Source: a virus
DNA: 64,000 bases
Direction: 5' to 3' (one strand)
UHGV virus genome: UHGV-0066004
Part shown: one piece after another, positions 1-64,000 of the stretch
Position numbering within the stretch: position 1 is the stretch's first letter
Layout of the letters: every line of letters starts with the position of its first letter
Made by a program: the position numbers and the translations under genes
Notes under the pieces: model-generated
Told to the model about the DNA's origin: nothing
The model's database searches: none
The model's input: only the letters and a program-made list of their open reading frames with translations

Positions 1-1277
1 TCAACTTCCAAAGCACCTACTGCAACAGTCTTCTGAATATAAGAACCAATTGCTTCAAGGTCTGGAGTTTCGATATCATCATAAGTGATTTGTACATGTT
101 CTTCATCGTCCCACATATTAAGAGCATAAGTCTGTGCAACTAAATCACGGTTAATTACATTCTTAATTTGCTTCAGTAGGATATCTACCGACATTGCTAG
201 TAAGCTTGTCTTAGAATCTGCAAGAGAGAATGAACCATATTTTGACTGACCCATAGCAAGAACATCCGACATAAATGCCATCATGATTTGCTTGGAATAT
301 CTGTCAATGATAGAACCTGTATCATATGCTTTAGCACCCTGTCTAGAAACTAATGAGAACTCAAAGATATCCTCTTTAGTATCTGGGTCGATATATCTAG
401 GCCAGATTAAACCTGCTCTATCGTTAGCAATCATATCGTTAACAACAGTTTTGCAGTATTGTACGAAAGCTTTCTTTTCAGGTTCTGCATTTTCATCCAG
501 ATAATCTGGTGGTAAACCAATCTTTGGCATACCTACCAAGTCTCTTGAAACGCCAACAGCTTCGTACTCTTCAATCTGAACTTTATACTTCCACGGTACA
601 TAAGCATTAAGTAATGGTGAACGACCTTCTGGGTTTCCATATTCATCGTCATACTTAAACAGCATGAATTTAGCTCGTGGAAGTTTTCTTGTTAGCGGTC
701 TTTCTCCAAGATTAATTGCTCCAGCAATATGTGAAACATTTCTCAGATTCTGTCTAACACCAGTAACTTTTCTAAAGTCTTCGTCAAAATACCACTTATC
801 AAGTGTTGATTGGTTTCTGATTGGTAATTTAGCCCATCCAATTAGACCATCATCAAATTTTGACTGGTACTTTCCTTTTTTACCCTGTCGCTTCTTATAA
901 ACTTTCTCGTTAACACAGAACCCATAAGTGCAGAATGACATTACAGAGTTAATAAAATCTGCCCAATCATGCTCCATGTCATCCATTAAAGAATTAAAGA
1001 AGTCTGCTCTCTCAAGCATTTTAGGGTCTTGCTCTTTTCCCTTTGGAGGTACGAATCTCCAGTTGACTTTTCTGACAAACATCTTAATAATATTTACAGA
1101 TGCTGCTACAGCAGGGTCACGCATCATTAATTGGAAAGTTTTAATACTTTCAGGGAACCTTAGTGCCTGACGAGGTTCTTCATAGATTCTTCCATTCTTA
1201 ACCTTCAGACCCAAAGAACCTACTTCACCCATTCTAAATGGTGGTAAGCTTTCTTGTGTTTCTGTAATATCTGCCAT
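1..1277 (-). CDS. putative portal protein, partial (gene continues beyond window start)
   Basis: Minus-strand frame starting ATG at 1277 stays open to position 1 on manual translation; lies directly downstream of terL; portal identity is by synteny only. Confidence 0.4.
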   Translation of the reverse strand, partial: MADITETQESLPPFRMGEVGSLGLKVKNGRIYEEPRQALRFPESIKTFQLMMRDPAVAASVNIIKMFVRKVNWRFVPPKGKEQDPKMLERADFFNSLMDDMEHDWADFINSVMSFCTYGFCVNEKVYKKRQGKKGKYQSKFDDGLIGWAKLPIRNQSTLDKWYFDEDFRKVTGVRQNLRNVSHIAGAINLGERPLTRKLPRAKFMLFKYDDEYGNPEGRSPLLNAYVPWKYKVQIEEYEAVGVSRDLVGMPKIGLPPDYLDENAEPEKKAFVQYCKTVVNDMIANDRAGLIWPRYIDPDTKEDIFEFSLVSRQGAKAYDTGSIIDRYSKQIMMAFMSDVLAMGQSKYGSFSLADSKTSLLAMSVDILLKQIKNVINRDLVAQTYALNMWDDEEHVQITYDDIETPDLEAIGSYIQKTVAVGALEV

Positions 1278-1293
1278 TCTTCTCACCTAGCTA

Positions 1294-2895
1294 TCAACGT
1301 CTAAGCCCCTCATACGGGTTTCCTCTCACTAAATCTGTGTGAGCACCCATTGATGGTGGCTTGAATAATTTAACTTCGTTAAGACTGTTGAAAGCATCAC
1401 TGGTAGCATCCACTTGGTCATCTTTAGTTTTGCCGTCACCACAAAAACCTTCAAGTTCTTGAAAGTAAGCTTCATTCCAACTACCTCTCAAGACTTTTAC
1501 AAGTCCAGCTTCAGAAGCAGCAGAAAATCCCGCAAAGCGGGTAACTTTATCTTTATTTGTTGGTTTGGCTCTTGCTCGATAACCTTTCTCGGCAAGTTTC
1601 CTGATGAGGGATGTTGCGTAGGATTTACCAGCAGCGCCTGGGTCTTGAGGGATAAAAATACCAGTTCGCTTACCGTCACTTTCAGCAGTCAAATTAATTT
1701 GTGTTTCGACTCCAGAGGGTCTATCTCTAAATCTTACTACATCAATGATATAATAGCAACCGTCTTTTTTAGATTTACCCATCTTAACACCTGCTGTCCA
1801 GTCTGGATTAGGGTTAATCTCAGATGGTAAAGTTGCTGCTAAGTCCCATGCTCTAACATCAAATACATCTTCTGGGAGTGAATCAACAACCTCACACCAT
1901 TGCCTTTGCCAATAGTTTGAACCTTCTGCACGAGCCTTCCAGTTACCGAAACGAAGTCTTGCAACGTTTACAGGGGTGTTGTTTTCCAACTTACCACGGT
2001 ACTTAGGTTCTAAGAAGTCAAGGATTGGGTTATCATCAATCGTACCAGAGATAAAGGTGTATGTTTGAGGAATCTCAAGAGGGAACATTTCAAGAATCTT
2101 GTCTCTCTCCCAATCAGAAACCATCACACCATCGTTCATTACATACCAACGAATACGACCACATTTTTCAGGGTCTGGATAGCCTTCTTCATCTAAGAAT
2201 GGCTCTACCCAATCGTAAATAAAGTGGTCTCTGTCTGGGTTCATGGAAATCTTCATGTATGAATCACCTTCAGCACCAGAACGTAGACGGGTTTGTAGGT
2301 ATGAAATCTGTGAAGCAGAGAAGTGTGTACCTTCGTCAAAGTAAATAGCTGAGTATTCAATACCCTGATGACCTTCAGCGTGCTTTTCAAGTTCTAGATA
2401 GGTAAACTTGATAGTTGCCCCAGAAGGGAATGTGATAGTCATCTTCTGCTCGTGAGGAACCCCACCAAACTTACCAAATAGTTTCTTTGCAGCAGGCCAC
2501 AAACCACCTTGTAACTGTGTTGTATTTCGACGGAAATATACAGCGTTATAATTAGGGTCGTCAATAAACCTTAAAGAGTCCATTAACAATGCAGCAGTCT
2601 TACCAGCACCCGCAGCACCACCATAGAGAACCAAGTCAGCATTAGTATTTAAAAAGACCTCTTGAGAACCCGGCTGAGGGGCTACATAGTTCTTATCAGT
2701 CATCAATTTGAAGATAAGTCTAACTTGGTCTGGTGTGTATCTTAATAAAGTCAGAATTTGAGTTGGAAGGAATTTAGAGGGGTCTTTACCGAATGATTTG
2801 ATAATTTCTTTTACTTCATCAGAAAGCCCCAACTCTCCAGCTAGGACTTTCCTAACATCTTCCACTCGCTTCTGCTTAACAGCATTTAAGTCCAT
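1294..2895 (-). CDS. terL: terminase large subunit
   Basis: 538-aa ORF with Walker A P-loop (GGAAGAGKT) and C-terminal nuclease-like region; start moved to ATG at 2895 (MDLNAV) preceded by GGAGGTG, since the track start appears to be a TTG. Confidence 0.85.
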   Translation of the reverse strand: MDLNAVKQKRVEDVRKVLAGELGLSDEVKEIIKSFGKDPSKFLPTQILTLLRYTPDQVRLIFKLMTDKNYVAPQPGSQEVFLNTNADLVLYGGAAGAGKTAALLMDSLRFIDDPNYNAVYFRRNTTQLQGGLWPAAKKLFGKFGGVPHEQKMTITFPSGATIKFTYLELEKHAEGHQGIEYSAIYFDEGTHFSASQISYLQTRLRSGAEGDSYMKISMNPDRDHFIYDWVEPFLDEEGYPDPEKCGRIRWYVMNDGVMVSDWERDKILEMFPLEIPQTYTFISGTIDDNPILDFLEPKYRGKLENNTPVNVARLRFGNWKARAEGSNYWQRQWCEVVDSLPEDVFDVRAWDLAATLPSEINPNPDWTAGVKMGKSKKDGCYYIIDVVRFRDRPSGVETQINLTAESDGKRTGIFIPQDPGAAGKSYATSLIRKLAEKGYRARAKPTNKDKVTRFAGFSAASEAGLVKVLRGSWNEAYFQELEGFCGDGKTKDDQVDATSDAFNSLNEVKLFKPPSMGAHTDLVRGNPYEGLRR

Positions 2896-2916
2896 TAAGC
2901 ACCTCCGCAAATAGAA

Positions 2917-3117
2917 TTATTCAGAGTCTGTAGCAGTCTCTTCTTTCTTAACTTCGAACTTTGCATCAACAGCATCAAGAAGTGCATCCATAGATGCTTC
3001 TTTAATATCAATGCCTGTTGCTACAGATAATCTGTCTGCAATTGCCATGATAGTATTCTGCATAAATTCTAGCTTCTTGTTAGCTTCATAAAGTTCTTTA
3101 TAAACGGTCTCGCTCAT
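2917..3117 (-). CDS. small acidic protein upstream of terL (function unknown)
   Basis: 66-aa ORF, GGAGAA SD 7 nt upstream, 6-nt gap to terL. Confidence 0.5.
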   Translation of the reverse strand: MSETVYKELYEANKKLEFMQNTIMAIADRLSVATGIDIKEASMDALLDAVDAKFEVKKEETATDSE

Positions 3118-3242
3118 TATGTTTTCTCCAAATAATTAACCATGTTTCCCCTTAAAAAAGACGGCACAGAGACCGTCAAGGAGAAACCACAATGTACGTC
3201 AGAGACATACTGTATAAGGCTTCCTATAAAGTATAACTCTGT

Positions 3243-3302
3243 AAAAAAGCCCTGTCTAAAAATACTCTTCGGTAGCGAAAGGAAGAATACTTATAGCAGG
3301 GC
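3243..3302 (-). terminator. putative intrinsic terminator after tRNA cluster
   Basis: Minus strand GCCCTG...CAGGGC stem followed by TTTTTT; long imperfect loop. Confidence 0.35.
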
Positions 3303-3342
3303 ATTATTATTATTATTTTAATTGAGAGAGAGTAAAATAAAT

Positions 3343-3418
3343 TGGAGAATCCGAAGGGACTCGAACCCTTATAAACCTGTTTTGCAGACAGGCACATAGC
3401 CATTTCTGTCACGGATTC
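3343..3418 (-). tRNA. tRNA-Cys(GCA)
   Basis: T-arm GGGTTCGAGTCCC, 7-bp acceptor pairing GAATCCG/CGGATTC, anticodon loop CTGCAAA, encoded CCA; hand-folded. Confidence 0.65.
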
Positions 3419-3422
3419 AAAT

Positions 3423-3515
3423 TGGAGGAAGATACCAGACTTGAACTGGTACACCGATTTCTCAGCTACTGGCAGTTTAGCAAACTGCTCCCTTACCTTT
3501 TAGGGTTAATCTTCC
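3423..3515 (-). tRNA. tRNA-Ser(GCT), type II
   Basis: 93 nt, long variable arm, T-arm CCAGTTCAAGTCTGG, acceptor GGAAGAT/ATCTTCC, loop TTGCTAA. Confidence 0.6.
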
Positions 3516-3517
3516 AT

Positions 3518-4252
3518 TTATTTCTGTAATGCGTTCTTCATTTCTGGTGTTGCAATAGTGTCAATTACACCAGTTTTACAAGCATCATCAAACCAGTCTG
3601 GTAAGATACCTGCTAAGAACCCATTGATATTCGTTTTAAGGTACTCTGCAATAAGGGCAGCTTCTTCTTCAATCATCTGCACAACTTCATCTGCATAAGC
3701 TGTAATCTTTGAGATACCTTCATTAATCTTACTGACAGCTTGGTTAGCTAAATCAGAAACAGTATCAAGACCCTTGTCAATAGCGTCTTGTAAGTCACTT
3801 AATACATCGTTAACACTCTCTAGTGTACTGTTAATCGTATCAATAGCTTTTTGACCATATTCTGTAGCAACACCCATAATACCACTGAACGGTGTACAAC
3901 CAACTTGTTCTCCTGCTGCACCCATAACATTGGAATATCCCTTTGCTACCTGCATACGTGATGAAAACTCATCAATAGATTTTTGACCGTAGTCTGTCAG
4001 GGTCTTAGTAGTTGCTGTAGTGCTTGTAAGGCTTGTTGTAAAGCTGTTTAGAAGGACTGTTGTAAGTCCAGCAGCAACAAGCTTATCCTTTACTGTAGGG
4101 TCTGATACAGAGCTAATAGAGCTTACAAGTGATGTAGAGGCAGCTACGGTTCCACCGAGAACTGCTGCACCAGTAATAAGGGGGTTAGAAAACCCTTTAC
4201 CGGTTTTTAAGAGATTGAAAATCTCCTTACCTTGTTCTGTCATCTCTTTCAT
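3518..4252 (-). CDS. Ser/Thr-rich hypothetical protein inside tRNA cluster
   Basis: ORF in track; start trimmed to ATG at 4252 (AAAGGTG SD) because the upstream part overlaps tRNA-Phe. Confidence 0.45.
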   Translation of the reverse strand: MKEMTEQGKEIFNLLKTGKGFSNPLITGAAVLGGTVAASTSLVSSISSVSDPTVKDKLVAAGLTTVLLNSFTTSLTSTTATTKTLTDYGQKSIDEFSSRMQVAKGYSNVMGAAGEQVGCTPFSGIMGVATEYGQKAIDTINSTLESVNDVLSDLQDAIDKGLDTVSDLANQAVSKINEGISKITAYADEVVQMIEEEAALIAEYLKTNINGFLAGILPDWFDDACKTGVIDTIATPEMKNALQK

Positions 4253-4268
4253 TAAGCACCTTTGAAAT

Positions 4269-4345
4269 TGGTAGTCCAGTGGGATTTGAACCCTCTTCTC
4301 ATGTTTTTCAGACACGCGCTTTAACCATATAAGCTACTTGGACTA
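4269..4345 (-). tRNA. tRNA-Phe(GAA)
   Basis: T-arm GGGTTCAAATCCC, acceptor TAGTCCA/TGGACTA, loop CTGAAAA. Confidence 0.6.
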
Positions 4346-4350
4346 TAAAT

Positions 4351-4426
4351 TGGGGTGACCTACGGGATTTGAACCCGTATAGACCATGTTCACAGCATGG
4401 GTCATTACCGTTTATGATAAGGCCAC
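4351..4426 (-). tRNA. tRNA-His(GTG)
   Basis: T-arm ACGGGTTCAAATCCCGT, loop CTGTGAA, encoded CCA. Confidence 0.65.
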
Positions 4427-4457
4427 ATTTAAGGACTCTCGTAAGAATCCTTAGAAG

Positions 4458-4533
4458 TGGCAGCGGCATAAGGATTTGAACCTTAATAAGACAGCTTCAG
4501 AGACTGCTGCATTGCCAGTTATGCTATGCCGCT
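4458..4533 (-). tRNA. tRNA-Gln(CTG)
   Basis: T-arm TAAGGTTCAAATCCTTA, acceptor AGCGGCA/TGCCGCT, loop CTCTGAA. Confidence 0.55.
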
Positions 4534-4538
4534 AAATT

Positions 4539-4617
4539 TGGTACTCCATATCGGATTCGAACCGATACATAACACAGATTTTAAGTCTGGCCTCTCTGCC
4601 AATTGGAGTAATGGAGC
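4539..4617 (-). tRNA. tRNA-Leu-like (anticodon TAA?), atypical
   Basis: Perfect T-arm ATCGGTTCGAATCCGAT, discriminator A, Leu-type D-loop AATTGGCAGAG, loop CTTAAAA, but no long variable arm in my fold. Confidence 0.35.
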
Positions 4618-4619
4618 AT

Positions 4620-4695
4620 TGGCGGGGGATGTTGGAATTGAACCAACTTCTTCGATTTCAAAGACCGAGGTTTTAACCTTGTAAACTAATCCCCT
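4620..4695 (-). tRNA. tRNA-Gln(TTG)
   Basis: T-arm GTTGGTTCAATTCCAAC, loop CTTTGAA, encoded CCA. Confidence 0.55.
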
Positions 4696-4703
4696 TTAAA
4701 TCT

Positions 4704-5261
4704 TTACTTTCTCAGTGGATGAATAAAGAATGCCAACATAACTCTTTCCCTTGAGAATGCTCTTTCTTCTGGGACAACACTTTTTAGTTTCCATCCAATA
4801 TAAATTCTCCAGTAAAATTGTTTACCAAAGATTTTAATTGATGGGATAAAAGCGAATAATCCCCAAGCATTACTGTTCCACATTAGGAGATAACCTGTCT
4901 GATTATCTTCAGGGTCAGAACTTACGTTGATATTACCTTTCCACTTAGTAACATCTTTTACATCTCTTCCTAATACATGGTAAGAGAAGTTATAAGCTTT
5001 GTTTCTCCAGAGCCATCCGACTCTTTGCATGTAGACACCTAGTTTACCAATCCATCTGATATTAGCCCATCTTTTAACGTGACCTTCATCACCATCAATT
5101 GGGTTGTCATATGTCTCCATCCATCTGAACCCGAAAGGTAAGTGTCCTTTCTTCTCACTGTAGAATGGAACTACGAAAGGTGCTAAGATAACTGCTAGTA
5201 TTGCTGCAAGTGGTTCTAGCAAAGCTAAGAAAATCCATGAAGCATATTTTAAGTATCTCAT
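4704..5261 (-). CDS. membrane protein (hydrophobic N-terminus), function unknown
   Basis: 185-aa ORF between tRNA sub-clusters; N-terminal TM-like segment. Confidence 0.5.
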   Translation of the reverse strand: MRYLKYASWIFLALLEPLAAILAVILAPFVVPFYSEKKGHLPFGFRWMETYDNPIDGDEGHVKRWANIRWIGKLGVYMQRVGWLWRNKAYNFSYHVLGRDVKDVTKWKGNINVSSDPEDNQTGYLLMWNSNAWGLFAFIPSIKIFGKQFYWRIYIGWKLKSVVPEERAFSRERVMLAFFIHPLRK

Positions 5262-5500
5262 TGTCTAACCCTCGTAAGGAGGTAAGCATTATTACTTGTT
5301 TCTGAGCTTTCTGGTAACATTGTCTCAAAATTGACACTTTTAAGTTGTCTTCCACCAAAGCAATGACCAATAAATCTTTCTACTTTTATTGGGTCGCATT
5401 CCCATCCGACTTTTAAGAAAATGTGGGTATCTATAGTGGGAACCCTTACAAACTCAATACTATTGGGATTTTCATGTTCAACGACGATTAATGTTTGCAT
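5258..5500 (-). CDS. hypothetical protein
   Basis: 80-aa ORF with ATGA-type overlap onto downstream gene. Confidence 0.4.
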   Translation of the reverse strand: MQTLIVVEHENPNSIEFVRVPTIDTHIFLKVGWECDPIKVERFIGHCFGGRQLKSVNFETMLPESSETSNNAYLLTRVRQ

Positions 5501-5518
5501 AAATTCCTCTTGCTTATC

Positions 5519-5594
5519 TGGCGCAGGATAAGGGATTCGAACCCCTATTAACAGTTTCGTAGACTGTTGCTCTATCCATTTGAACTAATCCTGC
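5519..5594 (-). tRNA. tRNA-Arg(ACG)
   Basis: T-arm GGGGTTCGAATCCCT, acceptor GCAGGAT/ATCCTGC, loop CTACGAA. Confidence 0.65.
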
Positions 5595-5599
5595 AAAAT

Positions 5600-5677
5600 T
5601 GGTGTTCCAAGACGGATTCGAACCGTCACTAATACAAGGTTTGAGCTTGCATCCTCTGCCAATTGGGATACTGGAAC
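5600..5677 (-). tRNA. tRNA-Leu-like (anticodon CAA?), atypical
   Basis: T-arm GACGGTTCGAATCCGTC, D-loop CAATTGGCAGAG, loop CTCAAAC, discriminator A; short variable arm. Confidence 0.35.
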
Positions 5678-5678
5678 A

Positions 5679-5753
5679 TGGTACTCACTAAAGGACTTGA
5701 ACCTTTTTCTTCATCTTGTAAGGGTGGTGTTTTACCATATAAACTAAGCGAGT
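5679..5753 (-). tRNA. tRNA-like gene with disrupted anticodon stem (possible pseudo-tRNA)
   Basis: Good acceptor, D-arm GTTTATATGGTAAAAC and T-arm AAAGGTTCAAGTCCTTT, but I cannot pair an anticodon stem. Confidence 0.3.
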
Positions 5754-5848
5754 GTGAAAGAGGTCTGAAGTTGTGCCGCTAACTCAACTCCGTGGAATTT
5801 GTTACGGTCTTCAGTTGACACCAGCGGTCTTTCACTTGACCTCTGAAT

Positions 5849-5925
5849 TGGTGCTGCTCACAGGACTCGAACCCGCATTTCCATCCTTACAAGGGATGTG
5901 TAATAGCCAATTATACGAAAGCAGC
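5849..5925 (-). tRNA. tRNA-Thr(TGT)
   Basis: T-arm GCGGGTTCGAGTCCTGT, anticodon stem CATCC/GGATG, loop CTTGTAA. Confidence 0.65.
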
Positions 5926-5932
5926 ATTAATT

Positions 5933-6007
5933 TGGAGCATCCAGAGGGAATCGAACCCTCAACCTCAGTTTGGAAGACTGTAATTTTCCCGTTTAAACTA
6001 TGGATGC
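5933..6007 (-). tRNA. tRNA-Gly(TCC)
   Basis: T-arm GAGGGTTCGATTCCCTC, acceptor GCATCCA/TGGATGC, loop CTTCCAA. Confidence 0.6.
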
Positions 6008-6013
6008 ACTAAT

Positions 6014-6089
6014 TGGTGGAGAAGCAGGGAATTGAACCCTGTACTTAAGTTTGCAAAACTTATGTTTTAACCATGTAAACTACATCCCC
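6014..6089 (-). tRNA. tRNA-Ala(TGC)
   Basis: T-arm CAGGGTTCAATTCCCTG, anticodon stem TAAGT/ACTTA, loop TTTGCAA. Confidence 0.6.
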
Positions 6090-6095
6090 AATGTA

Positions 6096-6171
6096 TGGTA
6101 CAGGTGGAGGGAATTGAACCCATCGTCTTACTGATTAAGAGTCAGCCGCATAACCATTTTGCTACACCTGC
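6096..6171 (-). tRNA. tRNA-Lys(CTT)
   Basis: T-arm GGGTTCAATTCCC, loop CTCTTAA; paralogous to the Lys(TTT) gene at 7323. Confidence 0.55.
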
Positions 6172-6178
6172 ATTAATT

Positions 6179-6256
6179 TGGTAGGAGACAAGGGATTCGA
6201 ACCCTCAAACACCAACTTCTAAGGATGGTAGGTTTACCAATTACCGTCAATCTCCC
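6179..6256 (-). tRNA. tRNA-Leu-like (anticodon TAG?), atypical
   Basis: T-arm GAGGGTTCGAATCCCTT, D-loop TAATTGGTAAA, loop CTTAGAA, discriminator A; short variable arm. Confidence 0.35.
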
Positions 6257-6512
6257 ATTAAATCTTTTTAGAGAACTTCTAAGAACCTAAGCAACAAGGT
6301 TCCACAACAAGCTGTAATAACCTTAGAAGCCCTCTAAAAAGACCTAAAAAGGTCTTTGCATAGTCTTGTTTAATCCGGTGACTAGAACCTTTGGAGAGCT
6401 TGATATTATCTCTTCTCCGTGACACATACTAGGTGCTTTACTGTGCTTGTACGACAATACACGAGGGATACCAAAGCAACATCCGAATGAAGCTTGGCTT
6501 TAAACCTTATTA

Positions 6513-6602
6513 GGCGGTAAGTAAAGGAGTCGAACCCTCACCGTATCTCTACAGTGGCAACTGTTTTCAAGACAGTTTGGCTACCATTAGCCGCTACCTA
6601 CC
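6513..6602 (-). tRNA. tRNA-Ser(TGA), type II
   Basis: 90 nt, T-arm GAGGGTTCGACTCC, anticodon stem ACTGT/ACAGT, loop CTTGAAA, long variable arm. Confidence 0.6.
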
Positions 6603-6615
6603 CCTAATAAGACTT

Positions 6616-6698
6616 TGGCATGGGACGGAGGAGTTGAACCCCTTTGAAACGGTTTTGGAGGCCGTTGCTCATGCCTTAGAGTCTTAACATCGTCCCAT
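6616..6698 (-). tRNA. tRNA-like, 83 nt, anticodon unresolved
   Basis: Perfect acceptor ATGGGAC/GTCCCAT and T-arm GGGGTTCAACTCC; internal AACGG/CCGTT hairpin with 9-nt loop; cannot assign anticodon. Confidence 0.3.
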
Positions 6699-6840
6699 AT
6701 TATAATTCGAAGCTTACCGTATTATCTCAACACTGTAAAGCCCCTTCTCAGATTATTTACATGTTCTGGAAAACATGAGATACAGACCACCTCCCTACAG
6801 GAAGACCCGCTTAGGTCGTCTAAGTAATCTGCTAACTAAT

Positions 6841-6917
6841 TGGCACACCCTACAGGATTCGAACCTGTAACTAACGATTTAGAAGACCGTTGCTCTATCC
6901 AATTGAACTAAGGGTGC
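6841..6917 (-). tRNA. tRNA-Arg(TCT)
   Basis: T-arm ACAGGTTCGAATCCTGT, loop CTTCTAA, encoded CCA. Confidence 0.65.
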
Positions 6918-7164
6918 ATTAATCTTTAAAGACTCTCTTAGAAAGCCCTTAAAGATGCCCACCTTATTAATCATACCGTGGGCTAGTACGCCAAATTCTT
7001 TGATGAGGGATTGGAAGACCTCACTGGTGTTTAGCCTATCAAGCTACTGCCAGAAAAACATTGTCGTTTGCATTTATTTTAAATTTGCAAAATAGACGCT
7101 ACGCAACGAAAACTAAGGTTACTATAAAGTAGTCACATCTCAATGTCAACAACTTTATTGAAAT

Positions 7165-7240
7165 TGGTACTGGTAGGTGGAATCGAACCACCGATGTTCC
7201 CTTATCAGGGGAGTGTTATAACCTTCTTAACTATACCAGC
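7165..7240 (-). tRNA. tRNA-Ile(GAT)
   Basis: T-arm GGTGGTTCGATTCCACC, loop CTGATAA. Confidence 0.6.
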
Positions 7241-7241
7241 T

Positions 7242-7318
7242 TGGAGGTTCAGATGGGAATCGAACCCACATTCATAGGGCTTATGAGACCCTTGCATTAC
7301 CTTATCTGCGACTGAACC
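7242..7318 (-). tRNA. tRNA-Met(CAT), elongator-like
   Basis: T-arm TGGGTTCGATTCCCA, loop CTCATAA, G1-C72 paired. Confidence 0.6.
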
Positions 7319-7322
7319 ATAT

Positions 7323-7398
7323 TGGTAGAAGTGGAGGGATTCGAACCCATCGCCTGTCAGATTAAAAGTCTGCTGCATCACCATTCTGCTACACTTCC
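7323..7398 (-). tRNA. tRNA-Lys(TTT)
   Basis: T-arm GGGTTCGAATCCC, loop CTTTTAA. Confidence 0.55.
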
Positions 7399-7403
7399 AT
7401 TAA

Positions 7404-7546
7404 ATTATCTTTGTAGATAAGCTACCCAGACTTGCTTAAGGTCTGTAGCGATGTGCCTTGTTGGGTTTAAATCTAGAATTTACCCTTTCACCCTTTGTGG
7501 TCGCATACTCACAGGTAAGCTTAATAACTTATCTACAAAGATAATT
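7404..7546. repeat. pair of inverted 18-bp hairpin elements (TTATCTTTGTAGATAA / TTATCTACAAAGATAA) about 107 bp apart
   Basis: Exact reverse-complement arms at 7404-7421 and 7529-7546, each arm itself a 5-bp stem hairpin. Confidence 0.7.
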
Positions 7547-7589
7547 ACCAGACCGTTGTTTATCATCTTAAGTGCTACCATTACACCAA

Positions 7590-7680
7590 CTCGACATCTG
7601 CCGAGTGAAGGAATCGAACCTTCGCCTTTTCTTTACCGGAGAAATAGATTGTTTAAGTTTTGCTGTAAACGGTCTTCTGT
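7590..7680 (-). pseudogene. tRNA fragment or pseudo-tRNA (T-arm only)
   Basis: Perfect T-arm GAAGGTTCGATTCCTTC with acceptor-like 3' strand but no matching 5' acceptor strand and no CCA. Confidence 0.3.
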
Positions 7681-7826
7681 AAATTTGTTGAGCCAGACCA
7701 AGTTTAAATTTTCAAAATTAAATTGGCTTGAAATTTCATACGTTCTTGCTGTATTTGGTCTTCTGCTCCTTTAAAGGATACTCGTAAGGACCCTTTAAGG
7801 GAGGGGCTAAATAGCCCTCTCAAAAT

Positions 7827-7904
7827 TGGCGGTTACGAAGGGATTTGAACCCTCATCATCTCCCGTGACAGGGGAGTATTTTAACCAAATTAAACTACAT
7901 AACC
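7827..7904 (-). tRNA. tRNA-Asp(GTC)
   Basis: T-arm GAGGGTTCAAATCCCTT, anticodon stem CTCCC/GGGAG, loop CTGTCAC. Confidence 0.65.
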
Positions 7905-7909
7905 TTTAT

Positions 7910-7997
7910 TGGTGTGCCGTGTAGGAGTCGAACCTACCGAGTCTCAATGACAAGGGATTTACAGTCCCCACCGCTACCATCTACGGGATAACGACAC
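7910..7997 (-). tRNA. tRNA-Tyr(GTA), type II
   Basis: 88 nt, T-arm GTAGGTTCGACTCCTAC, loop CTGTAAA, long variable arm. Confidence 0.6.
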
Positions 7998-8006
7998 ATT
8001 TAAATT

Positions 8007-8083
8007 TGGCGGTTAGTCAGGGATTCGAACCCTGTGCCATTCGCTTAACAGGCGACCGCACATACCTTATATGCTTCCTAACC
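8007..8083 (-). tRNA. tRNA-Asn(GTT)
   Basis: T-arm CAGGGTTCGAATCCCTG, loop CTGTTAA. Confidence 0.55.
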
Positions 8084-8160
8084 TTAATACATTGCCAGAC
8101 CGTGTTTTTTCTTTTATCCGCAAAAAGTATTTTGTTGCTGAATACGGTCTTCTGCAAAAT

Positions 8161-8237
8161 TGGAGGCGGGTGCAGGAGTCGAACCTGCCGATACCATGCT
8201 AATGAGACATGTGAGACGCCCTTTCTCTATACCCGCA
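8161..8237 (-). tRNA. tRNA with CAT anticodon (Met, fMet or Ile2)
   Basis: T-arm GCAGGTTCGACTCCTGC, loop CTCATTA, unpaired 1-72 position. Confidence 0.45.
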
Positions 8238-8327
8238 ATTCTCAATGACCAGACCAAATATCTTCTTTGTCCGATTTCGTGTCAGATGAGTAGATTAAGT
8301 TTGCTGTAATTGGTCTTCTGTCAAAAC

Positions 8328-8405
8328 TGGCGTTCCAGAAGGGATTTGAACCCTCAGATATCCACTTTGAAAGAGTGGTGACTTTACCATTTTGTCTACT
8401 GGAAC
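8328..8405 (-). tRNA. tRNA-Glu(TTC)
   Basis: T-arm GAGGGTTCAAATCCCTT, anticodon stem CCACT/AGTGG, loop CTTTCAA. Confidence 0.65.
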
Positions 8406-8412
8406 ATTAATT

Positions 8413-8489
8413 TGGTCTCTGTTGGAGGACTTGAACCTCCGGCCTTACCGCCCCAAACGGAACGCTCTACCAAGCTGAGCTAAACAGAG
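8413..8489 (-). tRNA. tRNA-Pro(TGG)
   Basis: Canonical D-arm GCTCAGCTTGGTAGAGC, T-arm GGAGGTTCAAGTCCTCC, loop TTTGGGG. Confidence 0.6.
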
Positions 8490-8604
8490 ATAAACTTTTC
8501 AAACTCTATGTAACCACTTTAACATTATTTTTTAGTGGTTGTCAAGAACTTTTTTAAAATATTTTTCAGTATCTTAGAAAAGCTCTCGTTTCGTTTCTAT
8601 GTAG

Positions 8605-8640
8605 AACATATTAAAGGGTATCAAACACATTGTCAATACC
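8605..8640 (-). promoter_or_regulatory. sigma70-type promoter reading into tRNA cluster (TTGACA-N17-TAATAT)
   Basis: Minus strand: TTGACA, 17-bp spacer, TAATAT; a second TTGACA-N18-TAAAGT lies about 90 bp downstream. Confidence 0.6.
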
Positions 8641-8654
8641 CTTTTTAAAACTTT

Positions 8655-10070
8655 TTACCAGATATAACGGTCAATCATTACTGCTTTGAGCATTACACTG
8701 ATTGGGTCAAACTTCTCACCACCAAGCAGAGCTTTTAAAGTAGCTGGAGAAAAACCAGATACCATTGCTACACCGTTATCCTTAACAGACACTTCGCAAG
8801 TACCATTACGGTTTGCTAAGTACCAGAATACCAGTTGAGGCATTTCGTATCCAGCTTTTTTGTACTTACTCTGAATTGCTTCAAAGTTTGTACGACCGTT
8901 AGCTCCATCAACCTGATTGAACTCCATATCGGAGAAGATGATAAGCTTACTTGGCATATCTTTCTGAGTCAAGTTGTTTCTTTTACCTGTTTCAAGAATA
9001 CGGTCAAAAGCTGCTTGTAAGTTAGTTGAGCCATATTCAACGTGTCGCATCACCTGACGATGACGGTTTCGTAAATCACCACTCAGTTCGATGAAGTGAG
9101 GGTTTGTTGAATAAACCATCAACTCATTCTTAAAGCAACCTGTATTACGTTCTGCTACATACAATGCAAGTGAAACACCAATATCAAGAGCAGTAATTGA
9201 ACCAAAATTCACCCAAGACATTGAGCTTGAAACATCAGACATACACAAGATGTTTTCACCCTCTGCCATCCAGTTTGGTAGTGCTTTCCACTGCTCATTA
9301 GCAACATCTGCATTACCATACTTAACAGATTTAATTACATCGTATGGGTAAACAGCACCAGCATTAATCTTAGTCTCACCCTTTGATAAGGACTCGATGT
9401 AAGCTTTGTAGCGTTCTCCATCTTTGCGGTTAAACAGTTTTTGGTAACGTGCAGCAGCAAGTGAAGGAATCTTACTGTAGTCAATCTTACCAAACTCATT
9501 AGCAGAGATTTTTTGCTCAACTGTATCAGATAGTGCAGACAACAGTGTGCGGTACTCTTTCTCACTCAAGTTGGCAAACTTGCAGAAACGTTTTACAAAC
9601 TGCTTATGACGTGGTTTGACTCGTGGTAACCACTTAGCCGCCAAACCTGCTGTTGCAGGGTCTAGTAATGCTGCTTCTAGATGTTTGAAGGCATCTGTCT
9701 CGAAACAAGTACCTACGAAGATTTTGAAGTCATCAAAACGACCAAGTTCTGCAATCTTATCCATAATGCGAAGAACCTGCGTAGGCTCTAAAACTTTGTC
9801 TTCAATCGCTTGAAGTAAAACAGTTCTGAAGGCTTTACGCTCACCCATACCTTCTCGTACATCTCGCATATGAAGCAAAATACGAACTGCAACATCAACA
9901 TCCTCACGCAAAGCTTTGTAGAACAGGTCTGGTAAGATTTCTACGTTGCTACGGCTTGAACCAGCAGCTTTGTAAAAGTCTACAAGAGCAGACATTGATG
10001 AAGTATGGTTTACAGCACCATTTTCAGTTCGACCTGCATGAAGGTGCGCATGTTTAAATAATTCGCTCAT
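8655..10070 (-). CDS. von Willebrand factor A (vWA) domain protein, possibly TROVE/Ro-like
   Basis: 471-aa ORF; C-terminal MIDAS-type DxSxS (DVSSSM) and hydrophobic beta strands (LIIFSDMEF); TROVE assignment is a guess. Confidence 0.55.
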   Translation of the reverse strand: MSELFKHAHLHAGRTENGAVNHTSSMSALVDFYKAAGSSRSNVEILPDLFYKALREDVDVAVRILLHMRDVREGMGERKAFRTVLLQAIEDKVLEPTQVLRIMDKIAELGRFDDFKIFVGTCFETDAFKHLEAALLDPATAGLAAKWLPRVKPRHKQFVKRFCKFANLSEKEYRTLLSALSDTVEQKISANEFGKIDYSKIPSLAAARYQKLFNRKDGERYKAYIESLSKGETKINAGAVYPYDVIKSVKYGNADVANEQWKALPNWMAEGENILCMSDVSSSMSWVNFGSITALDIGVSLALYVAERNTGCFKNELMVYSTNPHFIELSGDLRNRHRQVMRHVEYGSTNLQAAFDRILETGKRNNLTQKDMPSKLIIFSDMEFNQVDGANGRTNFEAIQSKYKKAGYEMPQLVFWYLANRNGTCEVSVKDNGVAMVSGFSPATLKALLGGEKFDPISVMLKAVMIDRYIW

Positions 10071-10151
10071 ATTTTACTCTCTTCTCTCATTTGTTTGTTG
10101 ATGTGACAGACTTTAAAGCAACTTTGTAGAGTCTGTCAACACCTTTTAAAA

Positions 10152-10523
10152 TTATTTTTTGAGAGTCGCTACAGCAGAGAACGTTGGTTTGTTATCTGTC
10201 TGAGACTGACCACCATTATCAGGGGTCTTCTTAGTGTCTGCTGCAATCGCTTTCATCTCACCTGCTGAGTGAGTCATGATGGTTTTACCAGCCTCCATCA
10301 TCGACTTCAGGTTTACATCGTCAGTCGTCAAACCGAACTCTGCAAGCTTAGCAGCATCCCTTGTAACAACCGCCTCAAACAACTTTGCAGCAAACTCAGC
10401 AGAATTATCAATGGTCAGTTGAGCTTTTACAAGTGAGCTTTTGTTACGAGAGCCTTTTGGTCTTCCAGATGGGTTTCCAGACTGGCCTTTTTTAAACTGG
10501 CCTTTGTTTGTTCTGTTTTTCAT
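10152..10523 (-). CDS. hypothetical basic protein (GNPSGRPKG N-terminal motif)
   Basis: 123-aa ORF, first gene of minus-strand unit diverging from plus-strand cluster. Confidence 0.5.
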   Translation of the reverse strand: MKNRTNKGQFKKGQSGNPSGRPKGSRNKSSLVKAQLTIDNSAEFAAKLFEAVVTRDAAKLAEFGLTTDDVNLKSMMEAGKTIMTHSAGEMKAIAADTKKTPDNGGQSQTDNKPTFSAVATLKK

Positions 10524-10698
10524 TGGTATGCCTCTTATAAGACCTCTTAAAAGGCTTTTAAGATAAAAGATAGATATCCAGAAAGATATCTGTTTAAATA
10601 GCCTTTTTAGAGGAACCTTTTAAGTTATCTTCTAAGTATTTATAAGCCTACACCTTGTCAAGTACTTTGTCAACAACTTTTTTAACTTGCAATAGTTC

Positions 10699-10727
10699 TT
10701 GACTTGTTGTATGGATTACTGTACCAT
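10699..10727 (+). promoter_or_regulatory. candidate promoter TTGACT-N17-TACCAT
   Basis: Same TTGAC(A/T)-N17-TACCAT architecture recurs at 59757-59785; preceded by conserved CCTTGTCAAGTACTTTGTCAAC element at 10653-10674. Confidence 0.35.
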
Positions 10728-10915
10728 CTTACTTAAAGCTGTAGGTCTGCCTTGTTCTACAAAGGAGACTTAATGAGAAAATCAAATAAACCGAAGAAAG
10801 GTAAGAATACCAATCACTGTAAGGAATCAAAAAGGGTAGAATTAATCTACTATTCATCCTCTGAAATTGGTCTGTACCTGTTCTTTCAAAATTACAGAAG
10901 ACAAGAGGATTATCT

Positions 10916-11149
10916 ATGTGTAGTTCCCAATTAGAAATCGCAGATATTATAGATTTATATCAAACTGCAAAGAGTCATGGCTATATAACCTCAATTGGAA
11001 AGAATAGTCACTATGATGCTTTGACTGGAATGTATTTCAGGGCAATGGCTCAATCTAGTGAACAACACTTAGTGGTTTCTTCCAGTGAGTTTACTTCGTT
11101 TCTCTATTGCAGCAAAATTATAAATCGCAGGAGAACTGAAAAATGTTAA
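10916..11149 (+). CDS. hypothetical protein
   Basis: ORF in track, co-directional with downstream cluster. Confidence 0.3.
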   Translation: MCSSQLEIADIIDLYQTAKSHGYITSIGKNSHYDALTGMYFRAMAQSSEQHLVVSSSEFTSFLYCSKIINRRRTEKC

Positions 11150-11733
11150 CAGTAAGTTTTAATTACAATAGTGATGGCTCTGTATCAATTAACTCACCAT
11201 ATGCAAATGACCTACTTAAAGAGCTAGTCAATCAGTGTGAGAGGGGTCTTCACTATGTTCAAAATTCTTTTAAACAGAAGACTATTGCTAATAACTTGAT
11301 GCGTGTAACAGTGACGGCATCGAATCCAAATTATGACTTTGATAGTGAAAGTCCGTACTCATTAGTTGCGCTTGGAGAGAGCAGCCAATTCAAACTTGTT
11401 TGCCACGACTCAGAAACATTCCTTAAGGTATTTTCCAACCTTGTCCATAATAATAAGTGCAGCTACGTTGATGGTAGTGTAAACTTCTACCCAGCAAACT
11501 ATACATGTTTGTTAATTGATAATATGAGAAAAAGTAAGCAAGAACCTACAGAAATTTCATTTGATGTGAACTCTAGTCCAGACGCAGAAACAAGTAAGAA
11601 CTTTGATATGAGTTACGCATTGTCACTCAGTAAGAAATCCGAGTTCATTGATTATGTCAATGGATTTGGTTTTAAGTTTGATGAGAGTATGAATCTTAAA
11701 AAACTTAAGAACCTACTTAAGACCAAAGCTTAA
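11143..11733 (+). CDS. hypothetical protein
   Basis: 196-aa ORF, overlaps neighbour by 7 nt. Confidence 0.5.
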   Translation: MLTVSFNYNSDGSVSINSPYANDLLKELVNQCERGLHYVQNSFKQKTIANNLMRVTVTASNPNYDFDSESPYSLVALGESSQFKLVCHDSETFLKVFSNLVHNNKCSYVDGSVNFYPANYTCLLIDNMRKSKQEPTEISFDVNSSPDAETSKNFDMSYALSLSKKSEFIDYVNGFGFKFDESMNLKKLKNLLKTKA

Positions 11734-11780
11734 GTGTGAATAGGGGCTGATGCCCCTTTAACTATTTATAAGGATATTTA

Positions 11781-12152
11781 ATGAAGGCTAAGAGTGCAAA
11801 AGACTTTTATTGCTTCCTACAATCCTATATCAATTCCGTGAAAAATGGTGAAAGATACAATCTTAATGATGTTATCCCAACACCTTTGACATGGAGACTC
11901 AGTAAATGGCCTGAAGAAGATATTACACCAACAAGAGAACAACGCACCTACAAACCTGAAATCAACATTCCAGATTCTGAGAATCTATTATATCCAATGT
12001 TCCATATTGTTGGTCTTGGAAGATTCCTTATGGATATCCAGTATGTAATTGGTAAAGGTTATAAGGTTAAAGGCATTGTTGTTGGTGATGTATCTCCGCA
12101 TCACAAAGGTTATTTTAGACTAAACGCACATTTAGAGGCTAAAAAGAAATGA
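11781..12152 (+). CDS. hypothetical protein, paralog of N-terminal domain of the Ig-repeat protein
   Basis: Roughly 110-aa region alignable by eye with N-terminus of the next gene (shared FMDLQY-type motif, W-P-E-x-D-I). Confidence 0.5.
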   Translation: MKAKSAKDFYCFLQSYINSVKNGERYNLNDVIPTPLTWRLSKWPEEDITPTREQRTYKPEINIPDSENLLYPMFHIVGLGRFLMDIQYVIGKGYKVKGIVVGDVSPHHKGYFRLNAHLEAKKK

Positions 12153-13282
12153 TTAAAGCAAAGACTTACCCAGACTTCAAAGAGTTTGTGAAGGGCTTCA
12201 TTGCAAATGTAAAGGCTGGTAAGAGATATGATTTTAGAACATATCAAGAGGCTATTTTACCACTCACCTATAGTTCATATTGGCCTGAAGCTGATATTGC
12301 AGAAGTTGAGAAGTTTGACTACAAACCAGACTACAAAGTTCCATTTAGTGATGAGTTGCTTTACAGCGTTGGTGCTCAAATGAGAACGTCTGACTTCTTC
12401 ATGGACTTACAATATGCAATTATCAATGGTAAAGACGTTGATACAGTTTATTGTGAATGGCTGGCAAGAGTTAAACCGTTCTCAATGTTGAATGCTAAGT
12501 TGAAGGATGCTATCAAGCCACCATCAATCACTCAGCAACCAACCAATCAAACAGTAAATGAAGGGGGTACACTTACCCTAATCGTTATTGCAACTAATGC
12601 CACTGGATATCAATGGAAAAAGGATGGTGAGGACATCCCTAGTGCCAATTCTGCAACTTACACAAAACAGTCAGTAGCACCTTCTGACGCTGGTTCATAC
12701 ACTTGTGTTGTATCTGGAGAGGGTGGAACAAGTGTTACCTCAGATGCAGCAACAGTGACTGTGAACGCACTACCTGTGATTACACAACAACCTTCTAGCC
12801 AGACCATCAATGAGGGTGGAAACATCAGCTTGGAAGTGACTGCAACGGGTGCAACGGGTTACCAGTGGAAGAAAGATGGCTCTGACATTCCTTCAGCGAC
12901 AAATGCTACCTATAGCAAGTCTGGTGCTCTGCCAGCAGATGCAGGTTCATACACTTGCGTTGTAACAGGTGCAGGTGGTTCTGTTACTTCTAGCCCTGCA
13001 ACAGTTACTGTGAATGCACTTCCGGTAATCACTCAGCAACCAACCAATCAAGAAATCACTGAAGGTGAGACCTTAACACTGAATGTTGTGGCAACAGGTG
13101 CGACAGGTTATCAGTGGAAGAAAGGGGAGGAAGACATCCTCGATGCAACTACTGCAACTTACACCAAAGAAGGTGCAACCACTGCTGATGCAGGAAGCTA
13201 CACCTGTGTAGTGACTGGCGCAGGTGGCTCTGTAACATCTAATGCGGCAACAGTTACAGTTAACCCAGCAGGGGAGGCATAA
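12149..13282 (+). CDS. protein with three tandem Ig-like domains
   Basis: Three ~83-aa repeats with I-set-like signature (YQWKKDG...ATYT...AGSYTCVV); nucleotide-level tandem repeats. Confidence 0.65.
   Translation: MIKAKTYPDFKEFVKGFIANVKAGKRYDFRTYQEAILPLTYSSYWPEADIAEVEKFDYKPDYKVPFSDELLYSVGAQMRTSDFFMDLQYAIINGKDVDTVYCEWLARVKPFSMLNAKLKDAIKPPSITQQPTNQTVNEGGTLTLIVIATNATGYQWKKDGEDIPSANSATYTKQSVAPSDAGSYTCVVSGEGGTSVTSDAATVTVNALPVITQQPSSQTINEGGNISLEVTATGATGYQWKKDGSDIPSATNATYSKSGALPADAGSYTCVVTGAGGSVTSSPATVTVNALPVITQQPTNQEITEGETLTLNVVATGATGYQWKKGEEDILDATTATYTKEGATTADAGSYTCVVTGAGGSVTSNAATVTVNPAGEA
12520..13272 (+). repeat. three tandem ~250-bp coding repeats (Ig-like modules)
   Basis: Near-identical stretches such as atcactcagcaaccaaccaatcaa recur at a ~250-bp period. 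Confidence 0.7.
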
Positions 13283-13746
13283 TGCAACTCTCAAGAAAAG
13301 GTTTAGAAGCTATTAAGTTCTTTGAAGGTCTTAAGCTGGAGGCTTACGAAGATTCTGCTGGAATCCCTACAATTGGGTATGGGACAATCCGTATTGCTGG
13401 TAAACCTGTTAAGATGGGTATGAGAATCACGGCTGAACAAGCTGAACAGTATCTTCTCGCAGATGTTGAAAAGTTCGTTGCAGCAGTGAACAAAGCCATC
13501 AAGGTTCCAACTTCTCAGAACGAGTTTGATGCACTTGTAAGTGAAACATACAACATTGGCATCACAGCTATGCAGGACTCTACATTTATCAAGCGCCACA
13601 ACGATGGTAATAAGGTCGGTTGTGCAGAAGCTATGCAATGGTGGAACAAGGTTACAGTCAAAGGTAAGAAGGTCACTTCAAACGGCCTGAAAAACAGACG
13701 TAGAATGGAAGCTGACATTTATCTTGACAGTGTATATCCAAAGTAA
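13282..13746 (+). CDS. endolysin, T4-lysozyme-like (GH24)
   Basis: N-terminal FEGLKLEAYEDSAGIPTIGYG matches GH24 catalytic Glu region. Confidence 0.75.
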   Translation: MQLSRKGLEAIKFFEGLKLEAYEDSAGIPTIGYGTIRIAGKPVKMGMRITAEQAEQYLLADVEKFVAAVNKAIKVPTSQNEFDALVSETYNIGITAMQDSTFIKRHNDGNKVGCAEAMQWWNKVTVKGKKVTSNGLKNRRRMEADIYLDSVYPK

Positions 13747-13796
13747 TATCTTCATAGGCTCCTTCGGGAGCCTTTTTATTTTCTAAGGAGAAAACT

Positions 13797-14195
13797 ATGA
13801 AACTTTGGGCTGATGATGTTGGAACTTTTAAGTACACTCGCAATGGCTCAATGGTGAGAATCATTGGGAGTAACATTGTTACAATTGGTGATAGGGTGAA
13901 CACAATGTTCACTGTTGAGTTGGCTGAACTCTCACCTATTGAATCCGCTAACAACGGCCTGTTCAAGTTTGAAACTTACCATGTAAATGAACACGGGCAG
14001 TTTAACACTTTAGGTGAAAGTGGCCTTGATATTATTTCAGAACACCCCTTGACAAGAGGGCAGCTTGCAAGTTACTATAAAACAGTTCTTGAAAGGGCTT
14101 TGGCAACACATGAGAATGAGGCCAGATATCACATAGAACGCTGTGAAGTTTTAAGAGAAAAAATCGAACAAGCAGAGAGAGGTTTTTATGAATAA
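13797..14195 (+). CDS. hypothetical protein
   Basis: ORF in track, tightly packed operon. Confidence 0.5.
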   Translation: MKLWADDVGTFKYTRNGSMVRIIGSNIVTIGDRVNTMFTVELAELSPIESANNGLFKFETYHVNEHGQFNTLGESGLDIISEHPLTRGQLASYYKTVLERALATHENEARYHIERCEVLREKIEQAERGFYE

Positions 14196-14577
14196 AGAGA
14201 TTCAAGTAAAAGTTGACACTTTTGGCCATGATGGTCGAGAAGATGCTGGACTTGCCGACGCAGTGATTTTTGAGTGTAATGGTAATATCAGTCTTCGCTT
14301 TACAGGCTCAGGTAGCACCCTTCGCAGAATGCGAGATGATGCAGATGGTTGCCCTGTATTTGGTTGGTATGACATGGAGTTCCCACTTTATGCAATCCAT
14401 TATCCAGATGGTGGGGAAGATTGGACAACTCAATCAATCCGTGATGAGCTTAACGGTATTCCAGTTGAGCAAGAAGAGCAAGAACCTGTTGAACTTACCT
14501 TCACTTTTATCAAAGAAGAGAAAGTAGGTGACTTATCAGTAACTGAAGCAATTCAAGTCTCACAGGTCATTCGCTAA
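14188..14577 (+). CDS. hypothetical protein
   Basis: ORF in track, overlapping start/stop with neighbours. Confidence 0.5.
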   Translation: MNKEIQVKVDTFGHDGREDAGLADAVIFECNGNISLRFTGSGSTLRRMRDDADGCPVFGWYDMEFPLYAIHYPDGGEDWTTQSIRDELNGIPVEQEEQEPVELTFTFIKEEKVGDLSVTEAIQVSQVIR

Positions 14578-14870
14578 TGAGTAAAGTACAGGTCGTTTTC
14601 CCCATTTGTGACTTCTCACTAGAGCGTGAACTTGACCTGTACGAAGAAATTACTGACGAAATTATCTGGTCTGTTGTAGAAGAGGCTATCAAGAAACTAT
14701 ACGGTGGCCTCTTAAACCCATCAAGTAAAAAGCTCAATACTAAACAAGTAGCTGATACATATACTTCTTATGATGCCTACAACAAACCTTTTGAGAATAC
14801 CTGCTTTGACCTTATGGTAGGCAATAACAAAGTCAACTATTTCTTCGTCAGAGAGTTTAACGATGAGTAA
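14577..14870 (+). CDS. hypothetical protein
   Basis: ORF in track. Confidence 0.45.
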   Translation: MSKVQVVFPICDFSLERELDLYEEITDEIIWSVVEEAIKKLYGGLLNPSSKKLNTKQVADTYTSYDAYNKPFENTCFDLMVGNNKVNYFFVREFNDE

Positions 14871-15057
14871 GCTCCATGTCACAGTATACAAAAACTTCTC
14901 AGATATCAAAGAGTCTTTAACAAATAAGCTTGACTTACAACGTAAAAGGCTCTTTTTAATGTATGACATAGACAACTACAACCATCCTAAAGAGTTCAAC
15001 TACAAAGATGGTACAAAGGTTGTCGAATTTGAAGATTCTGTGACGGTGTATGTCTAA
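14863..15057 (+). CDS. hypothetical protein
   Basis: ORF in track. Confidence 0.4.
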   Translation: MSKLHVTVYKNFSDIKESLTNKLDLQRKRLFLMYDIDNYNHPKEFNYKDGTKVVEFEDSVTVYV

Positions 15058-15206
15058 TATGACTTACCAGCAAAGTACATAGGTATGTTAGAGTACTACA
15101 TATTCAAACATACAGGTATGCGTGGTGAATCTGTCAAGATATCTTCTGTAGAAGTTTTTGAGAAACCTAACACACAACTTAAAAAGTATTTAATGAGGAA
15201 ACTGTA

Positions 15207-15788
15207 ATGTCCGAAGAGCAACAGGATATCATTCCACAAGTAACACTTGTACAACACTTTGGAAATATTGAAGGGTGTGTTGCACTTTTTCAACCAAACA
15301 TCAATTCTCCTGTAAAAGTTTGCAAGTTGACTATGAACGTTAACAATATCAGTGTTTGCCTTGTTGAAGAAGTTCAATATTTCAAGTTCAATGACAGAGA
15401 GGTTGATGCTGCACTATTGAAGTATCGAGCAAACCTCGAAAAAGATATTGACCACAAAGAACTTGTAACACTATTTGGTGACCTTCACAAGCTTCTTGAA
15501 AAGGTTATTAAGCGTACATACTATATGAACAATGGTTCAATCATCACCACTTTGATTTCACCATGTATTTCAGAGCCAATTTTAACTGATGACGGTGGAT
15601 ACTACGTGGTAGCATCAGCAGATTCTGATTGGTGGATGAAGAACACAGCACTTAAAACAGTGATTGAGGCTATCCGCGAACATATCCCTTCATTCAGCCC
15701 GTGGAAAGGTAAAAGTGATGATTTTATCGCACTATTGAGTGAAGAGAGCAACAAGCGCAGTGCATTACTGCCTAAAAAATACTCTTGA
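15207..15788 (+). CDS. hypothetical protein
   Basis: 193-aa ORF. Confidence 0.5.
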   Translation: MSEEQQDIIPQVTLVQHFGNIEGCVALFQPNINSPVKVCKLTMNVNNISVCLVEEVQYFKFNDREVDAALLKYRANLEKDIDHKELVTLFGDLHKLLEKVIKRTYYMNNGSIITTLISPCISEPILTDDGGYYVVASADSDWWMKNTALKTVIEAIREHIPSFSPWKGKSDDFIALLSEESNKRSALLPKKYS

Positions 15789-15860
15789 CCGAGTATACAA
15801 AACTGATTATGATGGGAGCTATCGAGAGGTAGTTCCCTTTTTAGTTTCTGGAGAGTAGAT

Positions 15861-16406
15861 ATGGCTAAAGTGAAAGAGCACGATAAAATTATTTTGTATG
15901 TTAAACAGAACCCTTCAAAGAGTGTTGAGGCTGTTGTAACACACATCTCACACAATGGTACAGTTTATTTCCGACCACTAAAGAACTTAGACTTTGACAT
16001 AACACCAAACCACACATTTAGTACTTCTGCAAGACTGTGTGCCGGGACTGTATACTCAACTGCTGAGATTGAGTCCTTATCTTTCACAGGTGCTTACAAA
16101 AACTTTATAGGTATTGCTCTAAAGGACTCTGAAGAATCTTTTAAATTTTTCATGGAGACTAATAAAGGTTGCTACGCACATGTTATGCCAATCTATAAGA
16201 AAGTTGACACAGAACTTACCAGTAAGTGTGAAGAGATTAGTAGTGACCTGAAGGAGCGTAAAACAGCTATTCAGAATGCCATTTACATCATTGAGAAGAG
16301 CCACTTAGAAGTTCTTTTCAGAGATATGCTAAAAGCAGGGTTTACTCCAAACGAAATTACAAGAGAAACACAACGCCAGTTCAGAAATGCTATGGTGAAA
16401 GAATGA
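15861..16406 (+). CDS. hypothetical protein
   Basis: 181-aa ORF. Confidence 0.5.
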   Translation: MAKVKEHDKIILYVKQNPSKSVEAVVTHISHNGTVYFRPLKNLDFDITPNHTFSTSARLCAGTVYSTAEIESLSFTGAYKNFIGIALKDSEESFKFFMETNKGCYAHVMPIYKKVDTELTSKCEEISSDLKERKTAIQNAIYIIEKSHLEVLFRDMLKAGFTPNEITRETQRQFRNAMVKE

Positions 16407-16621
16407 AAAAGTTAACTACAGTTGAAGATTACTACAAACTTTCCCTGTTAGAACAGTATCGCAGAAGCCAGAATATCAGAAAATGCTATGGTAAGCACGC
16501 TGAAGGTGACTTTTACCACTGCTATGATGCAGATTTAAAAGGCGTAACGCCTAGAGGGAAAGTTCTGCAAAGATTTGTTGACCTTGAGTGGAACAAACGA
16601 TTGAGAGGGGTTGGGAAATGA
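16403..16621 (+). CDS. hypothetical protein
   Basis: 72-aa ORF, ATGA overlap with next gene. Confidence 0.45.
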   Translation: MKKLTTVEDYYKLSLLEQYRRSQNIRKCYGKHAEGDFYHCYDADLKGVTPRGKVLQRFVDLEWNKRLRGVGK

Positions 16622-17121
16622 TTTACGAAGAAAGATACAAAATAGATTACCAGAAGACTGGTCATCATACTTCTTTAAAAGTAACCAAACCAAATGGAGA
16701 TACCGGTATCATAGCACATTTTGGTGGTGATTATTGGTACGGTACAGGTTGCTTTGAGGGCTACAGTCAAGAATACTTGAAAGCTTTCTACAGAGACTTT
16801 ACAAACGACTACAACAGGGTTGTTGACGAAAAGAACAAGTGTATTAAGCATGAACACCATGCAAGAGGCTGCCTAAGTATTGTTATGGTACTGGCGTTCT
16901 TCTTAGCAATGTTACTGGCAGTATCAGCAATTAGCTGCATAGCTCAAGATTTGACAATTACACAGATTACTACAAAGATACACGATATCTGGTACTTGTA
17001 TGCTGTTCCTTTAGCTGGTATTATCATCTCACTAGTAAGATTCAGAGTTCATAAGAAACGACTTAAGGACTCTGAGGTTAAACTTGAAGAGGTAAGTAAA
17101 GAATGCAACCTACAATTATAG
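16618..17121 (+). CDS. membrane protein with two C-terminal TM helices
   Basis: Start set to ATG at 16618 (overlaps stop of upstream gene); hydrophobic stretches VMVLAFFLAMLLAV and AVPLAGIIISLV. Confidence 0.5.
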   Translation: MIYEERYKIDYQKTGHHTSLKVTKPNGDTGIIAHFGGDYWYGTGCFEGYSQEYLKAFYRDFTNDYNRVVDEKNKCIKHEHHARGCLSIVMVLAFFLAMLLAVSAISCIAQDLTITQITTKIHDIWYLYAVPLAGIIISLVRFRVHKKRLKDSEVKLEEVSKECNLQL

Positions 17122-17197
17122 CTGTATGCGTTCGTTTTGCAATCGCTGAAATGATTAACAAGGCAATCTTAAAAGATGCCTATGGAGAGACTAAGTA

Positions 17198-17434
17198 ATG
17201 ATTAAGACACCTGTACCAATTTTTGGATTTCCTTCTATAGAAGAATTTAAAGTTTATCTTGACAAAAACTTCTACAATGAGCAGCCTGTTACTCTGCTGA
17301 AGAGTGACTTATCAGAACTTCTTGATATGGTTATCAAGGCAACTCCTGAAAAGGAACCTGAAAAGGAACCTGAACAGAAAGCTGAGAAGAAGACTAGTAA
17401 GAAATCCGATAAGAAGACTGAAAAGTCTGAGTAA
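17198..17434 (+). CDS. small protein with Lys/Glu-rich repetitive tail
   Basis: 78-aa ORF ending in PEKEPEKEPE...KKTEKSE. Confidence 0.45.
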   Translation: MIKTPVPIFGFPSIEEFKVYLDKNFYNEQPVTLLKSDLSELLDMVIKATPEKEPEKEPEQKAEKKTSKKSDKKTEKSE

Positions 17435-17486
17435 TAGCTTAGGGGTTACTTGATAGCCCCTTTGTAGAAACTTAGAAGGTAGCGAA

Positions 17487-17951
17487 ATGAAAATTAAAGA
17501 AGTCGTTCAAAAAGCAATGCTTGGCAACTCAACTAAAGATGAAATGTACAAAGAGATTTGTGATAAGTTGAATTGTTCAAGACATGCTGCTAAGGCTCTT
17601 GTACATTGTTTTATCTGGGAATGCTCAGAGGCTTATATGCAATATGTAGCTTTTGAAAGTTCTCACTTGCTAGGTGATGTAGAAGCTGGTGATAAGCTAA
17701 AAGAGCCTGAGATGAAAACAGTCCCTAGAGTCGGTAACACATACCCTCTTAAAGATTTCAAGACTGGAAAGATTGTTGCAAAAGGTGTAGTAGAATCTGT
17801 CTATCATGATGGTAAATACTTACTTAAAATATTTGAGTATGACAGCCACTATACGCACTTATGTGGGATTACATTCTTAGTAACAGAAGAAGACCTTATT
17901 AAGAACAACAGCAACAAGTTTGCAGTACCAGCCTACCAAGTTTTACGATAA
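17487..17951 (+). CDS. hypothetical protein
   Basis: 154-aa ORF. Confidence 0.5.
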   Translation: MKIKEVVQKAMLGNSTKDEMYKEICDKLNCSRHAAKALVHCFIWECSEAYMQYVAFESSHLLGDVEAGDKLKEPEMKTVPRVGNTYPLKDFKTGKIVAKGVVESVYHDGKYLLKIFEYDSHYTHLCGITFLVTEEDLIKNNSNKFAVPAYQVLR

Positions 17952-17964
17952 TGGTGTGATAGCT

Positions 17965-18513
17965 ATGGAAAAAGATAACTTAAAAGAAGTTGAAGGTAAC
18001 TACCTAGTGCTTGACTGGAGTGATATCCGAGAAGCACTCTCCGAAGAAAATCTTGACTGGTTCGAACAAATTATCTTTGCAGTACGGCATAACAGAGAAG
18101 TTGAAAATGGTAAAGAGCCATTAGAAGGAATCTTTGTAGAGAGGTCTTATCCGTTCTATGAAGACACTTTACAAAAAGTTAAAATGTACTTTAAACAGAA
18201 GAACCGTAAAGTGGTCACTATGGTATCTCTTGGTGGACAGAGTATGTCTGTGATGGAAGATATCAACCCTAAGAGACCGAGTAAAGGTGTTTGTATAAAA
18301 ATCACAGGACATGAAGAGTATATCTCAGTGGCTGACTTTAGTGCATTCTGTAGTGGTTCTTGTGTCTTTAATGGTTTTCACTATGATATCCGAGTGTACC
18401 CAATCAAGGGAGATGATATCATGATGCAGATATTCGATAACAACAATGGATTCACTCATTTTTATCAGACAACTAAGCCATCCCTAAAAACAGTTCTGGA
18501 AACACTGATTTAA
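17965..18513 (+). CDS. hypothetical protein
   Basis: Start set to first ATG after upstream stop (MEKDNL). Confidence 0.45.
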   Translation: MEKDNLKEVEGNYLVLDWSDIREALSEENLDWFEQIIFAVRHNREVENGKEPLEGIFVERSYPFYEDTLQKVKMYFKQKNRKVVTMVSLGGQSMSVMEDINPKRPSKGVCIKITGHEEYISVADFSAFCSGSCVFNGFHYDIRVYPIKGDDIMMQIFDNNNGFTHFYQTTKPSLKTVLETLI

Positions 18514-18524
18514 AATATCTTAAG

Positions 18525-18552
18525 AGCCTCCTTAATTGGGGGCTTTTTAATT
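18525..18552 (+). terminator. intrinsic terminator ending the plus-strand cluster
   Basis: AGCCTCC-ttaatt-GGGGGCT stem followed by TTTTTAATTTTT. Confidence 0.6.
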
Positions 18553-19159
18553 TTTATAAAATTTTATCGGTTGTCCCAACCTCTGGGTCACCATCATATG
18601 TGAATAAAATATCTACCCTTCTTAACAACCTTCTTAATCTTACTCTCTATATAGTTATATAGTACTATATAGTATCTTAGTAACTATCTAGTGGTCTTAA
18701 TAGCCCTCTGTATAGCCCTTCTAAATAGCCATCTAAACACTCTTCTAACAAACCTTCTTAACAATCTATACAATCACCTTAACCATCTCTCTACATCCTC
18801 TTAGAAGCTCCTATACACCTCTTAATCTCTATGTTAGCTATGTTACTCTCTATAGGTGTTCACTAGGAAATACTAAGCCTCTATATAGACTGTTTTAACA
18901 AACTTAACAGGAATATCTTTACAGGCCTTATCTCACAAGGTCTAACACGGTACTAACAAGGTATCTTATAAGCCTGTTTCTACCTGTATTTTTAAAAGAC
19001 TGTATAGGTAATTATTCAGAATTTTAAAATTTTTATAAAATAGGACTATCAAGTCATTTTTTAGGGTCTTTGAAGGAACTGAAAAATATCTGTAGAAGAT
19101 GTATATCTGCTTGGTAGCCCTTAACAGCTCCCTTACAAGTACTTTGCAAAATTTTAAAA

Positions 19160-19400
19160 TATCCTTAACAATCTCTTAACAGCTCTCACATCTTCTTAAC
19201 AACTCTTCAAAGGTCTTAACAGACTCTTAACAGAACTAACAAGGGTGTAACAGTTTCTTAACAGTTGATACATAGGCTTAACAGAATCTTAACAGATGAC
19301 TAACAAGAGCTAACAAGTTAATTTTAAAGAGTTATTTTGTTAAGATAATTAACAAGTTTCTAACAAGTGTTTAATCTTTTTAACAAGCTATTAACACGGT
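19160..19400. repeat. dense cluster of CTTAACA(G/A) / CTAACAAG iteron-like words
   Basis: More than 15 copies of cttaacag, ctaacaag, ttaacaag within ~240 bp of non-coding DNA. Confidence 0.6.
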
Positions 19401-19668
19401 CACTATCTCTGGTCTTATCGTTCCCTTCTCCTCTTAGTGATTCTTTAAACATACCTCTTAAAAGCTCTCTATAGCTCTTTATAGGCTCTTTTAAGCATCT
19501 TCCTAGTATTTACCCCTCAACTGTATGGATAGCTCTTTATAAGGCTTTACAGGAGCTTTTAAGGCTATGCCAAAGATTCTTACAAGGCTTTTACGTGGTC
19601 TTAACAGAGATTTAACAAGGGGCTAACAAGTTGCTAACAAGTGCCTTAAAAGCATAACTATGTAGGGT

Positions 19669-19720
19669 TTGTTAAGAAATTGTTAAGAAATTGTTAAGAA
19701 AATGTTAAGAAAATGTTAAG
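19669..19720. repeat. tandem 11-12 bp repeat (TTGTTAAGAAA) x ~4.5
   Basis: ttgttaagaaa ttgttaagaaa ttgttaagaaa atgttaagaaaa tgttaag; reverse complement of the CTTAACA word. Confidence 0.8.
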
Positions 19721-20144
19721 GGGGCTAGCATTTACGTAACTTTATAGCCTCTTTTACGTAACTTTTAAGCTACTTTTAAGCCCCTATAACATACTTTTAA
19801 GACAATAACAAGCCCTTTATAGTAGTTCACAAGAATACTAACGAGATGATAAAGCTTACACCCTTATAAGATTCTTTTAAGGCTCTGGGAAGCTCTAGGA
19901 AGGGCTTTTTAGAGTGGGTTAATATGATTGCTTAAGTTAGGTTGATAAGGCTGTTATAGAGCTTTATAGAGCGTTTTAGTGGTTGCCCTTCCCTTTCGGG
20001 TTATGGGCTTACATTTAAGGGAAAGATTAAGTTGATTTGATAAAAGGCTATAGAGTAGACTATAGAGTTATTGCTTTTTAAGGTCTGGTAAAGTTCTGAC
20101 TTGTTAGGTGGGTTTTAAGATTCTGGAAAGGAATTTGATAGACG

Positions 20145-20168
20145 TAAAAAAGCCCCATTTAAGGGGCT
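20145..20168 (-). terminator. intrinsic terminator ending the early-gene array
   Basis: Minus strand GCCCC-TTAAAT-GGGGC followed by TTTTTT, 40 nt after stop at 20207. Confidence 0.6.
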
Positions 20169-20206
20169 GTAAAGGTATCTGGGGCTATTTAGCCCCGTTG
20201 CGGCGT

Positions 20207-20455
20207 TTAGTTAGTGCCTTCTTTGTCGTAGTACAGGGAGACGATTTTTTCTCCCCAATAGTGATAAGTGTGACCATGCGTAAGAACTTCCTGTTTTGTT
20301 TCCTCCCAGAATTCATCAGAGGGGTTGTAGTCACTGATGGTCTGACTGATAAGGCCTTTCACCATTTCAAAGGCGTTATCAGTACCTACAAGGTCAAATT
20401 TAACGTCCAGAGAGTAGAAGCCAAATTCGTTAACAGTTGCGCGGATAGTAGCCAT
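20207..20455 (-). CDS. small early-type protein
   Basis: 82-aa ORF preceded by type A leader and AGGAGA SD. Confidence 0.55.
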   Translation of the reverse strand: MATIRATVNEFGFYSLDVKFDLVGTDNAFEMVKGLISQTISDYNPSDEFWEETKQEVLTHGHTYHYWGEKIVSLYYDKEGTN

Positions 20456-20534
20456 TTTAGAATCTCCAGTTTAGGAAGTTGATTAAGGGTTTTATTTAGT
20501 GGGGAAGGTCATTCCCTCCCCGTTGATTGACAAT
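20456..20534 (-). promoter_or_regulatory. type A promoter-leader cassette
   Basis: Conserved GGGGAGGGAATGACCTTCCCC hairpin and AGGAGATTC SD; -10 TAAATT overlaps upstream stop, -35 TTGACG in upstream CDS. Confidence 0.55.
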
Positions 20535-21065
20535 TTACAGACTTTTGATTGTTTCGTCAATATCTTTTTCAATATCTTTTAAAGTTTTTTCTAAGTTCTT
20601 GATATTGAAAGATAATCCTTCTCCCAGTGTCTTAGAGTAACCGCTAGGACGTGAGTCATATAGTTCAATTTCTTCTACTTCGAAGAGGCTAACCAACTCA
20701 CCGCTTACACTGTAAGCCATTGAAACAGTATTTACAGGGGCTTTATAGAACTTGTTCAAGGACTTGATAGAACGTTCATAAGCCATTTTATAACCGTTTA
20801 AAAGGTTTTTAACGTGGTTACGAACGTTTTTACACTCATCTAGATAAATCTCTAAGAATAACGGTAATAACTCCGCTACAGCTTGCATAAAGTGAGAGAC
20901 TACAACGGTTGCAACATTACGACGATGTACATAATAAGCCCCGTTTTCTGATTTGGTGATGGTTGCAAAGTGTACCCCATTACAACGGAACTCATATGTG
21001 TCTTTAACAGGCTTAGACATTACAGCATTTGAACGAATGTAGTTGATAGCTTTAAACTTGTTCAT
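20535..21065 (-). CDS. early-type protein
   Basis: 176-aa ORF with type A-like leader. Confidence 0.55.
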   Translation of the reverse strand: MNKFKAINYIRSNAVMSKPVKDTYEFRCNGVHFATITKSENGAYYVHRRNVATVVVSHFMQAVAELLPLFLEIYLDECKNVRNHVKNLLNGYKMAYERSIKSLNKFYKAPVNTVSMAYSVSGELVSLFEVEEIELYDSRPSGYSKTLGEGLSFNIKNLEKTLKDIEKDIDETIKSL

Positions 21066-21284
21066 TTTGACTCTCCTAGTTTAAGGATTTTATTTAGTGG
21101 GGAGGGATGACCTCCCGTTGATTAGTAATTTACTTGTTTTGATAGCTGATTGCAAGCAATTTTTTAAGCTTATCTATAAAGAATCTTTTAAGTGAATCCC
21201 TTTTAGATAAACCCCCTCGAACAAAGTTACCAATGTCAAGGGGTATTGTCAACACTTTTTTAAAAGTTTTTTATAAGTTATTGA
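21066..21284 (-). promoter_or_regulatory. type A-like leader plus extra intergenic sequence
   Basis: Variant hairpin GGGAGGTCATCCCTCCCC and AGGAGAG SD. Confidence 0.45.
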
Positions 21285-21626
21285 TTAACTGATGAATATT
21301 TTTTCAGGTTTTACATAGCTGATACGCTGACTTTTTAGCAGGTCATCCCAGATTAGAGCGGCAATATGAGGATAACCGGATTCACGTAAGAGCTTCATTG
21401 TTTTACTTCTCGTTTCAAAACGGCTTGCGTAGTACTCACTATTCAGAGTTGTTTTCTTCCCTTCGTTGTCTACATGGATAATCTGCATCACTTGAAAGGG
21501 GCTTGTGTCCTCGCCTTTGTTCCACTGTTCAAAGTATTTTAGGCACTGCATAGGCGACATCTTATCACTAACCTGAGTTGACCAAGATGCGCCAGCTTTA
21601 TCGGTAATTACGGTTACATAAGACAT
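21285..21626 (-). CDS. small early-type protein
   Basis: 113-aa ORF with type A leader. Confidence 0.55.
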   Translation of the reverse strand: MSYVTVITDKAGASWSTQVSDKMSPMQCLKYFEQWNKGEDTSPFQVMQIIHVDNEGKKTTLNSEYYASRFETRSKTMKLLRESGYPHIAALIWDDLLKSQRISYVKPEKIFIS

Positions 21627-21717
21627 TTTTGAATCTCCTAGTTTAAGGACTTTACTTAGTGGGGAAGGTCATTCCCTCCCCGTTGATTGACAATTTACAG
21701 ACTTTTATCAGGCTTGT
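21627..21717 (-). promoter_or_regulatory. type A promoter-leader cassette
   Basis: Near-identical to cassette at 20456-20534. Confidence 0.55.
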
Positions 21718-21951
21718 CTAGTCTTTTTCAATGATAATTTCATATTGACCGTCAACGCTGTCAAAATAGATGCCGTCTTCATCTTCTGTCTTAAAGTAGC
21801 ATTGTATATCATCACTTGCGGGATAGTCTTGCCGTGCTATCTGGCAAGCTTGAATAGCGTTTTCTTTACTTCCTGTGAACTCCTCAAGCCCTTTAAAATC
21901 ACATGAATGGCCATTACAAATTGAGAGGATGAGATAAATGGTTGTAAGCAT
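21718..21951 (-). CDS. small secreted or membrane-anchored protein
   Basis: 77 aa, hydrophobic N-terminus MLTTIYLILSICNG, four Cys. Confidence 0.5.
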   Translation of the reverse strand: MLTTIYLILSICNGHSCDFKGLEEFTGSKENAIQACQIARQDYPASDDIQCYFKTEDEDGIYFDSVDGQYEIIIEKD

Positions 21952-22014
21952 GATTTAAGCCCTCTAAATGGCCCTGTATGGGCCTTAAGTTGGAAATTAG
22001 TGTCTTTGTACTGC

Positions 22015-22581
22015 TTAGTCTAAAAAGTCGCTTAGATTGCGCTCTGTGAGATTCTCGGTAATTTTATCCAGCAGGTCACAAAACAAAGAAGAAGTATCCC
22101 CGCTATTCTGTACAATTTTTGCAATACTCAACAAATCATCGTCAATATAGCCCAAATTGCGGTTAGTTGTATCAGGTACAAAGAATGGCGCATACATTGC
22201 ACTAAATTTCGTCGAGTGAATACCGATAATCCAATCTTTATCAAAGTAACCGGTAAAGCTGGCGATTTCGCTCATGTTGTCACAAGAATAATCGTCCTCA
22301 AGTTCTTCCTCTGGGATATCCATCTCAATTACAATCACTTCCTGCGTTTCCATTTGGAAAGCTGCCGTAATAAGCCCCGACTCTAAAGCGTTTTGAATGC
22401 AGCGTTCACGGATGTAAGAGGCTTCTTCATCTTCCAGGCATTCCGTCTTGATAATCTTATCCATCGGGTAAACGTAAAAACAATCATCCATGTAAGAGCA
22501 GTTCCAGATACCTTCCGGCTTGTCGCCACCTTTAAGCAGGTTTACAAAGTTTTTCAGAGTAGTGCCGTGATAGCATTTCAT
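22015..22581 (-). CDS. early protein with N-terminal YHGT motif (possible ADP-ribosyltransferase or Tpt1-like fold)
   Basis: N-terminus MKCYHGTTLKNFVNLLKGG resembles the NAD-binding HGT segment of KptA/Tpt1; type B leader upstream. Confidence 0.3.
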   Translation of the reverse strand: MKCYHGTTLKNFVNLLKGGDKPEGIWNCSYMDDCFYVYPMDKIIKTECLEDEEASYIRERCIQNALESGLITAAFQMETQEVIVIEMDIPEEELEDDYSCDNMSEIASFTGYFDKDWIIGIHSTKFSAMYAPFFVPDTTNRNLGYIDDDLLSIAKIVQNSGDTSSLFCDLLDKITENLTERNLSDFLD

Positions 22582-22668
22582 TTTTGAATCTCCTAGTTTA
22601 AGGATTTAGTGGTAAAGCTCTTTATCTGGGGCTTACTTTATCGAACTATAAGCCCCTTGTAAAGTACT
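22582..22668 (-). promoter_or_regulatory. type B promoter-leader cassette
   Basis: Conserved GGGGCTTA-N13-TAAGCCCC inverted repeat overlapping TTTACA-N17-TAAAGT, then AGGAGATTC SD. Confidence 0.55.
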
Positions 22669-22872
22669 TTATTTGTTATTTTTGACAACTTTTAAAACTG
22701 CAAGATAACCTAAGCAATAAGAATCACCGAAGAGAGTCCTACCCATGAAAGAATCCTCTGCAATATCTTTCGCCGTGACGGTTTTTTCTACGCCGTGAAA
22801 GAGAACTACATCACCAACTTTAATATCTTTGATGTGTGTAGTTTCAATGGTTAAGCCGTTAATAATAGCCAT
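22669..22872 (-). CDS. small early-type protein
   Basis: 67-aa ORF with type A leader. Confidence 0.5.
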   Translation of the reverse strand: MAIINGLTIETTHIKDIKVGDVVLFHGVEKTVTAKDIAEDSFMGRTLFGDSYCLGYLAVLKVVKNNK

Positions 22873-22972
22873 TTTGAATCTCCTAGTTTAAGGACTTTAC
22901 TTAGTGGGGAAGGTCATTCCCTCCCCGTTGATGTGTAATTTAATCTATCTAAAAACCAGTGTCAACAGTTTT
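22873..22972 (-). promoter_or_regulatory. type A cassette with explicit TTGACA-N17-TAAATT promoter (22937-22965)
   Basis: Minus strand TTGACActggtttttagatagatTAAATT then 5' hairpin leader. Confidence 0.6.
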
Positions 22973-23377
22973 TTAGAGTTCTGCATAAATTGCGTCACAG
23001 ATATCACGGAAGTCGTGATTTGATAGGTTACGTTGTAACCAAGTGGCGAAAAAGTCAGCGATTGCATAATTGGCATCGTAGTCAACTGATAGCCACACTT
23101 TTACGGCGAATCTGAACATTTTTAAATCAAGCTCTTTATTCATTACCTTAGATTTGCCCAACATGTCGACCATTTCATATTGTGCGCCGTCTAGCGTGAT
23201 ACCTGCTGCAACGTCAGCCAATGAGCTTTTTACGTTTTCAATGTCTAAGATAACACTTTGAATCTTTCCGATAATGTTGTGCAATGTCTCATCAGGTGCT
23301 GATGACGTGATAACATTAATCCGGTTAACGGTCAAACGTGCTTTTAAGATTGATAACTCACGGTTGTTAATAGCCAT
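22973..23377 (-). CDS. early-type protein
   Basis: 134-aa ORF with type B leader. Confidence 0.55.
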   Translation of the reverse strand: MAINNRELSILKARLTVNRINVITSSAPDETLHNIIGKIQSVILDIENVKSSLADVAAGITLDGAQYEMVDMLGKSKVMNKELDLKMFRFAVKVWLSVDYDANYAIADFFATWLQRNLSNHDFRDICDAIYAEL

Positions 23378-23463
23378 TTTAGAATCTCCAATTTAGGATT
23401 TAGTGGTAAAGCTCTTTATCTGGGGCTTACTTTATCGAACTATAAGCCCCCTGTAAAGTACTT
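23378..23463 (-). promoter_or_regulatory. type B promoter-leader cassette
   Basis: Same inverted-repeat element as 22582-22668. Confidence 0.55.
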
Positions 23464-23736
23464 TTACACTAAATGCAGCTTTTTACCTTTTACCATGATG
23501 TAACTCGATGCGCTATTGCTACAAACATCTTGATAAATTCTGCGCAAACGTCCTTCGTAGTGTACTTTCCAACTAGTTGGAATCTTTTTACCATATCCGG
23601 TAGCAGTTTTTTGGAGTCCTGCTACTTGCCAATCTAAGATATGTTGCTCAGCTTGTAAATCCTCAAAGCACATTACACCATCTACATAGTGACGTAAAGT
23701 TACATTTAAAGTGCGACCGTTGTTAGTAGTATACAT
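23464..23736 (-). CDS. small early-type protein
   Basis: 90-aa ORF with type A leader. Confidence 0.5.
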   Translation of the reverse strand: MYTTNNGRTLNVTLRHYVDGVMCFEDLQAEQHILDWQVAGLQKTATGYGKKIPTSWKVHYEGRLRRIYQDVCSNSASSYIMVKGKKLHLV

Positions 23737-23826
23737 TTTTGAATCACCTAGTTTAAGGACTTTATTTAGTGGGGAAGGTCATTCCCTCCCCGTTGATGTG
23801 TAATTTAATCTATCTAAAAACCAGTG
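23737..23826 (-). promoter_or_regulatory. type A cassette with TTGACA-N17-TAAATT promoter
   Basis: Near-identical to 22873-22972. Confidence 0.6.
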
Positions 23827-24159
23827 TCAAGAATTTTGTTTTCGTTTGCTCAATTCTTGAACAATTACAGCGTAGTAGTCTTTTAAGTCAATGATATTTA
23901 AAGCATTTATCAGAGAATTATAATCATCAACTAACTGGAAATCATCTTTGAAGATGTCACTTATCTGATAGGTTTTCGCTTTATATCTGAAGCTCATCTC
24001 TAGCCGCTTTATTTGCTCATCACTGAGACGCCCTAGAAAGCTTTCTACAAGGTTATTGCTAACCTGCTGTGTGATTGCCTTATTTGCTAGATTATAGGCT
24101 TTATATGCCTTATAGAGCGCGAGAATGGCAATGATTGCAGTGATGCCAGTCATTAACAT
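23827..24159 (-). CDS. small membrane protein
   Basis: 110 aa, N-terminal TM helix ITAIIAILALYKAY. Confidence 0.5.
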   Translation of the reverse strand: MLMTGITAIIAILALYKAYKAYNLANKAITQQVSNNLVESFLGRLSDEQIKRLEMSFRYKAKTYQISDIFKDDFQLVDDYNSLINALNIIDLKDYYAVIVQELSKRKQNS

Positions 24160-24449
24160 GGTGTTTCCTCTTTACGTGATACTTTGCCATTTACAGATAT
24201 CTCATAAGAATCTAGCAAATCACTTTTAGACTTTACTGGACTTTTAAAAGTATCATCATAAATATTTACTTGCAATACAGGTTTTTTGTACTCCCTGCAG
24301 CTATTCCATAAGCAAATCACTACGCGACGGCCTTTGATTTTTCCGTGTAACCATTCCATAACATCGTGGCTATTTCTTGATGTCTCGATAAAATCAATTT
24401 TGTTGAGTAACTTGCTTAGATTTTCACGGACTTTATTTGACAATTTCAT
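24153..24449 (-). CDS. small early-type protein
   Basis: 98-aa ORF with type B leader. Confidence 0.5.
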   Translation of the reverse strand: MKLSNKVRENLSKLLNKIDFIETSRNSHDVMEWLHGKIKGRRVVICLWNSCREYKKPVLQVNIYDDTFKSPVKSKSDLLDSYEISVNGKVSRKEETPC

Positions 24450-24537
24450 TTTTGAATCTCCAGTTTAGGATTTAGTGGTAAAGCTCTTTATCTGGGGCTT
24501 AAGATATCAACTTTTAAGCCCCCTGTAAAGTACTTTA
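24450..24537 (-). promoter_or_regulatory. type B promoter-leader cassette
   Basis: GGGGCTTA...TAAGCCCC element. Confidence 0.5.
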
Positions 24538-24828
24538 TCAGTTAATTTTCAGTTTTGCATAGCCTCTGATTGTTCGAATGGGGGAGGTTAAGGCCACGCG
24601 TTTGATATATGATTTTTTAGTGTATACGTTTGTTTTACCGAGTGTTTCCACACCTTTAAAAAGGTTATTTGAACTGCGTTTCAAGGTTAAATGTTTATCA
24701 ACCTTTACGCCCCATCTTACAGCAGACTGTTTTCCGTTGTCAACCACTTTCCCGCATAACTTTTTAGCCATGATACGAGCGTCATCACGAGTCTTTGCGG
24801 TAATTACAACGTTTTTGATAATAGCCAT
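24538..24828 (-). CDS. small basic early-type protein
   Basis: Start set to ATG at 24828 (MAIIKNV) adjacent to type B leader. Confidence 0.5.
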   Translation of the reverse strand: MAIIKNVVITAKTRDDARIMAKKLCGKVVDNGKQSAVRWGVKVDKHLTLKRSSNNLFKGVETLGKTNVYTKKSYIKRVALTSPIRTIRGYAKLKIN

Positions 24829-24914
24829 TTTTAAGTTCTCCAATTTAGGATTTAGTGGTAAAGCTCTTTATCTGGGGCTTACTTTATCGAACTATAAGCC
24901 CCTTGTAAAGTACT
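24829..24914 (-). promoter_or_regulatory. type B promoter-leader cassette
   Basis: GGGGCTTA...TAAGCCCC element. Confidence 0.5.
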
Positions 24915-25298
24915 TTATTTGTTAATTTTGAAGATAGTTACATAACCATCGCTGCCGATGATTTGTGATGCTCCAGCTTTTTCTACTTGATAGCCCATAT
25001 TTTCAAGATGGTAAACAGCATCATCATAACCATATGCGCCGCCCTGATAACGTCTCTTATCACATCTTACTAATACCTTTCCACGTCCTGCCAGTGCATT
25101 TAGTACGGCTTTTTCACTTGAAAGTGTACCATCTAACATGGTTGCCGTGTAATGGTTGATTCTATTCCCGTTTACATCATACTTAAAATTGAATGCGTGA
25201 ACAACGATAATGTTACCTTTAAAATTTTCATCAAGTGACTTCTCCAGTGCGTTGCGAAAGTTGTCTTTGTTGATGAATTTAGGTGCACGATATGCCAT
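24915..25298 (-). CDS. early-type protein
   Basis: 127-aa ORF with type B-variant leader. Confidence 0.55.
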   Translation of the reverse strand: MAYRAPKFINKDNFRNALEKSLDENFKGNIIVVHAFNFKYDVNGNRINHYTATMLDGTLSSEKAVLNALAGRGKVLVRCDKRRYQGGAYGYDDAVYHLENMGYQVEKAGASQIIGSDGYVTIFKINK

Positions 25299-25388
25299 TT
25301 TTGAATCTCCTAGTTTAAGGGTTAATTTGGTAAAGCTCTTTATCTGGGGCTTACTTTATCGAACTATAAGCCCCTTGTAAAGTACTTT
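25299..25388 (-). promoter_or_regulatory. type B-variant promoter-leader cassette
   Basis: GGGGCTTA...TAAGCCCC element with altered SD-proximal part. Confidence 0.5.
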
Positions 25389-25610
25389 TTATTTATCGTA
25401 GTAGTAAATTGCTGTCTGTCTCGTAAATTTTTTAGTATTTCTTGTAAGGTAGCAATTAGAGTTTATAGCTGTTTCTACATAGTTGCAATAGTCAGCTTCT
25501 GATATTCTGGACCATACGCCACAGATTTGCATGTAAAAACGTTTTGCCTTTGTGTTAACGTTAGTTGTAACCATCAATTCGCGACTGTAAAGCATTATTT
25601 CGCGCTCCAT
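25389..25610 (-). CDS. small early-type protein
   Basis: 73-aa ORF; start may be the internal ATG at 25595. Confidence 0.45.
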   Translation of the reverse strand: MEREIMLYSRELMVTTNVNTKAKRFYMQICGVWSRISEADYCNYVETAINSNCYLTRNTKKFTRQTAIYYYDK

Positions 25611-25783
25611 TTCTCAAAGAGTTCAGCAGGGAAACGTTCGCTATACCCTTTTAAGGAAAAAGTATTATCTTTGTGGATAGCTTCCACCTGATAAACCTTA
25701 TAAGAGCGTATAGTTAGCATTTTGTAAGAGTATTCGTGCTTAATGTTAACCTCATCGCCAACTTTAATTTTTCTTGATGCCAT
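25595..25783 (-). CDS. small early-type protein
   Basis: 62-aa ORF with type A leader. Confidence 0.5.
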   Translation of the reverse strand: MASRKIKVGDEVNIKHEYSYKMLTIRSYKVYQVEAIHKDNTFSLKGYSERFPAELFEKWSAK

Positions 25784-25850
25784 TTTTGAATCTCCAGTTT
25801 AGGATTTTATTTAGTGGGGAAGGTCATTCCCTCCCCGTTGATGTAAATAT
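25784..25850 (-). promoter_or_regulatory. type A leader (first of array)
   Basis: GGGGAGGGAATGACCTTCCCC hairpin and AGGAGATTC SD. Confidence 0.5.
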
Positions 25851-26039
25851 TAGATAACCACGTTCAAAGAGTCAATAAAAATTTTAAAAATATTTTTGGC
25901 AAAACTGTAATGAAACGGGTGCGCACGACTACCACAAAACAGAACGCAAATCAAGAATTATTTTTCAATCCGCTACAAATTTTTCTCTTGACTTTTGGGG
26001 AGAGGAAGAGGGGGAGAGGGGTTGGGCTGGCTGTCTATA

Positions 26040-26230
26040 AAAACCTACCTGCACAATTCTAAAATGATTTTTCTTGCCCGACCTGAGCGGGGTCTGCACG
26101 TTTTGAAAATGAAAAAGCTCTTTGGAGATTACCTGCACAGTTTGAAAATGAATTTTCTCTTTGGAGTTCAAAATTCTCTCTACAGATTTCTCTACAGAAC
26201 TCTACCTGCACAATTCTAAAATGAAAAAGC
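26040..26230. repeat. four direct ~45-bp repeats (CTGCACARTTYTAAAATGA...)
   Basis: ctgcacaattctaaaatga (x2), ctgcacgttttgaaaatgaa, ctgcacagtttgaaaatgaa in non-coding DNA upstream of early array. Confidence 0.7.
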
Positions 26231-26297
26231 CCTCCTTACCTGAAAAATTTACCAGATAAGAAAGGCTTAGGCTATTGTGAATATACTACAGAGTTTC

Positions 26298-27083
26298 TTA
26301 GTTCTTTGCGTCTAAGAAGGTAACTTCTGGTGAAGAGAAGATTGCCTCGATATCCTCATCAGTTCTTGCATAGATATAAGCTTCTGCATCACTACCAAAT
26401 GTTACAGCAATTCTGTGATTGCTCTTTGACAGGTGGGTAACTAGAGCGTTACTTAGAGACATCTTTTCAACCGGAGGGTTACTTTGATGTATCTTACCTT
26501 TTCTTCGTCTGAAGAGGGTAACTGCGTTATCTGTGAACACTGCTACACCTGCAAAGTATTCTGGTTCACAGTAGTTCTTCCAACCTGAGCGTAACTTGTG
26601 GTACATCTCGCCTTCATAGACATACAGATAAACATCTACACTCTTCATCACCTGATTGATGATAACTGTGATGGCTTGAGGGTCAAGTCCACCGATACCT
26701 GCACCAATCATAGGTAAACCAACTTTCTTCAACTGATTAACTTCACAGTATCTGTTAAGCTGTTTCAAAGATGACTCTAAAGCACTGTATCGGGCATCTT
26801 TACCAGTCTTAAGCTGAGTGTAAAGGTTAGCTATACGACCTTGTTTTAAGCGTGCTACAGAGAAATTACCTAGTAAATTCTCACAGGGTTTGTGACCTAT
26901 ACCACCTGCATAGAGATAAACTTCTGTATCGGTCTCATATGCTTTTGGGTAAAGTTTAGAAATCTTGTCAGCGATACCTGCGCCCATTAGGTTCATGCAG
27001 TTACAACCATGACCAATGATGTCAAACTTACCTTTATCAAATGCAGCAAAGATATCACCATTGATGATTTTTACAATACCCAT
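26298..27083 (-). CDS. macro-domain protein (ADP-ribose binding or hydrolase) with C-terminal extension
   Basis: N-terminal NGDIF...DIIGHGCNCMNLMGAGIADKI and LPMIGAGIGGL match macro-domain glycine-rich motifs. Confidence 0.6.
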   Translation of the reverse strand: MGIVKIINGDIFAAFDKGKFDIIGHGCNCMNLMGAGIADKISKLYPKAYETDTEVYLYAGGIGHKPCENLLGNFSVARLKQGRIANLYTQLKTGKDARYSALESSLKQLNRYCEVNQLKKVGLPMIGAGIGGLDPQAITVIINQVMKSVDVYLYVYEGEMYHKLRSGWKNYCEPEYFAGVAVFTDNAVTLFRRRKGKIHQSNPPVEKMSLSNALVTHLSKSNHRIAVTFGSDAEAYIYARTDEDIEAIFSSPEVTFLDAKN

Positions 27084-27284
27084 TTAGCATCTCTCCCAAG
27101 ATTCTTTATCTTCTGAAGGTTTTACACGTTGCCCCTCATGGTCTACCCAGATGCACCCACAACCTTCACAGATTACTGGCATTGCATAACCAGCTTTAAA
27201 ATCATCTTCAGTGATAAGACCTTTTAAGTCACCTGTATCACGTCCGAACATTTCGATAGAACAGTCTTTACAGAAGTCAGCCAT
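27084..27284 (-). CDS. small Cys-rich (zinc-binding?) protein
   Basis: Start set to MADFCKDCS; CxxC and CEGCGC motifs. Confidence 0.4.
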   Translation of the reverse strand: MADFCKDCSIEMFGRDTGDLKGLITEDDFKAGYAMPVICEGCGCIWVDHEGQRVKPSEDKESWERC

Positions 27285-27504
27285 GAATAATTGCCTCTTG
27301 AATGATGATACCTTTACCACAACGACTTTTAAAGTCTTCCAATGGTTCAGAGATGAAGCCACGTAAGCAGTCAGTGAATACTAAGTTCTTCCTGTAAGCT
27401 ATCACATCATTTGCTGTAAATGGGATGACCTCATTTCGTCCAATGAATACTGCTGACCTTATAAGTTTTCGTGTCTTTTTATCTCTGGCTAGTATTACTT
27501 TCAT
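27277..27504 (-). CDS. hypothetical protein
   Basis: ORF in track. Confidence 0.4.
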   Translation of the reverse strand: MKVILARDKKTRKLIRSAVFIGRNEVIPFTANDVIAYRKNLVFTDCLRGFISEPLEDFKSRCGKGIIIQEAIIHG

Positions 27505-27805
27505 AGTTTACCTTCTCAGTTAGTTCATATAAATCAACATGCTCAATACTGTCAATGTTGATATCAATCTTTTTGAAACGCTCCATCACTTCGTTATCAG
27601 TCATCCATATCAGACACCAATGATTCTGGATGGATTCTTCAAGAAGGTCAACACAATCTTTAAAGGTTTTTGTATCACTTCTTGTTCCTACTACTGCGAT
27701 TGTTCCATATAGCCACTTACCATTGCCATAAGATACTTGTGCTACGCCAACTTCTTTACCTTTCTCATAGTAAACGGCTACAAAGTCTCTTCCATTAATC
27801 TGCAT
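27479..27805 (-). CDS. hypothetical protein
   Basis: ORF in track. Confidence 0.45.
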   Translation of the reverse strand: MQINGRDFVAVYYEKGKEVGVAQVSYGNGKWLYGTIAVVGTRSDTKTFKDCVDLLEESIQNHWCLIWMTDNEVMERFKKIDINIDSIEHVDLYELTEKVNYESNTSQR

Positions 27806-27807
27806 AG

Positions 27808-28077
27808 TTACTTCCTCGTTTTAAGAACTGCTAAGATTTCTTTAGAATCTGGTAAGAACCATGTGTAGTGATTCTCTTTGATTTCTGGATGAGTGTCAAC
27901 CTTTATTTTGCACTCTTTACCAACATGTTTAAGCTGTGCTGTGACACCTTGCATAAAGATATGGCACATCACATTATCCATAATGGTTGGTGAGAAATCA
28001 ATTCGCATATAAGTCTCTTTTGGTCGTGGTAACAGTAAGTATCCTTCTACGTAAAAAGTATCTTGATTCTCTGTCAT
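27808..28077 (-). CDS. hypothetical protein
   Basis: ORF in track. Confidence 0.45.
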   Translation of the reverse strand: MTENQDTFYVEGYLLLPRPKETYMRIDFSPTIMDNVMCHIFMQGVTAQLKHVGKECKIKVDTHPEIKENHYTWFLPDSKEILAVLKTRK

Positions 28078-28343
28078 TGCTGCTTATTCCCTAATAAAAT
28101 CATGTCAATAAGGTTGTTAGCTTTGATTGTGCACTGGTAAAAGCCGTCACGATAGAACTCAAGGGCTGCTGCTACATCGCTGCCTGTGTTGCCTTTGATG
28201 ATATACCGTGATTCTTCTTGGGTGTACTTATCACCCTCACTTACTTGGGAGTTTTTGAATGTACTGCTCACTTTGTTCGTTGAACACCCTGACATAGTTA
28301 TCAGTAACACAAACATTATAAAACTCTGGCTTAGTTTTTTCAT
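28074..28343 (-). CDS. putative lipoprotein
   Basis: Signal peptide with lipobox (ITMSGC). Confidence 0.5.
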   Translation of the reverse strand: MKKLSQSFIMFVLLITMSGCSTNKVSSTFKNSQVSEGDKYTQEESRYIIKGNTGSDVAAALEFYRDGFYQCTIKANNLIDMILLGNKQQ

Positions 28344-28584
28344 ATGTTAGTACCTCTTTTGTATGCTTATTCTTAGCAAGCACATCTTTCAAATCATTTT
28401 TGTAATTGGTGCTGAGTGTGGCTAAACCTTCCTGATAAGCATCTTTAGCAACACTTATTAGTTTCTCATTATTTAGCTCAGTTTCAGCAACTTGATAGTC
28501 TCTGTAAGAGTATCCTCCCCAGACACCTGCACCAACTAAGAAAACAATTATGAAAGTAGCTTGACAGAACTCTTTAAATGTCAT
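28237..28584 (-). CDS. membrane-anchored protein (3' end overlaps lipoprotein gene)
   Basis: N-terminal TM helix; 107-nt out-of-frame overlap with 28074..28343 is unusual. Confidence 0.4.
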   Translation of the reverse strand: MTFKEFCQATFIIVFLVGAGVWGGYSYRDYQVAETELNNEKLISVAKDAYQEGLATLSTNYKNDLKDVLAKNKHTKEVLTYEKTKPEFYNVCVTDNYVRVFNEQSEQYIQKLPSK

Positions 28585-28603
28585 TTAACAATCTCCTAAA
28601 ATG

Positions 28604-28624
28604 AAAAAGGCTCCCGAAGGAGCC
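28604..28624 (-). terminator. intrinsic terminator with UUCG tetraloop
   Basis: Minus strand GGCTCC-UUCG-GGAGCC followed by U-run. Confidence 0.6.
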
Positions 28625-28636
28625 TGTATCTTAACC

Positions 28637-29101
28637 TTAACCGAGGACTTTAGCAAGGATATTCGCAGCCATCGAAGAAGCTTTTGCAGCAGCAACTACG
28701 CCAGCTTTGACAGTGCTATCCTTAATAGCAGATACCGTTGCAGCATCAGTAAAGAGATAAGTGATTGTTTTAGAACCACTTGTAAAGGAAAGCATAAGAG
28801 TAGTTTCCAGATTGAAAGAGCGATACGGAGCACCTTCTTTAACGATACCTTCAGCACCTAACTCTGAAGCCTTGCCCATATCATAGATAGTCATCAGGTT
28901 TTCTTTGTGTGCTGTGGTTGAGCCAGAACCTTTTACGTGTTTCTTAACATTCAAAAGAGCACGATACTCTCGGATGTTACCGTCTGCTTTTACGTTGACA
29001 GCACGGAAAATTTTACCCTCAAAGTTGCTCTTGATAATGTTACGAACTACTTCAGATTTGTTTGCCGTAACGTCCAGTGCTACCGTAATGATATTGTTCA
29101 T
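28637..29101 (-). CDS. hypothetical protein
   Basis: 154-aa ORF. Confidence 0.5.
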   Translation of the reverse strand: MNNIITVALDVTANKSEVVRNIIKSNFEGKIFRAVNVKADGNIREYRALLNVKKHVKGSGSTTAHKENLMTIYDMGKASELGAEGIVKEGAPYRSFNLETTLMLSFTSGSKTITYLFTDAATVSAIKDSTVKAGVVAAAKASSMAANILAKVLG

Positions 29102-29111
29102 AAGTTTTCTC

Positions 29112-29807
29112 TCAATGTTTAACTAACATGGTTTTGATGTGTGGAAGTATTCTGTTCACCTTCTGCACATTCTTCTCTGTGTCTTCTATAAAACATACTA
29201 TATTAAAGTAAGGCAGAATACAAGACTGAATCATCCTCACTTTCAAACTTTCTGCACTTATAGAGTTAGTCCCAAAACCACGCATAAAAAGCATGTAGTC
29301 ATGCTCTGTGTTATGCCTTAAAAACATCTCAGTAGGTATTCTCTGAGATTCACCTCTCGCTGTCAAGAGTCCAATGGCAGCATGATTAGCAATTGCATCA
29401 ATAATACTAAAGACATACGTTGGTTTTGCTCTTACAGAGTCAAGAAGATTAGTGTACTGTGAGAATGACCCATCAGTCAATTCCGTTGAGCAATCTTCGT
29501 GATTAAAATTTGTAAGAACACCATCAATATCTGCTAAGATGAGGTTACCTTTTTCTACAAGGTCTTTATTGACTATGACTAAGCTATCACGACTTACACC
29601 TATAGTTTGTCCAGTCTCTTTATCTACAACATTCACAATTGGCTCTGATGTGTGGAACTCTTCGAGTGAACATACAACTTCTCTTGCAGTGTCTTCAAAA
29701 TCCCTACACTGTTCTGGAGTCCATACACAGGAATCAAGACCTAACTCATGAGGATGTAAGTCGTAAGCATGACACAGTACTTCATCAGACTTTTTTAATT
29801 TTTTCAT
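29112..29807 (-). CDS. HAD-superfamily hydrolase (putative nucleotidase or phosphatase)
   Basis: LILADIDGVLTNF matches HAD motif I (DxDGV). Confidence 0.45.
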   Translation of the reverse strand: MKKLKKSDEVLCHAYDLHPHELGLDSCVWTPEQCRDFEDTAREVVCSLEEFHTSEPIVNVVDKETGQTIGVSRDSLVIVNKDLVEKGNLILADIDGVLTNFNHEDCSTELTDGSFSQYTNLLDSVRAKPTYVFSIIDAIANHAAIGLLTARGESQRIPTEMFLRHNTEHDYMLFMRGFGTNSISAESLKVRMIQSCILPYFNIVCFIEDTEKNVQKVNRILPHIKTMLVKH

Positions 29808-30333
29808 GGTTTACCTTAGAAATGTTTATTGCAAATTCACATTGAGCAATGACTTTCATGTTGTTATAGACATCTTGAGAATATTTCTTAGCTTTAGGGA
29901 TTTTGTACGAATACCCAGCATTATATGATGCTAAAACTTTTTGTAAAGTCTTCTTTGACTTTGGCTGACCATGCACCTTTGTCCAAAACTCAAGCTCTTT
30001 GTGAGTTTCCTTCGCAGCATAGTCAAAGTCTTTTAAGAGTTTCTTTTTAGCCACATTAGGACTAATTTTGTTACGCTTTACAACAGTCTTCAAGTGATTC
30101 TGGAAGATACCATAATCATGTGTCTTTTTATTCTCTACCTTCAGACCTAACTCTGACTCTTGTAAGGCTATAGCAGCTAGAGTGATACCCCAACCTTTAC
30201 CCATGTTATTCTCACCATACTGGTAAGCTTTTAACATGTTTACTTTTTGGCTAATTGATAGCTCTGGGCAGTCAACTGCATAAGATAAGTGTGCTGTAAA
30301 CATTAAGCACAAACCTAGAATCAATTTCTTCAT
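29785..30333 (-). CDS. secreted lysozyme or lytic transglycosylase-like protein
   Basis: N-terminal signal peptide; AIALQESELG...DYGIFQ resembles SLT-domain catalytic region. Confidence 0.4.
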   Translation of the reverse strand: MKKLILGLCLMFTAHLSYAVDCPELSISQKVNMLKAYQYGENNMGKGWGITLAAIALQESELGLKVENKKTHDYGIFQNHLKTVVKRNKISPNVAKKKLLKDFDYAAKETHKELEFWTKVHGQPKSKKTLQKVLASYNAGYSYKIPKAKKYSQDVYNNMKVIAQCEFAINISKVNHEKIKKV

Positions 30334-30433
30334 TGGTTCTCCTGTTTAGTTTATCGTGACAACAATTATACAGCACTCTGCACAAAATACAAATAAAAAA
30401 GGCCGCCGAAGCAGCCTTTTAAGAAATTACTTA

Positions 30434-31543
30434 TTAGATTTCACGTTTACGTTGGGAGATTAGTTCACCAGCAGTGCCAACGATGACATGCAAAGCTTCA
30501 GTCTTGCCATCCCATTCTTTCAGCACTTTACGTTGATTATCAACGATTGCTGCAACTTCATAACGAGACGAACGCATCTTCATATCGTTGTAATCAGTTG
30601 GAACAGATACAACATCTCGTGGATGGACACGAACCTTCAGGATTGTATCACCTGAGAAGCAACGAACATAATCCCAAGCACCAACGTGAAGACCCTGAGA
30701 GCAAGTCACGTTACGGTTATTATCAACCATCCAACGTGGCATTTCTACAATGTTACCCAAATCATTAGGTACTCTGTAGGTGTGGGAGTCAACCAGCTTG
30801 CCTTCATGAGTAGAGACTTTCTTCCAACCAATGATGTAGCCTTCTTCATCAATTTCAACATCAAGGTGAGATACGAATCCCCAAAGTTGTTCTACAGAGT
30901 CTTTAGATGGGTTTTCCATCAGTTTTTCGAAGAACATCACAAGGCGTTCAAAACCCTTATCTCCAGTCTTCATCATGTGAAGAATACGGTCAACCAGAGT
31001 AGAACGCATCTCAACAGCACCGTAGAATAACTTGTCACCTTTGATGGTGATAGCACCCTGAGTGAAGTTTTCGATAGACTTACGAATGTTCATCAGTTCG
31101 AAAGCTTTCTTATACTCACCGGATACAACAGCCATCACGATTTCTTTGTAGTTCGGATGGGTAGATTCAACGATTTCAGAATCTGCACCGAAAGTCATGA
31201 TAACAGAGTCGCCAGTAATCATGTACTCAATCTGGTTGCCATTCTGCATAGCTTCATGCAGTTTATTTACCGGAGCTTTCTGTACAGGCTCTTTAACAAC
31301 CTTTTCAACTGGTTTGTCAGCTTTCTTTTTAACTGATTTAGCAACTTGCTTCAAAGTCTTCGTAGCTGGTTTAGAAGCTACCTTTTTCTTACCTTTTAAG
31401 GTTGCTTCATGACGCTCTACAGCACGACCAACTGAACGGGTTGAAGTATTGAACTTCTGTGCAATAGCTGTTTTAGTCAGCTTACCTTCTTTAACCAGTT
31501 CGTAAATTTCTGCGTCAATCTGTGCTTTAGTTTTAGTAGTCAT
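30434..31543 (-). CDS. rIIB-like protein (tentative)
   Basis: 369-aa ORF immediately downstream of rIIA-like gene; assignment mostly by synteny. Confidence 0.35.
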   Translation of the reverse strand: MTTKTKAQIDAEIYELVKEGKLTKTAIAQKFNTSTRSVGRAVERHEATLKGKKKVASKPATKTLKQVAKSVKKKADKPVEKVVKEPVQKAPVNKLHEAMQNGNQIEYMITGDSVIMTFGADSEIVESTHPNYKEIVMAVVSGEYKKAFELMNIRKSIENFTQGAITIKGDKLFYGAVEMRSTLVDRILHMMKTGDKGFERLVMFFEKLMENPSKDSVEQLWGFVSHLDVEIDEEGYIIGWKKVSTHEGKLVDSHTYRVPNDLGNIVEMPRWMVDNNRNVTCSQGLHVGAWDYVRCFSGDTILKVRVHPRDVVSVPTDYNDMKMRSSRYEVAAIVDNQRKVLKEWDGKTEALHVIVGTAGELISQRKREI

Positions 31544-31622
31544 CTTATTACTCTCTCTTGTTAGTTAATAAATCATTTTGTAAGGCTATTCTAAGGGGCT
31601 TCGAAGCCCCTTGTCAAACACT

Positions 31623-33989
31623 TTAATCGTAAATTGTAGTTCCTTCTGGAACACACTTCACATCAAAACCTAAGAACTTACTCACTTCGATGGGTGACAC
31701 TTTATTCCAATCTAAATGAGAAAGCAAGAAGTTTTCTTGTTTTCTTTTTGAAAGATAGTTTGTCAGTTTGATAACCATGCGGTCACCCGCTTTCTTAATC
31801 TTTTTGTACAGTTTTGTATCATTGTCAAGGCATGACTTCAAATCCTGAAGAACACTGATAGTGTAAGTGTATGCAAACGGTGCAGCCACATACTGAATCT
31901 TACCAAACATTGCCTCAACAGCATTCTCATTACCTTCTAAGAAGATGGTTTTGTTTGTATCTCGTGAATAGCAATACCCGCGAGAAGTCTTCTTGTTATT
32001 AAACGTAAAGTTTCTGGCAATAATCCAACTACTTGTAAGGTCAAGGACACCATTCATATAGATACGTGTCATATACCTGTTATGATTAATCCAGTGAACA
32101 TCAGTTAAGCTGTCATTCAATAGCTTCTCATCTACTTCAATCCAGTCTTCTGGTATCTTTTTCCAATTTGCTTTTCGGAAAACATAGACTGTTTTTCCTA
32201 TAACATTAGCAATTGTTTTAGCTACATCTTCTGGGGATGAGCAAAAACATTCACCATCAACTGTGTCGCCTACTGCCTTGATATAAAGCTGGGGTTCTTC
32301 AATTGTATCTAGGTCTTCTGACACCTCTGTGTATGAAGCTTTAGTTTCTGATGGAACAGCTTTCCAGAGTTTTACAACACCCCTCACAGCTTCTTTACGC
32401 TGATAATGGTGTTCCTTATCAGACATCTTCACAATCTTTAACAAACTTTTATCAAGCTTGTGTAGATTGATTAAATCATCTAACTCTTTTTCAGTCGAGA
32501 ATACAAACACAATACCATTGTATCTGTGGAACAGGCTTGACTCGTTAGCGTAGTCTCGACATGCACCACGCAGAATCTGATTGCGGCCTACAGTCTTCTC
32601 AGTGCCATTTTTATTACGACGGTCATTAATCACGAACAAAAACTGTTCAATTTGGCTTTTACGCATTGCACCAAAGATATTGAACATACTTGCCTCTTGA
32701 GTGTAGGAAAGTGCTGTTGCACGAATCTTACTCTCTAAAGAGTTGAACTTGACATAAGCAACTGGATTATAAAGATAATCCAGTTTAGGGATATTGTTCC
32801 CGTTCCTATCAACCTTGATATTACCTTTACCGTCACGTTCATAAATGACTGAGCCGTCTTCTGCGTAGATAATCCCACGACGAATGTTTAGTAATTCTTC
32901 TTCCAGAGAATCAAGCTTAATGCCTCCCCACTCTAGCTTTGGACACACAGCATTAAACATCTCTCGTGAGTTCAAACGTAACTCAGCATAAGCCTGTGCA
33001 GCATCCATGAGTGTAGGTTGGTTGTTAACTTTCTTGATAACATCCTTTGTAATGGCTTCAGTTATCTTTTTAGTAGCCTCAATGATAACATTTTTTGTCG
33101 TGTCATTCATCTGCAATGCTTCACGAGAAGCTGCAATAGCCACTGAACCAATAGGCATGTAGATGTTTACAAGGTCTACGCTCCTACGGAAAAACTCTGG
33201 CAAGACTTTGAAGAAATCATCACCAAGTAATGCTTCCATGTTCACTGGGTAGGCAATATTACCCATCACCACATTAAACTCTGTCCTGTTGCCACTAGAA
33301 CGCCAGCTTTGCTTATGAATCATAGCATCATAAACACCCTCTTCACGGGCAATGACATTCATATCTGCTAATACATCATCATATACAATGTTACTTTCTG
33401 GTTTTACAGCAAAGTATGAGTATACGTGACCAGCCTCTTCAAAGAACTTTGAAATACGATGGTCAGCAACTGCCACACGTACAGCTAAACCATTGGGTTC
33501 ATTTGTTGGGTTGGTAGTAAGCTTAGTTACTTGAGGGATACCATTCTCAAGGTAAACAGAGTACTTATTAACAACACCATCAACATAGCTAGATACTGTG
33601 AATGACTGAGCAATTGCAAATGGGGATTTTGAGCCGATACCCATTGCACCAATGTAATCATTGGAGTCATTCTTCGTAGAAGCCCCATAGTTCAGATACA
33701 AACTCATTACTTTGTCATGGGTTAAACCAGTTCCAAAGTCACGGACTTCAAAGTAAGGCTCAAATCGAGTAGGTAAATGCACATGGAATGGGATGTTCTC
33801 TTTTCCAGCTTCTTTTTGAGCATCTACTGCGTTACATGACAGTTCACGAATCACTGCCCTTTCTTTGAATGTGTATACACCTGAACTCAAAAGGCTGAAC
33901 ATTTCAGGTGTCATTGTAATCTGTGCTTGAGATGTTTCCAAAGAAGTTGAACTCTTAATCACTTCTGCGTGGTCGTTTACCATGCGCAT
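31623..33989 (-). CDS. rIIA: rIIA-like protein with GHKL ATPase N-box
   Basis: 788 aa; N-terminal ELSCNAVDA (ExxxNxxD) and DFGTGL motifs of histidine-kinase-like ATPase fold. Confidence 0.55.
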   Translation of the reverse strand: MRMVNDHAEVIKSSTSLETSQAQITMTPEMFSLLSSGVYTFKERAVIRELSCNAVDAQKEAGKENIPFHVHLPTRFEPYFEVRDFGTGLTHDKVMSLYLNYGASTKNDSNDYIGAMGIGSKSPFAIAQSFTVSSYVDGVVNKYSVYLENGIPQVTKLTTNPTNEPNGLAVRVAVADHRISKFFEEAGHVYSYFAVKPESNIVYDDVLADMNVIAREEGVYDAMIHKQSWRSSGNRTEFNVVMGNIAYPVNMEALLGDDFFKVLPEFFRRSVDLVNIYMPIGSVAIAASREALQMNDTTKNVIIEATKKITEAITKDVIKKVNNQPTLMDAAQAYAELRLNSREMFNAVCPKLEWGGIKLDSLEEELLNIRRGIIYAEDGSVIYERDGKGNIKVDRNGNNIPKLDYLYNPVAYVKFNSLESKIRATALSYTQEASMFNIFGAMRKSQIEQFLFVINDRRNKNGTEKTVGRNQILRGACRDYANESSLFHRYNGIVFVFSTEKELDDLINLHKLDKSLLKIVKMSDKEHHYQRKEAVRGVVKLWKAVPSETKASYTEVSEDLDTIEEPQLYIKAVGDTVDGECFCSSPEDVAKTIANVIGKTVYVFRKANWKKIPEDWIEVDEKLLNDSLTDVHWINHNRYMTRIYMNGVLDLTSSWIIARNFTFNNKKTSRGYCYSRDTNKTIFLEGNENAVEAMFGKIQYVAAPFAYTYTISVLQDLKSCLDNDTKLYKKIKKAGDRMVIKLTNYLSKRKQENFLLSHLDWNKVSPIEVSKFLGFDVKCVPEGTTIYD

Positions 33990-34017
33990 AATACTTTCCT
34001 CTTAGTTTACTGTTAAA

Positions 34018-34194
34018 TTACTTATTAAACATTTTACCAGAACCACCACAAATAGGGCAACAACCTGCTCTTGTGTACCCTTCCCCGTTGCAGTAATCAC
34101 ACTTCTTGTGCTCTGCATAGTACTTGCAAAGAAGGTAAACAAATACTGCTACACTACCAAGTGACAGTAAAATTTCTATCCAATATGCTTGCAT
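34018..34194 (-). CDS. 58-aa membrane protein with zinc-ribbon (CxxC-N11-CxxC)
   Basis: Below track length cutoff; translates as MQAYWIEILLSLGSVAVFVYLLCKYYAEHKKCDYCNGEGYTRAGCCPICGGSGKMFNK. Confidence 0.35.
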   Translation of the reverse strand: MQAYWIEILLSLGSVAVFVYLLCKYYAEHKKCDYCNGEGYTRAGCCPICGGSGKMFNK

Positions 34195-34511
34195 GACTCA
34201 CCTCTCATATTCTTGTAAAGGATAAAGCTTCTGTCATGGACGATACTTGTAGACACTGCAAAGTTACTTTCAAGCATCTGTTTGTTTGGATTGTAGAAGC
34301 TTTCTTTAAACTCGTCAAGTGCAAATTGGTGATGTTGTGGAAGACCTTTTACACAGATTTTTATTGTGATTGCTGCTGCAACCTTACCCGTCAGTTCTTC
34401 TTTAGCTGCTACTAAAATTTTGTTAAGGAATTTATGACCATTTTCAGGTTTCTTAATGTTTTCCCAACGTTCTTCCAAGACAACGTTGATGTTCATCTCT
34501 TTGATTTTCAT
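34176..34511 (-). CDS. hypothetical protein
   Basis: 111-aa ORF. Confidence 0.45.
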   Translation of the reverse strand: MKIKEMNINVVLEERWENIKKPENGHKFLNKILVAAKEELTGKVAAAITIKICVKGLPQHHQFALDEFKESFYNPNKQMLESNFAVSTSIVHDRSFILYKNMRGESCKHIG

Positions 34512-34526
34512 AGTTTTCTCCAGAAA

Positions 34527-34551
34527 TTAAAAAGGCTCCCGTAGGAGCCTC
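34527..34551 (-). terminator. intrinsic terminator after NAMPT-family gene
   Basis: GGCTCC-CGUA-GGAGCC stem followed by U-run on minus strand. Confidence 0.6.
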
Positions 34552-34564
34552 TTATCATATACTT

Positions 34565-36346
34565 TTAAAGCTGCTTGTCAATATTATTTCGAATATCACC
34601 AAGAGTTGTGTAACCGAACTGCTCAGAGTCACTAAAGACTAAACGTAAAGCACAGGCTGGGTGGTCAAGTACATCTGCAAAACTCTGGAATCCATATCCA
34701 TCTACAGCTTTCAGCTTATCACCGTCCCACATAGGTGCTACACCACCAAAGGCAGACTTCTTAACACCACTATCTGTTTTAGGGTCTTTTGCAAGCATAA
34801 TCTCTTTACCACCAATGCTTGCAAGAGTTGCTTTGACAGCAAATGCAAAGGTGTCACGAGTCATGTACTGGTAAGTGTAGGAGCCTACACCAAACACTAC
34901 GTTAGAGCTTGCAAAACCCATTCCATACAGACGCTTCAGGATTTCGTTTGCACGTTCCAGCGTGATAGAATCACCATAGATAAGGCCGATATGCTCATCC
35001 AGTACCTTAAACCCTTTAGAGTTAATAGTTCCCCCAAAGATGTTGTACAGTGTCTTAATAGCTCCATCAATCTCAGCTACAGGACGTGTTACAACGTTTG
35101 CAGAACCAACCATATAAGCATCCTTTAACATCACCGTATCAGCAGCTTCAAAGTCTTCTCTGTCAACAACCATTTCGTAGCCTTCTGACAGTAGCCATCC
35201 AGCAATACCATAGCTGATGTTTTCAAGCTTCATGTTCAGAATAGCATTCAACATTGTGTCACTGGCTTCCAGCTTGCTTAGGTGCTTATAATAAGCCTTC
35301 TTAGCACACTCTAAGTGGATTGCTTTATAACCTGTGACAATATGTACAGGGTCTCCAGAGTCAGGACGAATTACCAGTTTGCCATCACGTTCCATAATTT
35401 CTTTACGGAGTGCTGGTAAGATTTCTGACACAGTTCTCCAGAAGTTATAAGTATCTGAAACAATACTTGCAATACCAGTTGGGTAAGTTTCTGTTAAGAA
35501 ACGACGGAAGGTTTGTAACTCACCTTTAAAGCGTCTTTCTTCTTCAATCAATTCATTACCACCTTCCCAAGCAATGTTTGCACACATTACAGAGTGCTCA
35601 GTGGCTGGTACAGAACTACCAATATCAGAGATTGGGTAAGACTGACCATAGATTCGTTTAGCCGTGTATACAGCAGGGAAGCTATCAGTTCCTTTAAAGC
35701 TGGTTAAGTGACCTACAGCGTTAAATGCGTCATCAGTAAAGCCGGACATACCACGCATAGCAAAGTCATGGCACTGATAAGGCAAATGTAAGTCGTTGTC
35801 ACAAGTAAGGTCAGACCACTTCTTACAGATACGTTTGTAGTGCAATGCAATAGTCGCAATGGTACAAGCCTTCCAAATTTCAGCAGAGAAAGCATCTTCC
35901 AGATAACCTGCTACCCAATGGAAACCTGAAACAGTGTTCTGGAAGACAATCATTGGGACACGCATAGGAACAACTGTACCTTCTTCTACAGCGTATACTT
36001 CAACTGGTAGATAACCTAAGTCGTGAAGTGATTCCCAATGCTCTCGACCGATAGCATCTTTACCCAGAACACCATTCATGACTTCTAAGATTTCGTCAAC
36101 TGCTTCTTTTTTATCACGTTCAAAGAAAGTGGCGTTCCAGTGGTCTATCAGGTAATCTTTAACGAAACGTTGAATACCAAAAGCTACTACACCATCAATT
36201 GCTAAGGGGCTGTTAAACCATTTGTCACTACGTGGTGTCAGGTTGAACATCAAGTATTCTGTTGCACTAGGGTACTGGTAAACATGACCAGATTTGTAAG
36301 CATCTGCGTTTAAACCTGCTGGTACTGCGTAAAGCGATTTAGTCAT
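34565..36346 (-). CDS. nicotinamide phosphoribosyltransferase-family enzyme (NadV or Namat-like)
   Basis: 593 aa; N-terminal NADAYKSGH and overall NAPRTase-fold features typical of NAMPT. Confidence 0.7.
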   Translation of the reverse strand: MTKSLYAVPAGLNADAYKSGHVYQYPSATEYLMFNLTPRSDKWFNSPLAIDGVVAFGIQRFVKDYLIDHWNATFFERDKKEAVDEILEVMNGVLGKDAIGREHWESLHDLGYLPVEVYAVEEGTVVPMRVPMIVFQNTVSGFHWVAGYLEDAFSAEIWKACTIATIALHYKRICKKWSDLTCDNDLHLPYQCHDFAMRGMSGFTDDAFNAVGHLTSFKGTDSFPAVYTAKRIYGQSYPISDIGSSVPATEHSVMCANIAWEGGNELIEEERRFKGELQTFRRFLTETYPTGIASIVSDTYNFWRTVSEILPALRKEIMERDGKLVIRPDSGDPVHIVTGYKAIHLECAKKAYYKHLSKLEASDTMLNAILNMKLENISYGIAGWLLSEGYEMVVDREDFEAADTVMLKDAYMVGSANVVTRPVAEIDGAIKTLYNIFGGTINSKGFKVLDEHIGLIYGDSITLERANEILKRLYGMGFASSNVVFGVGSYTYQYMTRDTFAFAVKATLASIGGKEIMLAKDPKTDSGVKKSAFGGVAPMWDGDKLKAVDGYGFQSFADVLDHPACALRLVFSDSEQFGYTTLGDIRNNIDKQL

Positions 36347-36391
36347 CTTTTAATCTCTCTCAAAATGGGGCTTTCAAGCCCCTATAAAGTT

Positions 36392-37288
36392 TCAATCAAT
36401 GGTTGCTACAGTAACTTGGGCGTAATGTGTTAAGCCACGGTCTTTAGCTTCACCTAAAGTGTTTGTAGTGTAGATATGGTCAATACCGTTGTCAAGTAAG
36501 TTTTCAACACCTTTAGAGAAAATACCATGAGTTACATAGAGTTCCACACGTTTTGCACCTGCTTCACGTAGGTGTTTAGCTGCCTCTACGAAGGTTCGAC
36601 CACCATCACAGATATCATCAAGAATCATGACAGTTTTATCGGTCAAATCAACATCGTCAAGGATTCGCATACCAGTGATTTCTCCAGTCTTAAGATTGCG
36701 CACCTTAGACATTGTGATATACGGTTTATCCACCTCTTTAGCGGTATCTTCAGTCTTCTTAGCTGCACCTGCATCTGGGGCTACCAAGAAATCAATGCGT
36801 GGGTCACTTGCAAAGTGTACTGCCACATCTTTTTGCTTCATGCTTTGAAAGCACTTAAATAAGTTTTCTGCAACATTACTGTGAGGGTCAAGAGCACATA
36901 CTGCATCAAAACCCATTGCATTAACTAGGTTGGCAAAGACTTTCAGTGCTGCTGCATCACCTTTGAACATGTGGCGGTCATATCGAGCATTTGGTAAGAA
37001 CCCGAAAACAACGGTTTTCATCGCTGATTTCTGGGGAACAAGACTGTCAACGGCATCCTTAGCCAAAGCTAATGCAAACAGTGTATCTTTGTCATATCCC
37101 TGCACAGTAAGTATAACATTGTCAATCTTACCAGCATTACGCTCAGTAAACTTAACAAAATCTTCAGAGAAGTTTCCACCAATTTCTCCAGATGGGAATT
37201 GAATGATATTAAATTTTTCTGTGTGGAAGAATTTCTCTTGTGCGGTGACGACGGCTTCAATAACAGTTTTCATAGTTTTCTCTCTCAA
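36392..37288 (-). CDS. ribose-phosphate pyrophosphokinase-family enzyme (Prs or Adps-like)
   Basis: PRTase-type nucleotide-binding motif VMILDDICDGGRT, DPHS resembling Prs DLHA; divergent from canonical DDxxDTxGT. Confidence 0.7.
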   Translation of the reverse strand: MREKTMKTVIEAVVTAQEKFFHTEKFNIIQFPSGEIGGNFSEDFVKFTERNAGKIDNVILTVQGYDKDTLFALALAKDAVDSLVPQKSAMKTVVFGFLPNARYDRHMFKGDAAALKVFANLVNAMGFDAVCALDPHSNVAENLFKCFQSMKQKDVAVHFASDPRIDFLVAPDAGAAKKTEDTAKEVDKPYITMSKVRNLKTGEITGMRILDDVDLTDKTVMILDDICDGGRTFVEAAKHLREAGAKRVELYVTHGIFSKGVENLLDNGIDHIYTTNTLGEAKDRGLTHYAQVTVATID

Positions 37289-37563
37289 TCAAAAGTTACG
37301 TTTGTTACTGCCATTGCAGATTTGCATTTTGCAGGGTCTACAACGTGATAAAGTACACTACAGTTACCTGTGCTGTCTGGTACAGGCTTTACCCATTGCT
37401 GCTTTATAGTTGGCTCTCCTAAGTCTTTGTAAGAACCATCTGTAAAGTTGTTTACCATCTCAAGTGCAATTGGTTCTGGAACATGACCACGTATCATGTA
37501 CATTTCACAACCATTACCGCCTTCACTGACTAATGGTAAAATCTCCCACTTCTCTTTAGCCAT
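37285..37563 (-). CDS. hypothetical protein
   Basis: ORF in track. Confidence 0.45.
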   Translation of the reverse strand: MAKEKWEILPLVSEGGNGCEMYMIRGHVPEPIALEMVNNFTDGSYKDLGEPTIKQQWVKPVPDSTGNCSVLYHVVDPAKCKSAMAVTNVTFD

Positions 37564-38071
37564 TGTAAGTTGCCCTATAAACTGTCTCGAACTTCAACAG
37601 GAGAGATATTGCCAAATCTGTATAGTTGTTGTCAAGCACATCTGGCATATTATTTTTGATATATTTCTCTTGCTCTTCATAGGTCATCTTAGGTGTGCTT
37701 AGAAGATTACCCCCTTGCTTCTGGTTATCAAGTTTAGTTTGGATAAACCAGTTTGCACAGTGATGCTCACCACCCTTTGTAACAGGCTTGTGGTGGCCTA
37801 ATGTAAATGTTTGCTTACCTGTATACCTGCAAAGATTGTTCAGTGTTGCAATAGTGTTCTTCACAACACACCATTCATACAGGTTATCTATTGTGTAGTG
37901 TGGGTAATAACGGACAAGTGCTCTTTCACGGAAGTTATCACGATTCCAAAGAACCATGTGATTCGAGTTAGAAGGGTCGTATTGGTGGGAGTCAATGAAC
38001 TCTTGACGTTCCTCAAAGCTGAGTCTTAGAACTGACATTGCAGCCGAACGTTTCAGGTTTGACAGATACAT
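37556..38071 (-). CDS. possible HNH-fold nuclease
   Basis: LGHHKPVTKGGEHHCANW resembles HNH core (HH...GG...N); weak. Confidence 0.35.
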   Translation of the reverse strand: MYLSNLKRSAAMSVLRLSFEERQEFIDSHQYDPSNSNHMVLWNRDNFRERALVRYYPHYTIDNLYEWCVVKNTIATLNNLCRYTGKQTFTLGHHKPVTKGGEHHCANWFIQTKLDNQKQGGNLLSTPKMTYEEQEKYIKNNMPDVLDNNYTDLAISLLLKFETVYRATYNG

Positions 38072-38122
38072 TTTATCTCCAAAATAAAAAGGGAACCTTT
38101 ACAGTCCCCTTATAGTATCTGT

Positions 38123-38443
38123 TTACTGAGCTACTTTCAAGATGCTTGTGAATGAGATTTCACTCTCATCCATAAACTCTTTTGCTTCTCCAGTAACTTT
38201 CACAAAGTTATCTAGGCAGATAATCTTCTTATCTTTCTTACTGTAGGTTAGCTTAACCTTTTCAATATCTTTCTTAGAGCTTTCCTCTTCATTGAAGAGT
38301 TTTACAGCCTCTTTGAATGGGAGGTATGAGCCATCATCATCACTAATAAAACCTGTACCACAATAGTAGAAGTTATATTCTTTAGCCATAAACTGGCACA
38401 GTACGAAAATCTGTAATTTGCGAGTGTTATAAACTTTGCTCAT
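38123..38443 (-). CDS. hypothetical protein
   Basis: ORF in track. Confidence 0.45.
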   Translation of the reverse strand: MSKVYNTRKLQIFVLCQFMAKEYNFYYCGTGFISDDDGSYLPFKEAVKLFNEEESSKKDIEKVKLTYSKKDKKIICLDNFVKVTGEAKEFMDESEISFTSILKVAQ

Positions 38444-38445
38444 GA

Positions 38446-38703
38446 TTATTTAGCCTTCTTATTACGTTTACGGTTACGAGCTTTCTTAGCTGCTCGTTTA
38501 ATAGCTGCTGCACCAGACGGACGGTGGGCTTGTTTCTTACCACCTTTGCCACGGCCTACATAGATACTTTTCATAATCTCATTAGCCAGCTTCTCATCCA
38601 TCTTGAAGTTCTGCATAAGATGAGTCACATCAACTCCAGTGAGCATACCTAATGAAGTTAGTGCTGCTTTTACTTTTGATTTAAAACTATTCCAGATTCC
38701 CAT
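38446..38703 (-). CDS. small protein with highly basic C-terminal tail
   Basis: Ends KRAAKKARNRKRNKKAK. Confidence 0.45.
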   Translation of the reverse strand: MGIWNSFKSKVKAALTSLGMLTGVDVTHLMQNFKMDEKLANEIMKSIYVGRGKGGKKQAHRPSGAAAIKRAAKKARNRKRNKKAK

Positions 38704-38827
38704 TTCGTATCTCTCTCAATCTTTTCACAAAATGCTTTAAGTTCTTCTTCAGTGACGCCAACTGTTAAGTTTGTTCTGTAGAAGATTGTAAAGTGGCCTT
38801 TACCGATAACCTACTTTACGACGAGGC

Positions 38828-39313
38828 TTACTCGGCTCTCCACTGGCAATCACCTTGCCACCCATACTCTTTTCTCCAGAGGTTTTGGTTATCAGAACCA
38901 CGATACGGTTTAACTGTTGGTTTAGATGAATCATACTTACCATCAATCACCACGTCAACATATTTCATCACATCTAGGTGAATTTTTTCGTGTAGTTGAA
39001 AACCTGTCCAGAGCCATATAGACTTCTCTGGATAAACAGTTTTAATACGTTTGCATATGTTGGTAACCTCTTGAATATTTCTATCATCCAAAGGTTCTCC
39101 ACCAAGTATTGACAAACCACTGACAGCATTATCACCCATTAACTTAATGATGCCGTAAAGGTTTGCATAAGTAAACTCTTTACCAGCATTAAACTTCCAA
39201 GACTCCCTGTTAAAGCAGCCTTCACAGTGATGCTTACAACCAGCTACGAAGAGGCTTACACGAACCCCTTCACCATTAGCTGTGTCAAATGGTCTAATCT
39301 CCATGTAATTCAT
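38828..39313 (-). CDS. nrdG: anaerobic ribonucleotide reductase activating protein
   Basis: Radical-SAM cluster motif CKHHCEGC near N-terminus; close to nrdD. Confidence 0.8.
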   Translation of the reverse strand: MNYMEIRPFDTANGEGVRVSLFVAGCKHHCEGCFNRESWKFNAGKEFTYANLYGIIKLMGDNAVSGLSILGGEPLDDRNIQEVTNICKRIKTVYPEKSIWLWTGFQLHEKIHLDVMKYVDVVIDGKYDSSKPTVKPYRGSDNQNLWRKEYGWQGDCQWRAE

Positions 39314-39372
39314 CTAGTTACCTCACCAATAAATATAAATGTTCTTTAAACCTTTTCTTCGAATTGTTTTAC

Positions 39373-39768
39373 TCATTCAAACACCACCTGACAAGGAACC
39401 TGTTTAGTAATAAATTCTTCACAGTGCTCTTTAATGAAGTTTTGTAATGGTACACAATCTTGTGCGCAAGTCATTAGCATAACGTACTCTGGGTTCATGA
39501 TGTTTTCAAGGGTGTAGAAGACAACATCATCAGACAGTTCGTGACCATCTTCCTCAGACCAAGTTCCAGAGACTACAGCTAGTTTATCAAGTAATTCATT
39601 AGGCAATGCTACACCATCTTCTACAGAATCACTTAGAACATTTTCACCGATATACAGTGTGAAGGTCGTATGGAATGTTGAGTATCTTACATGATTCTTT
39701 TCGCAAGAGCCACACTCTGAGGCGTAATCTTTAATCCACTCTAATTGTTTTTGGCTTAACTTAATCAT
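39373..39768 (-). CDS. hypothetical protein
   Basis: 131-aa ORF between nrdD and nrdG. Confidence 0.45.
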   Translation of the reverse strand: MIKLSQKQLEWIKDYASECGSCEKNHVRYSTFHTTFTLYIGENVLSDSVEDGVALPNELLDKLAVVSGTWSEEDGHELSDDVVFYTLENIMNPEYVMLMTCAQDCVPLQNFIKEHCEEFITKQVPCQVVFE

Positions 39769-39965
39769 AATTTCACCTTAGTTGGTAATGCACTGAATGC
39801 TATAGCTAACCCTAAAAATGGTTTGAAGCATGACCATAAGTCCATCTGACCATTATATGATAAATTCCATTGTGGGTCTGAAAAACCACATACCATAGCA
39901 CTAACCCCAAAGAAGAAGGTTAGAGTGCGGAGTATGTATATCATCGTTTTTGATATCTTAAACAT
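39765..39965 (-). CDS. small membrane protein
   Basis: 66 aa, hydrophobic segments. Confidence 0.4.
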   Translation of the reverse strand: MFKISKTMIYILRTLTFFFGVSAMVCGFSDPQWNLSYNGQMDLWSCFKPFLGLAIAFSALPTKVKL

Positions 39966-40119
39966 TTTAACTTGCCTCTCAACTCACAATAAGAGAGTCC
40001 TAAAAAGAACCCTAGTAAGACAGAACCTATGAACAACCCAATAATACTCTCTGCCATATATAACATCCAATAAAAAAGGTGATGTAAGCCTATCAAGACC
40101 CACATCACCTTGTCAAGTT

Positions 40120-40686
40120 TTACATAAGGTTATTTTTCTTACAATTGTCAAAATGATATCGAGTCATGTTACCAGCGCCACCAGTCATGCCACAATGAGG
40201 ACAGGTTTTCTTTTCCTTTGGCTTTTTTCCGGCTTCTGACATCTTCTTCCTTGTTTCTATAGACCTTTTACAACCTTTTGATTTTGTATTTCCTATTTGG
40301 GATTCCCCTAATCGTCTTCGATGTTCTTCAGTGAAAACCCTACCTTTATTCACAATAGATAAAGCTTTCGAGTTTAAAGCCCTTACCTTTTCATAGTCTC
40401 TGGATGATATTTTCCTATCTAGGCCATCATGAGCTAACCTGTGCCATGCGAACCATAACTTATGATTGTTTGGATACATCTTAACCAGTAATTTATGAGC
40501 TATATAATGCTCTCTAGGTGTAAGTAAAGCAATATTATCTCCACTAATTTTATCGCCACCTAGACATACTGGTATGATATGGTGTCTTTCATAACCCTTA
40601 CCTTGACATTTGTAGTATGTCAGGGGCACACCCCTTTCAGAATGTGCCTTCTTAATAATTGCATTATATATTAGTTTGTAATTCAT
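40120..40686 (-). CDS. HNH homing endonuclease (free-standing, downstream of nrdD)
   Basis: ERHHIIPVCLGGDKISGDNIALLTPREH HNH motif plus C-terminal CPHCG zinc finger; start set to ATG after nrdD stop. Confidence 0.75.
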   Translation of the reverse strand: MNYKLIYNAIIKKAHSERGVPLTYYKCQGKGYERHHIIPVCLGGDKISGDNIALLTPREHYIAHKLLVKMYPNNHKLWFAWHRLAHDGLDRKISSRDYEKVRALNSKALSIVNKGRVFTEEHRRRLGESQIGNTKSKGCKRSIETRKKMSEAGKKPKEKKTCPHCGMTGGAGNMTRYHFDNCKKNNLM

Positions 40687-40693
40687 TTGTATA

Positions 40694-42838
40694 CTACATA
40701 GAAACCCTATCCTTAATTTCTGCCATCTTAGCGTCATTCATTCGAGACTGACCTTTAATTTTTGTGAATGACAAGTACCCGCACACCCTGTTAATCACAG
40801 AGATATCATGTGAATGGCAAACCTCACATTCTTCAACATCAGCTTTTGGTCTGTTACCACAATGTTCACAGATTGCTAAGTCAAAGTTAAGTCCCTGATA
40901 GAAACCTTTCAACATACCTCTCGTAATACAACTCTTAAGTGCTGATAAGTTTTCTGGATTAGCCACTCTTACATATTGGATTCTTCCGCCTCTACAGATA
41001 TGGAAGAAGGGTTCTTCTAAGTCCTGCTTCTCAAATGGTGTAATGTCTGCTGCAACATTCATATGGAAACTGTTTGTAAAGTATTCCTTGTCAGAAACGC
41101 CTTTGATAACGCCAAACATATCTCTGAACTGTTTTAGCTGAGTTCCACAAAGTGATTCTGCTGGAGTGCCATAGACTGCATATAAGAAGCCATCTTCATT
41201 TTTAAACTCTTCAGTCTTCATGTTGATATATTCCAGAACATCATATGCAAAACTACAGCTTCCAACTTCATGAAGTCGTTTACCTTCAGCAAGAACAGAT
41301 AGCTCATCAAGCGCAGTAACCCCAAAAGAAGCTGTGAAGGACTTCACGATATCCCAGCCAACCTTATCAGTAGGTTTCTTATTCCCTTTGTACAGACCAC
41401 CTTGTGTAAATGCAAGAGGGTTAGAACTTGCTGGCATATTAGCAATCATTTCGTAGCGTTTCTTGTGGAAGCTGCGAATCATCTCTAGGTACTTATCAAG
41501 CTCTTTCCAGAAATCTAAACCATTCTCTTTAGAATACTGGTAAATCATTGGTAAGTTCAAAGATACAGCACCAATGTTAGCACGACCAACGTAGAACTCT
41601 TCCCCATTCTCGTTAAAATATGGAGATAGGAAGGCTCTGCAACCCATCGGTGAAATAACCTTACCAGAACGCTCAAAAGCCTCTGCTACAGCACCATGAC
41701 CAGATACACTTAAGAAATCTGGATACATTGCTTTAGAGCAACACTCAATAGCTTTACTGTACAGGTGGCCTTGACAGATATTCTCATCGTGTCTCTTCTG
41801 GTCATAAATATAAACCAGTTTAGGAAATACAACAGGTTTCTTGCTCTTACCTTGTCCATTCATACGAACATCTAGGAGAGTACTTGCAATCATGTATTGT
41901 AGTCGGTTATCTTCATTGGACATATCTGAGTCAAGTAACCCGAATGTCAAAGTTGTAAATGCAAAATCCCCACGACTACAAGGTACAGTGTTTAGTTTCA
42001 TTTCAAGTGACTGGAAACCTTGAGTCAGTTCAATCTGTAGCTGCTCCATGACATAATTGTGGTAATGTTCTTTAGGAATACCATAAGATGCTGCTTTCTC
42101 AGCATGATAGCGTAGAGACTTCTTAGCATACGGCACAAGTACCTTATCAATCTCTGCTAAAGTAAAGCCACCAAATTGCTGTGCAGTTGCTGAAAGAACT
42201 ACGTCACCAATAACCTGTAAGGCTGACAGTACAGACTTCGGTTCACAATATTCAATGCCAGACATTTCAAAGCCACCTTTCAGGACTTTACCAATGTCAA
42301 ACAGGCAACAGTTGATACCACCAAAGATTAAGTCTCTTAAATCATGGATATAGATAAACCCTTTTTCAATGGCTTCAAGTTCCTCTGGTGTTAAATGGTA
42401 CTGTTTAAAGATTTCTTTAGTCAGGTAACCACGAATAATTGAGCCTTTTGTAGAAATTAAACTGCTGTCAAAGTTAGCATTCTCTCTGTCACCTAAGAAG
42501 AGTGTATCTCTGGTCTTCTGGTAGAGTTCATCCCAATTTTGAGCAACTTCTTTACGGTAATTTCTGTATGTTGAGTAAGACTCATAAATTTCGTGATTGA
42601 CTTCTGCCAAAGCACCCTCAACAATACTGTGAATATCGTTTACAGAAATTAGCAAATTATTCTGCTTAGTGGACTTTACCAGAATCCTCATAAATGCTGA
42701 CTCAAGAGCTTGAGTAACATCTGGTGGAAGCTCTTTATAACCAACTCTGTTAGCTGACTTTGTGACTGCTGCTAAAACTTTTTTGATATCAGGTTCTTCA
42801 AGTGAGCCGTTCTTTTTAATAATCTGTACTTTGTTCAT
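40694..42838 (-). CDS. nrdD: anaerobic ribonucleoside-triphosphate reductase
   Basis: 714 aa, C-terminal zinc ribbon CEHCG...CEVC and glycyl-radical motif RVCGYL. Confidence 0.9.
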   Translation of the reverse strand: MNKVQIIKKNGSLEEPDIKKVLAAVTKSANRVGYKELPPDVTQALESAFMRILVKSTKQNNLLISVNDIHSIVEGALAEVNHEIYESYSTYRNYRKEVAQNWDELYQKTRDTLFLGDRENANFDSSLISTKGSIIRGYLTKEIFKQYHLTPEELEAIEKGFIYIHDLRDLIFGGINCCLFDIGKVLKGGFEMSGIEYCEPKSVLSALQVIGDVVLSATAQQFGGFTLAEIDKVLVPYAKKSLRYHAEKAASYGIPKEHYHNYVMEQLQIELTQGFQSLEMKLNTVPCSRGDFAFTTLTFGLLDSDMSNEDNRLQYMIASTLLDVRMNGQGKSKKPVVFPKLVYIYDQKRHDENICQGHLYSKAIECCSKAMYPDFLSVSGHGAVAEAFERSGKVISPMGCRAFLSPYFNENGEEFYVGRANIGAVSLNLPMIYQYSKENGLDFWKELDKYLEMIRSFHKKRYEMIANMPASSNPLAFTQGGLYKGNKKPTDKVGWDIVKSFTASFGVTALDELSVLAEGKRLHEVGSCSFAYDVLEYINMKTEEFKNEDGFLYAVYGTPAESLCGTQLKQFRDMFGVIKGVSDKEYFTNSFHMNVAADITPFEKQDLEEPFFHICRGGRIQYVRVANPENLSALKSCITRGMLKGFYQGLNFDLAICEHCGNRPKADVEECEVCHSHDISVINRVCGYLSFTKIKGQSRMNDAKMAEIKDRVSM

Positions 42839-42857
42839 TATTGCCCCTTTATATGCT

Positions 42858-42878
42858 AAAAAGGTCTCCGAAGAGACC
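42858..42878 (-). terminator. intrinsic terminator with UUCG tetraloop
   Basis: GGTCTC-UUCG-GAGACC followed by U-run on minus strand. Confidence 0.55.
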
Positions 42879-42886
42879 CTTTCATT

Positions 42887-43093
42887 TTAAATCTTTTTAG
42901 AAAACTTCGAAAAGAGTTCTCTTAGTTTTTCAGTGATACCTAACTGTATCTCTAATATTTCAAAGATAACCCATAGTAACATAGCTCCAAACAATGAACC
43001 TTGTTCAAAGTCAGTAAATAGGTTAACAATAAGCATACCAATCACAATAGCTGGTGCATCAACAACCAAACCTTCCCAAAGGCGTTTAAGCAT
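42887..43093 (-). CDS. small membrane protein
   Basis: 68 aa, two hydrophobic helices. Confidence 0.4.
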   Translation of the reverse strand: MLKRLWEGLVVDAPAIVIGMLIVNLFTDFEQGSLFGAMLLWVIFEILEIQLGITEKLRELFSKFSKKI

Positions 43094-43328
43094 TATTCAC
43101 CTCTGCCATAAAATTCTGTAGCGTCCCAACAGGTTTTAGGTTTTGTCCATCAGTTTTCATGATGAATGGCATCTGACGAACTGGCATCTGTGCAATATCC
43201 ATCAGGTCTGATAGTTCATAGTCCTGCCCTAACATTCTCACAACATGGTCAATACCACGAGCTTTTGCAAAATTCTTTGCAGTCTCACACTGAGGGCATC
43301 CAGTTTTGGAGTAAATTACATAAGTCAT
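43086..43328 (-). CDS. glutaredoxin or NrdH-like redoxin
   Basis: 80 aa with CPQC active site near N-terminus, adjacent to nrdB. Confidence 0.7.
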   Translation of the reverse strand: MTYVIYSKTGCPQCETAKNFAKARGIDHVVRMLGQDYELSDLMDIAQMPVRQMPFIMKTDGQNLKPVGTLQNFMAEVNNA

Positions 43329-44401
43329 TAAGGAACCTCTAAAAATCCACTATTCAAATCATCTACAACAGTATTCAATAGGTACGCACCGTTCTGTTGC
43401 TCCTGATTAGCATTCTGCTCTTTATCAATTTCCATCTTCTTAATCATGTACTTCAAAGGTGGTTCTTTAGGAGCTACAAAATCTCTGGGAATGCCAAACA
43501 TATCATACAGTGGGGCAGCATTATAGTAAACCCACTCATGAAGAAGCTTTGTATTTAAGCCAACTACAGCACGTCCTTCGGAGAAGATATAATACGACCA
43601 TTTCTCTTCACTTTCAACTACTTCATCTAAGATTACTTTAATCTCTGGAAGAATCTGTTGAAAAGCTTTCTGCCACTCATCATCTCTTAAAGTTTCTTTT
43701 AAAACTTCAATATCAATTTTAGTGTGAAGGATTTCATCAAGCATAATCTTCTGCACAGCTTGAGCAATACCCTGAAATTTATCTTGAGCATCAAGTGCAA
43801 AAGTACATGCAAAGGATGCCATAAAAGATATACCTTCCAGTGCAGTCACTGCAAATAGACCTTTCAGAATCACTTTATGGAAGTGTAAAGGGTCTTTGTC
43901 CAGAAGTGAGTCACGAACATAACTCAGTCGATAGTTTATACCTTCATCCAGTAATTCTTCAAGAACACGATTCACAGTTTTTAATCGGTCTTGCACAGCA
44001 ACATTCTGGTTAATCTCATCTAAGATTGTTTCAGGATTTTTAATACATTGTCTTACAATCTCTGAGTAAGTAAGAGCATGTAGGTTTTCAATCTCAGACT
44101 GCTTCATAATTGCAGTTGCGTAGATATCATCAGAAATAAATGGTGCAAAGGCAAATGCCAAGCTCTTAGCAACTTGAGTGTCTGCTTCCCATTGCCACTT
44201 AAGAATCTCAAGCATTACACCTGACATTGATGCTGGGACACTCTCAAAATCAAGACGTGATTGTTCAAAAGGAAACTCATCTTCTGACCAGTCTTGTGCT
44301 TTTTGTTGTTTATAAAGCTCAAAGATTTTTGGGTAGTGTTTATTAAGTGAGTCAAAAGTTTTTCTCTCACCACCTAAAAAGATTGGGTGCTGATTAATCA
44401 T
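43328..44401 (-). CDS. nrdB: ribonucleotide reductase small subunit
   Basis: Ferritin-like di-iron protein length and position next to nrdA; start trimmed to MINQHPIF. Confidence 0.8.
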   Translation of the reverse strand: MINQHPIFLGGERKTFDSLNKHYPKIFELYKQQKAQDWSEDEFPFEQSRLDFESVPASMSGVMLEILKWQWEADTQVAKSLAFAFAPFISDDIYATAIMKQSEIENLHALTYSEIVRQCIKNPETILDEINQNVAVQDRLKTVNRVLEELLDEGINYRLSYVRDSLLDKDPLHFHKVILKGLFAVTALEGISFMASFACTFALDAQDKFQGIAQAVQKIMLDEILHTKIDIEVLKETLRDDEWQKAFQQILPEIKVILDEVVESEEKWSYYIFSEGRAVVGLNTKLLHEWVYYNAAPLYDMFGIPRDFVAPKEPPLKYMIKKMEIDKEQNANQEQQNGAYLLNTVVDDLNSGFLEVP

Positions 44402-44655
44402 AGCGTGATTTCTCCTTTCTTTATCATTTCTAAGGCTTGTTTTCTGTCTAAAACTTCCCAATTTTCTTTGTTAAACATCTCATAAGGTCTTGCATAGATT
44501 TTACCATCTGCTGTAGAGATGTAAGAGATACCAGCAACCCATGAGTCATCATTTTGTTTTATCATCATGTCTGTGCTACTCACATAGTACATCGTTTTCC
44601 GAGGCTTGTGGAGCAAGTATATAGGCCGCTCATGTTTTTCTATTAAATCTTTCAT
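44398..44655 (-). CDS. hypothetical protein inserted between nrdA and nrdB
   Basis: ATGA overlap with nrdB start. Confidence 0.4.
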   Translation of the reverse strand: MKDLIEKHERPIYLLHKPRKTMYYVSSTDMMIKQNDDSWVAGISYISTADGKIYARPYEMFNKENWEVLDRKQALEMIKKGEITL

Positions 44656-44710
44656 GGTCTCTCCAAAGTTATTTTTAGAGGGTCTTTTACGACCCTCATA
44701 GTTGTTAAAA

Positions 44711-46945
44711 CTAAACACCACAACCCTCGCAATAAGCATCTTGCAGTGCAGATTTACCTACACCAATGCGGCTGTTAAGGTAGTACATGGTTTTCATACC
44801 TACCGAGTTGGCATAAATCATGTACTTCAGAGCTTGAGCCAATGATACCTTCTTAGACTTTGCATAGTCAACATAGAAGTCTGAAGAGATAGCCTGACCA
44901 GTGAACTTTTGAACAATTGCATAACAATCAATCATATCAAAGGTGTCAATATCCCAAGCAATCTCATAGACATACTTCAACTCTTCATAATCTGGAACAA
45001 TAAACAGTACGTTACCAGTTGCAGACTTTTTAGTTAAAATAAAGTCACGAATTGGGTACAAGCCATTTGTCGTATTAGTTGCCAGTGAAGAACTCTCATT
45101 AGGCATATAAGCCTCAAGTACAGAGTTTCGGATTCCACCATTTTCTTTGATACGTTGTGCTAAGTCGTCCCAATCATATCGTAGTTTTGCATCATGCTTT
45201 TCATCAATCTTCTTGTTAGCTGTCTTTGGAGGAACCCATCCTTCAGGATACTTAGTGAACTTCATGTACTCTGGAACGCCACGCTCTTTAGCAAGTCTCA
45301 GAGAGGCTTCATGCAGATAGTAAGAGTGCATCTCTGCAAGTTCATGAAGCTTCGTCTTACCTGCTCGTGAAGAGTAGTTCACGTAGTTCTTCGCAAGGTA
45401 ATGAGCCACATTTGTAAGGCCAATCCCAACAGAACGACGCTTCTGAACATGGTTACGCATCGACGGATACGGATAATCCATAAGGTCAATAACGGAGTCA
45501 ACCATTGCAAGAGCATAATAAGCAACGTCAGCGTATTCATCTTCTGAAATTCTCCCTGCAACCAAACTAGCTAGGAAGCAAAGAGCCACCTCACCATCCT
45601 CTTTCACAGCATCGTCTCTGTAAAGGTCTGTCTCTTTCTCAAAACCATACACTGGCAACACAATTTCCATACAAAGATTTGACATCTTCAAAGGCTCTTT
45701 AAATGGTGTATGTGTGTTCGCATTATTTGTGAAGAATGGATACACACGGCCTGTTGCGTAACGCTGCTGAATAAACAGTTTAGCAATTTCACGAGCCTTT
45801 ACTCGTCTGTGCTTAACTCCTGAATGTACTGCGTGACCAACTGCCATAGCAAACTCATCAGCAGATGCTGTGTAGAACATGTCATAGAGTTTTGGTGCAT
45901 CTTTGTAAGAGAATAGCAACCAATCTGTATCATACTGGACACACTGCCAGAAATAATCGTTTGTGCCGAATGAGTAGTCCATCTCATTAATACGTTTAGA
46001 AGGAACCGTTGTAGGGTGCTTCAAACGCAGTAAATCTTCAATCTGCGGGTCTAGAGCAGTGTAAAAGTTATTAGCTGAACCACCACGGCTCTTCTGTTTG
46101 TTTGCCTCTACAGATGAACGTACAAGCTTGTAATAAGGTAGCTTACCCATGTGCTCAATAGTATTTTGACGGATACCATCACCAATAGTGCGAGTCTCCA
46201 TCAGCATACCAATACCAGCTTGCTTTGTAGTCATATCATAAGCAACCTTTGCAGCAATACCAAGTGATTCAGCAGTATCATTTGCCTTAATCAAACAGCA
46301 TGACGCATAGCCTGACTTGGTGGCTCTTAAACCGTTTAAATAAGGTGTAGGAGCATTAATCTTCAGGTCAGACAGGTAAGTGTACAGCTTGATAACATCT
46401 TGCAGTCTACGGTGCTTTGGTTGCTTCTCAAAGGCTTTCATAGCCATACCCATAAACATAAACTGTGGTGACTCAAAAAGTCTTCCAGTTTTAATATCAC
46501 GGATACCGTACTTGTCTCTGAACTGTTTCAAGACTGCATAACCGTAAGAGATATCTTTTGAGTGTACGATGTAACCTTGCAGGTATTCAAGCTCTTCCTG
46601 TGAATAGTCCATCTTCTCCCAAAGTCCTGCTCTCTCCATATTTTTAACGAAGGTAATCAGTGTAGGAACCTTAGTAAAGCCTCCAAAGGCTTCTTTGTAG
46701 ATAATACCCAAAAGTAGCCGTCCAGCCATGTCTGAGTACTCTTGAGTTTGTTTATCAACACAAACATCAATCATGGCTTGGTGCATCTCTTTTGTAGTGC
46801 ATCCTTCATAGACACGTTTCATGGCTTCCATAGTGACTTCTGACCAGATAATTCCACGCTTATCTGCCCATGATGCCCACTTGTTCAGTCTTTCTGGGTC
46901 AAAGCTTACTACTGTACCGTTTGATTTTTTAATTGTCTTAATCAT
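44711..46945 (-). CDS. nrdA: ribonucleotide reductase large subunit
   Basis: 744 aa with N-terminal ATP-cone-like segment and C-terminal Cys pair (YCEGCGV). Confidence 0.85.
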   Translation of the reverse strand: MIKTIKKSNGTVVSFDPERLNKWASWADKRGIIWSEVTMEAMKRVYEGCTTKEMHQAMIDVCVDKQTQEYSDMAGRLLLGIIYKEAFGGFTKVPTLITFVKNMERAGLWEKMDYSQEELEYLQGYIVHSKDISYGYAVLKQFRDKYGIRDIKTGRLFESPQFMFMGMAMKAFEKQPKHRRLQDVIKLYTYLSDLKINAPTPYLNGLRATKSGYASCCLIKANDTAESLGIAAKVAYDMTTKQAGIGMLMETRTIGDGIRQNTIEHMGKLPYYKLVRSSVEANKQKSRGGSANNFYTALDPQIEDLLRLKHPTTVPSKRINEMDYSFGTNDYFWQCVQYDTDWLLFSYKDAPKLYDMFYTASADEFAMAVGHAVHSGVKHRRVKAREIAKLFIQQRYATGRVYPFFTNNANTHTPFKEPLKMSNLCMEIVLPVYGFEKETDLYRDDAVKEDGEVALCFLASLVAGRISEDEYADVAYYALAMVDSVIDLMDYPYPSMRNHVQKRRSVGIGLTNVAHYLAKNYVNYSSRAGKTKLHELAEMHSYYLHEASLRLAKERGVPEYMKFTKYPEGWVPPKTANKKIDEKHDAKLRYDWDDLAQRIKENGGIRNSVLEAYMPNESSSLATNTTNGLYPIRDFILTKKSATGNVLFIVPDYEELKYVYEIAWDIDTFDMIDCYAIVQKFTGQAISSDFYVDYAKSKKVSLAQALKYMIYANSVGMKTMYYLNSRIGVGKSALQDAYCEGCGV

Positions 46946-46962
46946 TTTTGAATCCTACAGAT

Positions 46963-46985
46963 GAAAAGAGCCTCCGAAGAGGCTC
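46963..46985 (-). terminator. intrinsic terminator with UUCG tetraloop
   Basis: GAGCCTC-UUCG-GAGGCTC followed by U-run on minus strand. Confidence 0.55.
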
Positions 46986-47041
46986 CATAGTTTAAATCTT
47001 GAAAATTTGCTCATTCTGCCACATATCGTAAAACTTATCAC

Positions 47042-47326
47042 TTACTTTGTGACTGAAGAAGTGTGCATACAATTTAGGAACCATGATGGTGCGCTAGCAT
47101 CCATAATTGTTTCAAGTTTTTGTGTAACGTTCACATCCATGTCTGCAACAACGTAATTACCTCTCATCTTGCAAACAATTCTTCCAAACAAGATTGCACT
47201 TCTGCCTCTTCGGTCATCACAGTACATAACTGTGTCTCCGTGCTTGATATCTTGTCCGATACTGTCAACACCTAACTTAGCACCTGAGATGATGTCATCA
47301 TAAGATAGCTTTTTTGCTTTAGACAC
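47042..47326 (-). CDS. hypothetical protein
   Basis: ORF in track. Confidence 0.45.
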   Translation of the reverse strand: MSKAKKLSYDDIISGAKLGVDSIGQDIKHGDTVMYCDDRRGRSAILFGRIVCKMRGNYVVADMDVNVTQKLETIMDASAPSWFLNCMHTSSVTK

Positions 47327-47651
47327 GGTATTTCTCCAAGTTTCTTTTTAGATACAACCAACCATAGTCAGTCCTTTCTACACCCATAAAGAGTGGAGCC
47401 ATCACAACTTTACCGAAAGTATTCCTGTGTTGGCAGATTTCAAAGGAATACTCTTTCTCAATATCAATCCCGTATTTGTACAGGACTGCTTTTAAAACTT
47501 GTTCATTGTCCAGAAGTGTATCTGGAGTCTCACCATATTTTTCTAGTAACGGGTCATTCATAAACACCGTCATAGAAATATTGTAGTTTGAGAAGTGGCT
47601 CTTCTGAGCCACACCCTCTTTATTAATGTTCTGTGAATCCATTATAACCAA
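47319..47651 (-). CDS. hypothetical protein
   Basis: ORF in track. Confidence 0.45.
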   Translation of the reverse strand: MVIMDSQNINKEGVAQKSHFSNYNISMTVFMNDPLLEKYGETPDTLLDNEQVLKAVLYKYGIDIEKEYSFEICQHRNTFGKVVMAPLFMGVERTDYGWLYLKRNLEKYRV

Positions 47652-48378
47652 CCCCTTTTAACCAGCACTTCAGGTTATTAGCATCATAATTCAGTTTCGG
47701 GTATGAGGTTACATGGAACTGCTCACCATCATAGTAGACAATATCTGCAATCCATAGTCCGTTCTCTTTACAGAAGTCTTTATCTGCTTTAGAGGTAATT
47801 GGATTAACTTCTACAAAACCATCTACACCCAAATCCTTTAAGCTACCTACAATACCTTTGCAGATAACGCATGTCTCAGATACTACCACAAAAAGTTCTT
47901 GGCTTTCAAGCTCTACAATGTATTCACCAAGCTGTACTTTAGGGAGATTTGATTGCTTCATAATCTTCCCATCGGCTGCACGAACAATCGCATACCACTC
48001 TTTACCATCAACTACTGACATTCTGATAATACACTCTTGACCAGTACGCTTTTCAATGTCTGCAAGACGTTTTAAAGCTTCTTCATAGTCATCTGTGTAC
48101 TTCAGGTCATTATTATGGCAAACAGCTTTCATAGCACCGTTATGGTCATGTTGTGACAGATAAATCAATCCGTCAAGAACATATTGCAAATCCGCCTGAG
48201 CATCCAGTGTCTCAATGGGGTCTTTCTCTTCAATTGCTTTTACAAGCTCTTTTGCTTCTTCAAGCATACACAGAGATTGAGATTTTAAAGATTCCCAATA
48301 CTCATCACTGTAAGGTTGCTTTTGAGTGTTTCCACAACGAAGGTTCCAGTTTTTTACTGATTCTCTTGAGTTAAACAT
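47623..48378 (-). CDS. hypothetical protein
   Basis: 251-aa ORF. Confidence 0.5.
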   Translation of the reverse strand: MFNSRESVKNWNLRCGNTQKQPYSDEYWESLKSQSLCMLEEAKELVKAIEEKDPIETLDAQADLQYVLDGLIYLSQHDHNGAMKAVCHNNDLKYTDDYEEALKRLADIEKRTGQECIIRMSVVDGKEWYAIVRAADGKIMKQSNLPKVQLGEYIVELESQELFVVVSETCVICKGIVGSLKDLGVDGFVEVNPITSKADKDFCKENGLWIADIVYYDGEQFHVTSYPKLNYDANNLKCWLKGVGYNGFTEH

Positions 48379-48617
48379 TTGGACTCCTTAAAATATTTGT
48401 TAACCTTTAGCTCTCGTGTTTCAATATATTCTAGATGCTCACGTAGCTCTTGACGTTTAAGCATTAGGTGCTGCATTTGAGATTCAACAGCTTCAACTTC
48501 TTTAATGATTGACTCTTTAGCATTTGCAAGAATGCGCTCAAGTTCTTCAATCTTGCTGTCAACTTTTGCTACATGACTTACAGCTTTACTTTTGTTAAAC
48601 ATTTTATTCTCTCTCAA
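48354..48617 (-). CDS. coiled-coil protein
   Basis: 87 aa, heptad-like charged sequence. Confidence 0.4.
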   Translation of the reverse strand: MRENKMFNKSKAVSHVAKVDSKIEELERILANAKESIIKEVEAVESQMQHLMLKRQELREHLEYIETRELKVNKYFKESKCLTQENQ

Positions 48618-48623
48618 TAGTTA

Positions 48624-49121
48624 TCAAGCACAATTTGCTTTCATTACCTTATGGATTCTTTTTTCAGCATCTTCATAAGTTTCTTTAGTAATAAACTTAA
48701 TTGCTGCAATATTGGCATTGTAGAAGAGTCTGAGCTTCGAGTCAATCCTTTTTGTCATTACATCGAACTTATGTTGAAGGTTTGCTTCACCATAAACTAG
48801 ACCACCTTTTGTGTAGTAGGTTTGGATAATGTAAAAGTCAAAAAACTCTTTTCCAAAGCTTTCAATATCTTTTTTGATATACTCAGAAGAAGTCTCATAA
48901 GTCATCCAATCACTTTCCTTAGTGACTATCTTCTTCCGAGTCTTACCAGCAACTTTTCTTTTGGTCACACTGTTAAGCTGCTTCTTACCCAAATAGTACT
49001 GTCCAGTCTTTTTGCAGTACACTAGGTAGACAAAACCAAAGTGCTTTGCTGGGTCAACTTCACCACATAGTGAAACCCAATGTCCATATTCAGGGCAATT
49101 GCCAAAACCTTTAACCTTCAT
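48624..49121 (-). CDS. GIY-YIG homing endonuclease (Seg-like)
   Basis: FGFVYLVYCKKTGQYYLGKK matches GIY-(10)-YIG spacing. Confidence 0.55.
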   Translation of the reverse strand: MKVKGFGNCPEYGHWVSLCGEVDPAKHFGFVYLVYCKKTGQYYLGKKQLNSVTKRKVAGKTRKKIVTKESDWMTYETSSEYIKKDIESFGKEFFDFYIIQTYYTKGGLVYGEANLQHKFDVMTKRIDSKLRLFYNANIAAIKFITKETYEDAEKRIHKVMKANCA

Positions 49122-49618
49122 TCATAAGCTTCTCCGTGATTTGAAAACTCTTTATGTAGTTCTTCTCTTTTCTTTTTGACAACTGATTCAGCCTCAGTGA
49201 TAGAGTCAAATAAACCTAGATGGTAGCATACTTTATTATGCTTGACTTGTGCAGCCCATCTACCTCTTTGCTTGTGGTAATATACACCCTTCACACCAGA
49301 CTTATTATCTTTTCTTTTGACTGCATTGCAGTTGTTGTCTGACCTGCTACACTCTCTCAAATTGTCGAACCAGTTGTCGTGCCTGATACCATTCTTGTGG
49401 TCAACAAATTTTGGGAGGTAGCCTTTCATATACAAGAATGCCAGTCTGTGTGCTGCATATCTTTTTCCGAAGAGTTTTATATAGATATAACCACTATGGT
49501 GTTTAAGACCTGCTACTGAGCCAGCTTTGGCCTTACCTCTTCTACCAACTAACCAAGTAAAGACCCCTGTTTCGGGGTCATAGTGCAGGTATTCTTTAAG
49601 AGTTTGTTGAGTTAACAT
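49118..49618 (-). CDS. HNH/AP2-type homing endonuclease
   Basis: Paralog of 59233..59760 (shared LHYDPETGVFTWL, AHRLA, C-terminal AP2-like KGV...GRW motif). Confidence 0.7.
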   Translation of the reverse strand: MLTQQTLKEYLHYDPETGVFTWLVGRRGKAKAGSVAGLKHHSGYIYIKLFGKRYAAHRLAFLYMKGYLPKFVDHKNGIRHDNWFDNLRECSRSDNNCNAVKRKDNKSGVKGVYYHKQRGRWAAQVKHNKVCYHLGLFDSITEAESVVKKKREELHKEFSNHGEAYE

Positions 49619-50642
49619 TTGGTGTCCACCCATACTTATCAAAAGTGAAATCGTCTTTCTTGTTTCTTTCCTGATAAGCTAAGAAAAAGTGTTGCTGCAT
49701 TAACTCTAAAGGTGTTCTGGTAATTGTTTGACCATCCCATGATACATAAGTGTATGACTCTTTCTTAGCATAAAGTTCATAGATAGCATCAAGGCACTCT
49801 TTATAAGTATTTTTACCTTCAAGGGCTTTCATTACAGTAGCCTTACCAACACCCTTTAAACCAAAATAATTATCAGCATTGTCACCAGCCACAGCTTGAT
49901 AACAAAGGAATTTAAAACCTACACCAACTGTCTTCTTAGCTTTTGGTGTTGATTTTATTGGGCAATCCCAAATTTCACCTACGTTGTTGTCAGCAATGAA
50001 AATCAAAGGCGACTTTTCATAGGTCATATCAATGCAGTAAGTCCCTTCAGCTTGGCGAAGGTCTTTATCAATACTCATCAAGGCAGCCTTTTTACCCATC
50101 TTTTCAGCTTTAGCAATAACGATAGAATCGGCTTCAAATCCATCAAGAATTAGTTTGAACTCTGGTCTTGACAGAAGATACTCACGACAAGCAACTAAGT
50201 GTGTTGGTGTGACAGCATCTTTACGGTTCCCTTGATATTGGTGCTCAAGACCTTTAATGTCTTTATGTTTATGCACACCTTTCTCTGTTAAATAACCTAC
50301 CCAAGTTCTCTCTTTACCAACAATCTTAAGCCATTCCTGAAGCACCTGTTGAGTAGCCATGATAGCTTCTTTTTCACTCTTAGCTTCTTTCCAAGTCTGT
50401 CTTTCCCATTCATCTTCATCAAATGTCAGGCCAAGCTCTTCCACAAGGATTCTCTGGTCTGCTAACCATCTTGCAGCATCTTTCGCATTATCAAATAGCT
50501 CAGATTCTTCTGCTGTGAGTTTATTGATGTATTTATATTTTGCTTTCTCAACTACACAAGCACCTTTATAGGCAATACTGTCAGAGTCAATAAAAACATG
50601 TGTAACTGAATCGGGAAGTTTTGTTAATGTGTACTTCTCCAT
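49596..50642 (-). CDS. 5'-3' exonuclease / flap endonuclease (RNase H-like)
   Basis: Acidic clusters FIDSDSIAY and MSIDKDLRQ typical of FEN/PIN-fold metal sites. Confidence 0.55.
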   Translation of the reverse strand: MEKYTLTKLPDSVTHVFIDSDSIAYKGACVVEKAKYKYINKLTAEESELFDNAKDAARWLADQRILVEELGLTFDEDEWERQTWKEAKSEKEAIMATQQVLQEWLKIVGKERTWVGYLTEKGVHKHKDIKGLEHQYQGNRKDAVTPTHLVACREYLLSRPEFKLILDGFEADSIVIAKAEKMGKKAALMSIDKDLRQAEGTYCIDMTYEKSPLIFIADNNVGEIWDCPIKSTPKAKKTVGVGFKFLCYQAVAGDNADNYFGLKGVGKATVMKALEGKNTYKECLDAIYELYAKKESYTYVSWDGQTITRTPLELMQQHFFLAYQERNKKDDFTFDKYGWTPNVNSTNS

Positions 50643-50704
50643 TATGGCTCTCCATATGAAAAAGCCCCATACTAAGTACAGGGCTTTAAAGTAACTTTTA
50701 GAGA

Positions 50705-51562
50705 TTAGTCTTCTGTATCGAAGTCTTCATCTTCTTCGTCATCTGGGTCTGGCAAATCTTCATCATCACCATCATCAGAAGCATTCGAAGATTTATGGTC
50801 TGTTGCGTCTTCTTCAGTGATTTCACCGTTATCTTCAACACCATCAAGACCAAGCATAGCCAGTTCATCTTCATCCAGTTCAGGTTCACCATTAGCACCG
50901 TTACCACCAGTGTAAGGTACAAGAGTATCAATGATAAACTGTTCCTGAATAGGTTTTGTCAGAACATTGTTCTCAAAAGTGTAGAAGTGAGTAGAAAGAA
51001 TCACACTACCAAAAGAACCATTACCAACTGCGATATCTGGATGAATTACATCATAGTTCTTGTCATCTTCATGTTTATCAGATGCTTGAGCTTTGATTTT
51101 CTTCATCGGCTGCTTAACAGCTACACGCTTACCATTTACTTCTTCAATCAGCATTACAGGGAATGACTGTTTAGCTGTCCATACAGCACCATCTTTATAA
51201 GCTGCTGCACGACTTACTTTCAAGATGTAGTAAGTGTCTGCTTCAAAAGGTGGCTTACAACCAAACTTCTCTTCGAAGTCGTCTGCATCAACTGCTTCAG
51301 TAGTGACTTTATCCCAGCCTTCTGGATTTTTCTTAGATTTAGTAAACTCTTTAAACAGTTTGTTACCGTCTTCTGCCAGAATTGATACGCTGTAGCTACA
51401 ATCTTTTCCTGGGAATTTCTTGTCAATAGATTTACCTTTACCCGGACGTGGTGAAGTGTTCAGGTAATAAAACCAGACATCTTTCAGCAGGTAACGCAGA
51501 GTTTGACGTTCAGTACCGTTGTACTTCTCTACCGGAGCTTTCATTTTAACAACTTTAGACAT
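50705..51562 (-). CDS. single-stranded DNA-binding protein (acidic C-terminal tail)
   Basis: 285 aa ending DDGDDEDLPDPDDEEDEDFDTED; sits in replication module. Confidence 0.5.
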   Translation of the reverse strand: MSKVVKMKAPVEKYNGTERQTLRYLLKDVWFYYLNTSPRPGKGKSIDKKFPGKDCSYSVSILAEDGNKLFKEFTKSKKNPEGWDKVTTEAVDADDFEEKFGCKPPFEADTYYILKVSRAAAYKDGAVWTAKQSFPVMLIEEVNGKRVAVKQPMKKIKAQASDKHEDDKNYDVIHPDIAVGNGSFGSVILSTHFYTFENNVLTKPIQEQFIIDTLVPYTGGNGANGEPELDEDELAMLGLDGVEDNGEITEEDATDHKSSNASDDGDDEDLPDPDDEEDEDFDTED

Positions 51563-51634
51563 TATTTAAACCTCTATCTCAATTTATGAAGAGTACCAAT
51601 TCTAATTTGTTGATACTCTATTGTCAAATACTAA

Positions 51635-51784
51635 TTACTGGAAGTTGTGCTTATCTTTAGAAGCTGCTTTACGTGCAGTTTTTCCAGTTCTTACACGTTT
51701 TTCTTCATAGTATTTTGCTGGTTTTCCAGCAGTGGCTTTTAAGGAATCCCCAAAAACTTTTTCAAATGCTTTAGAGTGTTTCAT
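51635..51784 (-). CDS. 49-aa basic protein (below track cutoff)
   Basis: ATGA-coupled to upstream ORF; MKHSKAFEKVFGDSLKATAGKPAKYYEEKRVRTGKTARKAASKDKHNFQ. Confidence 0.3.
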   Translation of the reverse strand: MKHSKAFEKVFGDSLKATAGKPAKYYEEKRVRTGKTARKAASKDKHNFQ

Positions 51785-52074
51785 GATATTCTCCGATATA
51801 CTTGATATTCAAACACATTTTCTTTCATTATAAACAGCCAACCAATATTATGCTGAGGCAGTGTAATGATGACTGTAATCATACTTTGATGGAACTGCTG
51901 TTCTATTTCAACTTCTCCATCGCATTTCATGTGGAGCATTCTATAGAACCTATCAATCTTTGTCAAACACTCTTCATGAAATTTATTTAAACTTTTTTCT
52001 TCAAATAAGGGTGTGAACCCCTCTCTTTTATAGCTATCACTCAGTTTCGAACGGGCAGTCATCTGCATCCTCAC
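51781..52074 (-). CDS. hypothetical protein
   Basis: ORF in track. Confidence 0.45.
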   Translation of the reverse strand: MRMQMTARSKLSDSYKREGFTPLFEEKSLNKFHEECLTKIDRFYRMLHMKCDGEVEIEQQFHQSMITVIITLPQHNIGWLFIMKENVFEYQVYRRIS

Positions 52075-54022
52075 TTAATACAGGTGGAATCGTTGAGCTT
52101 TGACGCTGCTCTTCAGTATAGACTTCACCAGTCTCACGGTCAAACACTTCATCCTCATAATGTGGCAAAGAGTCATCGTAATGGTCTTCAGCTTCACCAA
52201 TACCAAACTGTTGGCGAATATTTTCTGCTGCACCATCAATGTCAACTCCACAACCAGAGGCTTTAATGAGACGTCCTGTATCTGGATTGTACCAAGTATG
52301 ACCAGCAATACCTGTTGACTTACCGTGACGACGGCATTTAGTTAACTTGATTTTTGTCAAGTTTTTCTTAACAGGGTCTGGGTCAACCTTGTTACGCATT
52401 AACAGAATGTTGTTCATAGAAATCTGGAAATACGCACCAGAACCTTTAATATCCTCTTCAGAGATATCTCCACCTTCGGAGTTAGCCTTCTGACCACCTG
52501 CACTCTTACGAACGTGACAGACGTTCACCTGTGCATACTGGTAGCGTTTGCAACGACGCAATAGCTCAGATAAAACTTCCTCTTCATCCGTATCTGAACG
52601 TGACAGAGCCAACGTAATAGGGTCAAGAATAATAATCTTACAGTCTAAGCTGTTAACAAGACAGTCAACAAACTCCAGCAAGTTATCTTGGTCAATTGCC
52701 CCTTGATGGTCAACGATGTGGATACGACGACCTTTAGACAGTTCTGCGTGTGCCTTCTTCAATTCATCCCAATCACGTTCGTCATAAGGAATCTCAGAAA
52801 TCTGCTTGCTCAGGTGGATTGCACAGAGCATCTCCATCAACTCTTCATAGGTATCTTCTACAGGAATTACACCAATATTGTAATCGGTATCTTTCCAAGC
52901 AGTATAAATCATTTCACGAGTGTATGCAGATTTACCCACTGAAGAGGGTGCTGCCAGAGTTGTAATCTCACCTAAACCATAACCGCCATAAGTCAGTCTG
53001 TTCAAATCTCCGAATGATTCTGGGAAAGGAATCAATGGAATCTGACCACGATTCTTCATTGCCTCAAAACCATCTGCGAAGTTCTTGATACCAGCAGGGC
53101 AGTAACGGGGTGCATTGTATATACGCTGCTTAAACCCTTCAAGAACTGTATCTTTCTCTTTATAGAACTTTGTCCACCATTCGTTAAGGTCTTTTACACC
53201 CTCTGGATACTGGAATAAACGAACCTTCTCGATAGGGAGAATGCCAGCAGCCTCTTTGGTAGCTTTAGCACCTGCTTCATCGTTATCAAAGCACAAGTAA
53301 ATCTCATCAAATGATGTGATGTACTGATAGTTGTCTTTGATAGACTTAATGTTTGCACCTGATGGAACAGATACGTGACAGTAATTCTTACGACGAGACT
53401 TATCTTTAATCGCCAAAGAAGTCATGTAGATAGCTGTCGCACATTCCATCTCACCTTCCCAGATGAACAGTCGGTTCCCACCTTCTGGAGCAATCCATGA
53501 ACCGAACATTGCCAGTTCACCTTTGATATCTCCAACACCACCTGAAAAGTCTTTTAACTTACCACGTAGGTGTTCTTTTGGATGGTCTTCTGGGTAACGG
53601 TGACGAACACGGTAGCCAACATGTTCTAGCTTGCCATCTTCATTACGTTTGTAAGTTGGATAGAAATGTGCATCAATTTCACCATCACTATCAATGTCAA
53701 CCTTGATACCTAAACGTTCAAGGACTTTTGCAGGGATTTTCCTGTCTTTCAAGTCCATTGCTTCAAGGTTTTCTTTCACATCGTCTAAATCCATTCCACG
53801 GAAAGTACGGTTTTTATTGTCTGAACCAGTAGAATAAGTGCTCACGATTTGTCCTTTATCAAAATCCCACTCTGGGAAACCTTTGTTACAGCTAAAGCAA
53901 GTCATCGAATAAGAATCATCGTCATGATGATAGATTGAACCAGCATCTGATGAACCACAACGTGGACATGCACAATGACCAATAAACTGACCAGCCTCTT
54001 TCAATTTACGACCTTTAGACAT
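52037..54022 (-). CDS. bifunctional primase-helicase (T7 gp4-like)
   Basis: N-terminal Cys4 zinc finger (CPRCG...CFSC), central TOPRIM-like region, C-terminal DnaB-type Walker A (APSSVGKS). Confidence 0.8.
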   Translation of the reverse strand: MSKGRKLKEAGQFIGHCACPRCGSSDAGSIYHHDDDSYSMTCFSCNKGFPEWDFDKGQIVSTYSTGSDNKNRTFRGMDLDDVKENLEAMDLKDRKIPAKVLERLGIKVDIDSDGEIDAHFYPTYKRNEDGKLEHVGYRVRHRYPEDHPKEHLRGKLKDFSGGVGDIKGELAMFGSWIAPEGGNRLFIWEGEMECATAIYMTSLAIKDKSRRKNYCHVSVPSGANIKSIKDNYQYITSFDEIYLCFDNDEAGAKATKEAAGILPIEKVRLFQYPEGVKDLNEWWTKFYKEKDTVLEGFKQRIYNAPRYCPAGIKNFADGFEAMKNRGQIPLIPFPESFGDLNRLTYGGYGLGEITTLAAPSSVGKSAYTREMIYTAWKDTDYNIGVIPVEDTYEELMEMLCAIHLSKQISEIPYDERDWDELKKAHAELSKGRRIHIVDHQGAIDQDNLLEFVDCLVNSLDCKIIILDPITLALSRSDTDEEEVLSELLRRCKRYQYAQVNVCHVRKSAGGQKANSEGGDISEEDIKGSGAYFQISMNNILLMRNKVDPDPVKKNLTKIKLTKCRRHGKSTGIAGHTWYNPDTGRLIKASGCGVDIDGAAENIRQQFGIGEAEDHYDDSLPHYEDEVFDRETGEVYTEEQRQSSTIPPVLSEDADDCPFETE

Positions 54023-54215
54023 TAGCACCTCTTCGTTGTAGTTCTGCTTTTAATCCATTTTCAATCTTGTCCAGCTCATGAATTTCATCTGCAATCTCTT
54101 TCCTTCGTGATTCAACTCTCTTAAGACGTTCAATCATTACCTCATTGGAAAGAGATGAGAGTTCCACTAAACGGTGGTCAATAACTTTAAAATTGTCTTT
54201 TACTCTCATCTTCAT
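54015..54215 (-). CDS. hypothetical protein
   Basis: 66-aa ORF. Confidence 0.4.
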   Translation of the reverse strand: MKMRVKDNFKVIDHRLVELSSLSNEVMIERLKRVESRRKEIADEIHELDKIENGLKAELQRRGANV

Positions 54216-54223
54216 CCTCTCTT

Positions 54224-54967
54224 TTAAACTTTAATGATGGCTCTTAGCTTGTTCTCAAGGTCTGCAAGAGTACCATTATTATGAATAATGTCACGCTCAT
54301 ATTTTGTAGAAATGCCATTTTCTGAAACATGTGATGAAACTTTGTCCACATTGTCTCTTTTTACTTCAATAGTTTGGTGTGCAAATCTACTCAGCCATTC
54401 AGCTTCAGAGTCAAATCTTAAATCACTGATTAAGACAAAACCATATTGATTTCTAAGTGAGCACATTTCATGGAATCTAACCATTCTTTTTTCAAGGTCT
54501 TTAGACCAGAACTTGTCGCCCATTACTTTACGGACAACTTCAGTACCCCAAATCTGTTGAATTTGTCTTGATGAGAATTTATACTTTTTACTAAATCCCA
54601 GACGTGTTAATAGGGTAGGTTTAGCAACCTTCTTAAGCTCCATGATTAATCGTCCGGTTAACTCTGACATAAGCTTGAAGTCCATATGGTAACGTTCATC
54701 TCTGAAGGTGAACTCCATAGCTTCCGTAACTTTAAACATCAGTTCAGGATATGATAAGTCAAATACCTGTGGAGTCTCTTTAGTTTCACCATACAGGTCA
54801 TTCCAAGTCAGGTCAAATATCTTTGATGCAGACAGTTTAAGGTTGTCTGCAAAGGCCATTACAGCAACATTGTAGCCATACTCATCCTCTAAGATGTTCT
54901 TCACAATAGAACATGAGGTGTCTTTTCCAGAACGTGCCTTTCCAGTAAATGCGATAATATTACTCAT
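54224..54967 (-). CDS. deoxynucleoside monophosphate kinase
   Basis: N-terminus IIAFTGKARSGKDT closely parallels the T4 gp1 P-loop. Confidence 0.75.
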   Translation of the reverse strand: MSNIIAFTGKARSGKDTSCSIVKNILEDEYGYNVAVMAFADNLKLSASKIFDLTWNDLYGETKETPQVFDLSYPELMFKVTEAMEFTFRDERYHMDFKLMSELTGRLIMELKKVAKPTLLTRLGFSKKYKFSSRQIQQIWGTEVVRKVMGDKFWSKDLEKRMVRFHEMCSLRNQYGFVLISDLRFDSEAEWLSRFAHQTIEVKRDNVDKVSSHVSENGISTKYERDIIHNNGTLADLENKLRAIIKV

Positions 54968-54985
54968 TTTATCTCCCTTAATTAC

Positions 54986-55010
54986 TAAAAAGCCCCCAAC
55001 TAAGGAGGCT
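54986..55010 (-). terminator. intrinsic terminator
   Basis: AGCCTCC-loop-GGGGGCT followed by U-run on minus strand. Confidence 0.5.
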
Positions 55011-55028
55011 TGTAAGATTTATAAAGAC

Positions 55029-55841
55029 TTAGTGCAGTTGCTCAGTATTAATCTGTGAGTGTTCTTTTTCAGCCATAGCTGAGATTTGCTTCACAAAATC
55101 ATCACCAAAGTTAATGCGCAGCTTCTCTTCAATGATTGAAGCACCAATGCTCACCAGAACATCATTGATTGCTTGCATACTCACACCACCAGTCATGCTC
55201 TCAATGAACTCAATGCTTGCACCCATCATCTGTGAAAGCTGTATTAGTGCAACGATATTCATCATTGTAGAAATAGCTGGAATCATCAGAGCAACCTTCA
55301 CCTGTAGTGGTTCTACATCAGCTACAGAATCATCTTTCACAGCTTCTTCTAAAGAATCTTTAGTTTGCTGGATAATCTCTTTGATTCGTGGGTTTAACTC
55401 TTCTACACCCCAATCAAGTTTTTCATATCGTGACAGCTTCTCTTCCATGCGCTTCTCAAGAGCAGCCATAACAGCACTCGTTGACGAAATTAACAGGTCA
55501 ACTAGCTCATTATTATCTAAGAGCAGTAGCGAGTCTTTTTCTTCAGAGGTCATGGCAATATAGTCATTTTTCTGCATCTCATAAAAAATGAACTCTGCAA
55601 GAGCATCAACACCTACAACAATAGATGCTAAAGCAAGTGTTTTGTCACACAGCATCATATTAACCTGTTCTGCAAAAGCACCGTTATCAGACTTGTCTTT
55701 AGGCAGGTTATAGCTTGCAGGCATAAACTGTTCTGTGTAGTTGTTTCCACGAAGAATCATAGCCATGCTTTCTACGGCATTGATTAAGAAAGCTTCGTCA
55801 ATACCTTTTTCTTCAAGCATCTGGTCTACAGTAGTATTCAT
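55029..55841 (-). CDS. hypothetical protein
   Basis: 270-aa ORF. Confidence 0.5.
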   Translation of the reverse strand: MNTTVDQMLEEKGIDEAFLINAVESMAMILRGNNYTEQFMPASYNLPKDKSDNGAFAEQVNMMLCDKTLALASIVVGVDALAEFIFYEMQKNDYIAMTSEEKDSLLLLDNNELVDLLISSTSAVMAALEKRMEEKLSRYEKLDWGVEELNPRIKEIIQQTKDSLEEAVKDDSVADVEPLQVKVALMIPAISTMMNIVALIQLSQMMGASIEFIESMTGGVSMQAINDVLVSIGASIIEEKLRINFGDDFVKQISAMAEKEHSQINTEQLH

Positions 55842-55842
55842 A

Positions 55843-56265
55843 TTATTTCTCTCTCAGTTGGTTAAGTTTCTTTCTAGAGCATTTTAAGTTTTCAGATGAA
55901 GAAAAGTCAAGTGTCTTTTCAGAACGTGGATAGTAATGCCTGTCCCAAGAAGTTTCAACATCGTTAATCAGTGATGCTAGATTACACAGGTCTGTACCAC
56001 TTTGCAACCTCTTTTTAAGAGAATCTAGTAAAGCAACTGTATCTTTAGCTTTACGTCTAGCTATAGCAACGTCTTTCATATGCTCAAACACAGAGCATTT
56101 TAAGTCATCTTCATAGTCTTCTGATAACTCTATTTCATGTTGTATATCAACCATTCTCCTGTGATGGTGAGCATATTCCCGTTGAGCAGCAATGTCAAGT
56201 TCTTCCAACTTCTGCAAAGCTCTAACAAAGTCAGCTATGTCTGGGTGAACAAACATTTTCTGCAT
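55843..56265 (-). CDS. hypothetical protein
   Basis: 140-aa ORF, first gene of minus unit diverging from polymerase. Confidence 0.5.
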   Translation of the reverse strand: MQKMFVHPDIADFVRALQKLEELDIAAQREYAHHHRRMVDIQHEIELSEDYEDDLKCSVFEHMKDVAIARRKAKDTVALLDSLKKRLQSGTDLCNLASLINDVETSWDRHYYPRSEKTLDFSSSENLKCSRKKLNQLREK

Positions 56266-56441
56266 GTAAGCCTCTTTTAAGTAACTATTAAGTTTTAATC
56301 TTTTATCTTAACGTATTCTATACGTTATACTTTAAAGCTTTTTAAAAGCTATTAAATAATCTTTTAAGAGCTTTAAAGTATCTGTATAGTTAAACTGTTA
56401 AGTAACCTTTTAAGTAAAAACCCACTTCGCAAAGATTAACA

Positions 56442-56477
56442 CCTTGTCAAGTACATTGTCAACTTGCTTTTTATAAT
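56442..56477 (+). promoter_or_regulatory. conserved CCTTGTCAAGTACATTGTCAAC element plus TATAAT upstream of polymerase
   Basis: Near-identical 22-bp element also at 10653-10674; spacing to TATAAT is not canonical for sigma70. Confidence 0.4.
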
Positions 56478-56522
56478 TTTTTGCAGTAATGTATGAGGTT
56501 AATGATTTTAGAGGGAGTAAAA

Positions 56523-59222
56523 ATGGAAAACGTAGATTTTAAAAACTTACATTTAGTTGGTGATACAGAAACTGATGGTTTACTCCTTGAGTTCACTAAA
56601 GTTCACGTAATGGCCTTTGCAGACTATAAATCTGACGATGAAGAGCCACCTGTATGGGTCTTTACAGATGAGCCTATCCTCGGTCACAAGTACACTAAGT
56701 ACATTAAGGGTGGTTTACGTGAAGGTATTGAGTTTGCGTTGAAGGCAAAACGACTTTGTATCCATAATGGTCTCGGTTATGACTGGTGGGTTTTCAATCA
56801 CATTGCACCGGATTTATGGAACTTTGATAATCCAAAATGTAAGCCGTGGAGTAATTTCTTTCAGGACTCTCTTATCCAGTCTCGTGTTCAGTGGATGGAT
56901 AGACCAACTCCAAAGGGTTATAAAGGTGCTCATGGTTTGGCTGCATGGGGTGCTCGTGTTGGTGTTCGTAAACCAGAGATTGAACATTGGGGTGTGTGGA
57001 ATGCAGAAATCTTCACTCGTGTTGTAGAAGATATCCGTATTAACGCCAAAACTAAACGGGCGCTTGATAACGAGTATCTCAAGCTTAAGAAGTGTGGTAT
57101 AGACACTTATGAAACTTACATGCGAGCTAAAGAGACATCTTTCTGGATGAGCCAACAAGCTATTAATGGCTGGAAAGCTGATAAAGAGCTTATGGAGTTC
57201 CATGTAAAGGAGCTTGACAAGTTGACTAATGAGCTTGCTTCAGAGGTTGAACCACATCTACCTCCAACTATTAAGACCAAAGGTAAAGTCACTGGAGAGG
57301 AGTTTGCAAAAGCTTGGAATGAGTATGTTGAAACATTTGGTCATGCAGATGGACTGAAGAGAATTACCAAGTACCCTAAGACAAAGTATCGTCAGCAGGT
57401 ACGTAATGGCGAGATGCAGACATACGAAATCAAACCATTTGGTAAGCCAACTACAAAGATTTTTAACATTGAGAAAAGGAATTGCTATACACCAACCAAC
57501 ACTGTAACTGGTGAAGAGTACAAGGAAGGCTTTGTAGCAATGAAGGATGCTCGTGCAATTTGCAATGAGTTGAACGCAAAGATTGGTAAGAAATGCAAAG
57601 ACTGGAAGCCAGTAAAAACAGTCAAAACTGTGAAGTACTATAACAGCCACGTTGTTAACCACTTTGAACTTGAGTCAAGTCGCTACACAGGTTTGATTGA
57701 TGCACCATATACACCAATTGAGTTCGAGGTTTCTCGTATGACTCAGGTAGCAGTTGTTAAAGACTACTTGAAATCAGTTGGTTGGATTCCAGATGACTGG
57801 AACTACAAGAAAGACTCAGATGGTCGTCCTGTCAAAGTTTGTCGTTTCAAAGACAATAAAAAGATGATTACAAAACATCCTAAGTGGCAGGAAATGGTTG
57901 AGCGGTGTGGTTTGAGTTATGTTGAACATGAAGGTGTCCAGTACATTGAGCATAACTGGTCTGTGAAGAAATACACAGATTTGCTTGAGCCTTGCTTAAT
58001 CCGTACTTCACCAAAACTTACCGAATCATCCTATGATACGATTGAAGGTGAGCTTGGACAGAAGATTGCGAAATACTACACTTTGATGCACAGACGCAGA
58101 ACTATTGAGAACTCAAAGGATGATGAAAAAGGTTGGTTGAACCAGATTCGTCCTGATGGTCGCCTTAGTGCTGGTGCAATGGTGTTTGGTACTTCAACTG
58201 GACGTATGACGCAATATGGTATTGTAAACGTACCGTCTGGTGCTGCTGTCTATGGGGAACCAATGAGGGCAGTGTGGATTTGTGAGGAAGGTACTAACGT
58301 TGTCTCTGTAGACATGAACTCAGCCCAGCTAGTTCTCCTTTGTAACTTTATGGGTGATAAAGATTTCACCAAAGCGGTAACGCAAGGTAAAGAAGAAATT
58401 GAGTTTACTCGTCAAGAAGATGGACGCTATTACTGCAAACATTTTGATGAGTACCTCAACCCAGAGATTGATAAGTACCTTCGCTATGACTCTGAGAATG
58501 ACCTGTACGTTGTCTATTCAGGGACTGATGCGCATACACTGAACAGTATCTACTTTAGCTTGAACGATGAGCAGGACATCTTGACTTGTCGAGCTACTCA
58601 GGATGAGAATCTTCTCCATGAGATTAGCAAGGGTCGTAAGAAAGCTAAGAATGGTATCTATGCACTGCTGTTCGGTGCAGGTGATGAGAAGTTTGCTAAG
58701 ACGATTAAAGCTGCAACTACTCAGGAAGGAGCACTGACTAAACAGACTTACTTTATTCGTTTGCCTAAAATTAAGAAGCTGCTAGATGACTTGGAAGCTG
58801 ACTACAAAGCAACTAAAAAGGCACTTGAAGAGGTGTTTGGTAAGACTGCTGCAATCTCTAAAGGGGGTTTTGTAAAGGTTGCTGGAGCTTGGTTGTGGTG
58901 TAAATCTCCACATAAGTTATTGAATTATTTGCTCATGGGTTCGGAAAGTCAGATTCAGAACGAGGCAATTAACCTTGCTTGCCGTCGTATGATTGACGAA
59001 GGTTTGATGAAGTTGAACGGTCGCAAACCAGCTATAGGTGCTCGTTTATTGTGCTCCTATCACGACGAGACAAGTTGGGAATGCCCAGAGAGTATGACGG
59101 CAGAGGTGAAGGCTGTCACTGATTGGTATTACGGGCAAGCCTCTAAGAACTTAGGGCTAAAGAGTGAAACACTGGTAACTGGTACTGGTAAGGTTGGTAA
59201 ATCGTGGTTGGAAGTGCATTAA
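56523..59222 (+). CDS. DNA polymerase, family A (T7 gp5-like)
   Basis: Exo motif DTETDG, HNGLGYDW, and segments paralleling T7 gp5 (AHGLAAWG, APYTPIEF, KSVGWIPD); start set to ATG after GAGGGAG. Confidence 0.85.
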   Translation: MENVDFKNLHLVGDTETDGLLLEFTKVHVMAFADYKSDDEEPPVWVFTDEPILGHKYTKYIKGGLREGIEFALKAKRLCIHNGLGYDWWVFNHIAPDLWNFDNPKCKPWSNFFQDSLIQSRVQWMDRPTPKGYKGAHGLAAWGARVGVRKPEIEHWGVWNAEIFTRVVEDIRINAKTKRALDNEYLKLKKCGIDTYETYMRAKETSFWMSQQAINGWKADKELMEFHVKELDKLTNELASEVEPHLPPTIKTKGKVTGEEFAKAWNEYVETFGHADGLKRITKYPKTKYRQQVRNGEMQTYEIKPFGKPTTKIFNIEKRNCYTPTNTVTGEEYKEGFVAMKDARAICNELNAKIGKKCKDWKPVKTVKTVKYYNSHVVNHFELESSRYTGLIDAPYTPIEFEVSRMTQVAVVKDYLKSVGWIPDDWNYKKDSDGRPVKVCRFKDNKKMITKHPKWQEMVERCGLSYVEHEGVQYIEHNWSVKKYTDLLEPCLIRTSPKLTESSYDTIEGELGQKIAKYYTLMHRRRTIENSKDDEKGWLNQIRPDGRLSAGAMVFGTSTGRMTQYGIVNVPSGAAVYGEPMRAVWICEEGTNVVSVDMNSAQLVLLCNFMGDKDFTKAVTQGKEEIEFTRQEDGRYYCKHFDEYLNPEIDKYLRYDSENDLYVVYSGTDAHTLNSIYFSLNDEQDILTCRATQDENLLHEISKGRKKAKNGIYALLFGAGDEKFAKTIKAATTQEGALTKQTYFIRLPKIKKLLDDLEADYKATKKALEEVFGKTAAISKGGFVKVAGAWLWCKSPHKLLNYLLMGSESQIQNEAINLACRRMIDEGLMKLNGRKPAIGARLLCSYHDETSWECPESMTAEVKAVTDWYYGQASKNLGLKSETLVTGTGKVGKSWLEVH

Positions 59223-59232
59223 TGGTGACAAA

Positions 59233-59760
59233 ATGATTACACAAGAACGTTTAAAGGAACTACTACACTATGACCCCGAAACAGGGGTCTTTACTTGGCT
59301 TCGTAGAGAGGGTGACTCAAGGGCTGTTAAAGTCTTTAATAGTAAGTACGCAGGACAGGTAGCGGGGAGCATCCAGATTGACTCAACTGGTCATAAGCAG
59401 ATTACTATCTATTTTGACAAGAAAGCACATAAAGCACACAGACTTGCATGGCTGTACGTGTATGGTAGGCTACCGAAAGGTGTTATTGACCATATTAATG
59501 GGGACTCCCTTGATAACAGGGTTGTAAACTTAAGAGAAGCAGATGACTGCCAAAGTGCTTGGAATAAAAGCAAGTTATCTACCAATAAATCAGGCTATAA
59601 GGGTGTAAGCCTGAAGAAGAAGTCTGGTAGGTGGGTTGCGCAAATAAGCTATAAAGGTAAAAAGATATCATTAGGTTACTATGACACACCAGAAGAAGCC
59701 CATAAAGCTTACTGTGAAGCTGCTATTAAACTCCACGGAGAGTTTGCAAAACTAAGTTGA
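59233..59760 (+). CDS. HNH/AP2-type homing endonuclease
   Basis: Paralog of 49118..49618; 33-bp identical nucleotide stretch in inverted orientation. Confidence 0.7.
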   Translation: MITQERLKELLHYDPETGVFTWLRREGDSRAVKVFNSKYAGQVAGSIQIDSTGHKQITIYFDKKAHKAHRLAWLYVYGRLPKGVIDHINGDSLDNRVVNLREADDCQSAWNKSKLSTNKSGYKGVSLKKKSGRWVAQISYKGKKISLGYYDTPEEAHKAYCEAAIKLHGEFAKLS

Positions 59761-59785
59761 CAAGGTGCTCAGGGAAGAGTACCAT
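59757..59785 (+). promoter_or_regulatory. candidate promoter TTGACA-N17-TACCAT
   Basis: Same architecture as 10699-10727. Confidence 0.35.
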
Positions 59786-59805
59786 ATACAATATCTTATA
59801 TAGGA

Positions 59806-60021
59806 GTGATTATGAGCCACCGTGGAAGAACCCATGCAGCGATGATGAAAGGTGCTTCAAAGGAAACTATCAAGAACCGTAAGCAGAAGTTGTTTGAGAG
59901 AATGAACAGGTTAATTGACAATTCATCTCTTTCAGGTTCTGAGAAGGTTTTCTTGAAAGGTAATCTGAAAAGCATTGCACAAGAACTTATTGATATTGAG
60001 TATTGGAGACATCAAAAATGA
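59806..60021 (+). CDS. hypothetical protein
   Basis: ORF in track. Confidence 0.45.
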   Translation: MIMSHRGRTHAAMMKGASKETIKNRKQKLFERMNRLIDNSSLSGSEKVFLKGNLKSIAQELIDIEYWRHQK

Positions 60022-60236
60022 CACTTGCAGACGTTATTCAGCAACTTCACGACAATTGCTATACTCCAGAGTTGATTCAGGAGATGTCCATTGTAGTGAT
60101 GCCTAGTAAGTTCGTAAAAGCTTTTAATGGTGACTCTTTAAGGGCTGCACATATCCTTATTGTTGACGGCAAGATTGCAAGAGACTGTACTGGAGTACTC
60201 AAAGGCGAACGTATTGATATTCTGGAGTTGCTATGA
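60003..60236 (+). CDS. hypothetical protein
   Basis: ORF in track. Confidence 0.45.
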   Translation: METSKMTLADVIQQLHDNCYTPELIQEMSIVVMPSKFVKAFNGDSLRAAHILIVDGKIARDCTGVLKGERIDILELL

Positions 60237-60368
60237 AGAAAATGTACAGTCTCTGGGGAAGGGTTGGTAAAGGTTTTGACTGGACACTTCTTCGTTCAAA
60301 CGTTAAACGTAGTGAATTACCAGAACTCATCACTCACTATTTAAAAACATACAGAGAGGTAGACTATC

Positions 60369-60626
60369 GTGAACAATAAGGTTAAGAGTTGTGTGAAAGC
60401 AATGGTTGCACTTGGAGTAATTTTTCTGGCTGGCTGCAACCCATCTTATGAAAACAAAGATGCTTCTTACAGCCTCCCTCCAGAGATGCAAGACTGCAAA
60501 ATCTACAAACTCAATGGTGATGCTATAAGCAGAGATATTGTTGTTGTCAGATGCCCAAACTCTCAAACAACAACATCTTATAGCTATGGCAAAAATGGTC
60601 AATCACATACTACGGTTATTGAGTGA
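60369..60626 (+). CDS. putative lipoprotein (GTG start)
   Basis: Signal peptide with lipobox LAGC; GAGAGGT SD upstream of GTG. Confidence 0.5.
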   Translation: MNNKVKSCVKAMVALGVIFLAGCNPSYENKDASYSLPPEMQDCKIYKLNGDAISRDIVVVRCPNSQTTTSYSYGKNGQSHTTVIE

Positions 60627-60636
60627 GGTTTTCACG

Positions 60637-60843
60637 ATGGAAGTATTAGTAAACTATATCTATCGTTATGATGTTGTTCACTCCACTACAACGGTAGCTC
60701 AACGTAATCCAATCGTCCCACGAGAAGGTGAGTTGGTTCGCATTGAGGATTGGACTTACACTGTGGAAAGCATCATTCATAAGTTTGATGTTGCTGGTGA
60801 TGTTCAAGTTATTGACGTAGAAATTGGTGGCAAGAGGAAATGA
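60637..60843 (+). CDS. hypothetical protein
   Basis: Start set to ATG after upstream stop (MEVLVNY). Confidence 0.4.
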   Translation: MEVLVNYIYRYDVVHSTTTVAQRNPIVPREGELVRIEDWTYTVESIIHKFDVAGDVQVIDVEIGGKRK

Positions 60844-61031
60844 ACAAAGAAGATAAGCATAAAAATGCTGTACGAACTCCTGATGGAAAGATTCAGTCCT
60901 TCGTCCTGACAGTTGGTGGAAAGCCATTTCGTTGCCACTGCGGAGCAAACTGTTTTCATAAACCGGATAAAAATGACTTAGAGCTTTACGCATGTAATGC
61001 TTGCAACACTTGGTATCACTCAGAGGAATAA
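60840..61031 (+). CDS. small zinc-finger protein
   Basis: 63 aa with CHCG...CNACN Cys/His cluster. Confidence 0.45.
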   Translation: MNKEDKHKNAVRTPDGKIQSFVLTVGGKPFRCHCGANCFHKPDKNDLELYACNACNTWYHSEE

Positions 61032-61032
61032 A

Positions 61033-62136
61033 ATGACAATCCTATACAAACAAAATAAAGATGGCTCTTTCAACGTCTGGTCATGCGTTGCTGTAGGTGA
61101 CAAAGTTATTACAACCTATGGTAAAGAAAATGGCAAGATGATGTTTGAAGAGTATACAGCAGAACCTAAAAACATCGGTAAAAAGAATGAGCGTAACGCT
61201 GAACAGCAAGCTCTCTTTGAAGTTGCTGCTAAGTATAAAAAGCAAGTTGACCGTAAAGGTTATGCTTACACAAAAGAGTCTGCACAGAATACTGAGAAGG
61301 TAGGTGTACAGCTTGCTCATGATGCTGCAAAGGTTAGTCATGCGAAGTACCTGAAGTTCCCTGCTGATGCTCAACCAAAACTTGATGGTGTCCGTTGTAG
61401 AATTTCAAGACACTTGAGCATCGGTAGTGTATTTACAGCATACTCTCGTGAGAATACTGTTTATAAAATTCCTACTGAGCTAATACCTGACATTATGGCA
61501 ATGTTAAGGCTCCACAAAGATGTTGATGAATTTGATGGTGAGATTTATGCTCATGGGCAGGACTTAGAAGATATTGTCTCCATGATTAAAAATGAAGACA
61601 ATCCTGACCGACATCTACTCAAGTTTTACTGGTACGATATCTGTGACAGTACTAAGACGTGGCCTGAGCGTAGAGATATTATTGAGACTTCACCATTGAA
61701 TGACTTTAGAGACGGCTGTAAAGTTGTTCCTGTTAAATCTCGTCGTGTAAATTCTTGGGAAGAGTTTGATGAAGCTCATGATAAGTGGGTTGAAGCTAAG
61801 TTTGAAGGTGCAATGTACCGTTCAATCTCTGAAGACTCCTTCTATGAGTGTTGTCACCGTTCATACTTCTTGATTAAACACAAGAAGATGCACACTGAAG
61901 AGTTTAAAGTGACTGGTGTCAAGACCGATAAACGTGGTCATGGTAAGTTCGTTGTAGAGACTCTTCCTAACGTCTTTGTAGATGTCTCATGGAAAACTAC
62001 ACACGAGAAGAAACAGTATCTTGCTGAACACCCTGAAGAGTTTATCGGGAAACCTTTAACGGTTCAGTTCCAGAAGATGACTCGTAAGGGTTCTTTACAG
62101 TTCCCTGTTGGTCTCGTTATTAGGGATTATGAATAA
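61033..62136 (+). CDS. ATP-dependent DNA ligase
   Basis: Adenylation motif I KLDGVRC; start set to ATG after GAGGAA SD. Confidence 0.8.
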   Translation: MTILYKQNKDGSFNVWSCVAVGDKVITTYGKENGKMMFEEYTAEPKNIGKKNERNAEQQALFEVAAKYKKQVDRKGYAYTKESAQNTEKVGVQLAHDAAKVSHAKYLKFPADAQPKLDGVRCRISRHLSIGSVFTAYSRENTVYKIPTELIPDIMAMLRLHKDVDEFDGEIYAHGQDLEDIVSMIKNEDNPDRHLLKFYWYDICDSTKTWPERRDIIETSPLNDFRDGCKVVPVKSRRVNSWEEFDEAHDKWVEAKFEGAMYRSISEDSFYECCHRSYFLIKHKKMHTEEFKVTGVKTDKRGHGKFVVETLPNVFVDVSWKTTHEKKQYLAEHPEEFIGKPLTVQFQKMTRKGSLQFPVGLVIRDYE

Positions 62137-62139
62137 ACT

Positions 62140-62286
62140 ATGTTCAGTACAGTCATTCTGTTTATACTGGTTGTCTTTGTATTGTCATACGTTGCAAGTA
62201 AGCTTTTGGACACATCTTTTGCAATGGGTGTCTTGTTTACAATCTTTTGTTTCGTGACACATATAGCTATCAGAACTTTTTTATAA
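62140..62286 (+). CDS. 48-aa hydrophobic membrane protein (below track cutoff)
   Basis: MFSTVILFILVVFVLSYVASKLLDTSFAMGVLFTIFCFVTHIAIRTFL, 4 nt after ligase stop. Confidence 0.35.
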   Translation: MFSTVILFILVVFVLSYVASKLLDTSFAMGVLFTIFCFVTHIAIRTFL

Positions 62287-62351
62287 AAAGTTGTTGACAT
62301 AGAAAATTTGGTGAGTATACTGAGCAGCATAAACCAACAGGTACTCACCAG

Positions 62352-62450
62352 CATCACTTAAGAGTCTTTTAAAAGGGTTTTTAAGTGAAGTATGGTATGG
62401 CATGGCGCGGTGAGGTCGGGTGCGGTCAGGTCAGGTGAGGTTCGGTGTGG
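62352..62450. repeat. direct repeat copy 1 (at least 99 bp, identical to 63902-64000), contains a GGTNN array
   Basis: catcacttaagagtcttttaaaagggtttttaagtgaagtatggtatggcatggcgcggtgaggtcgggtgcggtcaggtcaggtgaggttcggtgtgg occurs twice. Confidence 0.9.
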
Positions 62451-62531
62451 GTAGTTAGTCTCAACTACATTAAAATGAGACTTACCTTTTTAAAAGGTCT
62501 TTAAAAGGTCTTTAAACAGGGTCTTTTAATG

Positions 62532-62610
62532 AGGTGTGGTAAGGTAAGGTTAGGCGAGGTTGGGTGCGGCAAGATTTGGTCAGGTTTGGTATGGTGAGGG
62601 TGGATGGTAG
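62532..62610. repeat. GGTNN pentanucleotide array (about 14 units) plus GGTAG...CTACC hairpin
   Basis: GGTAA GGTAA GGTTA GGCGA GGTTG GGTGC ... GGTGA. Confidence 0.75.
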
Positions 62611-62689
62611 TAGCCACGTTAAAAATCTACCAAGTTTCTAAAGAGTCTTCTGTTGAGGGTTCTTTACAAACAACTTAACAATCAACTAA

Positions 62690-63295
<606 letters not shown>

Positions 63296-63297
63296 TT

Positions 63298-63738
63298 ATG
63301 AATACAAAAGCATTAGCAGCAAAGTTCAGTTACGGTGACACTGTATCACATTCTGAGATGGACACCTTCTTAGGTATTGTGAAGCCAACTTATCAAGGTG
63401 ACATTGTTAAGTACGAAGATGAAATGAAGGCTTACGCACTGACACGTTTAAATCGACTTGAGAAGTTTATTGAGAAGCTTCTTAAAGAAGAGAAGATTTA
63501 TCTGGTTGCTTCAATGGGTGTTGGTTATCGTGTGGTTGAACCTAAGCATCAAGCAACTATTGCAAAACGAAAAATGTCTGGTAAAATTGGTCGTGCTTTA
63601 AAGCAAGCCACTCAAGCGATTGAGAATGTGAACACTATGGCACTTAGCCATCAAGAACGCTCACGACTAATTGAACAGCAAAACCATTTAGCTGCTATGA
63701 AAGCTAACATTAACAAGCAACGTAGAAAACCTTTCTAA
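63298..63738 (+). CDS. hypothetical protein
   Basis: 146-aa ORF, 2 nt after previous stop. Confidence 0.5.
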   Translation: MNTKALAAKFSYGDTVSHSEMDTFLGIVKPTYQGDIVKYEDEMKAYALTRLNRLEKFIEKLLKEEKIYLVASMGVGYRVVEPKHQATIAKRKMSGKIGRALKQATQAIENVNTMALSHQERSRLIEQQNHLAAMKANINKQRRKPF

Positions 63739-63748
63739 GTTAACTAGG

Positions 63749-63773
63749 TAGCCTCTTCGGAGGCTCCTTTTTA
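63749..63773 (+). terminator. intrinsic terminator with UUCG tetraloop
   Basis: AGCCTC-TTCG-GAGGCT followed by CCTTTTT. Confidence 0.7.
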
Positions 63774-63810
63774 AAAGGTCTTTAAGAGGGTCTTTTAACA
63801 AGGTGCTGCG

Positions 63811-63872
63811 AGGTGGGGTCGGGTCAGGTACGGTCTTGTAAGGTCAGGTTAGGTAAAGTGAGGTATGGGTAG
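63811..63872. repeat. GGTNN pentanucleotide array (about 11 units)
   Basis: GGTGG GGTCG GGTCA GGTAC GGTCT ... GGTAT GGGTAG then GTAG...CTAC hairpin. Confidence 0.75.
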
Positions 63873-63901
63873 TTAATCGGAGCTACATAAAAATTCGATT
63901 A

Positions 63902-64000
63902 CATCACTTAAGAGTCTTTTAAAAGGGTTTTTAAGTGAAGTATGGTATGGCATGGCGCGGTGAGGTCGGGTGCGGTCAGGTCAGGTGAGGTTCGGTGTGG
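63902..64000. repeat. direct repeat copy 2 (identical to 62352-62450), truncated by window end
   Basis: Exact match over all 99 bp available. Confidence 0.9.

Follow-up and report, generated by a model that had tools for sequence, protein, structure and literature searches.

The analysis identified the gene-free region at positions 18553-20144 of the window (the whole 64,000-nucleotide stretch of phage DNA under study) as the likely concatemer junction of a Felix O1-like (Ounavirinae) myovirus, in which a dense set of iterons probably positions terminase-type cleavage. The window belongs to Felixounavirus, and the region matches 257 Felixounavirus-type records. A concatemer-type junction, which the initial annotation had missed, is the main explanation of the gene-free stretch. 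As proposed here, the junction would consist of a single 613-bp copy of the direct terminal repeat (DTR) and of two unique arms lying just inside each virion end, with each arm closed by the terminator of the gene cluster transcribed towards that end.

The region had been described as the longest non-coding stretch of the window, set between convergent transcription units with terminators on both strands, and the ORF and terminator maps bear out this description. When ORFs of 70 aa or more are considered, the largest gap in the 64-kb window spans 18514-20107 (1594 nt), the runner-up (6013-7450) being full of tRNA genes. An ORF scan down to 20 aa detected no ORF longer than 37 aa wholly within the region, which is AT-rich (34% GC), and a tRNA scan of the region found none. 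Tiny ORFs annotated in the region in some records are not credible in view of 11-nt indels. The genes on both flanks converge on the region. The plus-strand cluster, whose last ORF lies at 17920-18513, is closed by an intrinsic terminator at 18522-18547 (a 10-pair stem followed by a T run), a hairpin retained in 14 of 14 aligned genomes, and the minus-strand cluster, with its last ORF at 20207-20455, is closed by a terminator-like hairpin at 20151-20168.

The position of the DTR follows from homology to relatives with known ends. Published work has mapped the ends of UAB_Phi87 by Bal31 digestion and run-off sequencing (DTR of 608 bp) and those of Ro111lw (613 bp) and Pr103Blw (581 bp, also annotated) with PhageTerm, and a DTR of 570 bp is annotated for HP1. 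The annotated DTRs of Pr103Blw and HP1 align to 19113-19725, a non-coding segment of 613 bp that is present as one copy in the junction-spanning window. For Ro111lw, the distance from the boundary motif to the record end is exactly the published 613 bp, and the record start fits as well. For UAB_Phi87, the motif distance is 614 bp versus the published 608 bp, and the predicted terminal SpeI fragments measure 4431 and 2751 bp versus the reported 4322 and 2819 bp. From this homology to the mapped ends of relatives, we infer that the ends of this phage lie at 19113 and 19725. Erwinia phage Fifi318 was considered as an additional end marker and rejected; its record, which reportedly begins at PhageTerm position 1, opens upstream of the terminase operon and not at the junction. 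Most database records, the window included, were opened at arbitrary positions, and the junction is hidden in them.

Both DTR boundaries carry a motif that shows no variation across 14 genomes representing three genera. By homology, the left boundary motif GTATATCTGCTT^GGTAGCCCTTAACA (19101-19126, plus strand) would be cut or nicked at 19112/19113, the boundary at which the Pr103Blw and HP1 DTRs terminate. Its TGTATATCT(G/A)CTT portion is also retained in Erwinia-type phages, whose records open there. The right boundary motif ..AATGTTAAGGGGGC^TAGC (19708-19729, plus strand), in which AAGGGGGC^TA is invariant in the 14 genomes, places a putative cut or nick at 19725/19726 on the same grounds, and the records of Pr103Blw, Ro111lw and HP1 begin with its reverse complement, GCCCCCTTAACA. 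Several other GenBank records open at the same two boundary positions, and 12 of the 36 records of Kolesnikvirus (Erwinia phages) open at the homologous ones. Read inward 5' to 3' from either cut, the sequence has the same start, G..GCCC(CC)TTAACA, and continues into further iterons. The inverted relation between the two boundaries is short and imperfect, with an equal score reached in 1 of 2000 shuffles and with the nearest TTAACA 8 nt from the cut on one side and 6 nt on the other.

The iterons are strongly over-represented in the region. TAACA is found 30 times on the plus strand of 18553-20144, versus 3.0±1.7 expected from 1000 dinucleotide-preserving shuffles, and 10 times on the minus strand, versus 2.4±1.5 under the same procedure. 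The longer words CTTAACA (13 observed versus 0.3 in shuffles) and TAACAAG (11 versus 0.23) are likewise enriched in the region, and CTAACAAG has 7 copies in it and none on the plus strand of the other 62 kb. The 14 copies of CTTAACAG outside the region have no context in common. Base composition, named in the initial annotation as an explanation that would undermine the reading of these words, does not account for them, since the enrichment survives dinucleotide shuffling. Direct TAACA cores cluster at 19122-19392 (17 cores) and 19602-19635 (four cores), matching the concentrations previously noted at 19160-19400 and 19590-19650. The dozens of words claimed there hold as some two dozen clear iterons in two clusters, not as many dozens. 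A wider word class, CTNNNNAG, made up of octamers in sub-families, totals 59 members over the whole region.

Within the DTR, the iterons fall into three arrays. Array A (19120-19398, plus strand) comprises 17 direct (C/T)T(T)AACA(G/A) cores and one inverted copy at 19338, with spacings of 11, 20 and 31 nt, which are multiples of about 10.4 nt. A central segment without TAACA cores (19401-19589, plus strand) contains phased CTCTATAG, CTTTATAG and CTTTTAAG words, and is followed by array B (19600-19642, plus strand), with four direct cores at an exact 11-nt spacing. Array C (19669-19720, minus strand) consists of five inverted iterons in a tandem of TTGTTAAGAAA, the reverse complement of the iteron core; it has a period of 11, 4.7 copies (roughly 4.5 had been reported earlier) and 97% matches. 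In the end-mapped orientation, array C makes up the outermost ~55 nt at the left end of the virion DNA. Its terminal 11-mer is present in three copies in 16 of the 16 relatives compared and in five in the window; judging from match lengths, VSe11 and VSe102 apparently have four copies and GEC_vB_NS7 has five, as in the window. Iteron cores are spaced by 11, 20-22, 31, 42, 51-53 and 62 nt, and 10.4 nt is the strongest periodicity in the DTR, with no stronger 10-11.5-nt periodicity elsewhere in the window.

The two arms adjoining the DTR are also rich in repeats. The unique non-coding left arm (18553-19112), located inside the virion left end in the end-mapped orientation, holds phased CTNNNNAG words, CTATATAG palindromes (18647-18692), a 12-nt TCTAA array (18695-18767), four TAACA cores (18896-18958) and an AT-rich TTTTATAAAAT box (19031-19041) with a second copy at 18552-18562; enrichment of this box in the window is not significant (9 matches versus 5.0±2.6). 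Compared with the window, the left arm shows a mean column identity of 95% in Felixounavirus and of 75% in Mooglevirus/Suspvirus, and it includes long invariant blocks. The unique non-coding right arm (19726-20150), which precedes the right-end DTR in the virion, carries TTTACGTAACT and CTTTTAAG/CTTTATAG/CTATAGAG repeats, and the direct repeats previously noticed beyond the tandem array are the TTTACGTAACT and CTTTTAAG copies at 19731-19781. It also contains a small conserved hairpin (19985-20008), in which the bases of KhF2 differ yet still pair. Among four elements subjected to single-strand folding, only the right boundary folds somewhat better than shuffles (z = -1.97), the left boundary, the AT-rich box and the small hairpin folding no better.

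Conservation is stronger in the iteron cores than in the spacers. TAACA cores are 83% invariant, versus 45% for the spacers (Fisher p = 5e-13), and aligned identity between genera reaches 84% in the region versus 67-72% in the neighbouring ORFs. Array A is conserved in Kolesnikvirus. The Erwinia-type phages, too, have CTTAACA arrays, along with three inverted copies that abut the boundary; their match to the region is otherwise confined to about 80 nt. Counterparts in related phages, the lack of which had been put forward as grounds for dismissing the element, were thus found, with boundaries and cores conserved across genera.

Cleavage at the DTR boundaries is expected from the large terminase subunit. 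This enzyme is encoded 16 kb from the junction (1294-2910, minus strand) and matches the Pfam domains Terminase_6N (E 7e-42) and Terminase_6C (E 4e-33), as well as phrog_979 (E 2e-233). Searches with PHROGs, Pfam and PDB sequences recognised no small terminase subunit in ORFs close to either the large terminase or the junction, and none is annotated in the fully annotated relative I14.1; these sources yielded no other DNA-binding protein either. A candidate partner is the 66-aa ORF immediately upstream of the large terminase (2917-3117), to which the searches assigned no function; a DUF7217 protein is encoded at 3518-4315. Five ORFs flanking the junction received no function from PHROGs or Pfam, and the PDB sequence search returned no usable match for the large terminase, a 197-aa ORF beside the junction or the 66-aa ORF. 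A published analysis found only the large terminase in the Felix O1 group, and in a published terminase tree, enzymes of the Felix O1 type, to which that of the window belongs, fall in a DTR group.

The most likely task of the iterons is to provide recognition and positioning when the terminase cuts and the repeat is duplicated. Oriented repeats stand directly beside both cleavage sites, as expected of a terminase site: the first direct iteron begins 8 nt from the cut at 19112/19113, and the last inverted iteron, in array C, ends 6 nt from that at 19725/19726. The helically phased TTAACA iterons would serve as binding sites for a factor acting in maturation or packaging, which may be a small-terminase-like protein or the terminase itself. 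Such a factor could assemble on one face of the DNA and position cleavage at GCTT^GG (19112/19113) and GGGC^TAGC (19725/19726). Given that the same inward start is found at both cuts, one recognition complex could introduce nicks on opposite strands at a distance of 613 bp. The repeat would then be copied by strand-displacement synthesis, so that both daughter genomes receive it, in line with the classical T7/Watson model. Binding of a protein to the iterons, its nature and this nick-and-fill chemistry are what we infer from the layout of the sites. Together, the ~27 iterons in the DTR and ~1 kb of equally conserved flanks exceed what terminase recognition obviously needs, and the region is therefore likely to have additional or different functions.

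The initial annotation had proposed a replication origin, a partition site or a packaging/injection signal. Packaging, or genome termini, is the part of this proposal that agrees with the data, with iterons inside the DTR and a switch of orientation at one of the two cut sites, and nothing was found in favour of partition. No ParA or ParB is annotated in I14.1. Phages of this group are virulent, and we know of no plasmid prophage stage reported for them. An origin, in which the arrays and the AT-rich boxes (19009-19045 and 19140-19160) would be bound by a phage initiator instead of, or besides, acting in packaging, is conceivable, though rather unlikely. Repeats that are direct, oriented and in helical phase, with conserved cores, do form the classical pattern of iteron origins, AT-rich palindromic boxes lie nearby, though their folding is not distinctive, and the sites outnumber what cutting alone seems to need. 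However, no initiator-like gene adjoins the region, an annotated relative having only a distant primase/helicase, and DnaA boxes are at chance level. GC skew, a check that had been suggested for this locus, shifts only where gene orientation shifts and gives no origin signal, and the arrays are bound to the two cut sites by both position and orientation. A broader reading starts from the CTNNNNAG octamers, about 59 of which are phased across the whole 1.6 kb, from the stronger conservation of the region relative to neighbouring genes and from the same inward motif at both virion ends. It is doubtful, but imaginable, that the region acts as a nucleoprotein platform coated by a phage DNA-binding protein, with a role beyond terminase targeting such as protection of ends from host exonucleases, pairing of ends into concatemers or replication start at ends; if true, this would amount to a phage 'telomere' system. 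The stricter proposal that these words nucleate a telomere-like end-binding nucleoprotein, which would act on the ends after ejection by protecting or organising them, or would control ejection itself, and would not guide the terminase, appears improbable. It draws on the shared inward G..GCCC..TTAACA motif and iterons at both virion ends, on conserved repeats reaching ~500 bp past the DTR on each side, on the higher conservation of the region relative to neighbouring genes, and on a published study according to which the same-genus phage Bas63 lacks a RecBCD inhibitor. Against this, no candidate protein was found. Moreover, in T7-type phages repeat arrays adjoin the terminal repeats and are not known to have a telomere-like role.

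High nucleotide conservation without any ORF, together with the hairpin at 19985-20008 and its alternative pairing bases in KhF2, could point to non-coding RNAs or a promoter/regulatory cluster, but this is very unlikely on several counts. Scanned against Rfam with a permissive threshold, 18300-20400 yielded three weak, chance-level matches, all below half the gathering score of their families; no tRNA is present, the hairpin folds no better than shuffles, and sigma-70 promoter-like sites show no excess (8 versus 6.7±2.5). Both flanking units, furthermore, end in terminators pointing into the region, and the combination of conserved 5-8-nt cores, variable spacers and 11-nt indels is a pattern of protein-binding DNA. 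We give almost no credence to the notion that base composition, or neutral tandem duplication in junk DNA, produced the word enrichment as a side effect. The AT-richness of the region and the varying copy number of the terminal 11-mer (3, 4 or 5) would fit it, but the TAACA count stands at 30 versus 3 in dinucleotide shuffles, cores are kept across genera while spacers drift, and the architecture is retained in Erwinia-type phages.

A junction with packaging signals, the preferred reading, bears on phages that are widely used in Salmonella and E. coli typing, biocontrol and therapy, and whose engineering is on the rise. Knowledge of the ends enables corrected assembly and annotation of arbitrarily opened records, and true ends are needed for genome rebooting and for the design of packaging signals in transducing or reporter particles. 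The iterons also provide a testable handle on how a terminase for which no small subunit is recognisable locates two sites separated by 0.6 kb and brings about duplication of the repeat. A terminal repeat is a known and biologically expected kind of element, so the value of these results lies in detail and not in concept; its repeats appear unstudied so far. In the literature on Felix O1-like DTRs we found presence and length reported, and no description of iterons, phasing, an inverted boundary motif or conserved flanks. The identity of the locus is largely known, and its iteron architecture appears to be undescribed.

Several known systems share parts of this architecture. At the T7/T3 junction, a short exact terminal repeat is flanked by arrays of short repeats, and the gp18/gp19 terminase matures the concatemer while the repeat is duplicated. 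The region analysed here resembles it in having a non-permuted short DTR, non-coding junction arrays and one repeat copy per junction that needs duplication. It differs in that the main arrays are found within the repeat and not just next to it, the repeat has roughly four times the length, the terminase belongs to the T4-like Terminase_6 type, and neither a small subunit nor a phage RNA polymerase pause mechanism is evident. Specificity determinants lie near the genome termini in both cases, the packaging recognition sequences of T7/T3 being placed within 5% of the termini by one published source. Arrays bound by small terminases, exemplified by the lambda cosB R sites, SPP1 pacL/pacR boxes and P1 pac hexamers, likewise flank a cleavage site with short oriented repeats, phased for DNA to wrap round or run along an oligomer. 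Those arrays comprise 3-7 repeats within 100-200 bp, and their small-subunit partner is known, whereas here ~27 cores occupy 613 bp with two cut sites and a partner was not found. Iteron origins (lambda ori, P1 oriR, theta plasmids) share the direct repeats of a single core at helical spacing and the nearby AT-rich segments; unlike them, the region has no adjacent initiator gene or DnaA-box excess, and its arrays are anchored to genome-end cuts. In Twort-like and SPO1-like phages, 'bracket' inverted repeats border long terminal repeats, and a short inverted sequence similarly marks both DTR borders here, but those phages belong to another group and their terminal repeats are kilobases long, bear genes and lack iteron arrays. 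The DTRs of the Felix O1-like phages UAB_Phi87, Ro111lw, Pr103Blw and HP1 share the locus, the boundary sequences and the length class of the segment at 19113-19725, which is their orthologue.

The gene-free region at 18553-20144 very probably contains the physical ends of the genome. It matched 257 phage records, nearly all of the Felixounavirus type, with hosts among Escherichia, Salmonella, Shigella and Citrobacter and with best full-length matches at ~90% identity; in Felix O1 the counterpart lies at 12212-14041, between ORF23 and ORF24. In these similarity searches, several matching records began or ended in the region, at two recurring positions. The terminal repeats annotated at both ends of Pr103Blw (581 bp) and Citrobacter phage HP1 (570 bp), identical within each record, align in reverse orientation to 19113-19725. 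Published work reports direct terminal repeats (DTRs) of 581 bp in Pr103Blw and 613 bp in Ro111lw, both obtained with PhageTerm, and an experimentally mapped DTR in UAB_Phi87, where two SpeI fragments were Bal31-sensitive and run-off sequencing yielded 608 bp. The Ro111lw record opens with GCCCCCTTAACA, the reverse complement of 19714-19725, and exactly 613 bp separate this start from the other boundary motif. The UAB_Phi87 boundary motifs lie 614 bp apart, and the terminal SpeI fragments predicted for this phage, 4431 and 2751 bp long, fall within ~100 bp of the reported sizes (4322 and 2819 bp). The repeat in the window measures 613 bp; across 14 genomes, the shortest predicted repeat is 569 bp (Felix O1) and the longest 659 bp.

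Since the region aligns with the mapped or annotated DTRs of relatives, the window crosses a junction, with the arms of the right and left ends on either side of a single repeat copy. Circular assembly of a DTR genome, followed by opening at some other place, gives a sequence of this form; the Felix O1 record, to take one case, is opened at rIIA. The Erwinia phage Fifi318 record (PQ051114.1), described as starting at PhageTerm position 1, opens upstream of the terminase operon and not at the junction. I14.1 (PP892526.1) carries a Tequintavirus taxonomy line, and its sequence and paper place it in Felixounavirus.

The ORF scan of the 64-kb window confirmed this locus as the longest non-coding stretch proposed in the initial annotation, with no ORF of at least 70 aa at 18514-20107 and none above 37 aa inside the region; the sole comparable gap (6013-7450) is filled with tRNA genes. 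The terminators postulated on both strands correspond to terminator-like hairpins at 18522-18547 (+) and 20168-20151 (-), each closing one of two converging gene clusters. In the left arm, the unique sequence preceding the repeat, the AT-rich near-palindrome TTTTATAAAAT occurs twice in identical form, just past the terminator (18552-18562) and 72 nt before the DTR boundary (19031-19041); both sites are conserved across three genera. The right arm carries a small conserved hairpin (GCCC..CCCTTTCGGG..GGGC, 19985-20008), where KhF2 differs in sequence with pairing still possible; its folding energy was no better than that of shuffles.

Dinucleotide-preserving shuffles of the region placed the word enrichment far above composition, with 30 instances of TAACA on the + strand versus 3.0±1.7, 13 of CTTAACA versus 0.3 and 11 of TAACAAG versus 0.23; CTAACAAG occurs seven times in the region and is absent from the + strand of the remaining 62 kb. 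The clusters described initially were recovered as 17 direct cores at 19122-19392 (array A, 19120-19398) and four at 19602-19635 (array B, 19600-19642), and the tandem repeat at 19669-19720 (inverted array C) as a TTGTTAAGAAA array of period 11 with 4.7 copies and 97% matches, after which come TTTACGTAACT and CTTTTAAG repeats. Two features extend that description. Core-to-core distances (11, 20-22, 31, 42, 51-53 and 62 nt) correspond to whole turns of the DNA helix, placing the sites on one helical face; the dominant periodicity in 19113-19725 is 10.4 nt, and no stronger 10-11.5-nt periodicity was detected elsewhere in the 64-kb window. Furthermore, CTNNNNAG words, 59 in total, make up the whole 1.6 kb and fall into sub-families by region: CTATATAG is the left-hand form, CTTAACAG/CTAACAAG the central one and CTTTTAAG/CTTTATAG the right-hand one. 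Outside the junction, CTTAACAG presents 14 solitary copies (2875, 8044, 8781, 9321, 13406, 26752, 35491, 38762, 44772, 48970, 51113, 52367, 56395 and 63084), a modest excess over the ~4 expected for the whole window, with no flanking context in common.

Sequence comparison locates the predicted cuts (^) at 19112/19113 on the left (...GTATATCTGCTT^GGTAGCCCTTAACAG) and at 19725/19726 on the right (...AAAATGTTAAGGGGGC^TAGCATTTACG). All three arrays lie within the repeat, array A beginning 8 nt from the left cut and array C ending 6 nt from the right one. Read inward 5' to 3', either cut is followed by G(GTA)GCCC(CC)TTAACA and then by further CTTAACA units; the stretch over which this inverted relation holds is short, and of 2000 shuffles one gave an equally good alignment. 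All 16 relatives inspected have three units in array C, no more and no fewer; for other records, match lengths indicate three in most, four in VSe11 and VSe102, and five, as in the window, in GEC_vB_NS7. The 4.5 copies reported initially thus represent a two-unit expansion of a terminal array that normally has three, although an assembly artefact is conceivable for the five copies of the window. This 11-mer array would sit at the very end of virion DNA, with a polymorphic copy number.

An alignment of 14 genomes spanning Felixounavirus, Mooglevirus and Suspvirus points clearly to constraint on cores and boundaries. None of the 14 departs from GTATATCTGCTT^GGTAGCCCT or AAGGGGGC^TA, and TAACA-core positions are 83% invariant versus 45% for spacers of the same arrays (Fisher p = 5e-13, a value that overstates independence among related genomes, the pattern being plain in the alignment itself). 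Moogle and SUSP1 align with 84% identity in the region versus 67-72% in flanking ORFs, and indels occur in steps of 11 or 22 nt. The gene-free region is hence under selection as DNA. Chance or base composition as the source of the words is excluded by the shuffle counts and core-versus-spacer conservation. Several relatives (L008, L011, L012, L014, L016, L017 and PC79-13) sporadically carry 22-27-nt inserts at differing junction sites (window equivalents ~18535, ~18553, ~19098, ~19260, ~19313, ~19404, ~19430, ~19815, ~19980 and ~20140), several near-palindromic (GGGATTGGTAACAATACCAATT, TTGATTCGGTAGAATCTACCTCAT / ATGGATTCGATAGAATCTATCTCAT, AGTGGTTGTTTACAAACACAAC and TGAGTAAAATTTACGAAATTTATA are examples). 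Their appearance is that of very small mobile hairpins, and the window has none.

In the Erwinia-type Kolesnikvirus, BLAST similarity is limited to ~80-110 nt in array A. The counterpart is a gene-free region of ~1.45 kb between converging clusters, with 12 CTTAACA copies versus none in 4.6 kb of flanks, spaced by 9, 11, 20 and 22 nt as in the window. At the far boundary the array again ends in three inverted units. The flank word is a different one (CTTAGAAG), and TGTATATCT(G/A)CTT, just outside the repeat, is retained. Record starts fall at the predicted left (within 2 nt) or right boundary in 12 of 36 cases, those at the right within 1 nt bar two 8-9 nt off, and therefore suggest a repeat of ~439 bp. 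Conservation across the subfamily therefore extends to the termini and where they lie, and to the iteron system.

These features would most likely be explained by a phage protein oligomer that binds the iterons and places terminase at the two boundary sites. The motifs next to the boundaries point inward on opposite strands, so a single type of complex might nick at 19112/19113 in the top strand and at 19725/19726 in the bottom strand; strand-displacement synthesis over 613 bp would then provide each daughter genome with a full repeat. T7-type short repeats are classically modelled as duplicated in this way, by nicking followed by strand displacement. The large terminase is encoded at 1294-2910 (-), beside 26 tRNA genes, with gene order as in relatives; that tRNA cluster (3343-8489, -) adjoins the terminase operon and is typical of the phage group. 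Neither the surroundings of the large subunit nor one fully annotated relative showed a recognisable small terminase, a published analysis of the group lists the large subunit only, and PDB sequence searches returned nothing. The slot directly upstream of the large terminase, where a small terminase is expected, holds a 66-aa ORF (phrog_4397; 2917-3117, -) and a DUF7217 protein (3518-4315, -), an order shared by Fifi318.

Cutting alone would not need this many sites, nor 0.5-kb arms that are equally conserved, and for this reason a packaging role for the iterons is about an even call, set against high confidence in the identity of the region. Among the functions initially offered, packaging or termini gained support from arrays lying inside the DTR and abutting the cuts, and a partition site found none in the fully annotated relative. 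The iteron pattern and AT-rich boxes would suit an origin, whether as the sole or an added function, but no initiator gene or DnaA-box excess accompanies them, and the GC-skew analysis suggested initially gave no origin signal. A nucleoprotein that binds or protects the ends is another possible reading and, if true, would be more novel than packaging. RNA genes or promoters are unlikely. A tRNA scan of the region found no tRNA gene.

The literature searched on the Felix O1-like repeat reports its presence and length alone, and the original paper on the Felix O1 genome names other direct repeats without discussing this region. The iteron architecture, helical phasing, inward-facing boundary motif and subfamily-wide conservation hence appear to be undescribed. 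The locus itself is the DTR already known from Felix O1-like phages and is of the same kind as the short-DTR concatemer junctions of T7 and T3, with their repeat arrays; it also resembles pac and cos recognition arrays and, in formal terms, iteron origins.

Follow-up and report, generated by a model that had tools for sequence, protein, structure and literature searches.

The origin iterons of plasmids and of phage lambda are phased repeats of about 22 bp, and the marbox sites of MarA, SoxS and Rob follow the consensus AYnGCACnnWnnRYYAAAYn, which serves below as a lead and not as a test. In phage T5, DNA injection stops at 7.9% of the genome, in a conserved untranslated repeat region (Repeat Region 3) that carries DnaA boxes (bioRxiv 10.1101/866236). 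The repeats described here lie in a 64,000 nucleotide stretch of virus genome UHGV-0066004 (the whole stretch that was analysed, called “the window” below), which is Felixounavirus DNA; the 2 kb around the repeats are 99% identical to Felixounavirus genomes (phages ekra and LF82P5) and share ~93% identity with Salmonella phage Felix O1. Phages of the Felix O1 type are classic tools for typing Salmonella and are often included in therapeutic and food-safety cocktails.

The Felix O1 genome paper states that transcription timing and the start of replication are unknown for phages of this type, and it gives other direct repeats and a terminator but not the array (PMC3185647). No Ounavirinae or Felixounavirus paper on transcription starts, origins or iterons was found in the literature searched, where the array is undescribed, and the Bas63 knockout-library paper offers no usable data on this gap.

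The non-coding gap and its flanking genes

The minus strand carries every gene between ~20.5 kb and 56 kb, so transcription across the array runs from high to low coordinates. The initial annotation had placed the repeats in a 0.5 kb non-coding gap between a macro-domain gene and the first early gene, and this is accurate: the gap is 514 bp long (25784-26297), the gene beside it has a Pfam Macro match, and the array occupies what is probably the one long untranscribed gap on this genome arm. The features of the gap and its borders, apart from the repeats themselves, are as follows:

26298-27083, minus strand: macro-domain protein gene, 261 aa (Pfam Macro, E = 3.9e-7)
26227-26268, minus strand: intrinsic terminator hairpin of the macro gene, 17 pairs, then TTTTTCATTTT (terminator scan)
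25997-26026, plus strand: G/A-rich tract, C/T-rich on the transcribed minus strand (from the sequence)
25925-25996, no strand assigned: AT-rich module between the array and P1 (TCAAGAATTATTTTTCAATCCGCTACAAATTTTTCTCTTGACTTTT), conserved in an alignment of 28 loci
25847-25875, minus strand: sigma-70-type promoter P1, TTGACT-N17-TAATAT (consensus scan; annotated as a promoter in phage ASO1A)
25595-25783, minus strand: first small early gene, 62 aa, orphan (the first gene differs among related phages in the alignment)

The order of elements in the direction of transcription is thus macro gene, terminator, repeat units 4-3-2-1, C/T-rich tract, AT-rich module, P1, 5′ leader hairpin and first small gene. 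Residues 5-168 of the macro protein match solved PDB macrodomains, and its C-terminal ~90 residues have no PDB sequence match. In the transcription direction the macro gene is always immediately upstream of the array, and gene order is identical in M7, Moogle and Felix O1. Its terminator, which ends the lysis/polynucleotide-kinase/macro operon, is Felix O1 terminator t13 (Table 2 of PMC3185647) and is annotated also in phage ASO1A; the T-run of this terminator is the A5 tract of unit 4 on the other strand. P1 serves the first early gene and so opens the terminal run of small early genes, its hexamers are conserved in the alignment, and the region upstream of it is AT-rich. The array was initially described as lying upstream of the early-gene array, and this holds in the sense that it is 175-360 bp upstream of P1; the correction is that both flanking genes are on the minus strand and that the array comes after the macro-gene terminator.

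The adjoining G/A-rich tract, also present as first described, varies in length among relatives (a 6-nt indel), and in one Felixounavirus lineage (“type B”) its place is taken by an unrelated segment of ~55 bp, with the array and the AT-rich module both retained. The repeats therefore do not require this tract as a partner. The AT-rich module, which is kept in the type B phages, is unalignable in Kolesnikvirus.

A genome end or packaging site was suspected at this locus, as the Andreotti record starts 40 bp before unit 1. In the Felix O1-like phage UAB_Phi87 a direct terminal repeat of 608 bp has been sequenced experimentally (PMC4837284, Figure S1); it aligns to 19111-19695 of the window (83% identity), 6.9 kb from the array, and this rules out a genome end here.

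Four direct repeats with an asymmetric two-part core

The motif CTGCACRNTTYKAAAATGA matches the plus strand four times with 0 mismatches (at 26049, 26094, 26133 and 26206), where dinucleotide shuffles gave a mean of 0.03 matches and 0 of 100 shuffles reached four; tolerating 2 mismatches brought no extra match in the 64-kb window. These are the four direct repeats of ~45 bp, sharing one motif, that had been noticed at the outset, and their description stands: all copies are in one orientation with start-to-start spacings of 45/39/73 bp, a repeat finder recovers the same copies, and the similarity spans ~40 bp per unit. Tandem Repeats Finder reported nothing on the window because the copies are interspersed and not tandem. 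A count matrix for the unit, built from 77 distinct copies in related phages, gave the four window copies 34-39 bits and the next best site in the 64 kb 11.3, and the complete 87-kb genome of the relative SLAM_phiST56 gave the same picture of a single-locus array. The four units are:

26046-26086, plus strand: unit 1, TACC-TGCAC-AATTCTA-AAATGA-TTTTT, then second block CTTGCCCGACCTGA (matrix 34.2)
26091-26131, plus strand: unit 2, GGTC-TGCAC-GTTTTGA-AAATGA-AAAAG, then CTCTTTGGAGATTA (matrix 36.6)
26130-26170, plus strand: unit 3, TACC-TGCAC-AGTTTGA-AAATGA-ATTTT, then CTCTTTGGAGTTCA (matrix 35.1)
26203-26243, plus strand: unit 4, TACC-TGCAC-AATTCTA-AAATGA-AAAAG, then CCCTCCTTACCTGA (matrix 38.8)

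The consensus of the unit reads TACC, TGCAC, seven A/T-rich variable bases (RNWTYKR), AAATGA, a 5-base tract that is all A or mostly T, and then C-Y-C-T-Y-Y-n-G-A-S-Y-T. Its invariant core is the asymmetric, two-part TGCAC-N7-AAATGA, and the second block is semi-conserved; for example, the unit 1 stretch TGATTTTTCTTGCC-GACCT is retained in unit 2 of Erwinia phage M7. Unit 3 is followed by a 32-bp filler with two CTCTACAGA(T/A) mini-repeats.

The best-scoring site elsewhere in the window is a possible fifth, weaker copy:

30377-30401, plus strand: TCTGCAC-AAAATAC-AAATAA-AAAAG (matrix 11.3)

The core of this site, TGCAC-N7-AAATAA at 30379-30396, lies directly after the rIIB terminator, 4.2 kb from the array, and the site overlaps the -35 and spacer of the promoter of the next operon, which includes a lipoprotein/SLT-like gene, a polynucleotide kinase, the spanins and the macro gene. 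Read on the minus strand, it has GTGCAG (30383-30378), 7 nt, and TATAAT (30370-30365). The Mooglevirus fifth site scores 23.7 bits and has the same register (GTGCAG-N7-TATAAT) though the surrounding bases differ; the site is variable in two lineages (GTGTAG) and is missing at the equivalent place in Kolesnikvirus (Erwinia phage M7). Its fixed register with the promoter -10 in Felixounavirus and Mooglevirus suggests a binder that acts on transcription.

Conservation of the array

The initial annotation had named conservation in related phages as a check, and it is found there. When IMG/VR was scanned for pairs of motif cores separated by 15-45 bp, 37 loci came up, of which 30 are in Ounavirinae genomes (84-91 kb) and 7 are unrelated coding repeats. 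The ~30 Ounavirinae loci come from four genera, Felixounavirus, Suspvirus, Mooglevirus and the Erwinia-infecting Kolesnikvirus, and in all of these array-bearing phages the array is flanked by the macro gene and the first small gene. Four copies in the same order are almost always present, the Si3-like phages (L015 and L043) having three, without unit 3; the spacing is lineage-specific (45/39-41/73-77, with 45/41/75 in Mooglevirus and 39/37/37 in Kolesnikvirus). With the Erwinia phages, blastn aligns only positions 266-368 of the 513-bp gap query (26050-26152 of the window, units 1-3).

Over 26 non-redundant non-Kolesnik sequences, non-consensus bases make up 2.1% of TGCAC, 2.4% of AAATGA, 14.3% of the 7-nt spacer and 16-19% of the rest of the gap, so the half-sites are ~7 times less variable than the spacer between them; the invariance is partly circular, as the copies were gathered by pattern, and an independent positional alignment gives the same result. 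The spacer stays A/T-rich while its sequence varies between copies and between phages. No other non-coding element on the early genome arm is as sharply conserved as the array. Its left edge is a mosaic junction, with two alternative upstream segments, varying first genes and, in one contig, a replaced unit 1.

Among 185,579 bacterial and archaeal species genomes, a scan for paired sites gave only eight hits to the motif, all unrelated and none in Enterobacterales. Because it is absent from these genomes, the array is taken to be a phage-lineage element.

Search for a binding protein

Comparison of 50 window proteins with Pfam and/or PHROGs revealed no recognisable sequence-specific regulator; these scans gave homing-endonuclease DNA-binding modules (AP2 and NUMOD3), orphan families and a sub-threshold WYL_2 match. 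With MarA and SoxS as queries, phmmer gave only E > 0.5 against the six-frame translation of the window. Six early-block proteins are common to Kolesnikvirus, including a basic protein of 90 aa, and a 154-aa protein of the upstream operon is common to it as well. AlphaFold models of these two conserved basic proteins (154 aa, 28637-29101, pLDDT 81; 90 aa, 23464-23736, pLDDT 74) had no significant PDB fold match and no known DNA-binding fold. The consensus sites of IHF, Fis, CRP, FNR, NtrC, sigma-54, LexA, Fur and type I restriction were compared with the units by eye, and none fits all four.

Proposed function and alternative explanations

Invariant half-sites, a variable spacer and a copy number and order conserved in four genera at one locus per genome favour an array of binding sites. 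Two invariant blocks about one helical turn apart, a spacer constrained in composition and a flanking A/T tract would be the signature of an asymmetric site for one protein. Judged from the sequences, the four repeats are best read as double-stranded DNA sites for one sequence-specific protein, with an operator- or boundary-type regulatory platform as the most likely role, a reading that we put forward tentatively and at somewhat less than even strength. The position of the fifth site at a promoter and that of the array between a terminator and a promoter favour such a platform. The candidate binder, encoded by phage or host, would contact two successive major grooves at each site, so that four protomers might sit side by side on the array, and the bound complex could control transcription over the terminator/P1 junction, either by preventing read-through from reaching the early block or through regulation of the flanking promoters. 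The array might also cooperate with the weaker fifth site 4.2 kb away at the promoter of the upstream operon. Support for a regulatory platform is modest: two lineages have a variant fifth site, Kolesnikvirus lacks the site altogether, and 175-360 bp separate the array from P1. We infer both protein binding and a regulatory rather than replicative role from sequence comparison; the initial annotation had offered enhancer-like sites or iterons, and and the array of protein-binding sites that these two suggestions have in common appears to stand.

The main rival, which we regard as possible but rather unlikely, is that the repeats are iterons of a phage replication origin, in which an initiator would bind the four repeats, bend the DNA at the A/T tracts and open a nearby AT-rich stretch, perhaps with help from P1 transcription or, in the Erwinia phages, from a promoter that points into the array. 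Origin iterons can be recognised as at least three direct repeats of 17-22 bp, and the array has four copies of an 18-19-bp core in one orientation at one locus per genome; their spacing, however, is irregular and unphased (37-77 bp), where helical phasing would give ~21-23 bp or multiples of it. Each unit has an A/T tract, and the array has an AT-rich region and a strong promoter at a distance of 150-200 bp, but no AT-rich unwinding element appears to abut it, the nearest AT-rich stretch (~150 bp off) being the P1 upstream region. The G-rich, R-loop-prone tract that adjoins the array in most lineages is dispensable (above). In Kolesnikvirus a plus-strand promoter, TTGAC(G/C)-N18-TATACT, reads into the array and each unit has a 9-mer that departs from the DnaA box TTWTNCACA at a single position, and the replisome of these phages is T7-type, without a mapped origin; yet an initiator-like family was found in no neighbouring or other scanned gene. 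Two other non-coding places look more origin-like, namely the terminal-repeat region and the very AT-rich gap at 56266-56492, from which the DNA-polymerase and primase/helicase operons diverge; a different dense repeat system is present in both. GC skew has no origin-type switch at 26 kb, and it is dominated by gene orientation and thus uninformative. Four direct repeats with a ~19-bp core are as typical of origin iterons as of regulatory sites, and this counts against the regulatory reading. A landing pad for a host protein of the DnaA-like or MarA/SoxS/Rob type, including a T5-like DNA-entry checkpoint that borders the early block on its inner side, seems improbable to us. Measured from the physical right end mapped in UAB_Phi87, the array lies ~6.9-7.1 kb in, or ~8% of the ~87-kb genome, and the interval between array and end holds only small early genes with host-type promoters, in a position like that of the T5 stop region (above); two-step DNA transfer has, however, never been reported for Felix O1-type phages, and the array contains direct repeats only, without the inverted repeats or palindromes of T5. 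Its TGCACA equals the TNCACA end of the DnaA box, to which the Kolesnikvirus units (CTATGCACA and TTATGCACG) have one mismatch, but the window units (ACCTGCACA and GTCTGCACG) have 3, where a DnaA box is allowed at most one. GCAC, an A/T-rich spacer and a second element resemble the layout of a marbox, but the best match, judged by eye, agrees at 9 of 14 specified positions, with GCAC and W matching and the second element different, and the motif pair is absent from bacterial genomes in the paired-site scan, whose scope leaves room for single host sites. A role as a cis-acting checkpoint for the array, which borders the terminal early-gene block on its inner side at ~8% of the genome length from the physical end, is very unlikely in our estimate; if it were true, a host or early phage protein occupying the four sites would make DNA entry pause, gate it or physically insulate the block, and Felix O1-type myoviruses would use a T5-like staged delivery of host-takeover genes.

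The array does not appear to be a set of sigma-70 promoters, a coding region, or a structured RNA or single-stranded DNA element, and it is not a genome end. Leftovers of serial duplication downstream of the terminator, or a recombination-promoting “linker” between mosaic modules, would have no binding function; the A/T tract that unit 4 has in common with the terminator T-run and the mosaic junction at the left edge of the array agree with such an origin, but neutral duplicates would not preserve both half-sites when the intervening 7 nt drift in each unit, nor would they persist as the sole stretch of non-coding DNA that can be aligned across genera with ~52% identity here, so that we consider this explanation improbable too. 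A sequence acting as RNA, within read-through or antisense transcripts, could be a structured RNA, a series of back-up terminators or, jointly with the C-rich tract, a loading region for Rho. Such an element is suggested by minus-strand units 2 and 4, which read CTTTTTCATTTT and look terminator-like, and by the minus-strand RNA of the adjacent tract, which is C-rich and G-poor as Rho prefers. It is nonetheless very improbable, since folding is that of shuffled sequence (z = 0.00 for the plus strand and 0.11 for the minus strand), Rfam gives no matches at E ≤ 1, paired covariation is absent and the invariant blocks are mutually non-complementary, A5 and T5 alternate among the units so that a U-run is possible in only half of them, and the C-rich tract is replaced in one lineage. 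The multiple early promoters proposed in the initial annotation, whether for sigma-70 or for a phage-modified polymerase, fare no better and are highly unlikely: the units do have TAAAAT- and GAAAAT-like hexamers, and the fifth site overlaps a genuine-looking promoter, but a consensus scan found no sigma-70-like match in 26040-26230 on either strand, and early promoter P1 lies elsewhere (25875-25847). The -10-like hexamers (TAAAAT, GAAAAT, TGAAAT and GGAAAT) vary at their critical first two positions while the flanking AAATGA is invariant, the invariant TGCAC and AAATGA are 7 bp apart and do not coincide with -35 and -10 positions, with no partner hexamer at 16-18 bp and no -10 at a fixed distance after the units, and the motif is upstream of no other gene in the genome and thus defines no promoter class. 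The least credible explanation, to which we give almost no weight, is that the array belongs to a small gene that has internal repeats and codes for a protein. In Felixounavirus several frames run across the array for 50-60 codons without a stop, and a CDS is annotated there in three records (wV8 gene 13, SLAM_phiST56_091 and Moogle115), but these CDSs differ in strand and frame, 2-bp indels and spacings of 43, 41, 73-77 and 37 bp break any common frame while leaving the nucleotide motif intact, Kolesnikvirus has no open frame across the array, and a ribosome-binding site is absent.

A distance of 175-360 bp from P1 is far for a simple operator, an observation that counts against the array being a regulatory binding platform. 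The array is an experimental handle, in that a pull-down of any protein that binds it should identify the missing regulator or replication initiator. It bears on annotation, since a spurious gene is called across it in several database records, and on engineering, where its recombination-prone junction is an attractive insertion site at which an insertion might disrupt a functional element.

Comparison with known systems

Like the origin iterons of lambda ori, F, P1 and pPS10, the array consists of four direct repeats in the same orientation, with a core of ~18-19 bp, at a single locus; it shares with them A/T tracts that could bend DNA and a non-coding site near a strong promoter. It is unlike iterons in that its units are 37-77 bp apart and unphased, and that it apparently has neither a recognisable adjoining initiator gene nor an abutting unwinding element. 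The monomer sites of the AraC/XylS family, of which the marbox is one, resemble the units in being asymmetric sites of ~20 bp with GCAC, an A/T-rich spacer of ~7 bp and a second, A-rich element, a layout in which one protein touches two adjacent major grooves; furthermore, the fifth site overlaps a -35 region, an arrangement that class II marbox promoters also have. The second element of the array is AAATGA, however, and not YAAA, its best unit agrees with the marbox at 9 of 14 positions, and no MarA/SoxS-like protein is found in the window.

The array and the T5 stop region are both conserved untranslated repeats at the inner edge of a terminal host-takeover block, ~8% from the physical end, both are better conserved than the neighbouring genes, and both have TNCACA-type elements, which in the array are near-consensus in Kolesnikvirus. 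In T5, nested inverted repeats and palindromes fill 1.2 kb within a terminal repeat of 10 kb, whereas the Felix O1-type array is four simple direct repeats outside a terminal repeat of ~0.6 kb; the likeness is one of position only. The operators OL and OR of lambda differ from the array sites, which are asymmetric, in being palindromic dimer sites beside the repressor gene; they resemble the array in that several sites for one protein are clustered and a weaker site lies at a promoter kilobases away, and the cooperation of array and fifth site that this parallel brings to mind is conjecture. None of these families of elements is matched by the array in every respect, and we rate it as an undescribed example of a familiar kind of element.

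Sequence Variation and Annotation at the Array

The G/A tract at 25997-26026 contains at least four G runs and, judged from this sequence, could possibly form a G-quadruplex or an R-loop. Its length is polymorphic by 6 nt, and in one Felixounavirus lineage it is swapped for ~55 bp (GGTGGGTGCAGGTGGG...) that bear additional TGCAC half-sites (these variants are given for L009, L022, L027, L038, L040 and L041 among our numbered array loci of related Ounavirinae phages). Two other loci are notable around unit 1 of the four-unit array. Positions 1-210 of L031 (IMG/VR contig 3300045988_004180) are GC-rich, non-phage-like sequence that stands in place of unit 1 and everything upstream and begins within the second block of that unit; it reflects either chimeric assembly or a genuine insertion or recombination junction. 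The phage Andreotti record (L002 1-95) starts with GCAGACCACACTCAGGTCTGGC, 40 bp ahead of unit 1, where its sole annotation is "repeat_region". GCAGACCACACTCAGGTCTGGC repeats, in inverted orientation, the stretch separating units 1 and 2, and an 18-bp inverted repeat therefore brackets unit 1 in this phage.

Public records place hypothetical proteins over the array (wV8 gene 13, SLAM_phiST56_091 and Moogle115), and these differ in strand and frame from record to record. Such calls are probably spurious. Array-crossing reading frames in the window include the following:

26059-26211, minus strand, reading frame across the array
25995-26219, plus strand, reading frame across the array

Promoters, Leader Hairpins and Neighboring Genes

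Features near the motif sites and in the upstream operon are:

25816-25836, minus strand, G/C-rich hairpin GGGGAGGGAATGACCTTCCCC in the leader of the first early gene, between its sigma-70-type promoter P1 and the ribosome-binding site
28637-29101, minus strand, gene for a basic protein of 154 amino acids (pI 9.7)
30420-30397, rIIB terminator, with the promoter TTGTAT-N16-TATAAT directly after it

The leader hairpin is the counterpart of repeat DR_6 annotated in phage wV8. The promoter after the rIIB terminator (30365-30420 region) serves the lipoprotein/SLT-like gene, and the conserved GTGCAG inside its spacer is possibly part of a fifth, weaker site of the array motif. Kolesnikvirus genomes have a strong sigma-70-type promoter, TTGAC(G/C)-N18-TATACT (L006 1792-1870 of Erwinia phage M7; also L033), that lies on the strand opposite the flanking genes, is directed into the G-rich tract and array, and has a 5' hairpin of the same kind as those in early transcripts; an equivalent of this promoter is absent from Felixounavirus.

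The Felixounavirus and Kolesnikvirus versions of the 154-amino-acid protein share 60% identity, and the protein's structure is predicted (pLDDT 81) to be an alpha/beta fold with a long helix at the C-terminal end. Its similarity to WYL/Sm-like domains is sub-threshold only (Pfam WYL_2, E = 0.066), and the Foldseek matches to CapW, BrxR and DriD are all non-significant. Annotations of the macro-domain protein (26298-27083, minus strand) vary between phosphatase and O-acetyl-ADP-ribose deacetylase, and the ~90 C-terminal residues of the protein (170-261) match no solved structure. Four homing-endonuclease genes are present (40120-40737, 48624-49121, 49118-49642 and 59194-59760): one NUMOD3, one GIY-YIG SegE-like and two HNH_3 genes that also encode an AP2 DNA-binding domain. 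Of these last two, one directly follows the DNA polymerase gene.

A Second Repeat System

The palindrome CTTWWAAG clusters in the three principal non-coding regions of the window where the coding strand switches. Its density is 10 matches per kb at 10000-11000, 18 at 19000-20000 and 10 at 56000-57000, compared with 0-6 in the rest of the window; both strands are counted, and every palindromic site is thus scored twice. The divergent gap that separates the DNA-polymerase operon from the primase/helicase operon (56266-56492), which is very rich in AT, is one of the three. CTTWWAAG is absent from the array at 26 kb; it is a second, distinct repeat system, and looks a better candidate than the array for an origin or packaging signal.

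Transcription of the genes on either side converges on the 1.6-kb non-coding region 18500-20100, which is filled with dense ~11-bp-periodic repeats:

within 18500-20100, repeat CTTAACAR
within 18500-20100, repeat CTTTTAAG
19669-19723, four tandem copies of TTGTTAAGAAA

This region also contains, at 19111-19695, the homologue of the mapped direct terminal repeat of the Felix O1-like phage UAB_Phi87.

Follow-up and report, generated by a model that had tools for sequence, protein, structure and literature searches.

Two overlapping minus-strand genes at 28074..28343 and 28237..28584 of the virus genome UHGV-0066004 very probably encode the two-component spanin of a Felix O1-like myophage, and are a genuine pair of overlapping genes. 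The whole stretch of DNA analysed (64,000 nt, the window) belongs to a Felixounavirus, of a phage type that infects E. coli and Salmonella, and its bases 27000-31000 are 98% identical to genomes such as that of Escherichia phage ekra. The upstream gene (28237..28584, minus strand, 115 aa) is the putative inner-membrane component (i-spanin), identified from its ORF, a match to phrog_1152, orthology with Felix O1 p014 and the annotation of ekra and Shigella phage JK55. The downstream gene (28074..28343, minus strand, 89-aa precursor) is the putative outer-membrane lipoprotein component (o-spanin), identified from its ORF, matches to phrog_4180 and phrog_456 and orthology with Felix O1 p015. The ekra and JK55 records label the two ORFs i-spanin and o-spanin.

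Both ORFs were confirmed from the ORF list and the sequence. They share bases 28237..28343 on the minus strand (107 nt), where the lipoprotein ORF lies in the +1 frame relative to the upstream gene, (28584-28343) mod 3 being 1. Read in one frame, the shared segment gives the last 35 codons and the stop of i-spanin; read in the +1 frame, it gives the signal peptide of o-spanin and ~16 residues at the N-terminus of its mature part. The o-spanin gene then extends 163 nt past the end of i-spanin, and its stop shares an ATGA junction with the ATG of the next gene. The 107-nt out-of-frame overlap described in the sequence-only reading thus holds at these coordinates, and is conserved, with selection on both frames, across genera. 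That reading offered three explanations for it, namely a frameshift, a mis-called start or a genuinely overlapping gene pair. The last of these stands, given the ORF layout, the signals, the conservation and the constraint seen on both frames, and the same evidence sets aside the other two, as the o-frame has a TAA upstream of its ATG, an SD and a conserved signal peptide. The overlap was also called unusual. However, overlapped genes make up 228 of the 528 two-component systems surveyed by Kongari et al. 2018 (PMC6139136), in which the Felix O1 orthologues are tabulated with 107 nt in common. The 107-nt overlap is thus an ordinary case of the "overlapped" architecture, which is standard among spanins, and is already catalogued.

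Signals and predicted topology

The i-spanin begins with MTFKEFCQATFIIVFLVGAGVWGG and has one hydrophobic segment in all, a TM segment at about residues 6-25 (Kyte-Doolittle maximum 2.0 at residues 6-22). Outside residues 6-22 it is hydrophilic. The predicted topology is that expected of an i-spanin, with a single N-terminal TMD followed by a periplasmic domain; the Felix O1 orthologue is tabulated with a 27-aa TMD region and an 88-aa periplasmic domain (PMC6139136). A conserved cysteine, Cys92, is predicted to be periplasmic. In profile searches the protein matches phrog_1152 "Rz-like spanin" with an E value of 8e-42. An SD (AGGAG, 28593..28597, minus strand), found in the sequence and also listed for Felix O1 p014, lies 8 nt 5' of the start ATG at 28584.

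The o-spanin signal reads MKKLSQSFIMFVLLITMSG, with predicted cleavage before CSTNK, giving a 19-aa signal peptide and a mature protein of 70 aa. It consists of a K-K n-region, a hydrophobic core and a T-M-S-G lipobox cleaved before the Cys, with Ser at +2. The signal passes a PROSITE-like lipoprotein rule, its lipobox, invariant Cys and lack of Asp at +2 are those of an outer-membrane lipoprotein, and the Cys and signal are kept in all relatives examined. When the six frames of the window were screened with this rule (988 start sites, ORFs of 50 aa or more), only two genes passed, 28343..28074 and 60369..60626, together with one antisense noise ORF. Both genes that had been read as lipoprotein genes (28074-28343 and 60369-60626) therefore do carry lipobox signals. 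The o-spanin has one further conserved cysteine (Cys71) and a conserved C-terminal motif, LEFYRDGFYQC..NNLID. It matches the unnamed phrog_4180 with an E value of 1e-49, and phrog_456 "Rz-like spanin" weakly (2e-3). Its start, ATG 28343, is preceded at 9 nt by an SD (AAGAGG, 28353..28358, minus strand) that was read in the sequence, is kept by relatives and is also recorded for Felix O1 p015. Two codons 5' of this ATG the o-frame is closed by a TAA (28349..28347), and an A6 run is present at the o-frame start. The mature protein is without proline. In an AF2 model of low confidence (pLDDT 45) it is disordered over residues 20-53 and helical over residues 54-84.

Catalogued orthologues and comparison with other spanins

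Three architectures of two-component spanins, embedded, overlapped and separated, are distinguished by Kongari et al. 2018 (PMC6139136), and Felix O1, FO1a and UAB_Phi87 are placed there under "overlapped". In the same tables (PMC6139136) the Felix O1 pair p014/p015 carries the SpaninDB family label "JH2" and is listed as overlapped in the +1 frame by 107 nt. The i-spanin p014 is given as 348 nt and 115 aa with its 88-aa periplasmic domain, and the o-spanin p015 as 89 aa with a 19-aa signal, a TMSG lipobox and a mature part of 70 aa that begins with CST. Their counterparts in the window are identical to them at 113/115 and 87/89 positions. Lengths, frame, overlap, SDs and the TMSG lipobox with its Cys are the same, and the pairs differ in nothing other than Q40E and V55A in i-spanin, and N26S and S37G in o-spanin.

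LysB/LysC of phage P2 is the prototype of the overlapped class, and there too the o-spanin start lies within the 3' region of the i-spanin gene, from where the o-spanin frame (+1) continues past the i-spanin stop (PMC6139136). No sequence similarity to the window pair is detectable, so the two belong to different spanin sequence families. They also differ in setting, since LysB/LysC lies within a lysis cassette, whereas the window pair is isolated from holin and endolysin.

Like the window pair, lambda Rz/Rz1 consists of a type II inner-membrane protein and an outer-membrane lipoprotein encoded in the +1 frame, with periplasmic cysteines. It is an embedded two-component spanin and the experimentally characterised paradigm. 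The presumed mechanism would be common to both, a complex that spans the periplasm and fuses the membranes after the wall has been degraded. However, Rz1 is wholly embedded in Rz, whereas the window o-spanin runs 163 nt beyond i-spanin. Rz1 has 40 aa with 10 prolines (PMC6139136), in contrast to the 70-aa, proline-free mature o-spanin of the window with its predicted C-terminal helix. Pfam and NCBIfam scans of both spanin proteins returned only sub-threshold noise, the lambda Rz family included. Thus, neither protein belongs by sequence to the lambda Rz/Rz1 family (Pfam Phage_lysis and relatives), and PHROG "Rz-like spanin" groups alone match. No coiled coil is predicted for i-spanin in the Kongari tables (PMC6139136). 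The lack of a Pfam Rz match, the proline-free o-spanin, the lack of an i-spanin coiled coil and the uninformative o-spanin model together weaken the analogy with lambda. The window pair, as judged from its sequence, appears to work like Rz/Rz1 yet to lie outside that sequence family.

No experimental work on the spanin family of the window was found in the literature searched, and the spanin function is predicted from the gene architecture, the sequence signals and a catalogue built on homology. Beyond the proline-free o-spanin with its predicted C-terminal helix, the pair shows nothing novel. The discovery value is small, as an overlapped spanin pair with the same 107-nt overlap had already been tabulated for Felix O1.

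Constraint on both reading frames

Substitutions were compared over the colinear 511-nt region between the window and Suspvirus SUSP2, Mooglevirus Mordin and 3HA14. In the segment that codes for i-spanin only (nt 1-241) there are 45-54 differences (rate 0.19-0.22), 26-31 of which fall at third positions of the i-frame. The segment that codes for o-spanin only (nt 349-508) has 35-43 differences (rate 0.22-0.27), with 25-28 at third positions of the o-frame. The overlap (nt 242-348) has just 12-14 differences (rate 0.11-0.13), spread evenly over all codon positions. The substitution rate is therefore roughly halved in the overlap, at 11-13% versus 19-27% in the single-coding flanks, and codon periodicity is gone. 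This lowered rate and lost periodicity mark 28237..28343 as a dual-coding segment. The pattern fits simultaneous constraint on two frames, as would be expected if both are coding. From this evidence both frames appear to be independently translated, and both are under purifying selection.

The arrangement is shared with four other genera (Mooglevirus, Suspvirus, Kolesnikvirus and Kuravirus). The +1 overlap is 107 nt long in Mooglevirus and Suspvirus, 137 nt in Erwinia phage Ep030 (Kolesnikvirus) and 116 nt in podophage 172-1 (Kuravirus). Ep030 and 172-1 are distant relatives, with i-spanins 28-36% and o-spanins 29-34% identical to those of the window (pairwise E 1e-14 and 3e-12). The genes of the window pair are thus on the same strand and overlapped, one of the arrangements (embedded, overlapping or adjacent) in which spanin genes are found. 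Every relative keeps the lipobox Cys, with the K/R n-region and hydrophobic core before it, and also one further Cys per protein, Cys92 in i-spanin and Cys71 in o-spanin, down to ~30% identity. Across relatives the o-spanin C-terminal motif takes the form LE(F/W/Y)Y(R/Q)D..(Y/F/T).C...N.L(I/L). The i-frame stop, the o-frame start and the two-ORF layout are kept in 7/7 diverged relatives examined. This conservation rejects a sequencing artefact, a frameshift fusion and a shorter o-frame start.

Alternative readings of the overlap and of the first lipoprotein

Certain small phage lipoproteins block receptors, and the sequence-only reading had suggested superinfection exclusion by receptor masking for the 28074-28343 product. 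The lipoprotein would then be a factor like T5 Llp or Cor, and its overlap with the upstream gene would be incidental. Llp and Cor are indeed small phage-encoded lipoproteins, as are both of those in the window, and the block that holds the gene also carries rIIA and rIIB, with holin and endolysin not adjacent. However, the receptor blockers are without an overlapped membrane-protein partner, whereas the 28074-28343 lipoprotein has an obligatory one. In Ounavirinae and in unrelated podophages it is always +1-overlapped with a single-TMD periplasmic protein, the arrangement by which spanins are recognised. The catalogue lists it as the o-spanin of Felix O1. It also has the weak match to phrog_456 "Rz-like spanin", and shares with its partner the presence of a conserved Cys. 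Receptor masking is thus unsupported, and very improbable, for this gene. Its product is best read as the o-spanin partner of the upstream membrane protein, with a role in lysis.

A mis-called start, with true o-frame initiation at Met17 (28295), would yield a 73-aa product and a 59-nt overlap. This is how the GenBank records of ekra and JK55 call the o-spanin (222 nt), and the 73-aa form makes up the largest protein cluster (P0021, 303 member sequences). Such a product, starting "MSGC...", would be without a signal peptide and so could not be a lipoprotein, and an SD is absent before Met17, whereas AAGAGG precedes ATG 28343. The n-region and hydrophobic core that the short form would lack are kept before the Cys in all relatives, down to 29% identity, and the long start is used by Mordin, 3HA14 and Kongari 2018. 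Initiation at Met17 is therefore highly unlikely, and ATG 28343 is preferred as the o-spanin start.

That a programmed ribosomal frameshift or a sequencing error joins the two frames into one fusion protein is scarcely conceivable, for although the frames overlap out of register and an A6 run lies at the o-frame start, a sequencing error would not recur in 7/7 diverged relatives that keep both ORFs, the TAA shuts the o-frame two codons before its ATG, a lipoprotein signal functions at an N-terminus only, and passage from the i-frame to the o-frame requires a +1 shift, for which no known signal was seen by eye.

Proposed lysis mechanism

Membrane localisation, complex formation and a role in membrane fusion may be proposed for the pair by analogy with lambda. 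The i-spanin would be a small inner-membrane protein of type II topology, with a single TM helix at its N-terminus and a mostly helical periplasmic domain. Translation of the o-spanin would begin within the i-spanin gene, from a separate SD and an ATG in the +1 frame. Following the lambda Rz/Rz1 paradigm (PMC6139136), signal peptidase II would cut the o-spanin precursor before Cys20, which would be lipidated, and the mature lipoprotein would be carried by the Lol system to the outer membrane, into its inner leaflet; this sorting is predicted because the +2 residue is Ser and not Asp. The two proteins would bind via their periplasmic C-terminal regions, and homotypic disulfides at Cys92 and Cys71 probably stabilise the complex. 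Both of these conserved residues are predicted to be periplasmic cysteines available for intermolecular disulfides, and they fit the observation that disulfides are a recurring theme among spanins (PMC6139136). The complex would bridge the periplasm, passing through the meshes of the peptidoglycan. After holin triggering and degradation of the wall by the endolysin (13282..13746), the complexes would be freed and the inner and outer membranes would fuse, removing the last barrier to lysis.

Genomic context

With its dsDNA genome, its Gram-negative host, a holin and an endolysin, the phage offers the setting that a spanin calls for. The holin is annotated in ekra and lies outside the window. 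The putative endolysin gene (13282..13746, plus strand, 154 aa) was assigned from its ORF, the annotation of its ekra counterpart (ekra_112, "putative lysin") and a T4/P22-type lysozyme motif, EG..AY.D..G..TIGYG, recognised by eye. It is ~14.5 kb from the spanins and on the opposite strand. Directly upstream of it, 12149-13282 (plus strand) encodes a 377-aa protein, "putative tail protein" in ekra, with three tandem ~90-aa repeats of Ig-like look (…QQP.NQT.NEGG.L.L.V.ATGATGYQWKKDG.DIP.A..ATY.K…DAGSYTCVV…).

The leftward block that holds the spanin genes is long. It begins with rIIA and rIIB, followed by the genes for a secreted SLT-like protein and for polynucleotide kinase, one hypothetical gene, a terminator-like hairpin (28625..28608), the i-spanin/o-spanin pair and small ORFs. 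The spanin genes thus lie outside any lysis cassette and follow a terminator-like hairpin in an rIIA/rIIB/polynucleotide kinase block, which counts against the spanin reading. Lysis genes of Felix O1-like phages are scattered (PMC4319497).

The hairpin (AGGCTCC-TTCG-GGAGCCT followed by a T-tract, about 28600..28625, minus strand) was found by a consensus scan, and a terminator is annotated at the same position in Citrobacter phage Mordin. It is a strong terminator-like structure only ~10 nt 5' of the i-spanin SD. With such a hairpin just upstream, spanin expression must need read-through or an unrecognised promoter.

Two genes upstream of the spanins, 29785-30333 (minus strand) encodes a 182-aa protein with a Sec-type signal peptide, MKKLILGLCLMFTAHLSYA, cleaved before VD. 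The protein has a sub-threshold match to SLT lytic transglycosylases (E 1.2e-3), falls in phrog_600 (unknown function) and is annotated as "putative lysin" in relatives. Its gene overlaps that of polynucleotide kinase by 23 nt. From these features the gene could encode a protein, other than the main endolysin, that is secreted and acts on murein.

Annotation of the spanin locus in relatives

Embedded and overlapped o-spanins are often missed or mis-started by gene callers, and wrong o-spanin starts are a common annotation error, with 64 cases listed (PMC6139136). Errors of this kind explain the 73-aa "MSGC..." form, which is called from Met17 in ekra and JK55 (L001/L002) and is dominant in the protein database. 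In SUSP2 (L004, 1742-2011) the o-spanin is unannotated and its 89-aa ORF is intact, and in vB_Si_DR094 it is reportedly omitted too. In the Escherichia podophage 172-1 (L006, NC_028903, 1679-1939) the annotated start of ORF53, at "MPLPTNL", lies 87 nt 3' of the true signal-peptide start MRKLNQFFIMSALVMSMSAC.

A different arrangement is seen in Escherichia phage Bas86 (L007, PQ850622, 1480-2517), where an HNH endonuclease gene (1953..2303) splits the spanin locus exactly in the i/o overlap. The i-spanin of Bas86 is joined from two pieces in GenBank, in the manner of an intron. Piece 1 runs to its own stop at 1821 (ending ...GLFNERQQQAAEALKLKN), and piece 2 repeats GLFNERQQQAAN. The start of the o-spanin, ATG 2251 (MLTKKKQKSCLVILLASSLMAC), falls in the 3'-terminal part of the HNH gene. 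The inserted DNA may be a genuine intron; alternatively, its arrival may have changed the spanin from the overlapped to the separated type.

The practical value of the window lies in annotation. Many Felixounavirus entries in GenBank and in metagenome collections mis-start or omit the o-spanin, for which the correct start is the SD-preceded ATG 28343. By-products of the analysis are corrected start codons, and a pointer to a broad uncharacterised lipoprotein family, phrog_902.

A second lipoprotein gene

The other lipoprotein gene of the window (60369..60626, plus strand), identified from its lipobox and its match to phrog_902, encodes 85 aa from GTG 60369 or 77 aa from GTG 60393. Its signal reads VIFLAG with predicted cleavage before C, GAGAGG lies upstream of the gene, and the mature part has 62 aa. 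It lies outside the spanin system. The match to phrog_902 (unknown function) has an E value of 3e-18, and 106 homologues were found in a profile search. With tblastn, matches were found in 572 phage records, including those of Vibrio Demerecviridae, Acinetobacter phages, Vequintavirinae and jumbo phages. The lipid-attachment Cys23, D42-C43, R61-C62-P63 and T67 are invariant in the family.

In comparison with ekra, 10/16 substitutions in the mature part fall at third positions of the lipoprotein frame, as do 3/3 of those where the mechanically extended downstream ORF overlaps it. This bias indicates that the next gene starts at ATG 60638, and that the second lipoprotein is real though unannotated in ekra. 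In that annotation the gene caller had carried the following gene across the lipoprotein ORF, which was lost as a result. The next gene (60538-60843, plus strand; L009 2673-2975) is annotated in ekra from an upstream TTG, and so overlaps the lipoprotein ORF. GAGG is present upstream of ATG 60638 and, together with the substitution pattern, points to 60638 as the real start.

Pfam and NCBIfam scans of the second lipoprotein returned sub-threshold noise only. A precomputed PF16225 tag on its homologues was irreproducible with the current Pfam-A, no paper on it was found, and it was discarded. An AF2 model built from a 51-sequence alignment has a pLDDT of 63 and a pTM of 0.36. A Foldseek search of the PDB with this model gave nothing below E = 1.6, and no PDB sequence was matched significantly in a profile search.

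The gene has DNA polymerase, HNH endonuclease and ligase genes as neighbours, and no tail fibre genes. In ekra, Pectobacterium CB7, Vibrio 70E35.6 and Serratia BF it has no shared partner gene nearby, only small hypothetical genes. The protein resembles receptor blockers of the T5 Llp and Cor type in its size and in having two conserved extra cysteines. However, it has no match by sequence to solved structures and no fold match with the low-confidence model, and neither similarity to Llp or Cor nor linkage to a receptor-binding protein was found.

The phrog_902 family as a whole consists of lipoproteins with mature parts of ~60 residues and an invariant DC...RCP. Their genes, found in virulent phages of Enterobacteria, Vibrio (T5-like Demerecviridae) and Acinetobacter and in jumbo phages, lie in every case among small genes without a known function. 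A tentative and rather unlikely suggestion is that the family is a widespread envelope-acting factor, involved for example in superinfection exclusion or envelope remodelling, with a target common to Gammaproteobacteria.

Further downstream, 60840-61031 (plus strand) is a 63-aa Cys-rich ORF that is annotated as "DNA ligase" in ekra and overlaps by 35 nt the start of the gene for a 379-aa ATP-dependent DNA ligase (60997-62136, plus strand). This ORF could be a split or separately encoded zinc-finger module.

Follow-up and report, generated by a model that had tools for sequence, protein, structure and literature searches.

A Felixounavirus adps-namat gene pair is a near-identical copy of the published NARP1 operon of phage Bas63

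Does the adjacent pair of Prs-family and Nampt-family genes in this window, the 64,000 nucleotides of viral DNA presented as UHGV-0066004, rebuild NAD+ from the products of host defences, or does it serve a classical salvage route? The window derives from a Felixounavirus, and we place at about 0.94 the probability that the pair encodes NARP1 (NAD+ reconstitution pathway 1) in this phage. In this pathway, a defence system (for example SIR2-HerA, DSR, SEFIR or type I Thoeris) would cleave NAD+ to ADP-ribose and nicotinamide; Adps, a Prs-family pyrophosphokinase, would use ATP to pyrophosphorylate ADP-ribose at its ribose C1'', forming ADPR-pyrophosphate (ADPR-PP); and Namat, which joins a Nampt-like core to an adenine-binding clamp, would have nicotinamide displace the pyrophosphate to yield NAD+ directly. 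The restored NAD+ would make phage replication possible. In classical salvage, by comparison, the Prs-like enzyme would make PRPP from ribose-5-phosphate, the Nampt-like enzyme would make NMN, and host NadR or PncC would complete NAD+, the effect being a general boost to nucleotide and NAD+ supply and not the recycling of defence products.

Both genes are intact and lie on the minus strand, with adps (positions 36392 to 37273) first and namat (positions 34565 to 36346; 593 amino acids [aa] from an ATG) 45 nt further 3' on the coding strand, confirming the predicted order of a 593-aa Nampt-family gene directly downstream of a Prs-family gene. The open reading frame (ORF) list does contain the 298-aa Prs-like frame of the original prediction, which begins at a TTG (36392 to 37288, five residues longer) sharing bases with the stop codon of the preceding ORF, but a shorter product is likelier: a Shine-Dalgarno-like run (GAGAGAG) precedes the ATG at 37273, and the equivalent ATG is the annotated start of the 293-aa Bas63 orthologue, so we favour a protein of 293 aa. 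The family assignments of both ORFs are far beyond chance, with Pfam matches to PF04095 for the 593-aa ORF (7.4e-35) and to PF14572/PF00156 for adps (about 1e-10 to 1e-12), NCBIfam matches to TIGR01251 for adps (3.4e-40) and to NF006629 for namat (1.5e-139), and PHROG matches of the pair to phrog_619 (5e-99) and phrog_448 (2.7e-200). The GC content of both full-length ORFs is at the local level, terminator-like hairpins flank the block that carries them, and the pair is kept in 259 phage records, nearly all Felixounavirus-like. The gene layout that defines NARP1 (adjacent, co-oriented PF14572 and PF04095/PF18127 genes in a phage genome, adps first) is found here, with the short spacer and shared strand noted above. 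The pair sits beside a nucleotide-metabolism block (NrdA/B and NrdD/G), a setting that would also suit classical salvage.

The pair is already known, as a near-identical copy of a published NARP1 operon. The DNA is 96.8% identical over the whole query to phage JohannRWettstein (Bas63), with which it has in common the genus, the gene order and the neighbours (gp77-gp78-adps-namat, then rIIA and rIIB); in Bas63 the namat terminator is followed by gp81, a 114-aa gene that the window lacks. Adps matches Bas63 gp79 at 290 of 293 residues (99.0%) and Namat matches gp80 at 582 of 593 (98.1%). The 14 substitutions (3 in Adps and 11 in Namat) all spare the residues that act in catalysis or contact ligands, and the two phages agree at every functional position. 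It was in the operon of Bas63 genes 79-80 that NARP1 (Adps plus Namat) was first found and put to genetic test (Osterman et al., bioRxiv 10.1101/2024.02.11.579819). Without these genes, plating on SIR2-HerA cells falls about 20-fold, ADPR-PP (m/z 720.010) appears only when wild-type Bas63 and the defence system are combined, and NAD+ rescue was shown for the operon (bioRxiv 10.1101/2024.02.11.579819). By its likeness to the Bas63 operon, the pair predicts that the window phage would escape NAD+-depleting defence.

These published data also largely refute the classical PRPP/NMN route that the original prediction had retained as its alternative. Bas63 counter-defence still works in a host with a double deletion of pncC and nadR (bioRxiv 10.1101/2024.02.11.579819), so salvage through NMN is excluded in that phage, and the compound detected was ADPR-PP. 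The Bas63 Adps protein purified poorly (bioRxiv 10.1101/2024.02.11.579819), and the in vitro substrate specificities of the window proteins would follow by homology from those of Bacillus phage SPbetaL1 (31% identity for Adps and 48% for Namat). SPbetaL1 Adps converts ADPR and ATP to ADPR-PP and gives no product in a Prs-type assay, and SPbetaL1 Namat supplied with both donors makes NAD+ only (bioRxiv 10.1101/2024.02.11.579819), both results running against classical salvage. When ADPR-PP is withheld, SPbetaL1 Namat can make NMN from PRPP (PMC12774641), an activity that speaks for salvage, leaves room for it as a secondary role and counts as a point against the NARP1 reading.

Cellular Prs and Nampt/NadV share folds and catalytic machinery with the window proteins, which match the same Pfam models and TIGR01251. 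The adps product passes TIGR01251, a broad subfamily model, with 137.8 bits against a cutoff of 113, whereas it lies far under the cutoffs of all NCBIfam Prs equivalog models (the best being NF002095, at 112.4 versus 296 bits). The namat product passes the equivalog model NF006629 ("nicotinate phosphoribosyltransferase") at 465.8 versus 405 bits, which at face value argues for a conventional enzyme and against NARP1. Database names point the same way as these HMM matches and favour classical salvage: annotated records among the best 25 matches call the genes "ribose-phosphate pyrophosphokinase" and "nicotinamide (or nicotinate) phosphoribosyltransferase." Adps is 37% identical to its River4 orthologue, and its 31% identity to the assayed SPbetaL1 enzyme barely exceeds the 26% it shares with E. 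coli Prs, a further point against the NARP1 reading. By sequence, window Adps is a member of the phage Adps clade, apart from cellular Prs; this membership is trivial given the 98 to 99% identity to the type proteins, and Bas63 gp79 was itself a query sequence for the clade (bioRxiv 10.1101/2024.02.11.579819).

The ATP-binding and catalytic residues common to Adps and Prs are retained in the window protein. R97, D99, R100, H131, D167, D219 and D220 all occur unchanged in E. coli Prs, and K190 aligns with the catalytic K162 of SPbetaL1 (equivalent to B. subtilis Prs K197), which was mutated in SPbetaL1 and is needed for Adps activity. The altered ribose-5-phosphate loop to which the original prediction drew attention is real (DDICDGGRT, positions 36593 to 36619, minus strand) and departs from the canonical Prs pattern DD-x-x-D-T-x-G-T, as represented by DDMIDTGGT in E. 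coli. The alignment gives DDLSSFGGT for SPbetaL1 and DDISDGGAS for River4, so the loop varies among Adps proteins and is not a fixed, diagnostic signature of them. What these loops have in common is the loss of the Thr that follows the third Asp, a loss that stands against the Prs-like enzyme of classical salvage.

Among solved structures, Namat is closest to SPbetaL1 Namat (9W5W/9W5X; E = 1e-128, 433 bits), with Xcc Nampt (6e-52, 180 bits) and human NAMPT (about 1e-39, about 140 bits) far behind; the second-closest solved relative is PDB 9KE8. Identity is 41% to the River4 orthologue. SPbetaL1 shares with the window the Adps-then-Namat order, the Adps catalytic Lys and the Namat catalytic core (9W5X, 9W5W, PMC12774641), the last comprising F195, R198, D221, H251, R327 and D329 in the window protein, by reference to F189, R192, D215, the catalytic His, R306 and D308 in SPbetaL1. 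The NAD+-contacting residues of 9W5W all map to window Namat: the equivalent positions are D15, Y17, those six core residues, G458 and D459, followed by G488, S489, Y490, Y494, T496, R497 and D498.

All of the residue signatures set out in the Namat crystal-structure paper (PMC12774641) occur in window Namat. The selectivity-clamp helix (SCH) reads GSYTYQYMTRD (residues 488 to 498; positions 34853 to 34885, minus strand), in which Met takes the place of the usual Asn or Val at phi3; the corresponding sequences are GSFTYQYNTRD in SPbetaL1 and GAQTYQRNTRD in 9KE8. Xcc Nampt lacks the motif, and this cellular enzyme has GGALLQKVDRD where Namat carries aromatic adenine-stacking residues. In the selectivity-clamp loop (SCL), adenine is stacked either by an Arg in the third position or by the residue that comes next after a Lys or Tyr. 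SPbetaL1 has R40, whereas the window has PRSDKWF (positions 36215 to 36235, minus strand), with K42 as the third loop residue and W43 next to it. W43 is predicted to stack on adenine: in Namat proteins with Lys as the third loop residue, Bas63 included, stacking falls to the fourth, an arrangement that rests on an AlphaFold3 model (PMC12774641). This adenine clamp, which Nampt lacks, is a further mark against classical salvage.

Felixounavirus Namat also contains an 88-aa insertion (residues 340 to 427; positions 35066 to 35329, minus strand) that is absent from SPbetaL1 Namat and has a shorter counterpart at this point in River4 Namat. A Pfam search with it returned no match, and 5 of the 11 Namat differences from Bas63 lie within it. 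Together with a further insertion of roughly 15 aa, it accounts for the length of window Namat (593 aa, versus 491 aa in SPbetaL1). These two insertions also weigh against the NARP1 reading. With 98 to 99% identity to gp79 and gp80 and all of the tested residue hallmarks in place, the prediction that the pair is a NARP1-type NAD+ reconstitution system is upheld.

The operon appears to be part of a four-gene block bounded by hairpins. Twelve nucleotides past the namat stop, an intrinsic-terminator-like hairpin with a T-run (positions 34530 to 34553, minus strand; 10-bp stem with 5 G-C pairs; -17.4 kcal/mol and z = -2.7 over a 56-nt stretch) likely ends the transcription unit. Upstream, a second terminator-like hairpin with a T-run (positions 38089 to 38111, minus strand; -14.1 kcal/mol, z = -2.3) is overlapped on its upstream side by a weak sigma-70-like match (38140-38112); both are consensus matches only. 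The spacer between adps and namat holds a hairpin, GGGGCUUGAAAGCCCC, followed by AUUUUG (positions 36367 to 36382, minus strand; -13.8 kcal/mol and z = -3.0 over a 56-nt stretch); it fails a terminator scan because its T-run is too short, and it could serve in weak or partial termination, in processing or in stability. The first gene after the upstream hairpin encodes a 171-aa orthologue of Bas63 gp77 (positions 37556 to 38071, minus strand; phrog_3500, 2.9e-92) with a weak resemblance to HNH endonucleases (phrog_2214 HNH, 9e-6) and nothing significant in a Pfam search. Next comes a 92-aa orthologue of gp78 (positions 37285 to 37563, minus strand; phrog_4726), probably cotranscribed with adps, since its stop codon runs into the TTG of that gene. 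A role for this ORF as a general NARP1 accessory was ruled out, its homologues being confined to Felixounavirus-like genomes (231 records).

NARP2, a pairing of Nampt with a bifunctional Nmnat/Nudix enzyme in Vibrio phage KVP40, likewise works against NAD+ depletion with an enzyme of the Nampt family. NARP2 proceeds from PRPP via NMN, and its Nampt belongs to a clade of phages without Adps, whereas the window has an adjacent Adps and a clamped Namat and so falls outside that definition, which also calls for a phage Nmnat; none was found in the Bas63 annotation between record positions 26000 and 87100.

The original prediction added a macro-domain protein (26298-27083) to the ADP-ribose-handling capacity of the phage. 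The ORF and its domain are real: the ORF list gives a 261-aa frame on the minus strand, orthologous to Bas63 gp95, with a Pfam Macro match (3.9e-7) at residues 25 to 138. It stands apart from the operon, about 7.5 kb (14 genes) further downstream, and two published activities are candidates for its function. An AlphaFold2 model built on a 30-sequence alignment (single-sequence pLDDT, 32) opens with a macro domain resembling Poa1p, DarG and TARG1 (about residues 1 to 157) and adds a confidently modelled beta-rich C-terminal domain of roughly 100 aa. The PHROG family of this protein (phrog_335) contains both Adpp, the NARP1-associated ADPR-1''-phosphate phosphatase, and AdfM, the T4 anti-DarT factor, and its macro domain is homologous both to the Poa1p-like Adpp and to T4 Tk.4, which has a DarG-like macro fold. 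Pairwise identities, shared indels and a neighbor-joining tree (bootstrap 175/300) were used to compare the Adpp-like and AdfM-like assignments, and these sequence and fold comparisons did not separate Adpp from DarG- or AdfM-like activity. The protein resembles T4 AdfM no less closely than Adpp, and at 261 aa it departs from the single domain of about 155 aa that marks AdfM.

A link between the macro protein and NARP1 is possible. In NARP1-AP (Adps-Adpp-Namat; Vibrio phage Gary and relatives), Adps and Namat are related to those of the window and the macro protein is of the same PHROG family, but the macro gene has to be no more than two genes away from the NARP1 operon, and Felixounaviruses are missing from Table S1 of that paper (bioRxiv 10.64898/2026.01.28.702374); the window ORF exceeds this distance, carries the extra C-terminal domain and lacks the GGDW tryptophan. 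It is conceivable, though unlikely, that Felixounaviruses and their Ounavirinae relatives have a split NARP1-AP, in which the unlinked macro protein would turn ADPR-1''-phosphate, the product of NAD+ phosphorolysis by RES-type (aRES) defences, into ADP-ribose for Adps and Namat, the beta-rich domain being a new accessory module of the macro enzyme. If so, aRES resistance would be present in phages left uncounted by the published plus-or-minus-two-gene survey. There is a substantial chance, somewhat short of even, that the macro ORF is unrelated to the pair and contributes nothing to NAD+ reconstitution, acting instead in AdfM-like DNA de-ADP-ribosylation (DarT type) or as an RNA-repair accessory with the nearby polynucleotide kinase.

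Two other readings concern the pair itself. The first, which we consider rather improbable, keeps NARP1 as the main role and adds that, when defence and ADPR-PP are absent, Namat would use host PRPP to make NMN and so provide a modest increase in NAD+. The NMN-forming activity of SPbetaL1 Namat is about half that of human Nampt and is retained in clamp mutants (PMC12774641), and the catalytic core is fully conserved in window Namat; on the other side, this route would require host NadR or PncC, and the portion of the Bas63 study consulted reports no deletion phenotype on defence-free cells (bioRxiv 10.1101/2024.02.11.579819). Classical salvage alone, despite the gene names, the profile matches and the neighboring nucleotide-metabolism block, is very hard to reconcile with the Bas63 genetics, the SPbetaL1 assays and the clamp, and we regard it as highly improbable. 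As a separate matter, a need for NAD+ imposed by an NAD+-dependent DNA ligase was ruled out, the phage ligase matching the ATP-dependent family.

For the NARP1 pair, the presence, integrity, order and orthology of the genes and the conservation of their catalytic and specificity residues are direct observations. They bring little new biology, amounting to residue-level confirmation that this phage has an apparently functional version of a counter-defence operon proven by experiment. Because namat passes the NF006629 equivalog cutoff, automated annotation keeps hiding NARP1 in such genomes. Felixounaviruses are common candidates for biocontrol and therapy directed at Salmonella and E. coli and, since they carry NARP1, they are predicted to escape NAD+-depleting defences of the SIR2, TIR and SEFIR types.

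The original prediction of adjacent Prs-family and Nampt-family genes holds: a Prs-like ORF (36392..37288) and a Nampt-like ORF (34565..36346; 593 amino acids [aa]) lie on the minus strand, the latter 45 nucleotides (nt) downstream on the coding strand, and both family assignments, judged by sequence, are unambiguous. Translation of the Prs-like gene, adps, from a TTG that shares sequence with the stop codon of the ORF before it would yield 298 aa. The purine run GAGAGAG lies ahead of both the Nampt-like ATG and an alternative adps start, the ATG at 37273. The ortholog in Escherichia phage JohannRWettstein (BASEL phage Bas63) is annotated from this latter ATG, making a 293-aa product more likely. 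The G+C content of the locus (0.41) is the same as that of the remainder of the window.

NARP1 was defined starting from Bas63 genes 79-80, which are exactly this operon (bioRxiv 10.1101/2024.02.11.579819). The ADP-ribose pyrophosphokinase (Adps) is identical to gp79 at 290 of 293 positions and the nicotinamide ADP-ribose transferase (Namat) to gp80 at 582 of 593, making the operon the ortholog of that pair and supporting the proposed NARP1-type function. Deletion of the Bas63 operon reduces plaque formation approximately 20-fold on SIR2-HerA cells, NAD+ is rescued by wild-type Bas63 only, and ADPR-pyrophosphate (m/z 720.010) is seen only with wild-type phage in combination with the defense system (bioRxiv 10.1101/2024.02.11.579819). 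The counterdefense effect is retained when the host carries neither pncC nor nadR, ruling out an NMN-based route (bioRxiv 10.1101/2024.02.11.579819). Since Bas63 Adps purified poorly, homologs from Bacillus phage SPbetaL1 were used in vitro, where they convert ADPR and ATP to ADPR-PP, and ADPR-PP and nicotinamide to NAD+ (bioRxiv 10.1101/2024.02.11.579819). These homologs have 31% (Adps) and 48% (Namat) identity to the window proteins.

It is possible that Namat has a secondary, NMN-forming activity when ADPR-PP is not present. Classical PRPP/NMN salvage by the pair, the alternative offered in the original prediction, has database names as its only basis and conflicts with both the genetic and the metabolomic results for Bas63 (bioRxiv 10.1101/2024.02.11.579819). 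Among the 25 best phage matches, annotated records label the pair Prs and Nampt/NAPRT, and the NCBIfam equivalog NF006629 ("nicotinate phosphoribosyltransferase") passes its curated cutoff on Namat (465.8 versus 405 bits), such that NARP1 looks to be systematically misannotated. The DNA ligase of this phage is of the ATP-dependent type, so a ligase does not account for its NAD+ requirement.

Within Adps, the residues for ATP binding and catalysis held in common with E. coli Prs are conserved (R97, D99, R100, H131, D167, D219, and D220), and K190 aligns with K162 of SPbetaL1 Adps, mutation of which abolishes activity (bioRxiv 10.1101/2024.02.11.579819). The altered loop DDICDGGRT (36593-36619, minus strand) was correctly observed but is not usable as a signature, as it varies among three Adps proteins: DDICDGGRT in the window and Bas63, DDLSSFGGT in SPbetaL1, and DDISDGGAS in Vibrio phage River4; the E. 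coli Prs loop reads DDMIDTGGT. The change common to the three is loss of the Thr after the third Asp. In Prs structures, the loop is the binding site for the 5-phosphate of ribose-5-phosphate, and we reasonably infer that its opening would accommodate the ADP moiety. A PDB search returned no Adps structure.

Among solved structures, those closest to Namat are the crystal structures of its SPbetaL1 homolog, 9W5W and 9W5X (E = 1e-128, 433 bits), compared with 180 bits for Xanthomonas Nampt and about 140 for human NAMPT. When the NAD+-contacting residues given in PMC12774641 are carried over by alignment, their equivalents are D15, Y17, K42, F195, A196, R198, D221, A248, R327, D329, G458, D459, S460, G488, S489, Y490, Y494, T496, R497, and D498; H251 falls within the conserved ATEHS segment, the expected place of the catalytic histidine. 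Xanthomonas Nampt has GGALLQKVDRD at the position of the Namat clamp helix (GSYTYQYMTRD), and the variable clamp loop, K42-W43, matches the "Lys then stacking residue" arrangement described for Bas63 Namat (PMC12774641). The second-closest solved relative, 9KE8/9KEO (352 bits), possibly a NARP2-type phage Nampt, has the clamp helix GAQTYQRNTRD, with no aromatic at positions 3 and 7 (compared with Namat residues 486-498). Relative to the crystallized SPbetaL1 protein, Namat carries insertions of 88 aa (residues 340-427; 35066-35329, minus strand) and approximately 15 aa (about residues 259-273; about 35530-35570, minus strand); River4 Namat has a shorter insertion at the 88-aa site, and the word "insertion" is absent from the Namat structure paper (PMC12774641). 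The 3 Adps and 11 Namat differences from Bas63, 5 of the latter within the 88-aa insertion, leave untouched the functional positions tested in both enzymes.

Two minus-strand terminator-like hairpins with T-runs, one upstream (38111-38089) and the other 12 nt past the Namat stop codon (34553-34530), enclose four genes: a 171-aa ORF with weak HNH resemblance, a 92-aa ORF with a stop codon overlapping the TTG of adps, adps, and namat. The 92-aa ORF is confined to Felixounavirus-like genomes and so does not belong to NARP1 in general. Between adps and namat, the spacer contains a G+C-rich hairpin (36382-36367, minus strand) followed by AUUUUG; the folding energy of the 56-nt stretch is -13.8 kcal/mol (z = -3.0). 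Speculatively, the hairpin could attenuate transcription or stabilize the transcript. An identical ribosome-binding motif, TTGAGAGAGA, precedes adps and namat, and together with the hairpin it could permit differential expression of the two enzymes. Promoter-like matches showed no enrichment over shuffled sequences (19 found versus 13.8 +/- 3.6 expected).

Matches to the 2,724-bp region come from 259 phage records, nearly all of them FelixO1-like (Escherichia, Salmonella, Shigella, and Citrobacter phages, or those named Felixounavirus), the best at 97.9% identity. Around the locus, gene order is collinear with Bas63 from NrdA/B, NrdD/G, small ORFs, gp77, and gp78 through gp79 and gp80 and onward to rIIA, rIIB, polynucleotide kinase, spanins, and a "putative phosphatase." The site directly downstream of NARP1 is a variable slot: gp81 (114 aa), which follows the namat terminator in Bas63, is missing through an indel of ~340 bp at about 34509-34520, and tblastn of the whole window recovered no trace of it. 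An array of 26 tRNA genes (3343-8489, minus strand), including two each for Met, Gln, Lys, Arg, and Ser and three for Leu, has a similar counterpart at the collinear position in Bas63.

The predicted macro-domain ORF (26298-27083, minus strand) is also real, although unlinked to NARP1, and encodes a two-domain protein (whole-model pLDDT 91, pTM 0.90). Its C-terminal domain (residues about 158-261) is confidently modeled as beta-rich, with six predicted strands and a short helix, has no Pfam or PDB profile match, and is confined to an Ounavirinae-type two-domain subfamily with GGLD-x in place of the GGDW/GGNW loop of the family. A metagenomic Felixounavirus contig, L012, shares 94 to 99% identity with the window across Namat, rIIA, rIIB, gp86, Pnk, and gp88 and 84% over the portion of Adps present, but its macro protein (L012 10001-10780) is only 41% identical; by these comparisons, the macro gene seems to have undergone an allele swap, with the rest of the backbone conserved. 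The ORF at 29112-29807 (minus strand), which separates NARP1 from the macro gene, is the collinear counterpart of the "polynucleotide kinase" of Bas63, and its syntenic equivalents in two distant contigs, L010 and L011, have weak HAD_PNKP matches. Because Poa1p-type macro enzymes also clear the ADPR-1''-phosphate made in RNA repair, a role for the macro protein in RNA repair is, by analogy, a possibility.

The original prediction correctly recognized a system that has already been characterized, carried here by a phage from the genus of the type example. What novelty remains falls outside the operon, with the two-domain macro protein, which is not linked to it.
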